From Eubacteriales bacterium (GTDB lineage: Bacteria; Bacillota; Clostridia; Oscillospirales; CAG-272), in the NCBI GenBank assembly GCA_045531105.1, contig JAZSDJ010000058.1, forward strand, positions 1-41,879: a DNA stretch of 41,879 nt. Reading direction: 5' to 3'. Below the pieces are notes generated by a model. The model did no database searches and had not been told where the DNA came from. It worked only from the letters and a program-made list of their open reading frames with translations. The position numbers and the translations under genes are program-made. Shown here piece by piece: positions 1-41,879 of the stretch; the stretch's first letter is position 1; each line of letters starts with the position of its first letter.

Positions 1-15
1 AATGATGATATTTTG
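1..15. repeat. terminal direct repeat, identical to 41865-41879 (circular closure or terminal redundancy)
   Basis: AATGATGATATTTTG is present at both extreme ends of the window. Confidence 0.9.
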
Positions 16-23
16 TTGTTGTT

Positions 24-188
24 GTAAATAGTAAATAATAAATAGTGTTTCAACTTTTACAATTCATATTTTCGTATATAGTATTTCTACCTATATAGGA
101 ATTTTGTTTATGTTATTTACAAAAGTGCGAAAAAGCCTTATATATCAAGAGTTTTCGGCGTAAATAACAATTTGCGAAAGTTATTTAC
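24..188 (+). repeat. iteron-like sites, copy A (part right of the window junction)
   Basis: GTAAATA at 24-30 and 31-37, ATAAATA at 38-44, GTTATTTAC at 112-120. Inverted pair GTAAATAAC 160-168 / GTTATTTAC 180-188 with an 11-nt spacer. Collinear with 27179-27342. Confidence 0.75.
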
Positions 189-244
189 ATCGGCTCGCTT
201 GGGTGGATTTTTGAAAAATTTTTTGAGAAATTTGCGAAAAGGGG

Positions 245-273
245 TTGACAATGTGGGAACAATGTGGTATAAT
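245..273 (+). promoter_or_regulatory. sigma70-type promoter (early cassette A)
   Basis: TTGACA 245-250, 17-nt spacer, TATAAT 268-273. Spacer contains ACAATGTGG twice. A/T-rich block upstream. Confidence 0.8.
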
Positions 274-324
274 ATAATCACAGGGTAAGGAAAGCCCACA
301 ATAAAGAAAGATGAGGTAATTAAA

Positions 325-489
325 ATGAAAAAAGGAAATGTATATGTAAACAAAATGAGTTCTGTTATTAGAGTAACATCTGTCAAAAGTGATATGGTAT
401 ATGTTACTTACAACGGAAAAAGAAAAAGCCCTATTAACAAGGTGGATTTTCAGGCTATGATTGATAATGGATATATTTGGGAGATTTAA
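325..489 (+). CDS. hypothetical small protein (54 aa)
   Basis: ATG 325 follows GAGG at 313-316. First ORF after the promoter. Below the ORF-track size cutoff (MKKGNVYVNKMSSVIRV...GYIWEI). Confidence 0.5.
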   Translation: MKKGNVYVNKMSSVIRVTSVKSDMVYVTYNGKRKSPINKVDFQAMIDNGYIWEI

Positions 490-491
490 TT

Positions 492-833
492 ATGAATTGC
501 AAAAAATGTATAAGTTACAAGCGGTGCAAAGAAAACAAAACCTTGATGGATAATTGCATTTGGTTCCTTGATGAAGAAAGTGTTTTGAAAAACGAGGGGG
601 AAAACCTTAAAAAATGCCCCTTTTGCGAAAAAGAAGCCGTTGCGTTGCGGAATATAGAGGATGGCATAGTTGCTTATAGGATTAGATGTTCAAACGTTCA
701 TTGTTTAGCAAGGACACAACGGTTTCCTGCTCTACATCAAGCGGAAATGGAATGGAACACAAGAACTGCTCCGATTTTACATTTGGAACATTGGAACAGG
801 GACTGGGGATATGTTATTAAGTATTGGTTGTGA
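492..833 (+). CDS. Lar-family restriction-alleviation-like zinc-ribbon protein with Cys-rich N-terminal extension
   Basis: KKCPFCEKEAV...IRCSNVHCLARTQ...AEMEWNTRT matches the Lar pattern (CPFCGG...C..C...A...WNTR). ATG 492 follows GGGAG at 478-482. Confidence 0.6.
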   Translation: MNCKKCISYKRCKENKTLMDNCIWFLDEESVLKNEGENLKKCPFCEKEAVALRNIEDGIVAYRIRCSNVHCLARTQRFPALHQAEMEWNTRTAPILHLEHWNRDWGYVIKYWL

Positions 834-839
834 GGTAAA

Positions 840-1109
840 GTGATGAAAAAATTTTTTACAAGTTTGAGTTATTATTTTAGTTTTAACAAAACAATAAAGC
901 CATATAAGAAAAAATGGCAAAAGCAGTTTGGGGCAAAAACTTGTATTAAAATTTGGTGGAAAACAAAATTTGTTGCAGTAATTTGTGAATTAAAAAATCC
1001 AAAATGTAAGCTCGCCCAAAGGATAGATCATCTTGATTATCAAACATTCGTAAAAAGAATGGAGCAAATGGAAAAATCGGTTGAAAGGAAATTCTTAAAT
1101 GAACGATAA
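840..1109 (+). CDS. hypothetical basic protein
   Basis: ORF in the track, packed within the operon. No motif recognised. Confidence 0.45.
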   Translation: MMKKFFTSLSYYFSFNKTIKPYKKKWQKQFGAKTCIKIWWKTKFVAVICELKNPKCKLAQRIDHLDYQTFVKRMEQMEKSVERKFLNER

Positions 1110-1350
1110 CGACAAAGCAAACCAAAAGTGTTTAAGATGTGTTCATATCAAGGTTTGCGAACACATTGATGATGGCATTCAAATGTGTTGTTCGGGTTAT
1201 GATGGGTGCGAAATGTTTGAGGATTTAAAAACCGCAACAATTAGAATGTTTACCGAGAGTTACGAAAAGAACATAAAATATTATGATGTTGTTGATGAAT
1301 GTGAAGAAACAATAGATTATAAAAAGATTTTTGAGGAGGTAATGAAATGA
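1099..1350 (+). CDS. hypothetical Cys-rich protein
   Basis: KCLRCVHIKVCEH...MCCSGYDGCEMF. Start overlaps the upstream stop. Confidence 0.5.
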   Translation: MNDNDKANQKCLRCVHIKVCEHIDDGIQMCCSGYDGCEMFEDLKTATIRMFTESYEKNIKYYDVVDECEETIDYKKIFEEVMK

Positions 1351-1490
1351 CAAAAACAAAAGAGTTCAAATTCCGCTTAACCGAAAAAGAATTTGAAAAA
1401 ATGCGAGAATTAGCCAAACAAGAAGGGCGAACAATGTCAAATCTGCTCCGCTACCTCGTAGCAAAGGAAAGGAAGGAGAGGGAGAAATGA
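1347..1490 (+). CDS. ribbon-helix-helix (CopG/Arc-like) protein, 47 aa
   Basis: MTKTKEFKFRLTEKEFEKMRELAKQEGRTMSNLLRYLVAKE: beta-strand, helix, helix RHH pattern. ATGA overlaps on both sides. Below the ORF-track cutoff. Confidence 0.65.
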   Translation: MTKTKEFKFRLTEKEFEKMRELAKQEGRTMSNLLRYLVAKERKEREK

Positions 1491-1715
1491 GAGAATTAAA
1501 GCCGTGTCCGTTTTGCGGTGGATTGGCAAGGGTTTTTGACAAAGGCAAATTGTCTTTTTATATCGGTTGTGAAAATGGTTGTGCAAAGACAGAAAATTAT
1601 ACAGTTTGGCACAAAACAGAGCCATTGAGAACACTTGACAAAACCGAAAAAAATGAAATGGGCGATTGATGCGTGGAATACTCGCACACCCCAAAATGAT
1701 GAGGTGAGGGAATGA
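1487..1715 (+). pseudogene. Lar-family restriction-alleviation homolog, reading frame broken at an A7 run (error, pseudogene or recoding)
   Basis: N-terminal LKPCPFCGGLA...IGCENGCAKT is in frame A, which stops at 1667-1669. The conserved C-terminal AIDAWNTRT is in the +1 frame, which stops at 1713-1715. The frames join at AAAAAAA, 1647-1653. Confidence 0.7.
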
Positions 1716-1731
1716 AAGGAGAAAATGAAAA

Positions 1732-2289
1732 ATGAAGAAAATACCGACATTATTTGAAAGAGAATATGCAAATCACAAAGTTGTAGGAATTAAGCCGAAT
1801 GTTACCGAAGGTATGGAATGGGTGCTTGAAGGTGAAGGAATTGCAACAGTCAAGATTGACGGCTCTTGTTGTGCTATTATCAACGGAGAATTTTACAAAA
1901 GATATGATGCAAAGAAAGGTAAGAGAGCACCCGAAGGAGCAATACCTTGTTGCGAGCCCGATGCAGTTACAGGACATCATCCTCATTGGGTAAAAGTTGA
2001 CGAAAACAATCCTGCTGACAAGTGGTTTGTGATTGCATACCAAAACACAGACAATCGAATGGATGGCACTTACGAAGCAATAGGAATACACTTTCAAGGC
2101 AACCCACACGAACTTGATTGCGATATTCTTGTAAAACACGGTCAAGAAATTGTCGAGGTTGAGCGTTCTTTTGATGGCATCAAAGAGTGGTTAAGAACGC
2201 ACAATGAGGAAGGTCTTGTATTTTGGAAAGACGGAGAACCAAAATGCAAAATCAAGCGTTCTGATTTTGGCTTTGATTGGAACAAATAA
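1732..2289 (+). CDS. minimal ATP-dependent nucleic-acid (RNA/DNA) ligase-like nucleotidyltransferase
   Basis: Motif I KxDG in GIATVKIDGSCCAI. 185 aa. The IPTLFER...WVLEGEG N-terminus and EGLVFW...KIKRSDFG C-terminus are typical of small ligase-like phage proteins. Confidence 0.6.
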   Translation: MKKIPTLFEREYANHKVVGIKPNVTEGMEWVLEGEGIATVKIDGSCCAIINGEFYKRYDAKKGKRAPEGAIPCCEPDAVTGHHPHWVKVDENNPADKWFVIAYQNTDNRMDGTYEAIGIHFQGNPHELDCDILVKHGQEIVEVERSFDGIKEWLRTHNEEGLVFWKDGEPKCKIKRSDFGFDWNK

Positions 2290-2333
2290 CCTCCTATTGA
2301 CAAAACCAATTTAATATGATATGAGGTGAGGAT

Positions 2334-2621
2334 ATGGGAGAAGAAAAGATAACGTGGACAATTACAAAAAAATATGTGAATGTCGGCACAAAAGAAAATC
2401 CCGAATGGTTGCCGTTGAATGAATGGATATCTGTTAATACAAGATTGCCCGAAATCAATCAAACGGTTATTTGCTTATATAACAGTTCTTATGAGTACAA
2501 AGATAATGTTATTGTATGCACATATTGTGGGGATGATATTTGGGAAGATTATTATGGTTGCACAACAACGGAAAAAATAACGCATTGGATGTTCTTGCCA
2601 AGTCCACCTATTGACAAATAA
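2334..2621 (+). CDS. DUF551-like protein
   Basis: WISVNTRLPE...THWMFLPSPP resembles the DUF551 signature (W.s..d.LPe...thWmplPepP). Confidence 0.6.
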   Translation: MGEEKITWTITKKYVNVGTKENPEWLPLNEWISVNTRLPEINQTVICLYNSSYEYKDNVIVCTYCGDDIWEDYYGCTTTEKITHWMFLPSPPIDK

Positions 2622-2639
2622 AAAATAATATGCTATAAT
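2611..2639 (+). promoter_or_regulatory. sigma70-type promoter
   Basis: TTGACA 2611-2616, 17 nt, TATAAT 2634-2639. Overlaps the stop of the upstream gene. Confidence 0.7.
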
Positions 2640-2711
2640 GTAAGAGTAGAATTGTAATGTTCTACAATATCTAACAAGACCGAACACGGCGAGAAAGGAT
2701 TAACTTGCATT

Positions 2712-2924
2712 ATGGCAGAAAAAATCAGATGTTCCGAATGTGGAAACATTATTGCGTATGAGAATGAGCCTATCAATGACAGGGGCGAAATTTCAATTAT
2801 GTGCAACAACCGCAAACCGAATGGAAAGCGGTGCAAAACGATAAACATTATTACCCGAAGATTATCGGGAGAAAGTGAGAAAGAAAATGCAAGACAACAT
2901 AATTTATTGCACGAAAGAGTATAG
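2712..2924 (+). CDS. zinc-ribbon protein, Mu Com-like
   Basis: MAEKIRCSECGNIIAYENE...ISIMCNNRKPNGKRCKTINII resembles the Com layout (IRC..C ... C...C). The 3' end overlaps the next gene. Confidence 0.4.
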   Translation: MAEKIRCSECGNIIAYENEPINDRGEISIMCNNRKPNGKRCKTINIITRRLSGESEKENARQHNLLHERV

Positions 2925-3648
2925 CATATTCAAAAAGTTATACGGCAATAGGGATATTTTAGACAGTCGAAAAAATACCATAAAAAGCAGTATTTTGGAA
3001 AATGGATATATAAGAAATCCTATTGTGGTAAATGAAAATCTTGAAATTATAGATGGTCAAGGAAGATTTGAGGCGTTGAAAGAACTCGGTCTGCCTATCG
3101 AATATGTCATAGCGCACGGAGCAGGGCATAAGGAATGTATCGCTCTAAATGCAAACCAAAAGAATTGGAAAACAAGCGATTACGTGAAAAGTTATGCTGA
3201 AATCGGTATAAAAGAATATGTGTTCGTTCACGAAATGTGTGAGATGTTCCCGAATTTAGACCAAGCAAATATTGTTGGCGTTTGTATGAAGGTGAACAAC
3301 GGTGGCGGTTCTGTTTCGAGATATATAAAAAGCGGAAAACTCAAATTATATCACGAAGAAACCATACCCGAAAGATTGAAACTCTATGAAAAGTTGCACA
3401 ATATTATATGCGGAGATGCTGATTTTGGAATACAAAGAGCATATGCAGGACTTGTGACTTTTTTGTATGAGTGCAAGGAAATTGACGAGGAAAAGGTGTT
3501 GAGGCACATACAAAAATATAAAGAATATATGTCTCCGTCTTTTAATATTAAACAAGCGTTGAAAAATATGGAATTTGTCTATAATAGATGTTCTAAAAAA
3601 TATGTGTATTTTTCTCCGTTGTTTGATGAATGGAATAAAGGGAATTAA
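2875..3648 (+). CDS. ParB/Srx-like N-terminal domain protein (nuclease or DNA-binding)
   Basis: NPIVVNENLEIIDGQGRFEALKELG fits the ParB-type DGxxR motif (close to DGQHR). GTG 2875, alternative ATG 2887. Confidence 0.6.
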   Translation: MRKKMQDNIIYCTKEYSIFKKLYGNRDILDSRKNTIKSSILENGYIRNPIVVNENLEIIDGQGRFEALKELGLPIEYVIAHGAGHKECIALNANQKNWKTSDYVKSYAEIGIKEYVFVHEMCEMFPNLDQANIVGVCMKVNNGGGSVSRYIKSGKLKLYHEETIPERLKLYEKLHNIICGDADFGIQRAYAGLVTFLYECKEIDEEKVLRHIQKYKEYMSPSFNIKQALKNMEFVYNRCSKKYVYFSPLFDEWNKGN

Positions 3649-3676
3649 CACCAATAACTGAAATAATCGGTAATGA

Positions 3677-3714
3677 GTGTCAACAGTAGTTTATGCTATT
3701 GTTGGCACTTTTTA
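3677..3714 (+). terminator. intrinsic terminator
   Basis: GTGTCAACA 3677-3685 pairs with TGTTGGCAC 3700-3708 (one G-U pair), followed by TTTTTATATTTT. Confidence 0.65.
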
Positions 3715-3809
3715 TATTTTGTTGGCAACTCGTAAAGTTGCAAAGCTCAATTAAAGCAAGAGGCGATACCTCGTAAAAAATCGTAGCAATAAAGGAGATA
3801 AAAGAGATT

Positions 3810-4430
3810 ATGAAGCGTGAAGAAATCAAGGCAATTTTTGCCGATGCAACAGACGAACAGTTGAAAGCCGTTATGGATTTGAACGGTGCTGATGTTGAGA
3901 AAGCAAAGTCGAAAGTCACGGCACTTGAAACCGAATTGAAAGAAAAGAAAGCGGATTTTGACAAACTCAACAACGAATTTGAAGCACTAAAAACCGCAAA
4001 CGCAAGCGGTGAGGATTGGAAAGCAAAGTTTGAGGCTTTACAGGCTGAAAATGTCGCAAAGGAAAAACAGGCAGAAGCAGACCGCATACTTGCTGAAAAG
4101 AATGCAGACATTGAAAAGCGTTTTGCTGAATGTGTAGGCGATAAGAAGTTCTCGCACGATGCAATCAAAGCAGACTACCTCAAAAAGTTTGCAGATGCAC
4201 TTGAAAGTGGAGAATACAAGGGCAAGGGCGATGTTGACATCTTCCACGCATTAACCAAAGACGATGCCACCGCATTTACAGGCGTTACTGCCGTTAAGTT
4301 GCAGGGGGGCAGACCGATGGGAACAGGACACGGTTATTCCTCGGTCAAGGATATTATGAATAGCGATATGACCCGTGAGCAGAAGCGACAGGCTATCGCT
4401 GAAAATATTGCGAAAGGAAATATTGAATAA
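3810..4430 (+). CDS. capsid scaffolding protein (GP20-like)
   Basis: Charged coiled-coil protein (MKREEIKAIFADATDEQLKAVMDLNGADVEKAKSKVTALETELKEKK) directly upstream of the capsid gene. Confidence 0.7.
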   Translation: MKREEIKAIFADATDEQLKAVMDLNGADVEKAKSKVTALETELKEKKADFDKLNNEFEALKTANASGEDWKAKFEALQAENVAKEKQAEADRILAEKNADIEKRFAECVGDKKFSHDAIKADYLKKFADALESGEYKGKGDVDIFHALTKDDATAFTGVTAVKLQGGRPMGTGHGYSSVKDIMNSDMTREQKRQAIAENIAKGNIE

Positions 4431-5293
4431 TGGCAGAGACTAATCTTATTAAGAAAGCAGACCTCGCAAGAGCGAGAGAGATCGAATTTACCTACAACTT
4501 TTCGGATGGCGTTAGAAAGCTGATGGAAGCTCTCGGCGTTACCCGTAAGATTGCAAAGCAGGCAGGAACTGTGCTGAAAGCATACAAGGCTGTTGGCACT
4601 CTTGAAAATGGTGAAGTGCCCGAGGGCGATGTTATTCCCCTTTCCAAGTATGCAACCGAGCCTGTAAACTTTGGAGAGATTACGCTGAAGAAGTGGAGAA
4701 AGGCTACCTCTGCGGAGGCTATCGTTGAGCGTGGTTACGATCAGGCGGTTGAGATGACTACCGACAGAATGCTTCGTGATGTGCAGAAGGCTATTCGTGC
4801 AGACCTTTTCTCTTACCTTGGCGAGGGTACGGGCGAAGCAAGTGGTGCAAACTTCCAAGCGGTTCTTGCGCAGGCTTGGGGTCAGCTCCAAGTCAAGTAT
4901 GAGGACGATGCTATTCAGGCTGTTTACTTTGTAAATCCTCTTGATATTGCTGATTATCTTGCAGAGGCATCTATCACTACGCAGACCGCTTTTGGTATGA
5001 CCTATGTTGAGGACTTCCTCGGTCTTGGTACTGTGATTATGAATGCAAGCGTACCGAAGGGCAAGGTTTATGCTACCGCAAAGGAGAATATCGTGCTTTA
5101 CTATATTCCTGTAAACGGCGCAGATCTCGGTGAGGCGTTTGATTTCACTACCGATGAGACGGGTTACATCGGCATCCACGAAACCCCCGATTACACCAAT
5201 ATGACCGCATCTGATACCGTTGTCAATGGTATGGTATTCTTTGCAGAGAGAATTGACGGCGTTGTGGTTGGCACTATCGGCGCAGGTGCGTGA
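4430..5293 (+). CDS. major capsid protein
   Basis: 287 aa, TAATG coupling to the scaffold gene. Position and size are typical of an HK97-fold capsid protein. Confidence 0.7.
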   Translation: MAETNLIKKADLARAREIEFTYNFSDGVRKLMEALGVTRKIAKQAGTVLKAYKAVGTLENGEVPEGDVIPLSKYATEPVNFGEITLKKWRKATSAEAIVERGYDQAVEMTTDRMLRDVQKAIRADLFSYLGEGTGEASGANFQAVLAQAWGQLQVKYEDDAIQAVYFVNPLDIADYLAEASITTQTAFGMTYVEDFLGLGTVIMNASVPKGKVYATAKENIVLYYIPVNGADLGEAFDFTTDETGYIGIHETPDYTNMTASDTVVNGMVFFAERIDGVVVGTIGAGA

Positions 5294-5297
5294 TTGA

Positions 5298-5480
5298 ATG
5301 TACCGAGTAATTAAGTATTTTACCGATTTGCAGGACAATAATCACGAATACAACGTGGGGGATATTTATCCCCACAATAAAAAGAAAGTTTCTGCAAGTC
5401 GGATAAAAGAACTTTCCACAGACAAAAACAGACGAGGCGTTCCGCTTATTGAGAAAGTGGAAGAACCGAAAGAAGAATAA
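5298..5480 (+). CDS. small conserved head-module protein
   Basis: YRVIKYFTDLQDNNHEYNVGDIYP...SRIKELSTDKNRRGVPLIE. This pattern recurs between capsid and connector genes of Firmicutes phages. Confidence 0.5.
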   Translation: MYRVIKYFTDLQDNNHEYNVGDIYPHNKKKVSASRIKELSTDKNRRGVPLIEKVEEPKEE

Positions 5481-5502
5481 CACGAAGAAAGGCGGTTGAA
5501 TT

Positions 5503-5877
5503 ATGCAATATCTAACCTATGAGGAATACCAAGAAATAGGCGGTACGCTTGATTTGACCGCTTTTTCACGAAACATTGACCGAGCGTGCGCTATGATTGA
5601 TATTCGCACTCAATCACGGCTTGAAGCGTTTGAGAGCATCCCACAAATTGTAAAAATAGTGTGTGCGGATTTGGTGGGGTATATAGCAACAAACACGGTT
5701 GAGAAGCCAATCGTAACGAGCAAAAGCCAATCGGCGGGTGGAGTGAGTGAAAGCGAAAGCTATGCAGTAAAAACGGCTGACGATTTCGCAAACGACCTTA
5801 ACAGGATAATTGAGCCGTTGGCTACGGTAAAGACCGCAAACGGCATCAGCATCTTGTACAGGGGGGCGATGTCTTGA
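5503..5877 (+). CDS. head-tail connector (gp6/gp15-like) protein
   Basis: MQYLTYEEYQEIGG...FSRNIDRACAMID N-terminus and gene position. Confidence 0.55.
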   Translation: MQYLTYEEYQEIGGTLDLTAFSRNIDRACAMIDIRTQSRLEAFESIPQIVKIVCADLVGYIATNTVEKPIVTSKSQSAGGVSESESYAVKTADDFANDLNRIIEPLATVKTANGISILYRGAMS

Positions 5878-6389
5878 AAATAAAATTTAAAGTCAAGTAT
5901 GGCGAAAATGTAATTGACATACCTATTCCCGAGCAAAGTCAAAGACCGACATTTGATAAGGGTGGTATGACGGACTTGTGGAAACACAAGGTTACGATTT
6001 ACAATGACATTCCCAAAACTGCGGTTGAGGACAGACACTTTGACCAATTTGTAATTGATTTATGCAACATTCAAGGCGGTATCGTTAGCAAGGCTGACGG
6101 AACGATTGAAAACATAGTCAATGCGGTTACGGTTATATCGAAAGATGTTGACCGTTACAAGACACCGCTTGAATATGCCAAACTACCCGTAGATATTCGA
6201 GAGGATTTTTATACGGCGCAAGTGGGAGATTTTGTCGTATTGTCGGAGGTTGACGATATTGTAACAACAAGCCGAGAGTTTGCAGAATTGCAAGAAAAAT
6301 ACAAAGATAACGGCATTGTTGTCCGTTCTGTATCGGCAAACATTCATGGAATGAGCGTTGACAATGTTACCATAACGAATGTGGGGTGA
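5874..6389 (+). CDS. head-tail joining protein (putative)
   Basis: TTG start overlaps the upstream stop. Lies between connector and tail genes. Confidence 0.4.
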   Translation: MKIKFKVKYGENVIDIPIPEQSQRPTFDKGGMTDLWKHKVTIYNDIPKTAVEDRHFDQFVIDLCNIQGGIVSKADGTIENIVNAVTVISKDVDRYKTPLEYAKLPVDIREDFYTAQVGDFVVLSEVDDIVTTSREFAELQEKYKDNGIVVRSVSANIHGMSVDNVTITNVG

Positions 6390-6393
6390 TTGA

Positions 6394-6903
6394 ATGAGTA
6401 AAATAACGGATTTATACGATTATTTTTTGAATTGCCCTCAATGCCAAGATTTATTGCCTATAACAGGAGAGGCAACAAGGGGCAAAGAAATATTCTTCCC
6501 TCGTGGTTCTTCTCCCATATATGCGACACAGAATGAAAATCTTGATGTGCTTGGAAATTATAATAGCACATTTTCGCCCTATCCGTCTTTGTATGAAGAT
6601 TGGCAAATGAATCTTTATCGTTATGCTGACCCAAATGACGAAACGCAAGACGAAACCAATATCAACATAGAAAACTATGAAGATGTTGAGGAAATTTGTA
6701 ATTGGATTTTGCAAAACAACACAAACCGAGATTTGCCACAATACAATGGCGAAAAGGTTGTTGCAATAGTGCCGACAGGAACAATGCCGAATATTTGGGA
6801 TGCGGACGAAACAAAACAAATGATTACTTATGTAATAACAATAAGAGTTTATTTTGTAAATCCCAACCCAAGAATTGAGGTAGAATATGAATGTGAGGAT
6901 TGA
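6394..6903 (+). CDS. head-tail joining / neck protein (putative), acidic
   Basis: Synteny only. Confidence 0.4.
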   Translation: MSKITDLYDYFLNCPQCQDLLPITGEATRGKEIFFPRGSSPIYATQNENLDVLGNYNSTFSPYPSLYEDWQMNLYRYADPNDETQDETNINIENYEDVEEICNWILQNNTNRDLPQYNGEKVVAIVPTGTMPNIWDADETKQMITYVITIRVYFVNPNPRIEVEYECED

Positions 6904-7219
6904 CCTTAACGAGCCGAAGATTTTGGCAAAGGTGCAGAATGACCGATTTGGACTATTTGTCAGCCAATCTTGGAAGCGACTAATCGATCCATACACCCCG
7001 AGAGATACAGGAACAATGCAAGACACGGCAAAATTGTATCCGCTCAAGATACATTATATTCAGCCGTATTCTGCAAGGGTTTATTATGGCAGGGATTTCA
7101 ATTTCCAACATAAAAACCCATATTCTACTTATGAGTGGGATAAAGCGGCGGCAAATGCAGGTCAGCTTGACAAATTAACACGCACGCTAAACAACGCTTT
7201 ACAAAGCGGACAATATTGA
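6887..7219 (+). CDS. tail completion / HK97 gp10-like protein
   Basis: PRDTGTMQDT...IHYIQPYSARVYYG resembles the P.dTG.l...y..pYA..v.yg pattern. Sits immediately upstream of the major tail gene. Confidence 0.5.
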   Translation: MNVRIDLNEPKILAKVQNDRFGLFVSQSWKRLIDPYTPRDTGTMQDTAKLYPLKIHYIQPYSARVYYGRDFNFQHKNPYSTYEWDKAAANAGQLDKLTRTLNNALQSGQY

Positions 7220-7238
7220 TGAAAGGAAATACAGATAA

Positions 7239-7769
7239 ATGGCAGAATTTAATAATTATGCAAGCCCCAAGATTGAAACAAAGCGTTTTAAGATTTACGC
7301 CGATGTTTCCGAAAGCGGTCTTGCACCCGAATGGGAGCTTCAAGGTCGTGGCGTAGAGTCTTGGACTGTTGAAGAAAACCAAGATGTAGAAAAGACTACC
7401 GATGTTCTTGGTTATGTCGATATGGAAAGAGGAACGGCACAGCCTACACAGAGCGGTGTTGCAATTAAGCTCCGCAAGGGCAGCAAGTTTGCTGAGATGC
7501 TTTTCAATGCTTGGTTCAAGAGAGATACTTCCAAACTTGATGCGGTGAAGATGCTCCAAAAGTTTGAGTTTGCAGATGGAACAACCGAAAACACTTGTCT
7601 TGCAAGACTTGAAGAGGATGTTATGATTGCGATTAACAACTTTACAGGCGAGGCGGGCGGTTATCTTGGTTTTGAGGTAGACATCCATTATGCAAACAAG
7701 ACCACCACAGGCACGATGCCTAAGGAGGACGGAGAAACAATTACGTTCACTCCCGATAGCGCAGAGTAA
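7239..7769 (+). CDS. major tail protein
   Basis: 176 aa, upstream of the chaperone pair and tape measure, followed by a strong hairpin. Confidence 0.7.
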   Translation: MAEFNNYASPKIETKRFKIYADVSESGLAPEWELQGRGVESWTVEENQDVEKTTDVLGYVDMERGTAQPTQSGVAIKLRKGSKFAEMLFNAWFKRDTSKLDAVKMLQKFEFADGTTENTCLARLEEDVMIAINNFTGEAGGYLGFEVDIHYANKTTTGTMPKEDGETITFTPDSAE

Positions 7770-7783
7770 AATATAAAACAATA

Positions 7784-7820
7784 ATACCGCCTTGCCCTAT
7801 ATGGTAGGGCGGTATATTAC
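7784..7820 (+). terminator. hairpin / partial terminator after the major tail gene
   Basis: ATACCGCC 7784-7791 pairs with GGCGGTAT 7808-7815 (inner CCCTA/TAGGG). Weak T tail. Confidence 0.55.
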
Positions 7821-7880
7821 TAATAAAACAAAAATTATTACTGATAAAACACTTTAAGAGGAATAACGAGGTAAATTATT

Positions 7881-8312
7881 ATGAAGTTAAGCACAGGTAA
7901 AATCGCGTTCCCGATTGAGTTTGATAACGGCGATAAGGCGGTTATTTATTTCAATCCGAACGACCCCGATTTGATGGTCAGAATGAAAAATCTTGAAACG
8001 AAGGTATCCGAAAAAATAAAAGACATTCAAGATATAGAGTTGACAAACGAAGGAACTCCTGCAAATTTTTCTCAAATTGATTTGTTTGAAAAAATGCAAA
8101 ACGTTCTTAAAGAAGAATTGGATTGCGCATTTGGGGGTAAAATTTCGGAATATGTGTTTAAGCATTGTTCTCCCTTTGCGATCGTTGAGGGAGAGTATTT
8201 TATCATTCAGTTTATAAATGCGATAACTCCCGAAATAGAAAAACATATTAAAAAGGCGAGAGCGGAAGCCGAAAAAAGAGTGGCTAAACATATTGAAAAA
8301 TACACTATATGA
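7881..8312 (+). CDS. tail assembly chaperone
   Basis: 143 aa, position upstream of the Gp15-like gene and the tape measure. Confidence 0.6.
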   Translation: MKLSTGKIAFPIEFDNGDKAVIYFNPNDPDLMVRMKNLETKVSEKIKDIQDIELTNEGTPANFSQIDLFEKMQNVLKEELDCAFGGKISEYVFKHCSPFAIVEGEYFIIQFINAITPEIEKHIKKARAEAEKRVAKHIEKYTI

Positions 8313-8860
8313 TATGGGATTTACCAATTTCTGTTAAGATTAACGGCAAACAACACCCGATAAGAAACAAATGCGATTATCGAGTAGTGCTTGATGTTAT
8401 TTGTGCGCTAAACGATAATGAACTGACAGACGAAGAAAAAATCAAGTGCGCTTTGTTTATCTTTTATGATAACATCGCGGAAATAGACGATTATGACACA
8501 GCCATAAAAGAAATGTTTCGAATAATCAATGGCAATGAAGAACAGGAAGAAAACCAAGAACAAAAATCGCAGTTGATGGATTGGGAGCACGATTTTCCCG
8601 TTTTGGTTGCCCCTATAAACAGAGTGCTTGGTTTTGAAATTCGATCTATTGATTATCTGCATTGGATGTCTCTATTGTCGGCATATATGGAAATAGGAGA
8701 ATGCACCTTTTCCACCATTGTTTCTATTCGCTCCAAGCGAGCAAAGGGAAAAAAACTCGACAAATGGGAAGAAGAATATTTAAGGGAACACAGAAAAATG
8801 GTAGAATTACCGAGAAAACTTACCGCGGAGGAAGAAGACTTTTTGAACTCCGATTGGTAA
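8309..8860 (+). CDS. tail assembly protein, Gp15-like
   Basis: MIWDLPISVKINGKQHPIRNKCDYRVVLDVI. ATGA coupling. In the -1 frame relative to the upstream gene. Immediately before the tape measure. Confidence 0.6.
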   Translation: MIWDLPISVKINGKQHPIRNKCDYRVVLDVICALNDNELTDEEKIKCALFIFYDNIAEIDDYDTAIKEMFRIINGNEEQEENQEQKSQLMDWEHDFPVLVAPINRVLGFEIRSIDYLHWMSLLSAYMEIGECTFSTIVSIRSKRAKGKKLDKWEEEYLREHRKMVELPRKLTAEEEDFLNSDW

Positions 8861-8878
8861 AGAAAGGGGTGTGATTGA

Positions 8879-11728
8879 ATGGCGATAACAAATGCTGATG
8901 GTAGCATTGTATTAACTACAAAAGTTGATACAAGCGGCGTCAAACAAGGAATGAATGAAGCCACAAGATTTGCGCGATTGAGTATAAACGAGCAACGAAG
9001 ATTGGCGCAAAGTTTGTCGGGCATTTATAGAAAGCAAGGGTTGGATCAATCTGCCGCACAAAAAAAGGCTTGGAAAGACTTAAAAGACGGAACGGTTGCG
9101 GCGGAGGACTATAAGAAAGCCATTCAAGATGTAAAAAACGAAACTGACAAAGCAACAAAATCAACAAAAAAATACGGAGAGCAAGCGCAAAAAAGCGGCA
9201 ACACGGCAAAATCCGCATTTTCAAACATTGGCGCGGCGTTAAACAAATTGGCACTTGTGGCGGCGGCGGCATTTTCGGTACAAAAAATTATACAATTTGG
9301 AGCGGAAGCATCCGAACTTGCCACAAAATCAGAAGCAAGCGTACAAAGGTTGATTGATATATATGGCGAAGCAAGCCAAGCGGTTGGTGATTTCATAGAC
9401 GCAAATGCGCAGGCTCTTGGTATATCAAGAACGGCGGCGGTTTCTTATGCTTCCATATATGGAAACCTTTTCAGCGTATGGGCAGACCAAAAGACAAATG
9501 CGGCATTAACAACTCAATATTTGCAAATGACCGCAGTAGTGGCGAGCAAAACAGGCAGAACCGTCGAAGATGTGCAAGAGCGTATCCGTTCGGGTTTGCT
9601 TGGAAACACCGAGGCTATTGAGGATTTGGGCATTTTCGTCAATGTTAAAACCATTGAAATGACCGATGCTTTTCAACGAATGGCAAATGGCAAATCTTGG
9701 GAGCAGTTAGATGCTTATACTCAACAGCAAATTCGTTCAATGGCTATTCTTGAACAGGCAACCGCAAAATATGGAAACGAAGTCGCAAAAACATCTGCGT
9801 TGGCAAAGTCACAATTTAGGGCGGCTTGGCAAGATTTTCAAGCGACTTGGGGGCAAGTAGTTAACCAAGTTCTTATGCCTGCGCTTGAAGTATTGACAGA
9901 AATATTAATTAAAGCAACGGCAATTACACAAATTATTTTTGGAATATCAAGCGCAACGATTGAGCAGAGCGATGCAATATCTCAGGCTGTTGACAATCAA
10001 GACAAATTGACGGCTTCGGTTATAAAGACCGAGAAAGCAACGCGAAAAGCTCTCGCGGGATTTGATGATTTACAGATATTAACAAGGGGTGCGGAAGAAA
10101 ATGCCTCAAACGAGAGCACATCGGGTGGCGGGCTTAATTCCAACCTGGGATTTTTACCAAATGCCTCAAAAGAGCAAATAAATACTGATGCGTGGGAGCG
10201 TTTGCGCGGCATAATTAAACAAATCTCTAATTTGTTTATGACGGGTTTTTGGAGAGGTTTTGAAAATGCGGACTTTTCAAGATTAAAAACCGATCTTAAT
10301 GACATTTTTCAATCTATCAAAAACATTTTTCAAAATCCCGAAGTTTCAGCGTCGGTTAAAAATTTTTCCGAAACTTTTGTTGTTTCTTTTGGCGAAATAA
10401 TAGGAAGCATATCATCTATCGGCATAACACTTGCACAAAATCTTGTGAGTGGAATAAAATCGTATTTAGATGAAAATTCACCATTTATTTCTGAAAAAAT
10501 CGCAGGGATTTTTGATGCGTCGAGTCAACTTTCTGAAAAAGTTGCAAATTTGTGGAACTCATTTGCTTATATTTTTTCCGCTTTGGCTGATGAAAACGGA
10601 GTGAACCTCACGGGAAACATTATTTCTATTTTTTCTAACGCGTTTTTATTTGTTACAGAAATAGCCACCAAATTTGCCAAAGATTTTATTGGAATAATTT
10701 CCAAGCCTATTTCTGATAATAAAGAAGAATTGAAGCTCGTTTTAGACGATGTTTTAGGATTCTTTGCCAACATTTTGACTCCGATTAAAGATATGTTGGA
10801 TAGAATTGGCGAGAAGTTTGATGAGGTATATGAAAATCAAATATCTCCTTTTATAAATAATTTAAGCGACGGTTTTTCTGAAATTGTGTCAGCGTTAACA
10901 GATGCGTGGAAAGAACACATTGCGCCTGTGTTAGACGATTTTGCAAAGGGTTTTGATGAAACTATTGATAATCACGTTGCACCTGCTCTTGAGGAAACAA
11001 TCGAATTGTTTGGAAACATAATTCAAACTATAGATTTAGTGTGGCAAAAATGGCTTAAACCTTTTGTTCTATGGATGGTAGAAGAATTTGGAGATGACAT
11101 TGGAAAAACCATCCAAGAGTTGGGAGAATTTTTTAATGGCATTATAACCGTTGTCAGCGATATGGTCACGGCAATAACAGGTACGTTAAATCTGCTTATG
11201 GATTTTCTGCAAGGAGATTTTACAGGAACTTGGGAAGATGTCGGAGAAGAATTGAGTGAAATTTGGAAACCTGCAGTCAATAGTATAATTGATATATTTG
11301 AAAAAATGATTAATAAAATTATTAATGGTTTTGAAAATATGTTAAATTGGATTGTTGATGGTATGAACAAAATTTCGTTTGATGTCCCCGATTGGGTTCC
11401 TGAAATTGGAGGCAGTAGTTTTGGCTTTAATATTGGCAGAGTTAACTTTGGAGAAATATCTATACCTCGACTTGCACAAGGCGCGGTAATACCTCCAAAT
11501 CGTGAATTTCTCGCAGTGTTGGGCGATCAAAAACACGGCGCAAACATTGAAGCACCGTTACAAACGATTGTGGATGCGTTTAATATCGCGCTTGCGCAGA
11601 ATTATGGCGCAAGAAGTGGAAATACCGAGGTAATCCTTGAAATTGACGGCAGAGAGTTTGGTAGAGCCGTTGTCGAACAAGGCGACAAAGAAAGTCGCAG
11701 AATTGGCACAAGGTTGGTGATTGCGTAA
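8879..11728 (+). CDS. tail tape measure protein
   Basis: Largest ORF (949 aa), helical and low-complexity, canonical position. Confidence 0.85.
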   Translation: MAITNADGSIVLTTKVDTSGVKQGMNEATRFARLSINEQRRLAQSLSGIYRKQGLDQSAAQKKAWKDLKDGTVAAEDYKKAIQDVKNETDKATKSTKKYGEQAQKSGNTAKSAFSNIGAALNKLALVAAAAFSVQKIIQFGAEASELATKSEASVQRLIDIYGEASQAVGDFIDANAQALGISRTAAVSYASIYGNLFSVWADQKTNAALTTQYLQMTAVVASKTGRTVEDVQERIRSGLLGNTEAIEDLGIFVNVKTIEMTDAFQRMANGKSWEQLDAYTQQQIRSMAILEQATAKYGNEVAKTSALAKSQFRAAWQDFQATWGQVVNQVLMPALEVLTEILIKATAITQIIFGISSATIEQSDAISQAVDNQDKLTASVIKTEKATRKALAGFDDLQILTRGAEENASNESTSGGGLNSNLGFLPNASKEQINTDAWERLRGIIKQISNLFMTGFWRGFENADFSRLKTDLNDIFQSIKNIFQNPEVSASVKNFSETFVVSFGEIIGSISSIGITLAQNLVSGIKSYLDENSPFISEKIAGIFDASSQLSEKVANLWNSFAYIFSALADENGVNLTGNIISIFSNAFLFVTEIATKFAKDFIGIISKPISDNKEELKLVLDDVLGFFANILTPIKDMLDRIGEKFDEVYENQISPFINNLSDGFSEIVSALTDAWKEHIAPVLDDFAKGFDETIDNHVAPALEETIELFGNIIQTIDLVWQKWLKPFVLWMVEEFGDDIGKTIQELGEFFNGIITVVSDMVTAITGTLNLLMDFLQGDFTGTWEDVGEELSEIWKPAVNSIIDIFEKMINKIINGFENMLNWIVDGMNKISFDVPDWVPEIGGSSFGFNIGRVNFGEISIPRLAQGAVIPPNREFLAVLGDQKHGANIEAPLQTIVDAFNIALAQNYGARSGNTEVILEIDGREFGRAVVEQGDKESRRIGTRLVIA

Positions 11729-12129
11729 TGGAATATGTAAAAATCGGCGGAAAGGTATGGGATGTTATTGTTACGGAGCTGTCCGAAAATTTTAGCATTT
11801 TGTATTCAGAAAACACGGGACGAACAATGTCTGCGGGCGCAAGAATGGTGCTCGATCCTTTGGGAACTTTTATAGGGCATAAAATCACATTTCAGCGCAA
11901 ACAAGGAAATGAAGCAGAATATGACCGCTTTTTTGATTATATGAGCCAACCTCGATATGATGGAATATCTGTCGATATTGTTCACGGGCAGACAACTATT
12001 AAATATGATGCTTATGTGTCGCAAGGCGAAAGGGCTTTAAAACGCATTGATCCAAAAACAAATAAGGTATATTGGGATAAGTTTTCGCTCAATATAGTGC
12101 CTATGGAAGCACAGGTAGTGCCCGAATGA
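11728..12129 (+). CDS. distal tail (Dit)-like protein, short
   Basis: TAATG coupling to the tape measure. Synteny. Confidence 0.4.
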   Translation: MEYVKIGGKVWDVIVTELSENFSILYSENTGRTMSAGARMVLDPLGTFIGHKITFQRKQGNEAEYDRFFDYMSQPRYDGISVDIVHGQTTIKYDAYVSQGERALKRIDPKTNKVYWDKFSLNIVPMEAQVVPE

Positions 12130-13859
12130 TTAAAAAGGGTGTATCAATTAAATATGGCAACATTGCCCCAGGCGCAAAAGAAGGCTTTGTGCCAACATCG
12201 AGTGAAAAAGAGTTTGATACGCTTTTCCAATTACAACGATATAATTTAAATTTCCCGAATTACGCAAACCCTTGCGAGTGGTTTAGAACGATATTAGATG
12301 GAACGGCATTGCCCGTTCCGTCTAATGTTCAAAACGCAAATGTGGGCTTGTGGAGCGAACAAATTAGCGGTGAAGATGGAACTTTTGAAGAACCGATAGT
12401 TTTAACTTTAGAGAGCCAGGGAAATTATACCAGTGCGGGATTGACGCTGACATTCGACAAGCAAAACTCCATATATCCCACTCACCTTAATATTCATTGG
12501 TATAGGGTTTCGGAAGATGAAACGATAGATTTGGGCGAAAAAGATTTTTATCCCACGGATTCGGTTTATTTCTGCGAAAATCAAGTCGAAGCGTATAACA
12601 AAATTGTTATCACTTTTGATGCTCTTAATATGCCAAAAAGTAGGCTGATTGTAAGAAGTATAGACTATGGATATGGTACTTTCTTTTATGGTGACGAATT
12701 ACGAAATGTCAAGTTAATTCAAGAAATAGACCCTATTTCTGCACAAATTGTAATTAACACGGCAGATTTTGTTTTAAGCATTAATGGCGGCGTAGAGTAT
12801 TCGTTCCAAACCAAACAGCCGTTAAGCGTGTATTTTAACGGTGTGCTAAAAGCGACCACCTTCGTCAAGTCGGCAAAAAGACGGTCAAAAAATCTATGGA
12901 ACATCCAAAGCGAAGATTATATCGGGCTTATGGACGGAACACTTTACAAGGGCGGGATTTACACAAATCATTCAGCCGTAGATATATTGACAGATATTTT
13001 TGAAACCGCAAACGTCCCTTTTCAAATTGATAATGCGTTTTGGGATGCAAAAGTAACAGGCTACATTCCTTATACTACTTGCCGAAAGGCACTAATGCAG
13101 GTGGCTTTTGCTATACAAGCGGTCATTGATACAAGCAATGTGGATTATGTAAATGTGTATGGCTTAAAAGATGATATAGAACAGGAAATACCGCTTAATA
13201 GAATTATGCAAGGACAAAATTTTGTTGATGAAGAAGTCGTCAAGGTGGTAGAAGTCACGGCTCATACATTTAAGATGACATCGGAATCTCGCAATGTATA
13301 CGATGCCAATGAAAGCGGAACAGGGGATAATATTTTTGTAAAATTCAATGAGCCATTGCACGATTTATCCATTGTAAACGGAACTATCGTATCAAGCGGA
13401 ACGAATTACGCCATCATCAATGCTCTTGCAAATTGTGTGCTGACGGGGCAAAGATATGAACACACCACGCAAACTCGGCAAAAACACAACCCGCTTATTT
13501 TGGCGAGTGATACAGAAAAAATAATCTCCGTAGAAAACGCTACGCTTGTATCACCATACAATATTGACAATGTCCTTGAAAAATGTTATAATTGGTTTGC
13601 GAGAAGAACAACCACAAATTTAAAAATTATCGAAGGCAAACATAATGTAAAAATCGGAAGCATTTTATATGGACAAGTTGTGTACGGCGGGGAGGTATAT
13701 GGCGGTTCTCGTTCGGAGATTGTATATGACAAGACTGTTAATGTGGGAGATGTTGTTGGTGTTGAAACAGAGTACCTCGGTAATGTTACGGGCAGAATAA
13801 TTAAGCAGTCGTTCAATTTGAATGGAGGCATAATTATTAAGGAGGCGTCGATGCGATGA
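12126..13859 (+). CDS. tail tip / baseplate (Tal-like) protein
   Basis: 577 aa, second gene after the tape measure, ATGA coupling. Confidence 0.5.
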   Translation: MIKKGVSIKYGNIAPGAKEGFVPTSSEKEFDTLFQLQRYNLNFPNYANPCEWFRTILDGTALPVPSNVQNANVGLWSEQISGEDGTFEEPIVLTLESQGNYTSAGLTLTFDKQNSIYPTHLNIHWYRVSEDETIDLGEKDFYPTDSVYFCENQVEAYNKIVITFDALNMPKSRLIVRSIDYGYGTFFYGDELRNVKLIQEIDPISAQIVINTADFVLSINGGVEYSFQTKQPLSVYFNGVLKATTFVKSAKRRSKNLWNIQSEDYIGLMDGTLYKGGIYTNHSAVDILTDIFETANVPFQIDNAFWDAKVTGYIPYTTCRKALMQVAFAIQAVIDTSNVDYVNVYGLKDDIEQEIPLNRIMQGQNFVDEEVVKVVEVTAHTFKMTSESRNVYDANESGTGDNIFVKFNEPLHDLSIVNGTIVSSGTNYAIINALANCVLTGQRYEHTTQTRQKHNPLILASDTEKIISVENATLVSPYNIDNVLEKCYNWFARRTTTNLKIIEGKHNVKIGSILYGQVVYGGEVYGGSRSEIVYDKTVNVGDVVGVETEYLGNVTGRIIKQSFNLNGGIIIKEASMR

Positions 13860-14308
13860 TATACGATAGAACTCAAGCGGATGTTGACGCGGCTATTGTT
13901 TTAAGAGAAACAAAAATAAAAGTATTCCAAAGTTTGACCGCGAGTGAAATCGAGACGCTTGAACGAGGAACGCTTACAATAAACACTCTCAACAGAATAG
14001 AAACAAAGCAAAAAGAACTGCAAGAGCTGTTGAATGGTATAGGGTATTGGGACATCAATATCATTAATAAAGAGTGGAATGAAACACAAGTTTTTGACGA
14101 AACTGAATTTAATCGGATTGTTAATAATGTAAATGTGTTAAGAAGTGCGTTTTTTGCATACGCAGATACGCCTACACAGCCCAAAGCGGTATATCATTTC
14201 GACAGCATAAATTCGTTAGAAAAAATCTTATATGACCTCGGAGAAATGATTGATGATGTTAAAGAATTTTATAATGAATGTGGCAATTTTCAATGTGGAG
14301 AGGTATAA
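13856..14308 (+). CDS. tail-module protein
   Basis: MIYDRTQADVD...TLNRIE pattern is common in Clostridia phage tail-fibre regions. Synteny. Confidence 0.4.
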   Translation: MIYDRTQADVDAAIVLRETKIKVFQSLTASEIETLERGTLTINTLNRIETKQKELQELLNGIGYWDINIINKEWNETQVFDETEFNRIVNNVNVLRSAFFAYADTPTQPKAVYHFDSINSLEKILYDLGEMIDDVKEFYNECGNFQCGEV

Positions 14309-14311
14309 ACG

Positions 14312-14575
14312 ATGAAAGAATTTATTGATAAAACGCCCGAGCAAAGTGGAACGCCCATTAACCGAGAGGCTTTGATGGCGATACAGGGATTTGAGGCAAA
14401 AGATACCGCTTTCAATGATGATGGAAGTATTACAGAGACAAATGCGGCGGGGCATACCAAAACAACGGTTTTTAACTCGGATGGAAGCATTACAGAAACT
14501 TTCGTCGGGGAAAAGACAATATCAAAAACAACAATTTTTAACAGCGACGGAAGTATTACGGAGGTATTATCGTGA
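14312..14575 (+). CDS. tail fibre-associated repeat protein
   Basis: Three tandem FN(D/S)DGSITE(T/V) repeats. GTPINREAL motif near the N-terminus. Confidence 0.5.
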   Translation: MKEFIDKTPEQSGTPINREALMAIQGFEAKDTAFNDDGSITETNAAGHTKTTVFNSDGSITETFVGEKTISKTTIFNSDGSITEVLS

Positions 14576-15201
14576 TTTGGGCAGAAATTAAAAAAGCAAT
14601 AAATTCTACACTTGGAACAAGTCAGTTTAAACCATTGAACGAAGCAATAAAACAAAACATCAATTCACTTCAGTCGAGTGTCGAAGGCAATTTGTCTGAG
14701 TTACAAGGAGGAGTTGATGAATTACAAGACGAAATTGTTGAGTTAAGACCTGCCATAAGAAATGAGGTTTATGAAGGTTATTATGATTTTTTCTTAACAC
14801 AACAAGATTTAGGAGCAACATCAGTGGCAGATTTATTAGTAGTGCCAAGAGGTGAGGAAATATCGAGCGCGGCATATTCGAATCATTCTGCCATAAGAAT
14901 TATACTCCCAAATACCTGCTATACGATCGGTCGGGAAGCGTTTGCCTTTTGCTTACGTTTATTGCGCATCGCTCTTCCCGACAGCGTTGGTACTGTGGGA
15001 AACTTAGCGTTCTATAATTGCGAGAAGCTCAACGAGGTTGTTATTGGAACTGGTGTCGGATTTATTGGTCAAGATGCTTTCGCAAATTGTTACGATCTTG
15101 AACGTGTGTTTTACAAAGGTACAGAGGAACAATGGGCGAAGATCCAGATTAGTTCTGGAAACACTTATTTAACTAACGCGGAAATATATTTTAATGCATA
15201 A
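14572..15201 (+). CDS. BspA-type leucine-rich-repeat (LRR_5) protein, putative receptor-binding protein
   Basis: IPNTCYTIGREAFAFC...LPDSVGTVGNLAFYNCEKL...IGQDAFANCYDLERVFYKGTEEQWAKIQISSGNTYLTNAEIYFNA. GTGA coupling. Confidence 0.7.
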   Translation: MIWAEIKKAINSTLGTSQFKPLNEAIKQNINSLQSSVEGNLSELQGGVDELQDEIVELRPAIRNEVYEGYYDFFLTQQDLGATSVADLLVVPRGEEISSAAYSNHSAIRIILPNTCYTIGREAFAFCLRLLRIALPDSVGTVGNLAFYNCEKLNEVVIGTGVGFIGQDAFANCYDLERVFYKGTEEQWAKIQISSGNTYLTNAEIYFNA

Positions 15202-15220
15202 ATTAAAGGAGAAACGCAAA

Positions 15221-15433
15221 ATGAACATTGATTGGAAAAGAAAACTCACAAGCAGAAAATTTTGGATGGCGATTGCGGGATTCATTACGGGTTTAATTCT
15301 CGCGTTTAATGGCTCGGCAGAAGTGGCAGAGACAGTATCGGGGTGCATTATGGCGGGCGCGTCTGTTATTGCTTATGTAATTGGTGAGGGTCTTGCCGAT
15401 TCCGCAAATGGTGGTGGCGAGAGTGGCACTTAA
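15221..15433 (+). CDS. holin (phi LC3 / Phage_holin_1-like)
   Basis: MNIDWKRKLTSRKFWMAIAGFITGL... with two hydrophobic segments. AAGGAG upstream of ATG 15221. Confidence 0.75.
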   Translation: MNIDWKRKLTSRKFWMAIAGFITGLILAFNGSAEVAETVSGCIMAGASVIAYVIGEGLADSANGGGESGT

Positions 15434-15461
15434 TCACGAGGATTTCATTGAAATAAAAAAA

Positions 15462-15659
15462 ATGCTTGATGACCGATATGTTTTAAAAAGCGATTGCAAT
15501 GAGAAACAAGAAGCGGTTAACAAGAGATTTGCAAACGATGACAAACGCATTGACAAGTTAATTGATAGAATGAACTTGTGGAACAAACTTCTTTGGGCGA
15601 TTGCATCGTCCAGCATAGGCGCGCTGATTGTGTCGTTCTTTGAGTTAGTTTTAAAATAA
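15462..15659 (+). CDS. XhlA-like lysis-associated membrane protein
   Basis: N-terminal coiled coil (KQEAVNKRFANDDKRIDKLIDRM) plus a C-terminal TM segment (LLWAIASSSIGALIVSFF). Alternative GTG start at 15423. Confidence 0.5.
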   Translation: MLDDRYVLKSDCNEKQEAVNKRFANDDKRIDKLIDRMNLWNKLLWAIASSSIGALIVSFFELVLK

Positions 15660-15660
15660 C

Positions 15661-15689
15661 TTGACAAAATAATTCTTATGTGCTATAAT
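15661..15689 (+). promoter_or_regulatory. sigma70-type promoter
   Basis: TTGACA 15661-15666, 17 nt, TATAAT 15684-15689. Confidence 0.75.
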
Positions 15690-15693
15690 GTGA

Positions 15694-15757
15694 AAGGGGA
15701 TAGGGTGCGCACCCGAAAGCGGTTACCTCGCCGTTTCCCCTTCTTTCTTTATATTTT
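15694..15757 (+). promoter_or_regulatory. promoter-proximal structured RNA / terminator-like element
   Basis: AAGGGGA 15694-15700 pairs with TCCCCTT 15736-15742. This encloses the GGGTGCGCACCC palindrome and an AGCGG..CCGTT hairpin, followed by CTTTCTTTATATTTT. Confidence 0.5.
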
Positions 15758-15777
15758 GAGGTTATGGAGGATAAAAA

Positions 15778-16089
15778 ATGGAAAAAAATTGTAACAACTG
15801 CACTGCGGAAAAAAGAGACATTTCTGTTGTGACAATGTCAAGCGCGGATTGGCAGAGAAATGAACAAAGACACGAGCGAAGAGAAAAACGGCACATTTGG
15901 GTTATAGTGTTGCTTATTGTGTTGCTTGTGGCGAGTAATATCGCGTGGGTTGTGTATGAAAGCCAATTTGAAGTTGTAGAAGAAACAACAATAACACAAG
16001 AAAATGAAAATGGCTATAACAATTATATCGGAAATGACGGAGATATAAACTATGGCGAAACAAACGATAACACAGAAAAAATATCGTAG
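15778..16089 (+). CDS. single-pass membrane protein
   Basis: Charged N-terminus (RNEQRHERREKRH), TM segment IWVIVLLIVLLVASNIAWVVY, Asn/Gly-rich tail. GGAGG RBS. Confidence 0.55.
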   Translation: MEKNCNNCTAEKRDISVVTMSSADWQRNEQRHERREKRHIWVIVLLIVLLVASNIAWVVYESQFEVVEETTITQENENGYNNYIGNDGDINYGETNDNTEKIS

Positions 16090-16152
16090 AAAAAAGCAGC
16101 GTGCTCGTTGTAAGACTTGCGGAAAATTTAAATAACAAGGAGGGATGGTGTA

Positions 16153-24082: not shown

Positions 24083-24441
24083 AAGATTCGGGCAACAGAA
24101 GAACATTTGAAACAGGCGCACAAAGAGATTGTGCAGAGGGGCGTGGTCGTATGGATCTTCTTCCTTGGGCGGCAATTATGGAAGTTTCCAAGCATTGTGA
24201 GAACGGAGCGAAAAAGTACGGCGAACACAATGTGGACAAGGGAATACCAACATCGAGCCTTTGCGATAGCGCGGCGAGACACCTTGCGAAATACCTTGAT
24301 GGATGGGATGACGAGCCGCATCTATTGGCGGCGGCGTGGAATTTGCTGTGGGCGTTAGAAATGGAAATTAAGCACCCCGAATTGGTAAATACGCCGTGGA
24401 TGAAGAATGGGAGGAACAACGATGCAAGTGAGATTGATTAA
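24073..24441 (+). CDS. dNTP (dATP/dGTP-type) pyrophosphohydrolase-like protein (DUF5664 / dGTP_diPhyd_N-like)
   Basis: KDSGNRRTFETGAQRDCAEGRGRMDLLPW...ENGAKKYGEHNVDKGIP...DSAARHLAKYL...DEPHLLAAAWNLLWALE. Confidence 0.6.
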   Translation: MEIKDSGNRRTFETGAQRDCAEGRGRMDLLPWAAIMEVSKHCENGAKKYGEHNVDKGIPTSSLCDSAARHLAKYLDGWDDEPHLLAAAWNLLWALEMEIKHPELVNTPWMKNGRNNDASEID

Positions 24442-24928
24442 ATATCCATCTGCCGAAGACTGGATGTTTGCCAAATGTTGCACATTAGTAACTGTCGGCA
24501 AAGAAGTGGCAAAAGAACCGACACAAGAATGGAAACACAAACTCCTTGAAGCAAGGCATAGCCCTATTCGCGTTTTGCAATTCGCGTTCGAATTAGAGTT
24601 GCCATATTGGGTGAGTGTTCATCTGTGTAGGCATATCCACGCGCAGCCGTTTGTCAAGTCGCAGAGGAATGACAGACAGAGCGATTATGACCGCACAAAA
24701 GCACCGCAAGACGAAACCGTTAAAATGATTTGGTATATGAATGCCGAAGAATTGATGATTATTGCAAACAAAAGGCTTTGCAAACAGGCGAGCAAAGAAA
24801 CAAGGCAGATTGTGAAAACGATGTGTAATAAAGTTCTCGATGTTTGCCCCGAATTTGACGGCTTGCTCGTTCCGATGTGCCAATATCACGGCGGCAAGTG
24901 CCACGAAATTTTTCCTTGCAAATCCTAA
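24422..24928 (+). CDS. ThyX-like (flavin-dependent thymidylate synthase fold) protein, divergent and short
   Basis: ARHSPIRVLQFAFELE...SVHLCRHIHAQPFVKSQRNDRQS...KRLCKQASKETRQIV parallels ThyX (H.SP.EH..FtF.i.g.SR....QL.RHR..S..Q.SQRY...R.C..AQ.EIR). The RHR..S motif is altered. ATG 24422 after GGGAGG. Confidence 0.5.
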   Translation: MQVRLIKYPSAEDWMFAKCCTLVTVGKEVAKEPTQEWKHKLLEARHSPIRVLQFAFELELPYWVSVHLCRHIHAQPFVKSQRNDRQSDYDRTKAPQDETVKMIWYMNAEELMIIANKRLCKQASKETRQIVKTMCNKVLDVCPEFDGLLVPMCQYHGGKCHEIFPCKS

Positions 24929-24935
24929 AATTCTA

Positions 24936-24964
24936 TTGACAAACACGGCGTGATGTAGTATAAT
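24936..24964 (+). promoter_or_regulatory. sigma70-type promoter (primase operon)
   Basis: TTGACA 24936-24941, 17 nt, TATAAT 24959-24964. Confidence 0.75.
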
Positions 24965-24970
24965 TTATAT

Positions 24971-25092
24971 AGTCGATGATGTTTGGCAGAGCATTGTCGC
25001 TCAAGTGAATATCGTTGACTATCGGGCATCCTTACTGAGCGAACTGCCATTCGCAAGGTTGGGGTGCTTATTTTATAACAAGAGGTATAAAT
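24971..25092 (+). promoter_or_regulatory. structured 5' leader of the primase operon
   Basis: TGGCAG 24984-24989 pairs with CTGCCA 25044-25049. TCGCTCA 24997-25003 pairs with TGAGCGA 25036-25042. Confidence 0.4.
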
Positions 25093-25629
25093 ATGATGCT
25101 TGATGCTGTGCAAATAATTAAATCACAAATAACAATGAGTGATATGTTGGCAAAATATGGATTACCTGTAAAGCATAGAATCCCCTGCCCCTTGCATTGT
25201 GGCAAGGATGACAATTTTGAAATCAAAAGCAACCATTGGCGGTGCTATTCTCGGTGCGGAAGTGGAGACACAATATCTTTTGTGCAAAAATTTTTCGGCT
25301 TGTCTTTCCAAGATGCTTTGAAAAAGATTGATGCAGATTTCGGGCTGAATATTTATGGAGACCATTCGCTACAAGAATTAAGAAGTGCCTATTATATGCA
25401 ACAGGCTATACAGGCAAAGAGGGAACGAGAAAAACGGGAAAAGCAAAAAGCGGATGATGAATATTGGACGGCGTTTGATGAATGGAAGCGACTCGATGAT
25501 AACCGCAGGATTTATAGACCGAAATTACCCGATGGAGAACTGCATCCGCTTTTTGTGGAGAGTTTGCAAAAATTAGATTATCAAAAATATGTCCTTGATT
25601 GTTTGGATGAAAGGAGGATGTCACTATGA
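25093..25629 (+). CDS. CHC2 zinc-finger (DnaG-primase-type) protein
   Basis: IPCPLHCGKDDNFEIKSNHWRCYSRCGSGDTISFVQKFFG. Confidence 0.7.
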   Translation: MMLDAVQIIKSQITMSDMLAKYGLPVKHRIPCPLHCGKDDNFEIKSNHWRCYSRCGSGDTISFVQKFFGLSFQDALKKIDADFGLNIYGDHSLQELRSAYYMQQAIQAKREREKREKQKADDEYWTAFDEWKRLDDNRRIYRPKLPDGELHPLFVESLQKLDYQKYVLDCLDERRMSL

Positions 25630-27092
25630 ACGAAGAAGCTATTGCTTGTATGGAAATATCGGACTTGTTAAGGTCAGAAAACGTCTATATGATACAGGCT
25701 CAACCGATAGAGGTTAGGGAACAGTTAAAGGCTTTGTATTTTGCGAGAATGCAAGAGTTAAAAGCTGACAAGGAACTCAAAGAGCAAGTCAAGCGAATGT
25801 TCAAAGCATTTGACACGGCGGAGCGTGAAATGGCTGACGCTTACACAAAAGAAAATGCAAAAAAGAACTCGGAAATTTGCCTTGCCTTTGATGGAAAAGG
25901 TCAGCCGTTGTCAACTATTGACAATTTTCTTTCAATTCTCCGAAATGACAAAGAGTTTGAAAGCCTGCGTTTTAATCAACTTTCTTATTCACCCGAGCAT
26001 ATCGTTGACGGCAAATTGGAGCGTTGGCAGGATAAAGACGATAGCCGAGCAAGGTTTTATATTGAACAAAAATATAAAATCCACAACCGAGAAAAACTTG
26101 ATGATGCCCTGCGTATTCTCTTTGCGGAGCGTGAGTATCACCCCATAAAGCAGATTATTGAGGCGGTACAATGGGATGGTGTGCCGAGAATAACCGAGTT
26201 GTTTATCAAGTGGCTTAAATGCGAGGACACGCCATATATCCGAGAAGTTACACGGCTTGTATTTGCAGGAGGCATTCATCGTCTTTACAATGCAGGGTGC
26301 AAGTTCGATGATGTTGCCGTTCTGATTGGTACAAAGCAGGGCGAGGGAAAATCAACCTTTGCTCGTTGGCTTGCAATTAAGGATGAATTTTTCACAGAGG
26401 TTACGGAAATCGAAGGACAAAAAGGAATCGAGGCGATTGAGGGCGCGTGGGTGTGTGAGATTGCCGAGCTTTTGGCAGTTACAAAGTCAAAAGAGGTTGA
26501 GGCGGTTAAGTCATACATTACAAAACTCGTTGACCGTTACCGCAGACCCTTTGACCGCAGAACAACAGACCACAAAAGACAATGCGTTTTTATCGGTACA
26601 ACAAACAAAGAGCAGTTTTTGACCGACAAGACAGGAAACCGCCGTTGGTATCCTGTAAAGGTAAATTCAAGCGGTTATGATTTGCACGACCACAAAGAAG
26701 AAATCCAATCGGACATTTTGCAAGCGTGGGCAGAGGCTAAATATCTGTATGATAAAGGCGAGTTACAACCTTATGCGGACAGAAATCTTCTCGCAGAGAT
26801 AAGAGAACGGCAAGAAATGGCGGTTGAGGATGATTACCGTGTAGGAATGGTGACGGAATATGTATCAAGAAAAGACAAAGTCTGCATCCTTGAATTGTGG
26901 AAATATGCCCTCGACAACGAATGGAGCAAACCGACACGCCGAGAAAGCAACGAATTGACCTTGATTTTGCAGAGCATCGGTGGGTGGGAGCGAGGAAAGA
27001 TTGAGCGACATTCCGAGTTCGGAAATCAAATGTTTTGGGTAAAGAAAACGCCGAAGAAATTACCGCCGATTGATGATGATTTGCCCCTGTAA
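25626..27092 (+). CDS. VirE-family primase/helicase-like P-loop protein
   Basis: Walker A LIGTKQGEGKST. FIGTTN...TGNRRWYPVKV is typical of the virulence-associated protein E family. ATGA coupling to the zinc-finger gene. Confidence 0.7.
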   Translation: MNEEAIACMEISDLLRSENVYMIQAQPIEVREQLKALYFARMQELKADKELKEQVKRMFKAFDTAEREMADAYTKENAKKNSEICLAFDGKGQPLSTIDNFLSILRNDKEFESLRFNQLSYSPEHIVDGKLERWQDKDDSRARFYIEQKYKIHNREKLDDALRILFAEREYHPIKQIIEAVQWDGVPRITELFIKWLKCEDTPYIREVTRLVFAGGIHRLYNAGCKFDDVAVLIGTKQGEGKSTFARWLAIKDEFFTEVTEIEGQKGIEAIEGAWVCEIAELLAVTKSKEVEAVKSYITKLVDRYRRPFDRRTTDHKRQCVFIGTTNKEQFLTDKTGNRRWYPVKVNSSGYDLHDHKEEIQSDILQAWAEAKYLYDKGELQPYADRNLLAEIRERQEMAVEDDYRVGMVTEYVSRKDKVCILELWKYALDNEWSKPTRRESNELTLILQSIGGWERGKIERHSEFGNQMFWVKKTPKKLPPIDDDLPL

Positions 27093-27095
27093 AAT

Positions 27096-27342
27096 GTTAT
27101 TTACAAGGCTATTTACAGTTATTTACACAGTTATTTACACCCAAAAACCCTTATAAATAAAGGATTTTTTCAAATTTTGTAAACAGTAAATAATAAAATA
27201 AGCAAAAACTTTTACAAAAGCAATTTTACAATATATATTTTTTACTTATAGGGAAAATTGTTTAAGTTATTTACAAATTACATGGAAACCCTTGTAGCAT
27301 AAGGCTTTTGGGCGTAAATAGCGAAAAATTGAAGTTATTTAC
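27096..27342 (+). repeat. iteron array and inverted repeat, copy B (origin-like)
   Basis: G(T/C)TATTTAC at 27096, 27108, 27118 and 27130 (spacing 12/10/12). GTAAACA/GTAAATA at 27179-27192. GTTATTTAC at 27266-27274. Inverted pair GTAAATAGC 27314-27322 / GTTATTTAC 27334-27342 with an 11-nt spacer. Confidence 0.8.
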
Positions 27343-27390
27343 AAAAACAAAAAAATCTCAAAAATATTTCAAAAACTTTTCAAAAACTTA

Positions 27391-27419
27391 TTGACATTTT
27401 GATTTTTATGTGTTATAAT
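27391..27419 (+). promoter_or_regulatory. sigma70-type promoter (early cassette B)
   Basis: TTGACA 27391-27396, 17 nt, TATAAT 27414-27419. Downstream TATAATATAATCACAG is shared with the promoter at 245. Confidence 0.8.
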
Positions 27420-27468
27420 ATAATCACAGTAAGGGGGGGACAACCCAAGAAAGAAAGAGGTATTTGAA

Positions 27469-27633
27469 ATGAAAACAAATGAATTTAAGACAGAACGAGA
27501 GAATTTAATTGAGGATTTAGAGTGGTACATAGGAGAACTTAAAAGGGTAACAAAGACGGCAAAAGAAGAAAATATAAGCGAAGAAGAAATTGTAAAGAAA
27601 ATCAAAAAGGCGATTACTGAAATTGTTAGATGA
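27469..27633 (+). CDS. hypothetical small helical protein (54 aa)
   Basis: ATG 27469 after AAGAGG. Same size and position as the ORF at 325-489. Below the ORF-track cutoff. Confidence 0.5.
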   Translation: MKTNEFKTERENLIEDLEWYIGELKRVTKTAKEENISEEEIVKKIKKAITEIVR

Positions 27634-27679
27634 ATCATAAAAGATGCGGCAAAACCGCCACGGAAAGTGAGAAAGAAAA

Positions 27680-27778
27680 ATGATAATGGGCAATTTATTG
27701 ATACATTCTTGGGTGGTCGCACTTCTTGGCATGGTTCTTGGAATGATTATAATGTATAGCATTTTAGGAGGAAAATAA
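27680..27778 (+). CDS. possible small membrane peptide (32 aa)
   Basis: MIMGNLLIHSWVVALLGMVLGMIIMYSILGGK. GAGAAAG upstream. Confidence 0.3.
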   Translation: MIMGNLLIHSWVVALLGMVLGMIIMYSILGGK

Positions 27779-27912
27779 TGGCTAAAGAACCTATTATAAA
27801 GATTATGGAAACAGCCGAGAAACTTGAAGCGACGAAAAAGAAAATTGAAGAACTAAAAAAGAAATACACGGAGGGAGAGGGGAAATATGATAGTATTAAG
27901 AAAGTGGACTAA
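27778..27912 (+). CDS. possible small coiled-coil protein (44 aa)
   Basis: TAATG coupling, AGGAGG upstream. Confidence 0.35.
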   Translation: MAKEPIIKIMETAEKLEATKKKIEELKKKYTEGEGKYDSIKKVD

Positions 27913-28014
27913 AACCAAATTTGACGGTTATCATTGGCGAGAAAAAAGATACAAGATGTATCTTTTGTTTGGGTTAATACCGCTATTTATATCAATCAAT
28001 GGATGAGGTGCGAG

Positions 28015-28317
28015 ATGAAAAAGTTCAAATTGTTTGCAAAAATATCAATGTGGTTGGCGATAGCGGCGTTTGTATTTGGCGGACTTTGGATGACCTGCGC
28101 TTGGTGGGATGTGCCGAGTGATATTGTGCTTGTACGCACGATAATCCTTTGTGTTTCGGTGTTCGGAATCAGCCTGTGTGCAATGTTTATTCTTGATGTG
28201 GCGATTGAAGCGAAAGAGTTGGATCGGGCGATGAACTTTCGCAAGTATGACACCTCCGATCGAAACGCTCGTTGTAAAGGATATATTGATTTAACCACAT
28301 CGAGGTTGAAGAAATGA
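28015..28317 (+). CDS. membrane protein (two TM segments)
   Basis: ISMWLAIAAFVFGGLWMTCAWW and IILCVSVFGISLCAMFILDV. ATG 28015 after GAGGTG, shorter than the track ORF. Confidence 0.5.
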   Translation: MKKFKLFAKISMWLAIAAFVFGGLWMTCAWWDVPSDIVLVRTIILCVSVFGISLCAMFILDVAIEAKELDRAMNFRKYDTSDRNARCKGYIDLTTSRLKK

Positions 28318-28493
28318 CATACAAACTTATATTCAAGCTGACAAAGTATAAAAGCGAAAAGCCGTTCTCAACAGTTGTGGATTGTTCAGAGGATGAACTT
28401 GCGGGTGTAAAGGAAGAACGCGCGATGCACTTTGAGAAACTATATAAGACGCCCGTGCGGTGTGTCAAAGTGGAATTAATGAAGAGGAGGTAA
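28314..28493 (+). CDS. hypothetical small protein (59 aa)
   Basis: ATGA coupling. Below the ORF-track cutoff. Confidence 0.4.
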   Translation: MTYKLIFKLTKYKSEKPFSTVVDCSEDELAGVKEERAMHFEKLYKTPVRCVKVELMKRR

Positions 28494-28499
28494 TTGATT

Positions 28500-28919
28500 A
28501 TGACAGATAACGATATTATAAAGGTGTTGGAGCGTTGCAAAAATCCAAATTTAACTTGTCAAGGATGTCCTTTTGAAGGAGGAAACACTTGCTTATATTC
28601 CTTGAAAGCAAGTGCCCTCGACCTCATCAAACGCCAACAGGCAGAGATTGAGATGTTAAAGGCACAAAATGGTGTTTATGAAACTTGCATTGACCATAAA
28701 CAAAAATCAATAGAGAGCCTTGAAATTGAATTAAAGGCTGTGCGAGGAGTGGCGAACTCTTACAAGCTCCACTACGGCAATCTGAAGATGGAGATAGCAC
28801 GCGAGGTTTGCGATAGGTTGAAAGCGAAGGGAAATAAAAGAAATTGGATAATAGGCATAATGCCAGAGGAAATCGACAGCCTTATTAAAGAAATGGAGAG
28901 TGAAAATGAATCCCATTGA
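28500..28919 (+). CDS. hypothetical protein with Cys motif and coiled coil
   Basis: LERCKNPNLTCQGCPFEGGNTCLY followed by a coiled coil. AGGAGG upstream. Confidence 0.5.
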   Translation: MTDNDIIKVLERCKNPNLTCQGCPFEGGNTCLYSLKASALDLIKRQQAEIEMLKAQNGVYETCIDHKQKSIESLEIELKAVRGVANSYKLHYGNLKMEIAREVCDRLKAKGNKRNWIIGIMPEEIDSLIKEMESENESH

Positions 28920-29151
28920 CAGAAGCGTGTTTTTACAGATGTGCCAAAGATGCGTGTTTGAATTATCTCGTCAAGACAAAAGCGATGTTTTTGTACTACA
29001 CGGCGGAGTGTTATATCACCCAATATCGTATTCGTTAGGATTTGATCCGAACGGAAATCCATTACACAAAGCGGTGTTGAAAGATTTAAAGGCAAACAGC
29101 CTCGTGGAGTGCCCGTTGTCCGATGTTTTTGAAAATTCTACAAAGGAATAA
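28906..29151 (+). CDS. hypothetical protein
   Basis: ORF in the track. ATG 28906 after GGAGAG. Confidence 0.45.
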   Translation: MNPIDRSVFLQMCQRCVFELSRQDKSDVFVLHGGVLYHPISYSLGFDPNGNPLHKAVLKDLKANSLVECPLSDVFENSTKE

Positions 29152-29159
29152 CATTGAAC

Positions 29160-29188
29160 TTGACAAAAGACAATATATGGTATATAAT
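29160..29188 (+). promoter_or_regulatory. sigma70-type promoter (tRNA/endolysin operon)
   Basis: TTGACA 29160-29165, 17 nt, TATAAT 29183-29188. Confidence 0.75.
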
Positions 29189-29224
29189 AAAGTAGACATG
29201 CATATACATTGCTCTGCAAAATGA

Positions 29225-29297
29225 TGCGGAGTCGCCAAGGGGTTAAGGCGTTAGACTTTGACTCTAACATTCGCAAGTTCGAATCTTGCCTCCGCAG
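29225..29297 (+). tRNA. tRNA-Gln (UUG)
   Basis: Manual cloverleaf: acceptor TGCGGAG/CTCCGCA (U1-A72), D arm GCC..GGC, anticodon stem TTAGA/TCTAA with loop CTTTGAC, T arm GCAAG-TTCGAAT-CTTGC, G73. Closely parallels E. coli tRNA-Gln. Confidence 0.85.
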
Positions 29298-29361
29298 GGG
29301 CAGAGCGATGGTGATGTCTCCTCCTTTCTTAAAGATTTGGCGGCTCGGAAAGACGAGAAGT

Positions 29362-29405
29362 GCCGACAGGGTGAAATTTAGACTTGTCGGCGCGAAATTT
29401 ATTTT
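29362..29405 (+). promoter_or_regulatory. hairpin with U-rich tail between tRNA-Gln and the endolysin gene (attenuator or processing site?)
   Basis: GCCGACA 29362-29368 pairs with TGTCGGC 29385-29391 (16-nt loop), then GCGAAATTTATTTT. Confidence 0.35.
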
Positions 29406-29421
29406 GAGGGAGCACAATAAT

Positions 29422-30066
29422 ATGACATCCCCTTTTTTCGGTGGCGAGTTCCGTTTAACCAGTAAATATGGCTATCGCCATTTAAATGGGCAAAATCAGT
29501 TCCATGGCGGGATTGACTTGGTAGGCACTTCTTCTAAGCAAATTTGCGCCGTAGCATCTGGCATTGTTGTTGTTTCTCAAATTGTGTCCGACAAGAGCAA
29601 CAGAACGTGGGAGTGGGGCAATTATATTGCTGTCGCGGGGGATGATGGGAACATTGTCTATTATTGCCATATGGCGGATAGAATTGCAAAAGTGGGCGAA
29701 AGAGTAAGCGTGGGAGACATCATTGGTGTCGAGGGCAATACGGGGTATTCTTTCGGGTCACATCTGCATCTTGAAGTGAGAAAAGATAATGTTGCTATAA
29801 ACGCCGCAGATTATATCGGAATCCCAAATGAGGTAGGGATTTACAAGGTTGAAGAAAAAAGCCTCGAGAAACGAGTGGAAACTCTTGAGCAAAGCGTGGG
29901 GGAAATATACAACGACCTTTCGGATGTACCCGAATGGGCAAAGCCTACGATTGACAAGCTAATTCGCTCGGAAGTTCTCAAAGGGGATGAAAACGGAAAG
30001 CTCGCTCTGTCTTATCAAATGATACGAATGTTAGTTGTGCTTGATAGATCGGGCGTATTTAAATAA
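29422..30066 (+). CDS. M23 metallopeptidase endolysin with SLH-like C-terminal domain
   Basis: HGGIDLVG (HxxxD) and GSHLHLEV (HxH). C-terminus VPEWAKPTIDKLIRSEVLKGDENGKL...MLVVLDRSGVF. ATG 29422 after GAGGGAG. The upstream part of the track ORF overlaps tRNA-Gln. Confidence 0.8.
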   Translation: MTSPFFGGEFRLTSKYGYRHLNGQNQFHGGIDLVGTSSKQICAVASGIVVVSQIVSDKSNRTWEWGNYIAVAGDDGNIVYYCHMADRIAKVGERVSVGDIIGVEGNTGYSFGSHLHLEVRKDNVAINAADYIGIPNEVGIYKVEEKSLEKRVETLEQSVGEIYNDLSDVPEWAKPTIDKLIRSEVLKGDENGKLALSYQMIRMLVVLDRSGVFK

Positions 30067-30068
30067 AT

Positions 30069-30143
30069 GGTGCTATCGCCAAGCGGTAAGGCAAGGCTCT
30101 GCAAAAGCCTTATTCCCAAGTTCAAATCTTGGTAGCACCTCCA
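30069..30143 (+). tRNA. tRNA-Cys (GCA), CCA encoded
   Basis: Acceptor GGTGCTA/TAGCACC, anticodon stem AGGCT/AGCCT with loop CTGCAAA, T arm CCAAG-TTCAAAT-CTTGG, U73 plus CCA. Confidence 0.85.
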
Positions 30144-30145
30144 AT

Positions 30146-30229
30146 GAGGGCGTGGTGGAATTGGCAGACACATCGGGTTTAAGCCCCGATGGATTATCCG
30201 TAAGAGTTCAAGTCTCTTTGCCCTCACCA
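30146..30229 (+). tRNA. tRNA-Leu (UAA), CCA encoded
   Basis: Acceptor GAGGGCG/TGCCCTC, D region TGGTGGAATTGGCAGACAC, anticodon loop TTTAAGC, long variable arm, T arm AAGAG-TTCAAGT-CTCTT, A73 plus CCA. Confidence 0.85.
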
Positions 30230-30233
30230 ATAT

Positions 30234-30317
30234 GTCAGCGTGTCGGAATTGGCAGACGAGGCGGTCTCAAAAACCGTTGCTTTATGCGTGTGAGTTCAAG
30301 TCTCACCGTTGACACCA
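30234..30317 (+). tRNA. tRNA-Leu (CAA), CCA encoded
   Basis: Acceptor GTCAGCG/CGTTGAC, anticodon loop CTCAAAA, long variable arm, T arm GTGAG-TTCAAGT-CTCAC, A73 plus CCA. Confidence 0.85.
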
Positions 30318-30361
30318 AATTTGATTATAAAAGGAGTTGATACAATATGCTAACCAAACAC

Positions 30362-30386
30362 AGCCGATTGTGTCGGCTCTTTTGTG
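30362..30386 (+). terminator. intrinsic terminator after the tRNA cluster
   Basis: AGCCGA 30362-30367 pairs with TCGGCT 30373-30378, then CTTTTGTG. Confidence 0.55.
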
Positions 30387-30403
30387 CATAATGGGGTGAA
30401 CTT

Positions 30404-30790
30404 ATGGCGAAAGGATTGACAGATAAGCAAAAGATATTTGTCTACGAATACCTCATTGACTTTAACGCGACACAGGCGGCTATAAGGGCAGGATATAGCA
30501 AAGATACCGCAGGAGCGATAGGTGCTGAAAACCTTAAAAAACCTCAAATTCAACAATTTTTAGAGAAGTATCAAAATGACCGTTCTGAAAAGTGCGGTAT
30601 TAAGTTTGATATGATTGTTGAAGAATTGCGAAAGATAGGCTTTGCTGATATTGACCCCGAAGCCGTAAGACCGACAGACAAAATTAAGGCTTTGGAAACT
30701 ATGTCAAAATTGCTTGGTTTCTTTGAAAACGGAGCAGATGAAAACATAGAGGACATAAGCGAAGCGGAGGCTGATGTCTTTGGCGGTTAA
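30404..30790 (+). CDS. terS: terminase small subunit (Terminase_2-like)
   Basis: LTDKQKIFVYEYLIDFNATQAAIRAGYSKDTAGAIGAENLKKPQIQ. Confidence 0.85.
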   Translation: MAKGLTDKQKIFVYEYLIDFNATQAAIRAGYSKDTAGAIGAENLKKPQIQQFLEKYQNDRSEKCGIKFDMIVEELRKIGFADIDPEAVRPTDKIKALETMSKLLGFFENGADENIEDISEAEADVFGG

Positions 30791-32102
30791 GAGGACAAAT
30801 ACACTTGCTTATAATTGGAGTGATAAGCACAAAGAGTATATGCGGAATACGCAAACTTGCTCAATGAATATTGCAGAGGGTTCTATCCGTAGCGGCAAGA
30901 CCACAGACAATATATTTTGCTTTGCTCATGATTTGAAAAAGTCAAAAGACAAATTACACCTTGCAACCGCTTCAACGCAACCAACGGCAAAAATCATCAT
31001 AGGCGATTGCGATGGGTACGGATTGGAGCATATTTTTAGAGGTCAATGCCGATGGGGTAAATACAAAGGCAACGAATGTTTGAGGATATGCGGAAAAGAT
31101 ACTAACTATAAAGAAAAGATTGTTTTGTTTTGTGGCGGTGCAAAGGCTGACAGTTACAAGAAGTTTAGAGGTATGTCTATTGGCTTGTGGATTGCAACGG
31201 AGATAAACTTACACCACGAAGAAACGATAAGAGAAGCTCAACGCAGACAGATAAATGCAGATATAAAACGCTTTTATTGGGATTTGAACCCCGAAAGTCC
31301 AAACGCAGAGATTTACCGAAAGTTTATTGATGTATATGAGGGAAAGAGCGAAAGCGGACAGTTAAAGGGCGGTTTTAATCTTATAACATTTAATATCTTT
31401 GATAATATCAATTTGTCAAAAGAAAACCTTGACGAAGAAATATCAAAATATGAGGTTGGAAGTGTTTACTATAAGCGAGATATACTCGGTTTACGATGTG
31501 CGGCAGAGGGCATAGTTTTTCAAGAATTTGCGGAGAATGTCGATAAGTATATCATTGACAGAAAAGATGTGCCGAAAGATTTACGGAATTTTTCCGTTGG
31601 GTTCGACATCGGAGGCAACCTGTCAAACTATTCACTTGTTGCAAGTGCGGTTGACAGACAAAACAATGTTTATGTATTAAAGGCAAAAGAGATATTACCG
31701 CAGGATTTACGCCCTGCTGATGTTGAAAATGCCGCAAAGGACTTTATATCAAGCATAGAAAAAGAATACGGCATAAGGGCAAATAACTGCTATGTAGATG
31801 ATGCGTATTATACGATTATCAACGGACTTAACGATTGGCGATATATATTTGATAATGCCGCCTGTATCAAGTCCTCAATGCCTTTACAGGATAGACCATT
31901 GATGTTATCAAAACTTATGGCACAGGGCAAATTCAAACTTGTAAAGGGCGAATGTGAACCGCTTATAGAACAGTTACAAAATGCGGTGTATGACCCGAAA
32001 TGTGAAAAGGCGATTATTCTTGACGATGGCAGTTACAATGTGGACTGCATCGATGGGTTCTTTTACAGTGTAGCAGATTGCTATGCTTGGCTGACAGATT
32101 GA
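30774..32102 (+). CDS. terL: terminase large subunit (PBSX/Terminase_3-like)
   Basis: Walker A-like AEGSIRSGKTT. 442 aa. Overlaps terS. Confidence 0.85.
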   Translation: MSLAVKRTNTLAYNWSDKHKEYMRNTQTCSMNIAEGSIRSGKTTDNIFCFAHDLKKSKDKLHLATASTQPTAKIIIGDCDGYGLEHIFRGQCRWGKYKGNECLRICGKDTNYKEKIVLFCGGAKADSYKKFRGMSIGLWIATEINLHHEETIREAQRRQINADIKRFYWDLNPESPNAEIYRKFIDVYEGKSESGQLKGGFNLITFNIFDNINLSKENLDEEISKYEVGSVYYKRDILGLRCAAEGIVFQEFAENVDKYIIDRKDVPKDLRNFSVGFDIGGNLSNYSLVASAVDRQNNVYVLKAKEILPQDLRPADVENAAKDFISSIEKEYGIRANNCYVDDAYYTIINGLNDWRYIFDNAACIKSSMPLQDRPLMLSKLMAQGKFKLVKGECEPLIEQLQNAVYDPKCEKAIILDDGSYNVDCIDGFFYSVADCYAWLTD

Positions 32103-32117
32103 TAGAGGTATGATATT

Positions 32118-32831
32118 ATGATACAATTATACAACGGCGATTGCCTTGAATTGATGAAAAATATTCCCGATGGCTCGGTGGATTTGGTGCTGACTGACCC
32201 ACCGTATGGGACAACGGCTTGCAAATGGGATAGTGTTATTCCGTTTGAGCCGATGTGGGAACATTTGAACAGAATAATCAAGCCGAATGGCGCTATTTGT
32301 CTTTTCGGTAGTGAGCCGTTTTCAAGTGCCTTGAGAATGAGCAATATTAAGAATTTTAAGTATGATTGGATATGGGAAAAAGAACAAGGTGCAAACTTTA
32401 TGCTTTGCAAATACCAACCATACAAAGTACACGAAATTATTTCGGTATTCAGTAAAGCAAAACACAATTATTTTCCGCAAATGACAGAGGGTAAGCCTTA
32501 TATTTCGGGCAAAGGTACAAGCGGAGAAATAACAGGCAATAGACCGAAAGTGCAAACAAAGAATGAGGGCAAAAGATACCCACGAAGCATACAAAGGTTT
32601 AATACCGAAAAAAACAAGTCAACTCACCCAACACAAAAACCGATTGCCCTGCTTGAATATCTTATTAAAACATACACAAATGAGGGCGAAACAGTTTTAG
32701 ACTTCACTATGGGCAGTGGTAGTTGTGGTGTCGCATCAGTAAACACAAACCGAAACTTTATCGGCATAGAGTTAGACAAAGGCTATTTTGATATAGCCGA
32801 AAAGCGAATAAACGAAGCACAAAATATATAG
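32118..32831 (+). CDS. DNA methyltransferase (beta-class N6-adenine or N4-cytosine)
   Basis: Motif IV LVLTDPPYG precedes motif I DFTMGSGSCG. HPTQKP motif present. Confidence 0.85.
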   Translation: MIQLYNGDCLELMKNIPDGSVDLVLTDPPYGTTACKWDSVIPFEPMWEHLNRIIKPNGAICLFGSEPFSSALRMSNIKNFKYDWIWEKEQGANFMLCKYQPYKVHEIISVFSKAKHNYFPQMTEGKPYISGKGTSGEITGNRPKVQTKNEGKRYPRSIQRFNTEKNKSTHPTQKPIALLEYLIKTYTNEGETVLDFTMGSGSCGVASVNTNRNFIGIELDKGYFDIAEKRINEAQNI

Positions 32832-32843
32832 GAGCGTGATATT

Positions 32844-34166
32844 TTGGGATTTTGGAGTAATTTTTGGGGATTTGTCAAAAAGAAGATAGACCAATATGAC
32901 GAGGAAAAGAAGATTGTCGTAAAGGTGCAGGATTGGGAAGATGTGAGAGAGTATAACCCACTTGCGATTGCAAATACAAAACTGACCTCGCTTGTGTGCG
33001 ATGAGGCAACGGTGGAATTGCAGACTGACAGCACACTTGTTCAGCCGTTGATGCCTCTTGCGGAAAATCTTGAAGCAAAGCGGTATGAAATCTGCTCTAC
33101 AATGTGCGGTAAAGGTGGCGTGTTTGTTACAATGGCAACAGGCGAAGATGATGAGCCGTACCACCGCATTATCGCTCCTGCTGATGTTTCTGTTTACAGA
33201 ATGGTAGCCGATAAGATGTATGAGGTCGCTATGGTAATTGACAAGAAGATTGTCAAGCATAGGGAATATAGGCTTATAAGGCATCATATTCTTGACGAAA
33301 ACGGCACCTTGTATGTTTACTATTACACAACGGATAAAAGCGGTAATGAGGAATATTTGGCTGAATGGGAGCATTACAAGAATGATAATGTAATGTATAT
33401 CGGAGCGAACAATATCGGAGTTGCGTATTATAAAAGCCCACAAGATAGCCGTGGACTTTCTCAATGGGGCGTTCCGCTCAACTTTGGGTGCGAAGAAGTA
33501 GAAAATCAAATCAAGGTTGCAAGAAATAATCTTGATGAAGAAATGCACCTTATGAAAACAAAGCTCTTTGCAGATGAAACTATTTCCCGAAAAATCGGCA
33601 CAAAAGACGGTGAGCGTTTTGATTTGCCTGAGGGCATTTATACCATACGCAAAAAGGCAGGAGTGGATGGAACGCTTATTGATAGTTTTGCTCCGTCCAC
33701 AAGATACAATGATTATAAGCAAAAGTTGAACGATGCCCTGCAAGATTGGGAAAATCAAGTCGGTTTGGATAGAGGTTTTCTCACCGAACAGGAACACACG
33801 GCAGGGGCAACGGCTACCGAAATCCGCACGGCAAACACAAAGACACGCTCTTTTGTAAAGAAAATTCAATCCGCTATGTTTGACGGCATAAAGGCAACGC
33901 TTGAAGCAGATGCGGTGTTCTTGAATATTCCGCTTGACCTTTACACAGTTATGGTGGATTGGTTTGATGCGTTCCAAGACGAACAAGAGCAGTATAACCG
34001 TATTGTTTCAGCGGTTGACAGGGGCATTCTTGAAAAAGAGGACGAACTCCGTTGGCTTTATCCAAATATGACCGATGAGGAAATTGCGGACAAGTTGGCG
34101 AGAATGCAAGAACAAAGCCGAGTGAACACTGATGCGGCACTTGAAAAAATATTGAATGGAGGTTGA
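32844..34166 (+). CDS. portal protein (SPP1 gp6-like)
   Basis: 440 aa after the terminase block. TTG start 9 nt after GGAG. Confidence 0.75.
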   Translation: MGFWSNFWGFVKKKIDQYDEEKKIVVKVQDWEDVREYNPLAIANTKLTSLVCDEATVELQTDSTLVQPLMPLAENLEAKRYEICSTMCGKGGVFVTMATGEDDEPYHRIIAPADVSVYRMVADKMYEVAMVIDKKIVKHREYRLIRHHILDENGTLYVYYYTTDKSGNEEYLAEWEHYKNDNVMYIGANNIGVAYYKSPQDSRGLSQWGVPLNFGCEEVENQIKVARNNLDEEMHLMKTKLFADETISRKIGTKDGERFDLPEGIYTIRKKAGVDGTLIDSFAPSTRYNDYKQKLNDALQDWENQVGLDRGFLTEQEHTAGATATEIRTANTKTRSFVKKIQSAMFDGIKATLEADAVFLNIPLDLYTVMVDWFDAFQDEQEQYNRIVSAVDRGILEKEDELRWLYPNMTDEEIADKLARMQEQSRVNTDAALEKILNGG

Positions 34167-34170
34167 TTAT

Positions 34171-34935
34171 ATGGCGTTAAAAGGCAAATGGGTTGACAAG
34201 ATTGATGGCGTAGATATAAACAGTGCCAACGATATAAACCAAGTGGCACAAGCGGTAATGGAATTGGAGGACGCGTTAGAGGAATCTGTGGGCGGAATCG
34301 ACAAAACGCTCACAATCGAGGGTAAAGCCGCTGACGCAAAGGCGGTTGGCGACGCGCTCGCTAAAAGTTCGGAAGCGTTAGAACTTCTTGCCTCAAGGGC
34401 TGTACTCTCTGTAAACGGAAAATCCCCCGATGAAAACGGAAACGTTGAGATTGAGGAGGGTGGAGGCGGTATCGCAAACGAAACCGACCCGACAATCTAC
34501 GTGGGAAGCGGTGATGCTCCTGCGGGTACAAAGGTGCAGATCAATCCCGAGGGCGAGACCATGGAGATCCTCACTCCCGACGACGTGAATGAGGTGCTTG
34601 AGGAGGCAAAGGCGAGCGGAATGTTCGATGGTGCGCCTGGAACAAGCGTGACGGTGGAATCTGTGACCGAATCCACGGCAAGCGGCGGCACAAGCGTCGT
34701 GACCTTCTCCGACGGCAGTACGCTGAACGTGAAGAACGGCGCAGACGGTGCGGACGGTGCAAAGGGCGACAAGGGCGACAAGGGCGAGACAGGTCCGCAG
34801 GGACCTGCGTACACGCTGACGGACAGTGACCGCGACACGATCGCTTCCGCTGTGAAGGCGTCGCTTCCCACGCTCACCCTCACCGGCAAGGACGCGGACG
34901 GCGTGTCGCATACTTGGACTGTTTACGGAACATAA
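34171..34935 (+). CDS. fibre-like protein with collagen-like Gly-X-Y tract
   Basis: GKWVDKIDGVDINSANDINQVAQAVMELE N-terminus. KTLTIEGKAADAKAVGDAL motif. GADGADGAKGDKGDKGETGPQGP. ATG 34171 after GGAGG. Confidence 0.6.
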   Translation: MALKGKWVDKIDGVDINSANDINQVAQAVMELEDALEESVGGIDKTLTIEGKAADAKAVGDALAKSSEALELLASRAVLSVNGKSPDENGNVEIEEGGGGIANETDPTIYVGSGDAPAGTKVQINPEGETMEILTPDDVNEVLEEAKASGMFDGAPGTSVTVESVTESTASGGTSVVTFSDGSTLNVKNGADGADGAKGDKGDKGETGPQGPAYTLTDSDRDTIASAVKASLPTLTLTGKDADGVSHTWTVYGT

Positions 34936-34947
34936 GCGAGGTGTAAT

Positions 34948-35505
34948 ATGGATTTAACTAATCTCAAAGAACTTTTAGTGAACGGCATCAAACTCGTGGA
35001 GCTCTACGTAAACGGCGTGCTTGTGTGGATGGCTAAAACGTTCACCAACCTCGTGCCACTCTCCGTTGACACGGATGGAAGCATCTTCAACGGTGTCGGG
35101 TACAAGGAGAGCGTCCGCTTGTCTTCATCCGGCGGCATCAGCAGCTCGGCGCAGAGCGGCTCGGTCACAACGGGATTCATCCCTTGGAACGGCGACGGCG
35201 ACGTTCTTCGACTGAAGGGCGTTGAGTGGATGAACGCTCCCTCAAATCAGCACTTTTACTTCAACTTCTACGACGCGGACAAAAAGTTCATCATATATAC
35301 AAGCTCGTCGATTTGGAATCAGGGCTCTATCGACCACATCCTCACGGCTACAAGGGACGAGGACGGAGTGGAAACCTTTGTGTGGAATAAGGAGTACGGC
35401 ACAGCGAACTCTCTCTTGCAGGGCGTGCGCTCCGCGAAGTTTATCCGTATCACAGCGTACGGCAGCGGTGCCGATATGATAGTAACAATTAACGAGGAGA
35501 TATAA
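34948..35505 (+). CDS. fibre/receptor-binding-like beta-rich protein
   Basis: TNLVPLSVDTDGSIFNGVGYKESVRLSSSGG...TGFIPWNGDGDVLRLKG. Lies within the GC-rich island. Confidence 0.45.
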   Translation: MDLTNLKELLVNGIKLVELYVNGVLVWMAKTFTNLVPLSVDTDGSIFNGVGYKESVRLSSSGGISSSAQSGSVTTGFIPWNGDGDVLRLKGVEWMNAPSNQHFYFNFYDADKKFIIYTSSSIWNQGSIDHILTATRDEDGVETFVWNKEYGTANSLLQGVRSAKFIRITAYGSGADMIVTINEEI

Positions 35506-35515
35506 GGAGGGCGAA

Positions 35516-35953
35516 ATGAGTACAAAGATACCTATTTTAACCGTTTATGACGAAAATGGAAACAAAATTCCCGTTCCAGCGATCGGTGGAACGGGGAGCA
35601 CGGACAAGACGCTTTCGGTTGAAGGCAAAGCTGCCGATGCAAAGGCGGTAGGGGATGCTCTCGGCGATAAACTTAACAAGACAGGCGGTACGCTTTCGGG
35701 CAAGGTCGTCCTGCCGACAGGTGATCAGAACGTAGGCTTCACAAACAGCGAGGATCAGAAGATTTTCGGGTATGGCGACATTGATTCGGTGTCGCATATG
35801 AGAATCGGAGATGCAAGCAAACCGCTACAGCTTCGAGGAAGTGAGAGTGCGCCCAAGTATAACGGAGGTGTGCTTGTCCTACGTTCGGAGCTTGATGCCG
35901 CCCTCGGCTCTTATATCACGGATATAGATGCACTTATCGGAGGTGATTCGTAA
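35516..35953 (+). CDS. fibre protein
   Basis: KTLSVEGKAADAKAVGDALGDKLNKTGGTLSGKVVLP, a motif shared with 34171-34935. Confidence 0.55.
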   Translation: MSTKIPILTVYDENGNKIPVPAIGGTGSTDKTLSVEGKAADAKAVGDALGDKLNKTGGTLSGKVVLPTGDQNVGFTNSEDQKIFGYGDIDSVSHMRIGDASKPLQLRGSESAPKYNGGVLVLRSELDAALGSYITDIDALIGGDS

Positions 35954-36498
35954 TGGCAACTGCGGATAGTGTTAAGGCAAAAATGCAGGGGCTTATCGAC
36001 TCTGCGAACGCTAAAACGGGTGCGAGCGATGCGACTCTGACAGCGGCTGTGAACACGCTTATTGCAGGATTTGGTAGCGGTGGTGGTAGCGGAGCAAGCG
36101 GGATTTATATGGCGAAGGTTACACCTGCGGAAAGTGTTGGCGGTTTGACCGTTCAGCACAACTTGGGAACAACAGATATATTACTGGCGGCGGTATGGGC
36201 TGAAACGCTTGGGGATATAATCCCCACTGCCTCAAATGTGCTTGCAAAATTTTTCGCTAAAACCGACATAACAACACAACGTGGTGGTGACAATTTTGGT
36301 ACTGGTTATGCATGGAACACAACAAACGGCTATGCGGCTGCGCAAGGTCCAAATGCGGCAGGTTATGAGAATCTTAAGATAGAAGATGAAAACACGGTGT
36401 ATATTCCAAGGATACAATCAGGTACAAATGGCTATTATTTGGCTGGTCTTACTTACACAGTTATCATCATGGCGGCAAGTGCTTTTTCGGGGGGGTAA
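35953..36498 (+). CDS. fibre-module protein
   Basis: ADSVKAKMQGLIDSANAKTGASDATLTAAVNTLIAGFG N-terminus. TAATG coupling. Confidence 0.4.
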   Translation: MATADSVKAKMQGLIDSANAKTGASDATLTAAVNTLIAGFGSGGGSGASGIYMAKVTPAESVGGLTVQHNLGTTDILLAAVWAETLGDIIPTASNVLAKFFAKTDITTQRGGDNFGTGYAWNTTNGYAAAQGPNAAGYENLKIEDENTVYIPRIQSGTNGYYLAGLTYTVIIMAASAFSGG

Positions 36499-36501
36499 AG
36501 T

Positions 36502-36735
36502 ATGCTGATTAAACATAACAATACATTTGCTTGGTATGGCGAGGAAATCACCGAAACCGAGTACAACGAAATTCTCTCCATACTTCGTAATCGTCCGACC
36601 GCTCCCGAAGGATATGGGTACAGGCTCACAGAATCTCTCGAATGGGAACTCTACGAACTTCCTGTCGAGGAAGAAACCGATGACGAAATCTCGGCAGAAG
36701 AAGCACTTGAAATCATCACAGGAGGTGCAGTATGA
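36502..36735 (+). CDS. small acidic fibre-module protein
   Basis: 77 aa, acidic C-terminus ELPVEEETDDEISAEEALEIITGG. Confidence 0.4.
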   Translation: MLIKHNNTFAWYGEEITETEYNEILSILRNRPTAPEGYGYRLTESLEWELYELPVEEETDDEISAEEALEIITGGAV

Positions 36736-37142
36736 GACGAAGTGAGGCATATCGTTTTCGTGCGAACATAGAAACAGCGGCGCAGACTGTGGATGACAAG
36801 ACAGCTCTCACTATGATACAGCTCTATCCCAAATGGGAAAGCGGCAAGGAATATAGCGAGGGTTTCAAGCTCCGCTATGCTGACAAGTTATACAAGGTCA
36901 CTACAGCGCACACATCACAGGATGCGTGGACTCCCGATGCGGCGACAACGCTGTTCACTCGAATCGAGGAAGAGGCTGACGGAAGCCTTGAGAATCCGAT
37001 TCCCTATGACGGCAATATGGCACTCGTGAGCGGCTTGTATTACGTTCAAGATGGCGTAAAGTATATTTGCACTCGTGATACAGTAAATCCCGTATACAAC
37101 GCGCTCGCGGAGCTCGTAGGACTTTACGTGGAGGTGATATAA
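36732..37142 (+). CDS. carbohydrate-binding (CBM5/12-like) module protein
   Basis: YADKLYKVTTAHTSQDAWTPDAATTLFTRI resembles the CBM5/12 signature (Y.v...HtSq..W.P....sLW..i). Confidence 0.45.
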   Translation: MRRSEAYRFRANIETAAQTVDDKTALTMIQLYPKWESGKEYSEGFKLRYADKLYKVTTAHTSQDAWTPDAATTLFTRIEEEADGSLENPIPYDGNMALVSGLYYVQDGVKYICTRDTVNPVYNALAELVGLYVEVI

Positions 37143-37238
37143 ATGATAAGCGCGCTACATCTTATATGGATAATACCGCTGTCGGCGTGGTTTGGCTTTG
37201 CCGCGGCGGTGCTGATAATGTCAAAACAACATCATTAA
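37143..37238 (+). CDS. possible small membrane peptide (31 aa)
   Basis: MISALHLIWIIPLSAWFGFAAAVLIMSKQHH. Starts right after the upstream stop and ends just before the terminator. Confidence 0.3.
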   Translation: MISALHLIWIIPLSAWFGFAAAVLIMSKQHH

Positions 37239-37248
37239 AATACTCACG

Positions 37249-37282
37249 ATACCGAGAACAGAAATGTTTTCGGTATTTTTTT
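37249..37282 (+). terminator. intrinsic terminator
   Basis: ATACCGA 37249-37255 pairs with TCGGTAT 37270-37276, then TTTTTT. Confidence 0.75.
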
Positions 37283-37312
37283 GAAAAAATTAAAAAAGTT
37301 TTGAAAAAGGTA

Positions 37313-37341
37313 TTGACAAAGTAGAAAAAAAGCAGTATAAT
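37313..37341 (+). promoter_or_regulatory. sigma70-type promoter (accessory cassette)
   Basis: TTGACA 37313-37318, 17 nt, TATAAT 37336-37341. Upstream AAAAGTTTTGAAAAAGGTA block. Confidence 0.8.
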
Positions 37342-37370
37342 AGTATCAGAAAGAAAGAGGGGTATTTGTT

Positions 37371-37619
37371 GTGAAAAATTATAATGAGATGTATGTTGAA
37401 CTTTGCAAGGATTTTATAAAGGATTTTTTTGTGGAACATTCTGTAAAAAATGGCGGTGTTGAGATTGGTTGCTTTTGGAATGAAGCTGAAAAAAGCGGTT
37501 TGTGGGTTCGTGGGACATTCGGAACGGCTATGAGCAAGGCACTTGAAGAAATTGCTTTCGTAGAGGATGTTAGTGATGAAAACGGTAATTTTTTGTATAA
37601 TGTTTTCAAATTAAAATGA
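37371..37619 (+). CDS. hypothetical protein
   Basis: GTG start after AAGAGGGG. ORF in the track. Confidence 0.45.
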   Translation: MKNYNEMYVELCKDFIKDFFVEHSVKNGGVEIGCFWNEAEKSGLWVRGTFGTAMSKALEEIAFVEDVSDENGNFLYNVFKLK

Positions 37620-37628
37620 GGTGATTGT

Positions 37629-38348
37629 ATGTATTATGTTGCTTCGTGCAGTTTCGGAAAAGATAGCCTTGCAATGATTTTACGGCTGATTGAAGAAAAT
37701 AAACCACTTGATGAGGTTGTTTTTTACGATACGGGAATGGAATTTGAAGCCATTTACAAGGTAAGAGATAAAATATTGCCTTTATTGGCTGAAAAAGGTA
37801 TCAAATACACCGAATTAAAACCCGATAGACCGTTTATGTATGATATGCTTGAAAAACCAATTAAAGACCATTTTGGATATGGTTGGTGTGGCGGTTGTGC
37901 AAGGTGGGGGACAACGCACAAACAGGTTGCACTTGATAAATACAAGTCGCAATATAAAGATTTAGTTGAATATGTTGGAATTGCTTTTGATGAAAAAGAA
38001 AGGGCAAAAGATAAAGCATATCCTTTGATAGAATGGAAAATGACGGAACAAGATTGCCTTTGGTATTGCCACAAAAAAGGGTTTAGGTGGTGTGAAAATG
38101 GCGTTGAATTATACACAATACTTAATAGAGCGTCTTGTTGGTGTTGCAGAAACAAAAACCAAAGAGAACTTTATAATATTTGGAAAATGTTGCCTGATTA
38201 TTGGGAACGGTTAAAGGAAATACAAAAGAAAATAAATTCGCCTATGAAAAAATACAGCAACAAAAAATTCGGTCAATATGGAGATGTTTTTTCTCTTGAA
38301 AAATTATTTGAGCAAGGATATATTCCATTGAAAACAAAAAGGAGGTAG
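37629..38348 (+). CDS. PAPS reductase-like PP-loop ATP pyrophosphatase family protein
   Basis: PP-loop ASCSFGKDSLAM. C-terminal Cys cluster RASCWCCRNKN. Confidence 0.7.
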   Translation: MYYVASCSFGKDSLAMILRLIEENKPLDEVVFYDTGMEFEAIYKVRDKILPLLAEKGIKYTELKPDRPFMYDMLEKPIKDHFGYGWCGGCARWGTTHKQVALDKYKSQYKDLVEYVGIAFDEKERAKDKAYPLIEWKMTEQDCLWYCHKKGFRWCENGVELYTILNRASCWCCRNKNQRELYNIWKMLPDYWERLKEIQKKINSPMKKYSNKKFGQYGDVFSLEKLFEQGYIPLKTKRR

Positions 38349-38352
38349 TTTA

Positions 38353-38481
38353 ATGTTTTGGAGAAAGGTTTTCGGTGATGTGATGTTTGAAAAGGTGCAA
38401 AAATATGCAAAGGACAGAAACTTTACCATTTCAACATTAGTTAGACTTGCGGTAGAACAGTATATTAAGGCTGATAGATAA
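38353..38481 (+). CDS. ribbon-helix-helix-like protein (42 aa)
   Basis: VMFEKVQKYAKDRNFTISTLVRLAVEQYIKADR. GGAGG upstream. Below the ORF-track cutoff. Confidence 0.45.
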   Translation: MFWRKVFGDVMFEKVQKYAKDRNFTISTLVRLAVEQYIKADR

Positions 38482-38495
38482 GCAGAGAAAGGAAG

Positions 38496-38672
38496 ATGGG
38501 AAGAATGGAACACAAGTGTAATGGTTGCCGATATAAAGGCGAACACCAAGAAATGATGTTTAGACCTTTTGGGGTATGTTTGCGAGAAACAAACCTTATT
38601 CAAGCGGAAAAGAATTACAATGCAGATGTTTGTCCGTATGAAGATATGAGAAAGGAAGATGAGGGGAAATGA
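38496..38672 (+). CDS. small Cys-rich protein (58 aa)
   Basis: HKCNGCRY...FGVCLRE...DVCPYE. ATGA coupling downstream. Confidence 0.45.
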   Translation: MGRMEHKCNGCRYKGEHQEMMFRPFGVCLRETNLIQAEKNYNADVCPYEDMRKEDEGK

Positions 38673-38875
38673 AAAAGATAATTCAGTTTATCAAAGATAT
38701 TGTTTATGAACAAAGATGGTTAAAATCAAAACCTTGCGTGGCTTGTATGAACTTTGATTATTATATGGGTTCGGCAGGAATATGCACAGCAAAAAGCGGT
38801 TGCCCCACAACAAGAATTAAAGATTGTTCTGAATGTTGCGATTGCGGAAAATTCAAAAGAAAAAGAAAGGTATAA
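38669..38875 (+). CDS. small Cys-rich protein
   Basis: KPCVACMNFD...GICTAKSGCPTTRIKDCSECCDCGKF. Confidence 0.5.
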   Translation: MKKIIQFIKDIVYEQRWLKSKPCVACMNFDYYMGSAGICTAKSGCPTTRIKDCSECCDCGKFKRKRKV

Positions 38876-38880
38876 ACATT

Positions 38881-39108
38881 ATGACTTACGAAAAAATGAC
38901 CTATGGAAAGGCGATAGACACGATTGAGCATATCGAAGAACGCACAGACGAAGAAATCGCCCTTGCGATATATCGAATATTGAATATGACCACCATTATG
39001 GCGGTGAACAAAGACAATTTGGTGAAAATAATTCGTCATTTGTTTGACAAGTGCTATGAGGTCGAAGAATATGACCACCCAACCGAGAAAGGCGGTGTTG
39101 AGGAATGA
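38881..39108 (+). CDS. hypothetical protein
   Basis: ATG 38881 chosen within the track ORF 38833-39108 to avoid overlap. Confidence 0.4.
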   Translation: MTYEKMTYGKAIDTIEHIEERTDEEIALAIYRILNMTTIMAVNKDNLVKIIRHLFDKCYEVEEYDHPTEKGGVEE

Positions 39109-39293
39109 GAGTCAAAGTGTATAGAGTTGTTCCAAGAGAAAATCCCAACGGAGTTTTTTATATGGTAGATGCACCGAACAAGAGAATTGCAAAGTGGTGC
39201 GGATCAAATTTGTTCAACAATGAATATATTGCTTTTCTTTCCGCAAAGGATATGATAGCCGAGCGTTTTAGGGTGAAAGGCGGTGAGGGGTGA
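39105..39293 (+). CDS. hypothetical protein
   Basis: ATGA coupling. ORF in the track. Confidence 0.45.
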   Translation: MRVKVYRVVPRENPNGVFYMVDAPNKRIAKWCGSNLFNNEYIAFLSAKDMIAERFRVKGGEG

Positions 39294-39472
39294 TGGCTGA
39301 ACATAGATGCGACACTTGTTTGAACAGCCGTGTGATTATTTCCGAAAATGGTTATCATTCCGTTTGTTGCTTGTCGCAGAAAAAGGCGGTTGATTGTATT
39401 ACAAAGCAGAAAGATTATTATGCGGAAAACCCAAACATACGCACACCAAAAGAAAGAGGTGGGGAGAAGTGA
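39290..39472 (+). CDS. small Cys-rich protein
   Basis: HRCDTCLNSRV...SVCCLSQKKAVDC. ATGA coupling. Confidence 0.45.
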   Translation: MMAEHRCDTCLNSRVIISENGYHSVCCLSQKKAVDCITKQKDYYAENPNIRTPKERGGEK

Positions 39473-39633
39473 ACCATATTATAGGAATAATGGCTATGGT
39501 TTTCGGGTTTATATCATTGGCAATAAACAATATTTCAGGTGCTTATGGTTGTTTTGGCTTTGCTTTTATATTGTGGGTTGTACTTGCAATATATGAATAT
39601 GCAGAATATAGAAAAAATAAGGGCGGTGATTAA
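39469..39633 (+). CDS. small membrane protein (two TM segments)
   Basis: GTGA coupling. IIGIMAMVFGFISLAI and CFGFAFILWVVLAIY. Confidence 0.45.
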   Translation: MNHIIGIMAMVFGFISLAINNISGAYGCFGFAFILWVVLAIYEYAEYRKNKGGD

Positions 39634-40032
39634 GTGGAGAACATAGAGATATTTGATTTTACTTGTAATGGTAAATGTTCAAATTGTGGTCAATGCTGCA
39701 GTAATTTGTTGCCTTTATCGGATAGTGAGGTCAAACGAATAAAACAGTACATTAAAAAGAACAATATCAAAGAGCAAAGACACAATGCAATGGTCGGTGT
39801 TGATATGACTTGCCCTTTTCGTGATGAAGCAAATAAAAAGTGTTTGATTTACGAAATTCGACCCGAAATCTGCCGACAGTTTATGTGCAACCATACAAAA
39901 GAGGATATTATGGCTTGGAAGATTGATTTTCATAAAAAGTTTAACCCTGTATTTATGCGAAATGAATTTTACGGCAATAAAGAAGATGTTGAATTGTTTG
40001 TGAATATGTTGCGAGGTATTGCGAATGGCTGA
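39634..40032 (+). CDS. YkgJ-family (CxxCxxCC) zinc/iron-chelating domain protein
   Basis: CNGKCSNCGQCCSNLLPL...CPFRD...KCLIYEIRPEICRQFMC. Confidence 0.65.
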   Translation: MENIEIFDFTCNGKCSNCGQCCSNLLPLSDSEVKRIKQYIKKNNIKEQRHNAMVGVDMTCPFRDEANKKCLIYEIRPEICRQFMCNHTKEDIMAWKIDFHKKFNPVFMRNEFYGNKEDVELFVNMLRGIANG

Positions 40033-40315
40033 TATTTCAAAGTTAGAACAACAGGCAATGCAATTAGACCAAGAAACCATTGACAAAGCAGTTGAGGCAA
40101 TACAAAAGTTAGCGGAAGTTATTGTTGATGTGTGGAATAAGGTTGTCGAGGTTGTCAAAAATGTATTCAATGCGTTTTGGGAAGCATTAAGGGGATTTAT
40201 GAAGCAAGTAAACCCTAAAATATATCACCTTGCATATTATCATAAAAAACACAGGGTAAGAAAGAAAAATAAAAAGAGATTGTTTCTCTTATTTAGGCGG
40301 TGGTTAAATGGCTGA
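40025..40315 (+). CDS. hypothetical helical protein with basic tail
   Basis: ORF in the track. ATG 40025. Confidence 0.4.
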   Translation: MADISKLEQQAMQLDQETIDKAVEAIQKLAEVIVDVWNKVVEVVKNVFNAFWEALRGFMKQVNPKIYHLAYYHKKHRVRKKNKKRLFLLFRRWLNG

Positions 40316-41507
40316 ATTAGACAACATTTCAAAATTGCAGAGTTATGAGGAATACATCGCAAACAATATCACCGAATGGGAAGCGGAGAGCATAGCGAGA
40401 GTTTGCCGAAAGGTTGGCAAAATCGGGAGAATGAGCAAAAAAGAGCTTGAAAAGCTCGATGCCGACAAAGAGGCAAAAAAAGAGTGGGAGCGAATTGTGG
40501 CAGCTCTTGCGATTGCAACGGCATTGAATATCCGCACACTCAAAAAGGCGTATATAAGCGAGTTTGAGGCGTGGGAGAAGCAGAACGAGTATTTATACCA
40601 ATACAGAGGTAAAAAGCCGTTAGGCGTGAAAAATGGGGCTTTACAGAGCATTATAGAAAAGGCAGTAAAGCAGAACGGAAAAGAAATCCTAAACCTCACC
40701 AACACAAAGGCTCTTTCAGTGCTTGATAGTAACGGAAATCCGATCCGTTTTCAAGATGCGATTTACAAGTCATTCGGAGATGCCGTCAAGACTGTTACAG
40801 AGGGCAAGGCTGATTTTTATACAAAGATGCGACAGACGGTGCAAAATCTCGGTGGCGGTGGTTGCCGTGTAAACTATGGCGAGGGCATTACAAGGCGTTT
40901 AGATACGGTTGTAAGGCAGAATATGTTGTATGGTATCAAACAGGCGAATGGAGAATATAATGAGCGTATAGGCGAAGAAATCGGTGCTACGGGCTATGAA
41001 ATAGATTATCATTCAAATTCACGCCCCACTCACCGCTTTATGCAGGGAAGACAGTTTTGCATCGGAGAGTCAAAAACAATCAATGGAAAGCATTTTAACG
41101 GAATGGAAGATACAAGGGATGCCGAAAGCGGAAAGAACGTAACCGAGAGTTTGCAAGACTATGGATGCCGCCACTATAAGACCGCTATTATTTGTGGCGT
41201 TTCCGAACCGAGATATTCCGCAGAGGAATTGAGGCGGTTTGATGAGCAGGACAAACGGCTTTACAAGATCGGAAACATCGAAAAGGACGGCTACGGTTGG
41301 AGTCAGTCGATGCGAGTTTGCGAAACCGAAATCCGCAGATGCAAAGATGAGATCAATGCGCTCAAAGCGTTCGGAAATAGCGAAGCGGAGATAAAGGCAC
41401 TCCGACAGCGTATCAAGACCGTTCGTGCAAAGTACAATGAGATTGCAGAAATCACAGGCATCAGTCAAGAGCCAAAGCGAATGAGTGTACCGAGGGTAAA
41501 CAAATGA
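40308..41507 (+). CDS. head morphogenesis protein (SPP1 gp7 / Mu F-like minor capsid protein)
   Basis: GYEIDYHSNSRPTHRFMQGRQF core motif. 399 aa. Confidence 0.75.
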   Translation: MAELDNISKLQSYEEYIANNITEWEAESIARVCRKVGKIGRMSKKELEKLDADKEAKKEWERIVAALAIATALNIRTLKKAYISEFEAWEKQNEYLYQYRGKKPLGVKNGALQSIIEKAVKQNGKEILNLTNTKALSVLDSNGNPIRFQDAIYKSFGDAVKTVTEGKADFYTKMRQTVQNLGGGGCRVNYGEGITRRLDTVVRQNMLYGIKQANGEYNERIGEEIGATGYEIDYHSNSRPTHRFMQGRQFCIGESKTINGKHFNGMEDTRDAESGKNVTESLQDYGCRHYKTAIICGVSEPRYSAEELRRFDEQDKRLYKIGNIEKDGYGWSQSMRVCETEIRRCKDEINALKAFGNSEAEIKALRQRIKTVRAKYNEIAEITGISQEPKRMSVPRVNK

Positions 41508-41695
41508 AAAAAACAATAAAAGCAATTATGATGATTGTCGGGTTTGTCGGTTTGTTGATTTGTGGTATATGGGCGACTGTATTACACTTTCAAAATCCCG
41601 ATATGACCGAAATGAGATTACTTCTTGAATTTCCCGAAATAACAATCATAGCACTTGTTTGTGGTATTGTTGGAATTATCGGAAAAGAAATATAA
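41504..41695 (+). CDS. small membrane protein (two TM segments)
   Basis: IMMIVGFVGLLICGIWATVL and ITIIALVCGIVGIIG. ATGA coupling. Confidence 0.5.
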   Translation: MKKTIKAIMMIVGFVGLLICGIWATVLHFQNPDMTEMRLLLEFPEITIIALVCGIVGIIGKEI

Positions 41696-41701
41696 CATCC
41701 C

Positions 41702-41732
41702 CCCTGCCCTAAAAAGCAGGGTTTTTTCTTTT
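41702..41732 (+). terminator. intrinsic terminator
   Basis: CCCTGC 41702-41707 pairs with GCAGGG 41716-41721, then TTTTTTCTTTT. Confidence 0.8.
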
Positions 41733-41734
41733 CT

Positions 41735-41793
41735 GTAAATAACATTTTTCAGCTATTTACGGCTATTTACAAAGTTATTTATCCAATATTTAC
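41735..41793 (+). repeat. iteron array, copy A (part left of the window junction)
   Basis: GTAAATAAC 41735-41743 (inverted). GCTATTTAC at 41752 and 41762. GTTATTTAT at 41774. ATATTTAC 41786-41793. Spacing is 10-12 nt. Confidence 0.75.
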
Positions 41794-41864
41794 CAATTTT
41801 ATTGTGCAATATATACAAAGAATAATACTATATAATATAGAATCTTTGTTATAAATATATACAA

Positions 41865-41879
41865 AATGATGATATTTTG
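41865..41879. repeat. terminal direct repeat, identical to 1-15
   Basis: AATGATGATATTTTG. Confidence 0.9.

Follow-up and report, generated by a model that had tools for sequence, protein, structure and literature searches.

Two iteron arrays in a circular phage genome from gut Clostridia, probable sites of a VapE-type SF3 helicase and candidate replication origins

Two intergenic blocks of a circular phage genome carry the same arrangement of short direct and inverted repeats around an AT-rich tract. Sequence comparison makes it probable that both are arrays of iterons for a helicase which the phage itself encodes. This VapE-type SF3 enzyme would be a self-loading initiator-helicase like SaPI Rep1, and the best reading of the two arrays is that they are replication origins. 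One of them, array A, immediately follows the helicase gene; the other, array B, interrupts the late genes. The preliminary description of this DNA had already proposed an origin from the combination of iterons, an AT-rich tract and an adjoining initiator/helicase gene, and the comparison with relatives supports that proposal because the array travels with the VapE gene, because the repeats co-vary with the predicted DNA-binding domain of the helicase, and because the helicase is homologous to Rep1.

Two arrays of one layout

The window, by which we mean the whole stretch of DNA analysed (41,879 nucleotides), contains a circular phage genome of 41,864 bp with a 15-nt terminal overlap (41865-41879 repeats 1-15). 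It encodes the terminase, portal, major head protein, scaffold and tape measure, as well as the recombination-dependent restart proteins Sak4, an SSB-like protein and an exonuclease. All genes lie on one coding strand; the GC skew is monotonic for that reason, and it neither supports nor places any origin. An Rfam scan matched four tRNAs, none of them in the arrays or their leaders.

The repeats are far from random. GYTATTTAC occurs 13 times in the window, against 0.74 expected and in excess of all of 100 shuffles (0/100 reached 13), and all 13 exact copies are confined to the two intergenic blocks. Its shorter core TATTTAC is found eight times in the 258 bp of block A, nine times in the 342 bp of block B and six times in the remaining 41.3 kb. 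Block A (27093-27350) lies immediately 3' of the helicase gene, whose stop codon occupies 27090-27092. The preliminary description had listed here four direct G(T/C)TATTTAC repeats starting 4 nt past that stop codon at 12/10/12 spacing, followed by opposite GTAAA(C/T)A copies, an AT-rich stretch, an extra iteron, an inverted pair separated by N11 and a sigma70 promoter, and each of these elements is present. The features in and around array A are:

25093-25629, plus strand: small CHC2 zinc-ribbon protein of 178 aa, similar to the zinc-binding domain of DnaG; its gene precedes that of the helicase, in the 'pri' position
25626-27092, plus strand: VapE-type SF3 helicase of 488 aa (Pfam VapE-like_dom, E 1.6e-63)
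26811-27050, plus strand: C-terminal winged-helix domain of the helicase (residues 396-475), predicted iteron reader; Arg461 codon at 27006-27008
27096-27138, plus strand: left arm of array A, four direct GYTATTTAC iterons, 12/10/12 from start to start: GTTATTTAC at 27096-27104, GCTATTTAC at 27108-27116, GTTATTTAC at 27118-27126 and GTTATTTAC at 27130-27138
27143-27170, plus strand: conserved box AAAAACCCTTATAAATAAAGGATTTTTT, a weak hairpin (-3.3 kcal/mol, z -1.4)
27179-27194, minus strand: two inverted iterons, GTAAACA/GTAAATAAT (TGTTTAC and ATTATTTAC on the minus strand)
27195-27265: AT-rich, easily melted tract, putative DNA-unwinding element, with degenerate TTTAC at 27211, 27225 and 27241 and the AT-rich AATTTTACAATATATATTTTTTAC at 27222-27245
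27266-27342: right arm of array A, with a direct iteron GTTATTTAC at 27266-27274 (plus), a second copy of the conserved box at 27285-27312, and an end pair of GTAAATAGC at 27314-27322 (minus), 11 nt, and GTTATTTAC at 27334-27342 (plus)
27344-27419, plus strand: A-tract UP element and TTGACA-17-TATAAT promoter (27391-27419; 12/12 match, upstream TG), separate from the putative origin cassette
30404: small terminase gene

Array A contains seven exact and about five degenerate sites, in the orientation ++++ -- (AT-rich tract) + - +. Two of its internal elements were considered as terminators and rejected: these 'hairpins' fold no better than shuffled sequence and only their left halves are conserved in relatives (the left half of the box is kept in relatives of every iteron class), so that they are better called a conserved sequence box. 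DnaA boxes were rejected as well. TTATTTACA has two mismatches to the TTATCCACA box, and the repeat varies by helicase lineage while the inferred hosts remain Clostridia, which speaks against this reading.

The preliminary description held up for array A but overlooked a second array at the window ends. Six exact GYTATTTAC copies lie there (at 112, 160, 180, 41735, 41752 and 41762) and, since the window is a circular assembly, they form one array (block B, 41735-41879 and 1-190). Block B follows the minor-capsid gene, 14.6 kb from array A; it has the layout of block A, and alignment identifies the two arrays as paralogous. Its surroundings are:

40308-41507: Phage_min_cap2 minor-capsid gene, upstream of block B
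41702-41727, plus strand: intrinsic terminator closing the operon upstream of array B (-10.7 kcal/mol, z -3.1, then a T-run)
41735-41793: left arm of array B, with an inverted iteron at 41735-41743 and direct ones at 41752, 41762, 41774 (GTTATTTAT) and 41785 (AATATTTAC)
41794-41879: AT-rich tract of array B, resuming at window position 16
16-188: right part of array B, with inverted iterons at 24-39, TTTAC at 56-60, a plus iteron at 112-120, a box copy at about 128-156, a minus iteron at 160-168 and a plus iteron at 180-188
246-274, plus strand: TTGACA-17-TATAAT promoter downstream of array B
1347-1490: ribbon-helix-helix (RHH) protein
2875-3648: ParB-like protein
3810: scaffold gene, downstream of block B, the promoter and small genes

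The least stable 60-bp stretch of the whole genome (41808-41867) falls within array B and the third least stable (27222-27281) within array A. The promoters downstream of the two arrays have a common leader, ATAATCACAG-GTAAGG. An exact-sequence look-up of the 63-aa protein encoded upstream of block B returned no record.

The helicase and its array in related phages

The array is linked to the VapE-type helicase gene, not to the promoter. In a set of some 25 metagenomic relatives, VapE helicase genes with readable 3' sequence are almost always directly followed by an array of the same layout, and the position immediately downstream of the gene is the same in about 22 relatives. The orientation pattern runs from three to five direct iterons through two inverted and one or two direct ones to an inverted plus direct pair; the two inverted iterons have the same position and orientation in all relatives. 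Three distant VapE relatives (L023-L025, 61-74% identity) lack an array directly after the helicase gene; one further relative, L055, has unreadable 3' sequence at a contig end, and another, L021, is seemingly chimeric. The repeat itself changes in concert from lineage to lineage (TATTTAC, TATTTAT, TAGTAAC, TGGTAAC, TAGTTAC, TAATAAC and GTCTAYA) on a constant layout. In two lineages array B carries its own genome's iteron: TATTTAC in both arrays of the window, TAGTAAC in both arrays of JAZOCZ010000138.1 (L049/L058). It is absent from two VapE-type relatives, L059 and L062, the latter with a near-identical helicase C-terminal domain, and on this ground we regard array B as accessory and not essential. 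In the sister phages L016 and L028 a Cch-like helicase replaces the VapE one and is followed by an array of its own, with the repeats TTGTAAAC / CAGTTTACA; the DUF927-type relative L029 has no obvious array right after its helicase gene.

The helicase belongs to a large group, with more than 4000 homologues at E ≤ 1e-30 and 120 at 77% identity or more. Among deposited phage genomes none of 740 helicase matches reaches 60% identity, and a DNA search returned short helicase-core matches only. A helicase search in IMG/VR found no relatives, and DNA-pattern scans of the same resource (iteron triplet, inverted pair, block B promoter) returned only unrelated tandem repeats and generic promoter look-alikes.

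The helicase is homologous to SaPI1 Rep1, with matches to PDB 7PDS at E 1.3e-48 to 5e-53, the former covering residues 133-415. This structure is Rep1 bound to DNA, deposited under the title 'PriRep1 with dsDNA'. We modelled the C-terminal domain alone because the AF2 model of the full-length helicase was poor (pLDDT 50). The model of residues 396-488 (pLDDT 82) has the winged-helix topology H-S-H-H-S-S, and 7PDS superposes on it best, through its own C-terminal domain, with an rmsd of 1.4-1.9 Å over about 61 columns and a weak Foldseek E (0.035-0.11; 5.8e-3 or higher in the fold searches overall). Within this domain one residue follows the last base of the repeat. In a sample of 17 loci, which are related sequences, position 461 is Arg in all nine with TTTAC and His, Tyr or Lys in all eight with TTTAT; of about 500 aligned columns only 414 and 461 separate the two classes, and label shuffles did as well in 4 of 5000 cases. 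By identity of the core helicase the two classes intermingle; the window, for instance, is 95-96% identical to four of the TTTAT class but only 85-88% to five of the TTTAC class. Residue 461 is located in the wing strand of the modelled winged helix, and in the GTAAC iteron classes the wing has changed wholesale. The C-terminal winged helix is therefore predicted, from covariation and modelling, to be the iteron reader, with Arg461 tracking the last repeat base.

Two other proteins were considered as readers and rejected. The pri-like CHC2 protein has no column that discriminates the iteron classes and shows no co-variation with them. The RHH protein is identical at 44 of 47 positions in L016, despite the different iterons there. 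Profile matches place the CHC2 protein close to the zinc-binding part of DnaG (Pfam Zn_ribbon_DnaG, E 1.5e-8; an NCBIfam dnaG match restricted to the N-terminal domain), and they detected no catalytic Toprim domain in its 178 aa.

These elements suggest a mechanism in which the C-terminal winged helix would bind the 9-bp iterons, oppositely oriented on both flanks of the AT-rich tract, so that hexamers might form on each flank and melt the tract (about 27195-27265 in array A). The helicase would then unwind outward, and the rest of the replisome would come from the host polymerase and from the zinc-ribbon protein, a host primase or both. Array A would be the primary origin, part of one mobile cassette made of the pri-like gene, rep and ori. 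Array B, at the position of SPP1 oriR, would be bound by this helicase too. Replication might also start there, or the bound protein might form a fork barrier and so set off the switch to concatemer synthesis.

Competing readings of the repeats

Arrays of short repeats may serve other purposes, and the relatives allow these to be weighed. The preliminary description had recovered the promoter after array A and suggested that the repeats might also act as its operators. Taken further, they could be operators or activator sites, for a phage regulator or for the helicase, that serve the two strong promoters at 27391 and 246 and have no role in initiation. A consensus promoter with the common leader does follow the end of each array at a distance of 50-70 bp, and an initiator bound to the promoter-proximal iterons could plausibly alter transcription as a side effect. 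However, promoter and repeats come apart in both directions. In L017 and L037, which have a DnaB-type helicase, the stop codon is directly followed by the identical promoter with zero repeats, and the array-B-type promoter stands without iterons in L016, L028, L029, L037 and L062; conversely, the arrays of L030 and L045-L049 have no promoter and adjoin the ribosome-binding site of the next gene. Moreover, most of the sites are 100-300 bp away from the -35 element, on its upstream side, and the candidate regulator, the RHH protein, is unchanged where the iterons differ. These loci give the operator idea no support, and we consider a purely transcriptional role improbable. Packaging sites (pac or cosB-like) for the small terminase subunit would fit the habit of small terminases to bind arrays of short repeats, and the gene of this subunit is about 3 kb downstream of array A. 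Yet it is always the helicase gene that the array adjoins, not the terminase gene, the Pfam labels of the small terminase vary among relatives (Terminase_2, GP3_package or none), and the sole protein feature that tracks the iteron class is the helicase C-terminal domain, which makes packaging very unlikely. Slighter again is the chance that the arrays are centromere-like partition sites of a plasmid-like prophage, bound by the ParB-like protein encoded about 2.7 kb downstream of array B: the Pfam ParB_N match of this protein is far under threshold, ParA was not found among the scanned ORFs, and arrays are present in relatives with no separate ParB-like gene at the sampled loci, their sole ParB-related match being a faint ParB_N within the L018 methyltransferase. 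Here too, the iteron class goes with the helicase.

The reading of the arrays as helicase-bound origins leaves room for a narrower alternative, to which we give a substantial minority chance: array A might be the sole origin and array B a non-initiating site, either, on the model of SPP1 oriR, a fork barrier that triggers the change from theta to sigma replication or, on the model of P4 crr, a partner in cis or a site for handcuffing. That array B keeps its own genome's iteron in two lineages and yet is missing from L062 and L059 would suit such a role, as would its location at the oriR position and the restart proteins Sak4, SSB-like protein and exonuclease encoded by the phage. Against it, array B lacks no part of the origin layout, its AT tract is the least stable of the genome, and nothing in its sequence marks it as non-initiating. 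A more speculative extension, which we hold to be rather unlikely as a whole, is a modular system in which an SF3 initiator-helicase works with two cognate arrays, residue 461 sets the recognition of the last iteron base, and the optional second array times the switch from circle to concatemer as a fork barrier or handcuffing partner. We know of no described role of a second array in timing this switch for Rep/VapE-type helicases.

If the origin reading is right, origins can be assigned from sequence in a large family of uncultured Clostridia phages of gut and rumen, and a SaPI Rep1-type cassette of helicase plus own origin is present in a full tailed phage, where the VapE cassette is swapped wholesale for Cch-like or DnaB-type modules. 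The seven variants of the iteron share one scaffold, and one residue follows one base among them, which makes them a ready-made test set for how winged-helix initiators read their sites. The optional second array may help to address the question of oriR, known from SPP1, in a system with another kind of initiator.

Comparison with known replicons

In SaPI replicons of the Rep1 type, pri precedes rep and the ori comes directly after it; 6-12 short iterons flank an AT-rich centre of the ori, those on one side oriented opposite to those on the other, and a winged helix in the C-terminal domain of Rep reads them (PMC9371898); the type is represented by PDB 7PDS and by Ubeda et al. 2007, as cited in PMC9371898. 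The phage resembles them in its homologous helicase (E 1e-48) with a C-terminal winged helix, as modelled here, in the array immediately downstream of rep, in iterons that flank an AT-rich centre in opposite orientations, in the small gene in the pri position, and in iterons that are lineage-specific; array A falls within the range of 6-12 iterons, with at least two per side in opposite orientation. It differs in that 1) it is a complete tailed phage of gut Clostridia, whereas SaPIs are satellite islands; 2) its iterons are 9 bp long, against the 5-6 bp reported for SaPIs; 3) it has a second array 14.6 kb off; 4) its upstream protein shows the DnaG-type zinc-binding domain only; and 5) the identity of its helicase to Rep1 is low beyond the ATPase core. 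A satellite (phage-inducible chromosomal island) has no virion structural genes of its own and depends on a helper. This genome encodes its own virion structural genes, and it is thus a complete phage with a SaPI-like replicon, not an island.

The existence of two arrays recalls SPP1, whose oriL and oriR are about 13 kb apart and bound by one initiator, oriR breaking up the late genes in the segment where three morons, genes 8-10, are located (PMC6316719). In both phages two direct-repeat arrays with an AT-rich unwinding element lie 13-15 kb apart on a circular map and match one initiator; the first is in the replication module and the second splits the late morphogenesis genes, in a stretch that has transcription signals at both ends and contains small moron-type genes; and all genes are on one coding strand. 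The same dual-array arrangement is found in the window and in L049/L058. Phage_min_cap2 is the family of SPP1 gp7, and in SPP1 the segment of genes 8-10 is located between gene 7 and the scaffold gene. The resemblance is in layout only: SPP1 uses the origin-binding protein gp38, the loader gp39 and the DnaB-type gp40, with oriL inside gene 38, whereas here a CHC2 protein and a single SF3 helicase, the presumed initiator, accompany an intergenic array.

The alpha protein of satellite phage P4 is an SF3-type helicase with its own primase domain and a C-terminal winged-helix origin-binding domain, and its iterons form two separated clusters, ori and crr, which are 4.5 kb apart and both required. 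By layout and domain type, the likeness lies in a winged-helix SF3 helicase, here the predicted reader, combined with two iteron clusters per replicon. The Cch helicase of SCCmec (DUF927 + HTH_56) belongs to another, MCM-like family, and it is the counterpart of the Cch-like helicases of L016 and L028, which also precede an array. The arrays are a clear new example of a known design and not a new kind of element, because they join the SaPI-like build of primase, helicase and origin to a second matching copy as in SPP1.

Two arrays on a circular phage genome

The preliminary description placed an origin-like iteron array (GYTATTTAC-type repeats) at 27093-27420, after the VapE-type helicase gene (25626-27092, + strand). 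This array stands, and reinspection of the sequence found every element listed for it at its coordinates:

27090-27092, +, helicase stop codon, iteron 1 beginning 4 nt past it
27096, 27108, 27118, 27130 (starts), four direct G(T/C)TATTTAC copies, spacing 12/10/12
27179-27194, inverted GTAAACA/GTAAATAAT
27222-27245, AT-rich AATTTTACAATATATATTTTTTAC
27266, additional GTTATTTAC copy
27314-27342, GTAAATAGC-N11-GTTATTTAC pair
27391-27419, TTGACA-17-TATAAT promoter, 12/12 match, with upstream TG

The picture of a single array had to be given up. Positions 1-15 of the window are identical to 41865-41879, a terminal overlap that makes the window a circular assembly and thus a complete phage genome of 41,864 bp. 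Six of the 13 GYTATTTAC copies lie at the two ends and, the genome being circular, belong to one second array, not visible in the preliminary reading (array B, 41735-41879 joined to 16-188). The 13 matches compare with 0.74 expected, a count reached in 0 of 100 shuffles, and the two blocks have 8 and 9 copies of TATTTAC vs 6 in the remaining 41.3 kb.

Array B and array A (27093-27350) correspond block by block in alignment: both have four direct iterons followed by an AT-rich spacer and TTGTAAAYAGTAAATAATAAA, continue with CTTTTACAA, further AT-rich DNA and GTTATTTACAA, and end with a conserved box, GGCGTAAATARC, an 11-nt spacer and AGTTATTTACA. In each case an A-tract/UP element comes next, then a consensus promoter and a leader common to both. 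By duplex stability, the least stable 60 bp of the genome (41808-41867) lie inside B and the third least stable (27222-27281) inside A; the AT-rich tracts of both behave as expected of unwinding elements. The box, AAAAACCCTTATAWAT(..AAGGGTTTT), stands after the direct iterons and again ahead of the inverted and direct pair:

27143-27170, window
27285-27312, window
~128-156, window
4388-4420, related phage locus L018
6790-6815, related phage locus L058

Its left half is kept in every iteron class, but its predicted fold is no more stable than that of shuffled sequence; possible roles are host-factor binding, priming or weak termination. The promoter design, an A-tract 'ttttcaaaaac' UP element plus TTGACA-17-TATAAT, exists in four copies (204-276, 20999-21071, 27350-27422 and 37272-37344), and the promoters at 246 and 27391 share a transcribed leader, ATAATCACAG(G)GTAAGG, kept in relatives regardless of the replication module.

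All predicted genes are on the + strand, and the arrays are flanked by:

5' of array A, replication/recombination module: Sak4-like annealing protein, SSB-like protein, GIY-YIG endonuclease, dNTP pyrophosphohydrolase, ThyX fragment, 178-aa CHC2 zinc-ribbon protein, 488-aa VapE-type helicase
3' of array A: small genes, four tRNAs, terminase genes, portal gene
5' of array B: minor-capsid gene (Phage_min_cap2), small membrane-protein gene, strong terminator
3' of array B: promoter, small moron-like genes (Lar-like, RHH, RNA ligase, ParB-like), scaffold and major head genes

The endonuclease gene, located within the replication module, and the ThyX-like ORF lie at 23294-23881 and 24407-24928; the ThyX-like ORF matches the Thy1 profile in its C-terminal part only and may be split or a remnant. 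The tRNA cluster (29225-30317; Gln-TTG, Cys-GCA, Leu-TAA, Leu-CAA) separates small early-type genes from the terminase genes; the long ORF calls overlapping it (29209-30066, 30035-30340) are probably spurious. The helicase ends in PPIDDDLPL (27066-27089), resembling the acidic C-terminal tip of bacterial SSB, and the phage SSB-like protein in SLDDALPF (23160-23180). This helicase tail is variable in relatives (DDDFPF, SDLPF, DEIPF) and missing from some (L018, L036, L038); host replisome proteins could dock on it.

Association of the array with the helicase

No close deposited phage was found: the DNA search returned short matches to the helicase core only, with protein identity <60%. Metagenomes yielded a large family, with 120 clusters for the helicase (77-98% identity) and 120 for the portal (>=88%); for 20 loci the source is a gut MAG, labelled Clostridia, Oscillospiraceae, Acutalibacteraceae or Lachnospiraceae. 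Three unrelated replication modules occur beside near-identical portals: VapE-type (VapE/Rep1-like), DUF927+HTH_56 (Cch-like) and DnaB+Toprim. The portals of L016, L017, L018, L028, L029, L030, L036 and L037 are 89-95% identical, with the modules at one place 5' of the portal gene. These phages are mosaics, a clear case of swapped replication modules.

Where downstream sequence was readable, almost all VapE-type helicases are directly followed by an array with the window's orientation pattern (L055 stops at a contig edge and L021 looks chimeric); none was found after the helicase in three more distant VapE relatives (L023-L025, 61-74% identity). In the DnaB-type loci L017 and L037 the helicase stop codon is directly followed by UP element, promoter and leader, as in window 27352-27440, without repeats; several VapE phages (L030, L045-L049) have the array without the promoter; the Cch-like L016 and L028 keep the promoter with a different repeat, TTGTAAAC/CAGTTTACA; and the position of array B in L016, L028, L029, L037 and L062 holds terminator and promoter only. 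These five outcomes make the array part of the helicase cassette and not of the promoter. In L037 the leader between conserved promoter and first gene carries a G+C-rich insert of ~170 nt (2940-3105), absent in the window and L017, which might encode a structured RNA or represent a small mobile element.

Repeat classes and their candidate reader

Across lineages the array layout is constant and the repeat sequence changes:

Repeat carried by each locus
TATTTAC: window, L019, L040, L042-L046, L051, L062
TATTTAT: L018/L039, L020, L022, L036, L038, L047, L050, L059
TAGTAAC: L041, L048, L049, L053
TGGTAAC: L054
TAGTTAC: L030
TAATAAC: L052
GTCTAYA: L056

One NCBI contig, from which both L049 and L058 were taken, resembles the window in carrying two arrays, both with TAGTAAC, and its second array, again matching the window, follows a minor-capsid gene and terminator. 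In two specificity lineages both arrays carry the repeat of their own genome, which speaks for a single co-evolving protein as the reader of both. Array B is absent in two VapE-type relatives, L062 and L059, one (L062) with a near-identical helicase C-terminal domain, and is therefore accessory; it may serve as a second origin, stall forks as a barrier, or act as a partner in cis. Unrelated to the iterons, three direct AGTTGGCAA repeats at ~21-nt spacing precede another consensus promoter in L058 (2880-2960), possibly as the site of a regulator.

Conservation of the helicase is 90-100% in the core; the N-terminal ~100 and C-terminal ~95 residues are variable. When nine TTTAC loci are compared with eight TTTAT loci, only two of ~500 alignment columns share no residue between the classes: position 414, which is variable in general, and position 461, where every TTTAC locus has Arg and every TTTAT locus has His, Tyr or Lys. 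Label shuffling equalled this separation in 4 of 5000 trials. Since the classes are interleaved in core identity (window vs four TTTAT loci 95-96%, vs five TTTAC loci 85-88%), the association does not reflect one inherited split. In GTAAC-type lineages the entire segment around 461 is exchanged (KPSRS..YGLQRFW). Residues 396-488 are confidently predicted as a winged helix (pLDDT 82), with residue 461 close to the tip, in the first strand of the wing; the best superposition of the modelled domain is the C-terminal domain of PDB entry 7PDS (rmsd 1.4-1.9 A, 21-23% identity, weak E-values). An Arg facing a G:C pair is a common readout, and we infer its use at 461.

Two other proteins were considered as readers and rejected. 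In the CHC2 zinc-ribbon protein (25093-25629; homologues in L018-L059) no column separates the classes, and its two zinc-finger versions (R--IPCPLHxGKxxNFE and RKGFxCCPFHNEKTPSM) are distributed independently of both iteron class and helicase identity; a primase catalytic domain was looked for in it and none detected, leaving the zinc-binding domain alone. The RHH protein (1347-1490) is identical at 44 of 47 positions in L016, whose repeats differ.

Interpretation and known systems

The arrays are quite probably binding sites for the helicase C-terminal domain that serve replication initiation, with array A as the primary origin. The preliminary description had allowed that the sites act as operators for the adjacent promoter; array and promoter are separable, however (L017/L037 vs L030/L045-L049), and we consider it unlikely that the repeats are promoter operators. 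That the arrays are packaging sites, or partition sites, is more improbable still.

Among solved structures the helicase matched one, 7PDS (E 1e-48 to 5e-53), the DNA-bound Rep1 of the staphylococcal pathogenicity island SaPI1 (PMC9371898). In SaPI replicons the primase gene lies 5' of rep and the origin directly 3' of it, with six to twelve short iterons flanking an AT-rich centre, at least two per side in opposite orientation; the iterons are recognised by the winged helix of the C-terminal domain, and helicase loading requires no separate loader (PMC9371898). Every sequence-level feature of this replicon is present in the window with two exceptions: the upstream protein shows a zinc-binding domain only, and the window is a complete phage, not a satellite.

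The two-array arrangement resembles that of SPP1, where oriL lies within the replication module and oriR ~13 kb off, where the late genes are interrupted by a segment with three moron genes (8-10) and transcription signals on either side; the initiator gp38 binds both, and oriR-bound gp38 has been proposed to stall the fork and so switch replication to concatemer synthesis (PMC6316719). Array B occupies a comparable place, 14.6 kb from A, and the window also encodes Sak4, SSB-like and exonuclease proteins such as the fork-stall model employs. P4 ori/crr is a further analogue. As far as sequence tells, the design is a known one, newly met in uncultured Clostridia phages: a rep-ori cassette of the SaPI Rep1 type in a two-array layout like that of SPP1. 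What would go beyond the textbook case is a natural series of seven predicted iteron specificities on one scaffold, one residue apparently associated with one base, and an optional second array for a predicted self-loading SF3 helicase.
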